Shown: positions 1 to 10,119, counted from the stretch's first letter. The stretch is DNA of 10,119 bases from Desulfurococcaceae archaeon (GCA_038888155.1 JAWAJB010000039.1:1-10119); one strand, 5' to 3'. Notes: generated by a model not told the origin, from the letters alone. Translations and numbers: made by a program.

Positions 1-1
1 C

Positions 2-232
<231 letters not shown>

Positions 233-279
233 CAACCTCGGCATTAAGCTTATTACGTTTTTATTGTAGGTTTCTGTGG

Positions 280-367
280 GCGGGGGTGCCCGAGCCAGGT
301 CGAAGGGGTCGGGCTGAGGCCCCGATGGCGTAGGCCTGCGTGGGTTCAAATCCCACCCCCCGCACCA
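280..367 (+). tRNA. tRNA-Leu (anticodon GAG), intronless, CCA encoded
   Basis: Acceptor stem GCGGGGG (280-286)/CCCCCGC (357-363), discriminator A364, CCA 365-367. Anticodon stem TCGGG/CCCGA with loop CTGAGGC (GAG at 316-318), long variable arm, T arm GTGGG-TTCAAAT-CCCAC. Confidence 0.97.
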
Positions 368-1317
368 ATGCCTTTCTAAACCTCTATGAGATTGTATCTA
401 CCTATCGGCCTAGACTTCCTGGTCTTCGTCTAGGTGTCATATAACTCCTTGCTGAGGTGTGAAGACATCATCTACTTTCCCTCTGCTTCTTTATTCTGAG
501 ATTTTGTCACAGCTATTGCCCATATCTAATTGCCTGATATATCCATACGTCTCTTACTGGAGAGTCTGAACACTTTGAGAGGTTCTCGATGAAGTCTCAT
601 ACCCTGACGATTCAGTTACTCTAACTACTTCTCCTAGAATAATGCCCGAGTTAATTAGACCACATTATTGTATGTTGTGCCATTAAAATAAGAAAGGACT
701 CTTAGCGTACATGACCAAAGCTACCCTAAAGTTGATAGCTTTAGGCTCTGGTATTGATACCGTCGAGCTGTACAAAGCCTCTGCTTGTGGGCTTAAAGCA
801 TTACCACTAGCTTTAGGAGAGTAGGCTTATCGGAGTCTGAAGCCTTTTACCAACAGTACTTTCCCTGAACCTAGTTTCCAGGTCTATCCCATTGAGAGTT
901 GATCTACTCAAAGAATATCAAAGATTACTCCACTAAGTTCCAGAAACTCTTTTACCCTACTTAGCTCTACTGCGTCGGATCTCTCCCGGACAATGTTCTT
1001 AGACTCTCTGAGCGCAAAGAGCCTCCAGCTATAGCAAGAGCTCTCCAGATACTGGTTATCGAGAAGTCCAATAAATTGTAGGATCTTGGGAGAGCGACAA
1101 TGCATGTCAGGACATGGCGGGCGGCCACGATTAACTTATTCCTTTTCATAGCATGGGATCCGCAGATGATCATTAAGCTGACGATATACCGCATCGTGTG
1201 TATAGTCACGAAAAGCAACTAATACATATGCTAACGTGATACTGCTAACTAATGGTATCACAGTTTAGGATGACCCCTAACTTAACTCACTCATAAGTCC
1301 TCGCATTTAAGACGTTG

Positions 1318-1346
1318 CCAAATCTGTTAAGGTATACAGATTTAAG
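1318..1346 (+). promoter_or_regulatory. Putative operator plus TATA-like box upstream of the TRAP operon
   Basis: CCAAATCTGTTAAGGTAT (1318-1335) matches 5252-5269 at 15/18. It overlaps the inverted repeat AAATCTGT-N8-ACAGATTT (1320-1343). TTTAAG at 1341-1346 lies about 35 nt before the start codon. Confidence 0.55.
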
Positions 1347-1378
1347 TGAGAATGCCCTACCTCACTCAGTGAGTAAGT

Positions 1379-2512
1379 TTGCCGATTACCACGCGTGTCA
1401 TAACAGTCATAGCAATCGTTGTAGTAGCTACAGCGCTTACATACTTGGCATTAACTTCCCTAACACCTCCTACAAATGTAACTTCACTTACAACGACTTC
1501 GGCTACAGCCTCGGTCTCATCACCGACAACCCCTACAATATCACAAATACAACTCAGGTGGGGAACCGCATCTGCGGGAACTACTTCTTACCAAGTGCTT
1601 GGACTGATAGCGGATCTCGTAAGTAAGTACTTGCCCGGATATGAAATAATTGTCATGCCAACAGCTTCGTCCACGGCAAGTACAAAGCTCTACGCTAATG
1701 AAGAGCTGGACGGATGCTACGCTGGTAATGCCATAATGTACGAAATACATACAGGCACCGGGAGATTTGCGGGGTTTGTTCCGAAAAGATTACCAGTTCA
1801 CACATTTTGGGCGTATGAACATGAGGTAACAATAGCTATTCTCCGAGAGAATTTAGGAAGATACAAATGCTGGAGTAGTCTTAATGGTAGTAAGGTATTT
1901 CTTGGCAAATCTGACTGGGATATGCATGTAGCTCTAAGAGCAGCTCTTGAAGCGCTTGGCATCAAAGTCGAGCATGTAGAACTTGAAACAAGTATGGTTG
2001 CCGATGCCCTTCAGAGGGGTATCATAGTCGCGACCATGATTCCTACAACATCAGGTGTGACAACGTCACCGTGGGTTAAGGAGCTTGAACTGGCAGTACC
2101 TTTGGCCATACTTAACCCATGCCCAAAAGAAAAAGAACTTCTGAAAGTAAAAGCTAAAGAAATCGGTGTGTTTGCCTATGCCGAGGATTATGCGGATCCA
2201 AAGAATATCTTTGTTACGAACGTCATGCTAAGTGCAGGAGACAAAATGTCTGGTATAAAGGTTATATACGGCTTTCATACTGGACCTGAGCTCCCTGAGG
2301 AAGTAGTGTACAGAATACTCAAAGTCCTTTATGAGCACTCCGATGAGCTTGTAAAGATGTATAGTGGTTTCGCTTTGCTTAAGGAGAAATTCGCCGAATT
2401 TCAGGCTGAGTGCATCGATTCTCTCCCAATGGTCCCAGTGCATCCTGGGTTAGCAAGGTTCCTGAAGGAAAGAGGAGTATGGAGAAGTGAGTGGAAGATT
2501 GCGGAAGGTTAG
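1379..2512 (+). CDS. TAXI-family TRAP transporter solute-binding protein, N-terminally membrane anchored
   Basis: N-terminal hydrophobic helix and Thr/Ser/Pro linker, then WGTASAGTTSY and PTASSTAS (TAXI GTxxxGGxY / TxGS-like motifs), LPEEVVYRILK and C-terminal VPVHPGLARFLKE. Directly followed by a fused TRAP permease. TTG start. Confidence 0.9.
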   Translation: MPITTRVITVIAIVVVATALTYLALTSLTPPTNVTSLTTTSATASVSSPTTPTISQIQLRWGTASAGTTSYQVLGLIADLVSKYLPGYEIIVMPTASSTASTKLYANEELDGCYAGNAIMYEIHTGTGRFAGFVPKRLPVHTFWAYEHEVTIAILRENLGRYKCWSSLNGSKVFLGKSDWDMHVALRAALEALGIKVEHVELETSMVADALQRGIIVATMIPTTSGVTTSPWVKELELAVPLAILNPCPKEKELLKVKAKEIGVFAYAEDYADPKNIFVTNVMLSAGDKMSGIKVIYGFHTGPELPEEVVYRILKVLYEHSDELVKMYSGFALLKEKFAEFQAECIDSLPMVPVHPGLARFLKERGVWRSEWKIAEG

Positions 2513-4480
2513 GTGGAAATAAGATTGATGAAAATATCGTTAGCGATCTTCATTAAAAAAATTATTTTTTTAGTTTATGCTTTTATGATCCTTGCGTACT
2601 TTGTAACAGGATGGGGGGGTTCATTAAAATTCGCGGTTGTAATGCTTCCATTCTCAGCAATTATATGGGTTATTGATTCTCTTTATAAAGGAGGGTCAAT
2701 AATTCCTAGAATAAAGAATAAAATAATAAATCGATGTATTGGAATAGTAATCATTCTGCTATCTGTCGTTGCTGGGCTTTACCTAGATAGAGAGTTCTGG
2801 GAACTAGTAACGAAGAGGTCCGGATCACCCGCACACGTAGATCTTCTGTTCGGGGGAGTACTGATCTTCATAATATTGCTTCATGGAGCTATAAAATACC
2901 CTGTGATATTTGCCATAGTGATATTTTTCATGCTGAATGCTCTGTTCGGTAAGTACTTCCCTGGCATACTACAAAACCCTGGGATAGGTTACAATAGGCT
3001 CTTATCAGCTCTTAGTGTTGACTTCTATACAGGTATATTTGAGTCACTAACACAAATAGGACTCACATACGTAAGTGCTTTTATGTTGTTTGCTGGTGTG
3101 ATTAAAGAAATGGGACTTGTTAACTCTATAATAAATATAGCGCTAACAAAAATAAGAAAGTCGCAGTATATACCCTTACTAAATGCGATCGTGGGAGTCC
3201 CTGTAGGAATGGTTGTAGGTAGCGCTGCGGCTGGGACTGCCGCTGTAGGCTCTCTCACGATTCCCCTAGTTAACAGAATCGGTATTCCACTGACGCAAGC
3301 AGCCGCCTTAGCGGCGGCTGTTGGTATAGGAGCTTTGCTCATGCCTCCCATCATGAGTGCGATCGCTTTCTTAATGGCAGATGCTCTTGGCGTCTCCTAT
3401 TTCGAAGTAGTAGTACGTGGATTCGTACCAGCATTGGTATACTTCGCCGGCGTGGGAACATCAATTTACTATATAACGAGAAGGCATGTAGCTACTCCAA
3501 ACACAAATAAGGTAGAGGGTATTGGAACTTTAAATAACGACGTGTTCTCCCATGCTTCTATTCTAGACTACATTAACATAGCAATCTTTCTATTCGGACT
3601 GACACACTTAATAGTAACAATGGCTAGTTGGGTTTATCCACCCATAGCAGCCATAAGGGCAGCTTTCGTAGTACTGCTTATAACTTTAGTGACCCATTTT
3701 GTTTACTCAACTATGCGTGAAAGACGTGGAATACGCGAGGTTGTAAGTCATGTCGTTGGAAGACTGTCTAATGTCCTCGAATATTTCGTTTTACAGACAG
3801 TTGAGATAGTTCTGCTATTGTCCTTATTAGCAAACATCAAGGCTCTATTTACTATTACAGGTCTCTCTCATAAGGTGGGAACATCCCTAGTCAGATTAGG
3901 AGGTGAAAACTTCTATTTGATACTCATACTTTCTTATCTCTACGCATATATAGTAGGAGCAGGTGTCCCCCCGTTAGGTACGTATGTCATAATATATACG
4001 ACTGTAGTTCCAGCAATAATAAGGGTAGGGTTAGACCCTTGGGTCGCACAATTTGTAGCCTTCTTTATGAGTGTTCATGCCGAATTCGCTCCTCCAGTAT
4101 CAGTGGCCGCCGCAACGGCGTCAAAGATAAGTAAAGCTCCTTATCTGTCGGTTCTCAAGGAATTAGTTAAAATGGGAATAGCCTTACTAGTCCTAATTTT
4201 CATAACCCCCCTAAGACCTGAGTTAGTAACGTCTCCAGGATTACAGCAGTTACAGACTGGGTTAGAAATAGTTCTAGGCATTGTCGGTCTGGAGACTGCT
4301 CTTTACGGGATATTATACCCCAGAAGACTTCTTGACATATTTCTTAGATTGTTGTTAGCGGCAAGCTCAGTGCTATCTTTTCTAGCTGGAGGGGTGCTTC
4401 GACTCTTGTGCTTAGGATTTACCCTACTATTAACGGCATACGCTTTCTACGCTTCTACTCGTTTTAGCCGTATACGGTAA
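2513..4480 (+). CDS. TRAP transporter fused permease (DctQ-DctM, 4TM/12TM fusion type)
   Basis: 655-aa polytopic membrane protein with GMVVGSAAAGTAAVGSLTIP, GALLMPPIMSAIAFLMAD, GAGVPP and FAPPVSVAAATASKI, all fused DctM motifs. The start could alternatively be TTG 2525 or ATG 2528 after AGGTGG (2511-2516). Confidence 0.92.
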   Translation: MEIRLMKISLAIFIKKIIFLVYAFMILAYFVTGWGGSLKFAVVMLPFSAIIWVIDSLYKGGSIIPRIKNKIINRCIGIVIILLSVVAGLYLDREFWELVTKRSGSPAHVDLLFGGVLIFIILLHGAIKYPVIFAIVIFFMLNALFGKYFPGILQNPGIGYNRLLSALSVDFYTGIFESLTQIGLTYVSAFMLFAGVIKEMGLVNSIINIALTKIRKSQYIPLLNAIVGVPVGMVVGSAAAGTAAVGSLTIPLVNRIGIPLTQAAALAAAVGIGALLMPPIMSAIAFLMADALGVSYFEVVVRGFVPALVYFAGVGTSIYYITRRHVATPNTNKVEGIGTLNNDVFSHASILDYINIAIFLFGLTHLIVTMASWVYPPIAAIRAAFVVLLITLVTHFVYSTMRERRGIREVVSHVVGRLSNVLEYFVLQTVEIVLLLSLLANIKALFTITGLSHKVGTSLVRLGGENFYLILILSYLYAYIVGAGVPPLGTYVIIYTTVVPAIIRVGLDPWVAQFVAFFMSVHAEFAPPVSVAAATASKISKAPYLSVLKELVKMGIALLVLIFITPLRPELVTSPGLQQLQTGLEIVLGIVGLETALYGILYPRRLLDIFLRLLLAASSVLSFLAGGVLRLLCLGFTLLLTAYAFYASTRFSRIR

Positions 4481-5183
4481 GGTATTCTTTAACAACCTTT
4501 TTAAGCGCTTTTCTCAGATGCTCAAGAATGGCCGCTTTAGATATATTGAACGTTCGTGAAAGATCTTCGAGCGAACATCTTTTAGGCCACTCAAAATACC
4601 CCCTGATATAGGCTTCCCAGAGAATGCGGTGCTCTAGTGTAGTAAGACCCTCGTGATGAATCATCTCCCAGTTACTTCCAGGGGCACTTTTCTTGTTTAA
4701 GATGGAATTCGCGTGATGACGTCTCAGGATTGAGGGTTTCAAGCTAAGCTTCACAGAAACTGTCTCCTCGCCTAATAACAGGGCGTTTTTCTTAATATTG
4801 CTGACTAGAGCATCTCTAGTATGACATGGCATTACCACCATGAAATGCTTGTTGCCAGACACGTCATGGTATATAATGTTAGGTTTGGGAAGACCGAGCT
4901 CCATAAGGGCCTTCTGAATTCCAAAACTAAGTTTTCGCATATAGAAAACTGAAAGGTCTTTACATAGAGGGGTTAACTCCTTAACAAAGCTAATCGAGCT
5001 AGCTATGTCAACTATAGCGCCAACTAATTCACCATCATTTACGGGAAATACTAGCAAGCCTACTGTATCACCCCCACTAAGATAAAAATGCGTAAGGACA
5101 CTAGGATATGATATGTGTTTACTTAAGATAGAGATGAAGTCATTAGCGTGACGGACTCTAACGTGAGCTACGCAGTATGACAC
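4464..5183 (-). CDS. Bacterio-opsin-activator-like (HTH_10) transcriptional regulator
   Basis: C-terminal LTTLEHRILWEAYIRGYFEWPKRCSLEDLSRTFNISKAAILEHLRKALKKV fits the HTH_10 pattern LTxxxxxxLxxAxxxGYFxxPR...HLRKA. GTG start with GGGGG upstream. Divergent from the lyase operon. Confidence 0.9.
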   Translation of the reverse strand: MSYCVAHVRVRHANDFISILSKHISYPSVLTHFYLSGGDTVGLLVFPVNDGELVGAIVDIASSISFVKELTPLCKDLSVFYMRKLSFGIQKALMELGLPKPNIIYHDVSGNKHFMVVMPCHTRDALVSNIKKNALLLGEETVSVKLSLKPSILRRHHANSILNKKSAPGSNWEMIHHEGLTTLEHRILWEAYIRGYFEWPKRCSLEDLSRTFNISKAAILEHLRKALKKVVKEYLTVYG

Positions 5184-5240
5184 TTTCTAATTCCCCCATT
5201 GTGTGAATGAACAATAACGCTTAAAAATACCACTTCAGTA

Positions 5241-5279
5241 AACATGGTTTCCCAAACATGTTAAGGCATTGATTAAAAT
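5241..5279 (+). promoter_or_regulatory. Ara-box-like palindrome AACATGTT with TATA-like box upstream of the lyase/hydratase operon
   Basis: Perfect palindrome AACATGTT at 5255-5262, 10 nt spacer, then TTAAAA at 5273-5278. A second near copy AACATGGT is at 5241-5248. SD GAGGTGAT at 5303-5310. Confidence 0.6.
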
Positions 5280-5314
5280 GTTCTACTATCGATTGCAAAG
5301 CTGAGGTGATAATA

Positions 5315-6280
5315 GTGTTAACATCTGGAGCTAAAGCCTTTCGAAGGTTACTTGAGAAGGACGGATCGATAGTTAGACCTTGTGTGTTTGATTCCCTCTC
5401 TGCTATAATTGCCGAGAGAGTAGGATTTGAAATAGTTGGAACCACCGGTTATGGTATAGCGGCCGTCCTGATAGGTCAGCCAGACATAGGTCTAGTTAGC
5501 TTTGGTGAAATGCTCGAAAGGGTGAGAACCATAATAAACTCTGTTAAGATTCCTGTGGACGTAGACGCTGATACAGGTTATGGAAATCCGATCAACACTT
5601 ATTGGACAGTTCTAAACTTTGCTAGAATTGGGGCCGCTGGAGTGAGGATTGAAGACCAAGTATGGCCTAAGAAATGCGGACATATGCTTGGTAAGAGGCT
5701 GATCTCCAAGGAAGAGATGATTCAAAAGATTAAAGCAGCCATAAGAGCCCGGAATGAGATAAACCCTGAGTTAGTGATCGGTGCCAGAACGGATGCAAGA
5801 AGTGTGGCTGGATTCGATGAAGCATTAGAGCGAGCTAAGGCATACGCAGCTGCTGGAGCTGACTACGTCTACGTTGAAGGACCACAGACTTTAGAAGAGG
5901 TAAAGAAACTTGTCAAATCAGTTCCAGTACCTTTAGCATTAAATATAATTCCAGGGGGTAGAACCCCACCGTTTCGGATAGAGGACTTAAAGAAAATTGG
6001 TGTTAAATATATATCAGTCCCCATGATAGCCCTATATGCTGCCACTAAGGCAATGTATGAAGCTCTTAAAATGTTGAAAGAAGGACATGACATAGATACC
6101 CTAAAGAATCTAGGCGTAACGTGGTGGGAGTTCGCGGAGCTTATAGGTCTCAAGAAATGGAGACAACTTGAATTAGAGCTTTTATCCCCAGAAGAGTTGA
6201 AGGAGATGTATGGAACGACTAAGCTAGATGAAATCGTAGCTAGAGAGTTCGAAGAAACGACAGCAAAGTGGAAGAAATGA
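5315..6280 (+). CDS. Isocitrate lyase/PEP mutase superfamily C-C lyase (2,3-dimethylmalate lyase / petal-death-protein / PrpB-like)
   Basis: Motifs DADTGYG, IEDQVWPKKCGH (catalytic loop, 5669-5683), ARTDAR and YAAAGAD..YVEG. The ORF track starts at GTG 5306, but that GTG lies inside the SD GAGGTGAT, so GTG 5315 is more likely. Confidence 0.9.
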   Translation: MLTSGAKAFRRLLEKDGSIVRPCVFDSLSAIIAERVGFEIVGTTGYGIAAVLIGQPDIGLVSFGEMLERVRTIINSVKIPVDVDADTGYGNPINTYWTVLNFARIGAAGVRIEDQVWPKKCGHMLGKRLISKEEMIQKIKAAIRARNEINPELVIGARTDARSVAGFDEALERAKAYAAAGADYVYVEGPQTLEEVKKLVKSVPVPLALNIIPGGRTPPFRIEDLKKIGVKYISVPMIALYAATKAMYEALKMLKEGHDIDTLKNLGVTWWEFAELIGLKKWRQLELELLSPEELKEMYGTTKLDEIVAREFEETTAKWKK

Positions 6281-7560
6281 ATGCTCAGAAACCCTGCTCC
6301 CTAACAGCAAGAATTCTTGCCCAAGCAGCTGGAAAGAATAAGGTTGAAGTAGGCGAAACCGTCATAGCGAAGGTTGATAAGGTAGTAATCCATGAAGTAA
6401 CCGGGGCCATAGTACTCGATATAATAGAAGATCTTAACATAAAGATTGTTCCGGATCCTGAGCGACTTTACGTATTCCTGGATCACTATAGCCCACCTCC
6501 ATCAATTAGGGTAGCTAATATTCATAGAAGGTTTAGACTTTTTGCCAAGAATCACAAAATTAAAAACTTCTACGATGTAGGCACAGGTGTTTGCCACCAA
6601 GTTATGGTCGAAGGTTTGGTTAAACCCGGAGAAGTGATAGTGGGAGCAGATTCTCACACTACAACTTACGGGGCCCTGGCAACTTTCGCTACTGGTGTAG
6701 GCTCCACTGAAGCAACATATGCGTTACTGACCGGGGAGCTATGGTTTAAGATACCCGAACCAATATTCATTAAGCTAACTGGCGCTTTACCTACCTACAC
6801 TAGTGGTAAAGATGTAATACTTTACATACTAAGTGTATTGGGTCAAGAAGGGGCTAACTACAAATCCCTGGAGTTCTTTGGTTCGGGACTTAGATCTTTA
6901 AGTGTTAGCGATAGGTTAGCTATAGCTAATATGAGTGTAGAATGCGGTGCCAAGAACGCTATTTTCCCTCTTGATGACATCCTTGTAGATTACCTTAAAG
7001 AGTTTGATGTTCAATTAACGCAGAGAGATGTTGAACTCCTTAAACCACTCGAGTCAGAAAACCCTGACATAACTTTAAACCTAACTACTGTAGAGCCTAT
7101 GGTAGCCAAACCGCACAACCCAGCTAATGTCGTCCCAGTAAAGCTCGTAGAGGGAGAAAAAATAGATGTAGCATTTATAGGTTCATGCACTAATGGGAGA
7201 TACGATGATCTGCTAGTAGCAGCTAGAATATTAAAGAGAGGACGTATACCTAAAGACGTGAGGCTAGTAGTAACCCCTTCGTCTAGGAGGGTGTTTATGA
7301 AAGCCCTTGAAAGAGGAGTAATGCAGATATTACTAAATGCCGGCGCTATTATAACCCCACCAGGTTGCGGGCCTTGCTTCGGTGATAACATGAATGTACT
7401 TGGGGACGATGAGGTAGCTATCTCGAGTTCTAATAGGAACTTTTTAGGTAGAATGGGTTCTCCGAAGGCGAAAATATACTTAGCTTCTCCAGCCACTGTA
7501 GCAGCTTCGGCTCTTAATGGATCTATAACTGACCCAAGAAAGTACCTTGGAGAGGGGTGA
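6277..7560 (+). CDS. Aconitase-family hydratase/isomerase large subunit (LeuC/HacA/DmdA type)
   Basis: DH, GVCHQ, GADSHTTTYGA, IGSCTNGR and PGCGPC (three [4Fe-4S] cysteines), SNRNFLGRMG and YLASPATVAASA. ATG 6277 overlaps the lyase stop (ATGA), suggesting translational coupling; the ORF track starts at 6268. Confidence 0.95.
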   Translation: MNAQKPCSLTARILAQAAGKNKVEVGETVIAKVDKVVIHEVTGAIVLDIIEDLNIKIVPDPERLYVFLDHYSPPPSIRVANIHRRFRLFAKNHKIKNFYDVGTGVCHQVMVEGLVKPGEVIVGADSHTTTYGALATFATGVGSTEATYALLTGELWFKIPEPIFIKLTGALPTYTSGKDVILYILSVLGQEGANYKSLEFFGSGLRSLSVSDRLAIANMSVECGAKNAIFPLDDILVDYLKEFDVQLTQRDVELLKPLESENPDITLNLTTVEPMVAKPHNPANVVPVKLVEGEKIDVAFIGSCTNGRYDDLLVAARILKRGRIPKDVRLVVTPSSRRVFMKALERGVMQILLNAGAIITPPGCGPCFGDNMNVLGDDEVAISSSNRNFLGRMGSPKAKIYLASPATVAASALNGSITDPRKYLGEG

Positions 7561-7564
7561 AGCC

Positions 7565-8074
7565 TTGGAGAAAGTAATAGTCGGTAAGATTCTAAAAGTT
7601 GGAAATAACGTGGATACAGATGCTATAATCCCAGCAAAGTACCTAGTCACAACCGATATGAAAGAATTGGGAAAGCATGCTTTGGAGGGTTTAGATCCAA
7701 TATTACCAAGCAAACTTAAGGATAGACCCATAATAATTGCTGGTAGAAATTTCGGTTGTGGCTCGAGCAGGGAGCACGCCGTACTGGCTCTCTTGGGTGC
7801 TGGGGTTAAAGCTGTCATCGCCGAATCCTTCGCCAGGATTTTTTACAGAAATGCTATAAATAGGGGCTTGTTAGTCATAGAGGTCCCCGGCATAAGTTCC
7901 CTAGTTTCCGATGATGATACTATAACTATAGACTTAAACAATAATAAAATAGCACTACATACTACACGTCAAATTATATGCTTTAAGCCGCTCCCTGAGG
8001 AGATTCTTGAATTACTAGAACTTGGAGGTCTGCTGGAGAAACTGAGGGTAATGTTCAAAGGTAGAGAACCTTAA
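7565..8074 (+). CDS. Aconitase-family hydratase/isomerase small subunit (LeuD/HacB/DmdB type)
   Basis: NVDTDAIIPAKYL, GRNFGCGSSREHA and ESFARIFYRNAINRGL. TTG 7565 follows SD GGGGTGA (7554-7560); the ORF track starts at 7547. Confidence 0.95.
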   Translation: MEKVIVGKILKVGNNVDTDAIIPAKYLVTTDMKELGKHALEGLDPILPSKLKDRPIIIAGRNFGCGSSREHAVLALLGAGVKAVIAESFARIFYRNAINRGLLVIEVPGISSLVSDDDTITIDLNNNKIALHTTRQIICFKPLPEEILELLELGGLLEKLRVMFKGREP

Positions 8075-8945
8075 GTAACCTCAGTTTTTGATAATACCAC
8101 ATAACCATGCAGTTAGGAAATAACAACTGAGGCTTGCCCATTAGAGTAATGCTGAATAGCATATTACGAAATACATAAAGAATTTTTGGTTTGTCTGAAT
8201 TCCGCATTTTGTTTCAGGAAAGTCCTTAAACCAGGACATTTTGAGTGATATGCGGATAGCCCGATGAATGATCTCTTAAAATTCTTTAAACCTGTTGATG
8301 CCATTACTTCGGGATCCATCAAATAAGACAGTGTCACATATCGAATAGAGTCGCTTACTGGAACCTCTGCTTAAGCTCACGATCTAACGGCATCTAAGGC
8401 TGCTAGCATCACACTTGTACTCTTCAATGTTTGTCTCACGAAGGCAGTCAGCATACATCTTTCTTCGCTTTTCTTTATACCTTTAACGCGATCAACGTTT
8501 GTAGACACTGCTTTTCTACAAAGGATTTCGGCAATTACATATTTCATAGTCATTCCCATATTTGAAACCCGGGTCCCACAGCATTGTGCTATTAAGATGG
8601 GAGAGAAGAAACTATATTTGCCGGCAGGTGTATAGAAAGTGGGATGCATATATCTTATGAGTGCGCTAACCCCTAGACCTCATGTTTGTCGGCTTTAAGC
8701 TAGAAAAAATGACAAACTACTAAACAGTAAGTGACGCTTAAAGCTATGGCATTTTTCCAGCTATTATGTAATCTATGTAATCCGTAACAGTCTCTCGCTA
8801 ACAATCTGCTCAAGGATCAGCTCTTCAAATTCTGCGACTAGCTCACCAGTTAGGGATGAACCATCAGTTTTCTCATTCGTTCTGAAACCAGAGACACCAT
8901 CATCTCTGTAATAAAACTGGTCATAGAAAACATGGGAGCGTGTGA

Positions 8946-8994
8946 CTAAGGCCCTGATTGCGAGCCCGCGTGAGTTCGAATCCCGCCCCTGTAC
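8946..8994 (+). repeat. Degenerate direct repeat of the tRNA-Leu 3' half (att-like remnant)
   Basis: CTAAGGCCCTGATTGCGAGCCCGCGTGAGTTCGAATCCCGCCCCTGTAC aligns by hand to tRNA 314-365 at about 40/52 columns (9 mismatches, 3 gaps) and keeps GTTCGAATCCC. Confidence 0.75.
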
Positions 8995-9039
8995 TCATCC
9001 CTAGCTAAGGTAAGGCTCTTTCCTAACCTTATGCTTACT

Positions 9040-9310
9040 CGGGTAATTTAATCCATTTGGTCCGAAGAACACATCATCTAAGTCCCATAGATTCTGTTGC
9101 GAGCCAGAAAGATAACGCTGGCGGAATATCCTATTATACTAGATGCGATACCTTGGAAACAAAAATGACCATCAACTTGTTCTCAAAGTGTCCAAGATAC
9201 GGGAATTCGGAAACGCCTCTGAACCCCGTTGAGGGTGGAACAAACCGGAACCTGTGTGAGGAAAATTGGGTGATGAAGCCGATCCATGTAAACCGATACA
9301 GTGCTGAACC
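9040..9310 (+). pseudogene. tnpB: Decayed TnpB (IS200/IS605-type) C-terminal fragment
   Basis: Frame +2 gives PKNTSSK (9062-9082); after a frameshift, frame +3 gives KDNAGGISYYTRC...TINLFSKCPRYG...PLN. This resembles the archaeal TnpB tail xPxNTSxxCxxCG...CxxCG...DRDxxAxxNL, but most zinc-finger cysteines and the DRD are lost. Confidence 0.6.
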
Positions 9311-9469
9311 TTTTGTCTCTCCAAGTAGCTTAGCGCCTTATGTAGCATTTTATAAGCTAGGAAGAAACCTACCACGAAAGCTCCGCACATAGCTCAGTAT
9401 GTAGTAATTATAGAGTCATGTACGCTTGAGCAATGGTATCTACACTAATAACTTGCTACCGCAAGTAGT

Positions 9470-9502
9470 AACCTCATGCTCTTCAGGGCAGGGAGGAATC
9501 GG
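9470..9502 (+). mobile_element. IS200/IS605-like right-end hairpin remnant
   Basis: AACCTCATGCTCTTCAGGGCAGGGAGGAATCGG can fold (TGCTC/GGGCA with a G-T pair, CCTC/GAGG). It resembles the recalled archaeal end motif ACCCTCGCCCTTCAGGGCGGGGAGG. Confidence 0.5.
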
Positions 9503-9565
9503 TAAAATGCGGTAGTCACGCTTTTATTTTTGGTTACCAGCAGGTAGATACTGCTTGGTGGTGGT

Positions 9566-9997
9566 ATAGGAGGTTCTAGACCTCTCAAGATAGGTGTTTA
9601 CATCCCTGGAGATTTAGCCGATGAGATATCTAAGGTCATGAGGGATGCTGGAATAGGCTCTATCTCGAGGGTAGTGCAGGAGAGTCTTAGGCTTTATCTC
9701 GCAGAGCATAGCTGGAGAACGGGTGGTGATGTCGTTGGAGCTTTAGGGATAGTATACGACCATGAAGCTAGAAATGTTGACGAAGAACTAACGGACATAC
9801 AGCATAAGTACTTAGACGTTGTTGTCTCTTCTCTACACGTGCACTTAGACCAGAGAAACTGCCTACTCGTAGTTGTAGTTAAAGGCTCTTCTAAAGCTGT
9901 TAAAGCACTCGTAGACGAAATCGAGAGAGTTGAGGGAGTTAAAGTAGTTAGATTAGCACTCATGTCTAAGCAGCCCGAGCAAGTAGAGAGTACTTGA
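9566..9997 (+). CDS. nikR: Nickel-responsive ribbon-helix-helix transcriptional regulator NikR
   Basis: YDH, IQH and LHVHLDQRNCL carry the His/His/His/Cys Ni ligands. The RHH N-terminus (RPLKIGVYIPGDLADEI) is in frame upstream of ATG 9638. The start position is uncertain; ATA 9566 is proposed. Confidence 0.88.
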   Translation: MGGSRPLKIGVYIPGDLADEISKVMRDAGIGSISRVVQESLRLYLAEHSWRTGGDVVGALGIVYDHEARNVDEELTDIQHKYLDVVVSSLHVHLDQRNCLLVVVVKGSSKAVKALVDEIERVEGVKVVRLALMSKQPEQVEST

Positions 9998-10119
9998 AGT
10001 CTGCGACTAGATAGCAGAGTACTCTTATCGAGTATATGTAGTGAAGTAGAGCTTACTAAATTTTATAATCTAAGTTATGTAGCTCAGCTTATAGAGCTAT
10101 TCTGAAGTTAATTTAGAGT

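Follow-up and report, generated by a model that had tools for sequence, protein, structure and literature searches.

The locus described here most likely enables a heat-loving archaeon to import an acid of the substituted-malate or -maleate type and to split it into two central metabolites without CoA. Its six genes lie in a window of 10,119 nt (the whole stretch of DNA analysed) from a Desulfurococcaceae archaeon (GCA_038888155.1 JAWAJB010000039.1). It appears somewhat probable that they form a regulon of two operons governed by a single HTH_10 regulator, through which an organic acid would be taken up and split in two CoA-independent steps. A TAXI-TRAP importer would bring in a substituted C4-dicarboxylate, either a malate substituted at C2 or C3 or its cis-unsaturated, maleate-type counterpart; a LeuCD-type iron-sulfur hydro-lyase would hydrate or isomerise the import to a 2-hydroxy acid accepted by the lyase; and a Cys-loop lyase would cleave the C2–C3 bond of this acid in a retro-aldol reaction, releasing a 2-oxo acid and a short, acetate- or propionate-like carboxylate. 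The most probable substrates are small and uncharged: citraconate, (R)-citramalate, 3-methylmalate or closely similar alkyl compounds, from which pyruvate and acetate would be formed.

Organization and conservation of the locus

All six open reading frames were confirmed (Table 1). The stop codon of the binding-protein gene is followed by the permease start at the very next base, lyase and LeuC genes overlap by 13 nt and LeuC and LeuD genes by 14 nt, and a 122-nt spacer separates the regulator from the divergently oriented lyase gene. The leuA, leuB, prpC, prpD and CoA-transferase families had no match in a scan of the 10 window ORFs that were 80 aa or longer and of a 76-aa end fragment. The first-pass annotation had proposed import, hydration and CoA-independent cleavage, and this scheme is supported, the module being self-contained and CoA-independence being read from its gene content.

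Table 1. Genes and operator-like sites of the module, with window coordinates and supporting matches.
Feature	Position	Strand	Evidence
TAXI binding protein (NMT1_3)	1379-2512	+	PF16868 70.9 bits, cut-off 27
Fused TRAP permease (DctQM-type)	2513-4480	+	PF06808 163.5 bits
HTH_10 regulator	4464-5183	-	PF04967 63.9 bits, cut-off 23.1
PEP_mutase/ICL-family Cys-loop C-C lyase (predicted)	5306-6280	+	PF13714 182.6 bits; loop WPKKCGH
LeuC-like [4Fe-4S] hydro-lyase large subunit (predicted)	6268-7560	+	TIGR02086 498.2 bits, cut-off 410.15
LeuD-like small subunit (predicted)	7547-8074	+	TIGR02087 'LeuD/DmdB family' 182 bits, cut-off 108.95
Operator-like site 1, AAATCTGTTAAGG	1320..1332	+	pattern match
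Operator-like site 2, AAACATGTTAAGG	5254..5266	+	pattern match

The six-gene order is repeated on an independent metagenome contig (L127; proteins 89–97% identical), and the window contig was found again in another metagenome at 95–97% identity. In eight genomes of the order, genes for the HTH_10 regulator, lyase, LeuC and LeuD occur together with one for an SSF symporter; HTH_10, lyase and SSF genes are present at a ninth locus (L216). The co-conservation of transporter, regulator, lyase and hydratase expected from the first reading is borne out in nine additional genomes of the order, where the pairing is kept while the transporter type is swapped. The lyase-LeuCD operon itself is a mosaic, because the nearest relatives of the lyase are paired either with TRAP and HTH_10 genes without a hydratase or with a true aconitase and an NADP-IDH.

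The TAXI binding protein has an N-terminal membrane anchor followed by a Ser/Thr/Pro-rich linker. It scores narrowly below the cut-off of TIGR02122 (80.6 bits against 84.35), and the permease clearly below that of TIGR02123 (259.9 against 320.65 bits). Because the Pfam cut-offs are passed and the NCBIfam subfamily cut-offs missed, the transporter is classified as a divergent TAXI-TRAP system. The binding protein is very remote from solved TAXI proteins (top PDB match only 27 bits), and therefore no ligand can be inferred for it.

The lyase and its relatives

The catalytic motifs DVDADTGYG, EDQ and KKCGH are intact in the lyase translation, and K122, C124, G125, H126, D85, D87, E116 and D117 show no or almost no variation across 20 relatives. 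The fold, the Mg-binding Asp/Glu residues and the K(K/R)CGH loop assign the predicted enzyme to the C-C lyase branch of the ICL/PEP-mutase superfamily. Among its PDB matches, petal death protein is the top solved relative (1zlp, 200.6 bits, aligned over residues 7–291), the fungal DMML ranks third (3fa3, 170.7 bits), and E. coli PrpB (1mum) scores 166.6 bits. The carnation petal death protein was reportedly identified by Lu et al. in 2005 as a 2-alkylmalate lyase/oxaloacetate acetylhydrolase. It shares with the window lyase the blocks WPKKCGHM, [ST]GY[GS] and N-x-I-x-G-G-[KR]-T-P and a Tyr at the PrpB-R241 position, but it is a plant protein without a partner hydratase and has GDTGGGG where the window lyase has ADTGYG.

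Two better-known identities were rejected for the lyase. Isocitrate lyase (AceA) fails on score (TIGR01346, 60.6 against a cut-off of 275.9), and malate synthase (PF01274) has 0 matches in the host assembly. PrpB has the fold, the Mg site and the Cys-His loop in common with the window lyase, but the latter falls below both prpB equivalog cut-offs (TIGR02317, 237.9 against 354.4; NF008455, 204.6 against 353), reads TGYG in place of SGGG, and has neither an adjoining PrpD nor a PrpC as genomic partner. In the window lyase, I215 and Y244 stand at the positions of E. coli T212 and R241, to which we ascribe the binding of succinate by its distal carboxylate, and petal death protein has the same replacements. 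Archaeal lyases that keep the T/R states adjoin PrpD genes, as seen in seven genomes (G329, G317, G072, G071, G059, G278 and G192); among the six PrpB-type archaeal lyases aligned, this applies to two (from G329 and G317).

The window lyase belongs to clade A, the sister of clade B, which is the usual companion of this LeuCD lineage. The C2-substituent pocket is presumably formed by the positions of Y189/S237/P239, which would have this role in PrpB too. Clade B reads F/I/P there, whereas DMML and PrpB read F/[LI]/P; the fungal DMML (3fa3) itself has F/I/P, so that in this respect clade B is the closer of the two sister clades to it. The window lyase is therefore no clean match to a pyruvate-forming enzyme. 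Dimethylmaleate or citraconate had been named as the substrate by analogy with Dmd/Dml, and neither the substrate nor the analogy is established.

The LeuC/LeuD hydro-lyase

The LeuC motifs SCTNG and GCGPC and the LeuD motif GSSRE are intact in the translations. Model scores, the three Cys cluster ligands and GSSRE place the pair, as a predicted hydro-lyase, in the archaeal-type LeuC/LeuD (IPMI/HACN/DmdAB) subfamily. In the LeuC tree, the window row is grouped with nine others in a clade supported at 99/97, and 10/10 rows of this clade are lyase-linked. At 11 distinct genome places (among loci L091–L126), LeuC is flanked by a LeuA-like synthase gene and/or an Iso_dh-like gene, and all 11 of these rows lie outside the lyase-linked clade. 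The biosynthetic equivalogs were missed by both subunits (LeuC against LEU2 TIGR02083, 440.8 with a cut-off of 610.65; LeuD against TIGR02084, 156.6 with a cut-off of 245.85). A biosynthetic isopropylmalate isomerase was rejected on these scores, on the lack of Iso_dh in the assembly and on a clade apart from the synthase-LeuCD-dehydrogenase operons. LeuCD is not biosynthetic, because it is the sole aconitase-family gene of the assembly, Iso_dh is missing there and the lyase-linked clade is separate. The view that the locus is no fragment of leucine or methylcitrate metabolism is thus upheld by the clade and by a host without Iso_dh and citrate synthase. The first-pass annotation had counted it against its scheme if LeuCD were the only host copy and grouped with biosynthetic isomerases; it is the only copy, but it does not group with them, and the single copy is harmless to the scheme because the host is without LeuB.

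The substrate-recognition loop of LeuD reads YLVT in the window and YLT[LI] in the other 8 clade members; the aligned loop is YLVY in the M. jannaschii IPMI, YLRT in its homoaconitase and LPLRSN in the 4 fused aconitases aligned. The window loop is uncharged where homoaconitase has Arg, and homoaconitase was rejected on this residue and on score (NF040615, 408.4 vs 550; NF040604, 171.3 vs 230). Aconitase identity was also rejected (NF005558, 346 vs 612): in the columns where the 6 aconitases aligned have a specific, substrate-binding Gln, Arg or His-Arg, the lyase-linked clade has IPMI-type residues. Among solved structures, the M. jannaschii isopropylmalate/citramalate isomerase (4nqy/4kp1, 3vba) comes closest for both LeuC (389 bits) and LeuD (170.6 bits), and its loop is also uncharged; however, that enzyme is biosynthetic, whereas the window pair sits in a lyase-linked clade from genomes without LeuB-type dehydrogenases.

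Regulation and expression

The HTH_10 domain is C-terminal in the regulator, and no family was matched by its N-terminal ~175 aa. In 12 further loci the lyase has beside it a homologue that aligns over nearly the full length of the regulator, with 27–42% identity outside L127. A candidate operator of 12–13 nt occurs upstream of both operons and again beside homologous regulators in relatives. Site 1 is embedded in the palindrome AAATCTGT-N8-ACAGATTT and precedes the binding-protein start by 47–59 nt; site 2, in the regulator/lyase spacer, precedes the lyase start by 40–52 nt and is followed by a TTAAAA box. The pattern AAAYNNGTTAAGG, which was derived from those same two sites, matches twice in the window against 0.02 matches expected from shuffles. 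A looser form also precedes transporter genes in L127, L217, L218 and L221. AAA[CT]NNGTTA(A)GG is present in the HTH_10-adjacent spacer of 11/13 HTH_10-bearing loci, but none of the intergenic regions has it in 9 related loci that lack HTH_10. The activator role first given to the regulator is read from motif position alone, and the protein may activate or repress.

One contig of RNA library X2 corresponds to 5329–7959 and spans lyase-LeuC-LeuD, and another (1410–3233) bridges the binding-protein gene into the permease gene; such continuity is no proof of a single transcript. X2 depth is zero over the gene-poor stretches 677–1352 and 8113–9464, both of which are covered by DNA runs X7 and X8. 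The common motif and the RNA-library contigs point to two operons that are co-regulated, as had been suggested, and expressed.

Host genome and alternative substrates

The host assembly is 97.4% complete, and the window LeuC is its only PF00330 match; Iso_dh (PF00180) and citrate synthase (PF00285) have 0 matches in it. Iso_dh is also absent from all five related module-bearing genomes (G006, G060, G264, G242 and G237), the first four of which have LeuC only of the lyase-linked kind; no aconitase-family gene was found in G237. The host assembly measures 2.42 Mb against 0.9–1.5 Mb for the 16 genus mates listed, with contigs of 36–54% GC, so that the bin may be mixed.

The alkylmalate-type substrate has a serious competitor, although on our weighing an unlikely one, in the tricarboxylates citrate, aconitate and isocitrate. 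The TRAP system would then import citrate, cis-aconitate or isocitrate, LeuCD would be a two-subunit aconitase, and the lyase would convert isocitrate to glyoxylate and succinate or citrate, i.e., 2-(carboxymethyl)malate, to oxaloacetate and acetate. Apart from the TRAP-only L207 and L208, the clade-A lyases of the order that were fetched are clustered, operon-like, with an equivalog-scoring AcnA (1302 bits, cut-off 945) or PRK07229-type aconitase (924, cut-off 612) and with NADP-IDH, and the two IDHs scored pass the equivalog cut-offs (583 and 601 vs 484). These lyases are 65–72% identical to that of the window, and their near-identical active-site blocks argue for a tricarboxylate substrate. 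The Y/S/P pocket of clade A is more polar, and TctCBA tricarboxylate-type transporter genes flank the lyase in 2/26 genome loci (L025 and L033). On the other side, LeuC and LeuD are without any aconitase-specific residue and the LeuD loop without a basic one, polar T212 and R241, with their presumed role at the distal carboxylate, are replaced by I and Y, and in a host without IDH or malate synthase glyoxylate would have no obvious sink. G237 has TRAP, lyase and HTH_10 genes and no aconitase-family gene, which means that the lyase substrate must be directly available outside the cell; isocitrate fits this poorly. The D. amylolyticus reconstruction also lists 'aconitase' without IDH (PMC6182646), which counts for the tricarboxylate.

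The two remaining explanations find their evidence elsewhere in the assembly. A PrpD-family gene (254.5 bits) adjoins a third TAXI-TRAP on host contig C82; its product could dehydrate imported 2-methylcitrate, LeuCD could form 2-methylisocitrate, and the lyase would be PrpB, in line with the automatic source label 'methylisocitrate lyase' carried by relatives. This lower half of the methylcitrate cycle is very improbable, as the lyase misses both prpB equivalogs and the T212/R241 states kept by E. coli PrpB and the 6 aligned PrpB-type archaeal lyases, the assembly has no citrate/methylcitrate synthase family gene, PrpD is present in only 1/62 genomes of the host family and 1/52 of family f3, where the module occurs, and C82 has 49% GC against 42.6% for the window contig, in a bin that may be mixed. 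ICL-type reactions are reversible, the host has no second LeuCD, and a LeuA/CimA-family synthase is found on contig C46 (359.9 bits, below the cut-off of 484.75), so LeuCD might be the host leucine/isoleucine isomerase, or the lyase might condense a 2-oxo acid and acetate for a biosynthetic chain. We give this very little credence in view of the absent Iso_dh family, the missed LEU2 and leuD cut-offs and the separate LeuC clade; the C46 synthase lies within a LarA/B/C/E cluster on a contig of 36.8% GC, and importer linkage and a dedicated regulator point to catabolism.

A further, rather doubtful possibility is that the clade-A lyase is a CoA-/ACP-independent 2-substituted-malate lyase that takes citrate (2-carboxymethyl-malate) to oxaloacetate and acetate or back. 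It is raised because the four aconitase-IDH-lyase cluster genomes searched had no citrate synthase and no malate synthase (0/5 genomes per search; the fifth genome was G237 in the citrate synthase search and the host in that for malate synthase). If so, the lyase would supply the step that forms or cleaves citrate and is missing from an incomplete citric-acid branch in the cluster genomes, and in the window a clade-A lyase would have been recruited to follow a LeuCD hydratase in the breakdown of an unsaturated or isomeric acid taken up from outside.

A parallel to the module is offered by the nicotinate fermentation of Eubacterium barkeri, in which DmdAB is the 2,3-dimethylmaleate hydratase and Dml the 2,3-dimethylmalate lyase. 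The window module is archaeal and, in contrast, has its own importer and HTH_10 regulator and is without nicotinate-pathway genes. Both systems combine a two-subunit LeuCD-type hydro-lyase with an ICL-family Cys-loop lyase in CoA-free chemistry, and the NCBIfam subfamily matched by the window LeuD bears the name of DmdB.

Gene content and genomic context

The window carries a compact six-gene module that most likely serves the uptake and processing of an organic acid (table). The open reading frames agree in coordinates with those of the first-pass annotation. The permease gene follows the binding-protein gene with no gap, the lyase, LeuC and LeuD genes overlap by 13 and 14 nt, and the regulator and lyase genes are divergently oriented. 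Family scans of the window gave no match to leuA, leuB, prpC, prpD or CoA-transferase families. The six-gene arrangement is no assembly artefact, because a metagenome contig from elsewhere (L127) repeats the same genes in the same order with 89–97% protein identity.

Features of the window
Feature	Position	Strand	Basis or remark
Class-III aminotransferase gene, 3' end	2-232		
tRNA-Leu(GAG)	280-367		just upstream of module
Operator-like motif AAA[CT]NNGTTA(A)GG, two sites	1320-1332 and 5254-5266		
TAXI-type binding protein	1379-2512	+	family scan
Fused TRAP permease	2513-4480	+	family scan
HTH_10 regulator	4464-5183	-	family scan
PEP-mutase/ICL-family lyase, loop WPKKCGH	5306-6280	+	family scan
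LeuC-type large subunit	6268-7560	+	family scan
LeuD-type small subunit	7547-8074	+	family scan
Stretch without recognisable genes	~1.5 kb long, after leuD		
NikR-like regulator gene	near 9548-9997	+	

An Rfam search of 8100-9650 returned no matches. The first canonical start of the NikR-like gene, the ATG at 9638, would yield the nickel-binding C-terminal domain alone. Upstream of this ATG and in the same frame, the sequence that follows the stop at 9545-9547 encodes a ribbon-helix-helix part but contains no ATG, GTG or TTG, so the gene probably uses a non-canonical start.

The window contig (C39; 10,119 bp) is one of 134 contigs in a host assembly (G000) with an estimated completeness of 97.4% and contamination of 6.4%. 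The assembly may hold more than one organism because its 2.42 Mb exceeds the 0.9–1.5 Mb of the 16 genus mates listed; the GC content of its contigs ranges from 36 to 54%. It is therefore unsafe to state that C39 and the host contigs C46 and C82 belong to one cell. On C82 (L007, 1030-5773), an MmgE/PrpD-family protein of 453 aa is encoded directly downstream of a third TAXI-TRAP and reaches only 70 bits against a PrpD equivalog. On C46 (36.8% GC; L008, 37-8847), a LarB, LarE, LarC and LarA-like cluster encloses a LeuA/CimA-family synthase of 408 aa without a regulatory domain, and the LarA-like gene resembles a malate racemase (240 bits, with the cut-off at 500). The C46 cluster may represent another 2-hydroxy-acid pathway.

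The LeuCD lineage

The window LeuCD is not a leucine-pathway enzyme. Its LeuC is the sole Aconitase-family match in the host assembly, which contains no Iso_dh match and therefore no LeuB, isocitrate dehydrogenase (IDH) or homoisocitrate dehydrogenase. Citrate synthase and malate synthase were likewise without a match in this assembly, and tblastn found no host paralogues of LeuC, LeuD, the lyase or the regulator. A LeuC-like match (E ≤ 1e-20) was present in 20 of 61 related genomes. Across loci L091-L126, a LeuA-like synthase and/or an Iso_dh-like gene flanks LeuC at 11 distinct genome places, eight of them with the full operon. When 38 LeuC rows were placed in a maximum-likelihood tree, the window sequence joined a clade of 10 rows with 99/97 support. 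Every row of this clade is linked to a lyase; besides the window and L127 it comprises eight modules, all of them from genomes of the same order. The 11 operon-linked rows are all placed elsewhere in the tree. The lyase-linked LeuC is the only LeuC in four genomes (G006, G060, G264 and G242), and Iso_dh was found in none of these four or in G237 (0/5).

The LeuD substrate-recognition loop sets specificity in isopropylmalate isomerase (IPMI) and homoaconitase (Jeyakanthan et al. 2010, as summarised in PMC7308503). This loop reads YLVT in the window and YLT[LI] in eight other clade members, compared to YLVY in the IPMI and YLRT in the homoaconitase of M. jannaschii, whereas the four fused aconitases aligned carry an Arg in it. 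Six aligned aconitases share residues that set them apart from LeuCD enzymes, among them a Gln, several Arg and a His-Arg pair; at these columns the lyase-linked clade agrees with IPMI. The loop and these columns favour a LeuCD substrate that carries an uncharged substituent.

Lyase lineages and active site

Lyase homologues form two lineages with different gene partners. Among 351 genomes of the class, 142 gave a match at E ≤ 1e-30; the surroundings were fetched, genes clustered and families scanned, and the lyase tree was built with FastTree. The E. barkeri DmdAB/Dml, carnation petal death protein and fungal 2,3-dimethylmalate lyase (DMML)/OAH sequences lie outside the set used for our trees. 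Clade B has 10 rows (support 0.94), eight of which combine HTH_10, lyase, LeuC and LeuD with an SSF-family symporter; of the other two, L216 has HTH_10, lyase and SSF only, and in L220 the lyase adjoins an ABC-transporter gene. Clade A includes the lyase of the window. Within it, TAXI-TRAP, HTH_10 and LeuCD occur together only in the window and L127; L207 and L208 have TAXI-TRAP and HTH_10 without a hydratase; L209, L128, L129, L210 and L211 have TAXI-TRAP with aconitase and IDH; and L010 and L212-L214 have aconitase, IDH and lyase only. The cluster aconitases pass their equivalog cut-offs (AcnA, 1302 bits vs 945; PRK07229 type, 924 vs 612), as do the NADP-IDHs (583 and 601 vs 484).

The nearest relatives of the window lyase are those of L207 and L208 (73–74% identity, support 0.99), whose regulators are 42% and 37% identical to that of the window; the TAXI-TRAP of the window is just 21–24% identical to the other TRAPs. 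Since the kin of the lyase and regulator and the kin of LeuCD come from different arrangements, the window operon is a mosaic, with a regulator-lyase core of the TRAP-only type and a LeuCD lineage that otherwise partners clade B. Outside the order, lyases with ≥54% identity occur at 26 genome loci (Bathyarchaeia, Methanothrix, Thermotogota, WOR-3, Njordarchaeota and others). Their neighbours include an aconitase-family gene at 5/26, Iso_dh at 3/26 and a divergent TctCBA transporter at 2/26; the remaining loci have unrelated neighbours.

Six of the eight full clade-B modules additionally encode a conserved protein of 111–142 aa that matches no known family (L120, 8701-9036; L217, 6982-7365; and four more loci), with [YF]C[HYR]PD[AV]P as its N-terminal motif and PFPRGSC at its C-terminal end. 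This small protein ('c8') of the SSF-type modules is absent from the window, where the best match (E 0.005, 30 aa, opposite strand) is not convincing. The aconitase, NADP-IDH and clade-A lyase genes form operon-like clusters in G345, G167, G166, G190, G056 and G191 (L209-L214, L128, L129 and L010). Citrate synthase and malate synthase were each found in 0/5 of the genomes searched, with the cluster genomes G166 and G191 outside both searches; in the cluster genomes, the clade-A lyase may be the source or the sink of citrate or isocitrate for a branch that is otherwise orphaned. An RraA-like domain (aldolase/oxaloacetate-decarboxylase fold) fused to an AsnC/Lrp-type regulator is encoded at L210 (8964-10037, minus strand), with homologues in L128, L129, L211, L208 and L215; of the five TRAP-aconitase-IDH-lyase clusters, all but L209 have this fusion next to them.

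The window lyase differs from PrpB at the positions expected to matter for the leaving group. It scores under every equivalog cut-off, the best being prpB (237.9 bits vs 354.4). In HMMER pairwise alignments with PDB chains, the carnation petal death protein scores highest among solved relatives (200.6 bits), ahead of, in this order, a B. anthracis PrpB-like protein, fungal DMML and E. coli PrpB. Pairwise and multiple alignments alike place I215 and Y244 of the window lyase opposite T212 and R241 of E. coli PrpB, the two residues that we take to bind the distal carboxylate of succinate, the leaving group; the petal death protein agrees with the window here, and the PrpB SGGG aligns with TGYG. 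The Thr and Arg are kept by the archaeal lyases of the class that adjoin PrpD genes (seen in 7 genomes). Because both residues are replaced, clades A and B would release a small acid, e.g., acetate or propionate, if the succinate-binding role holds. PrpB F186, L234 and P236 presumably hold the C2 methyl. These columns read F/[LI]/P in DMML, the archaeal PrpB-type enzymes and clade B, a pocket that would give pyruvate as product, and Y/S/P in clade A including the window, which on the same assumed pocket role suggests a larger, more polar C2 pocket.

Mechanism and substrate

The general mechanism of import, hydration or isomerisation, and cleavage is well supported. The TAXI-TRAP would import an acid, LeuCD would hydrate or isomerise it, and the lyase would perform a CoA-independent retro-aldol cleavage. 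This scheme, which the first-pass annotation had put forward, is backed by the gene content, by conservation, by a hydratase lineage dedicated to the module and by the lack of alternative partners.

The evidence on the substrate is divided. The earlier suggestion of dimethylmaleate or citraconate agrees with the lineage of LeuCD, with the lack of charge in its loop and with the DMML-like lyase that usually accompanies it, three features that together point to citraconate, citramalate, 3-methylmalate or dimethylmaleate-type acids. It sits poorly with the lyase lineage of the window and its polar C2 pocket; these point instead to citrate or isocitrate, as that lineage accompanies true aconitase and NADP-IDH. 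In G237, a genome with TRAP, lyase and regulator, there is no aconitase-family gene, Iso_dh or citrate synthase, so the lyase substrate must be available extracellularly; this gene set makes citramalate, citrate or a comparable 2-substituted malate a better candidate than isocitrate. One bold way to reconcile these observations is to let both lyase clades split 2-substituted malates into a 2-oxo acid and acetate; the substituent would be methyl for clade B and might be carboxymethyl (citrate) for clade A. A use of the module in the methylcitrate pathway finds a foothold in the PrpD-family gene beside the third TAXI-TRAP on C82, but it is a weak explanation: PrpD occurs in only 1/62 genomes of the host's family, C82 has a GC content of 49% compared to 42.6% for the window contig, and the assembly may be mixed.

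The binding protein itself was ruled out as a guide to the ligand, its best PDB match being only 27 bits. The neighbours of a paralogous TAXI-TRAP on host contig C5 (49% identity) give no metabolic hint.

Regulation and expression

The operator-like motif is taken as the putative operator of the HTH_10 regulator, which would join the two operons into one regulon. Both window sites lie 40–59 nt upstream of the operon starts and are followed by an A/T-rich box. Shuffling predicts 0.02 occurrences of the exact pattern, which was derived from the same two sites. Its recurrence provides the independent evidence: the motif lies in the HTH_10-adjacent spacer at 11 of 13 HTH_10-bearing loci, a second copy precedes the transporter gene in the window, L127, L217, L218 and L221, and no intergenic region of nine related loci without HTH_10 contains it. 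Genome-wide, the 2.42 Mb of the host contain 27 matches, of which 17 fall inside ORFs. An activator role would suit the regulator, because the motif sits just upstream of a TATA-like box. Palindromes confined to the window were not taken as evidence on their own.

The window stretch is present in 13 public runs from seven studies (12 hot-springs metagenomes and one sediment metatranscriptome). One contig of the RNA library (X2) covers 5329-7959, i.e., the lyase, LeuC and most of LeuD, and a second covers 1410-3233, from the binding protein into the permease. The RNA library leaves the gene-poor stretches 677-1352 and 8113-9464 uncovered, although two DNA runs contain them. This pattern fits transcription of both operons, although the contigs cannot prove single transcripts.

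Significance

Fermentative hyperthermophilic Thermoproteota are usually pictured as peptide or sugar users with a truncated central metabolism. Supplementary files aside, we found no published description of the module, be it as an archaeal LeuCD-lyase pathway or a CoA-independent citramalate lyase, or under petal-death-protein homologues or archaeal TAXI systems. By analogy, the module appears to conform to the known hydratase-lyase logic of the DmdAB/Dml type. The dedicated archaeal LeuCD lineage, the HTH_10 regulon with a recognisable putative operator, and the interchangeable importers and hydratases are new.

Genes that pipelines would name prpB, leuC and leuD would constitute a regulated unit for organic-acid uptake and cleavage, in genomes able to make neither leucine nor methylcitrate. 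Reading them as a module would correct a systematic mis-annotation, of which the aconitase listed without an IDH in the Desulfurococcus amylolyticus reconstruction (PMC6182646) is an example. The candidate operator is testable and concerns HTH_10 regulators outside haloarchaea, where they are poorly understood. The proteins would offer a thermostable hydratase/lyase pair that makes 2-oxo acids from substituted maleates or malates. The mosaic evolution constitutes a natural experiment on interchangeable pathway parts, in which the regulator and lyase core is constant, the importer is TRAP or SSF, and the hydratase is none, LeuCD, or aconitase with IDH.

A possible integrated island

The tRNA-Leu(GAG), a tRNA-like fragment and a patchy distribution hint that the module may be an integrated island. 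The fragment (~8957-8995, ~0.9 kb downstream of leuD) resembles a tRNA T-arm and acceptor end and drew no call from ARAGORN or Rfam; the lyase occurs in 3/62 genomes of the host's family. DNA runs X6 and X7 contain a 'joint' from 367 to 8966. We rejected island excision as its origin; because one side comprises just 24 letters and 8957-8995 resembles a tRNA end, the joint probably reflects cross-matching of tRNA-like sequence. A contig of run X7 skips 465 bases at 8590-9056; this deletion variant falls within the gene-poor stretch that follows leuD.
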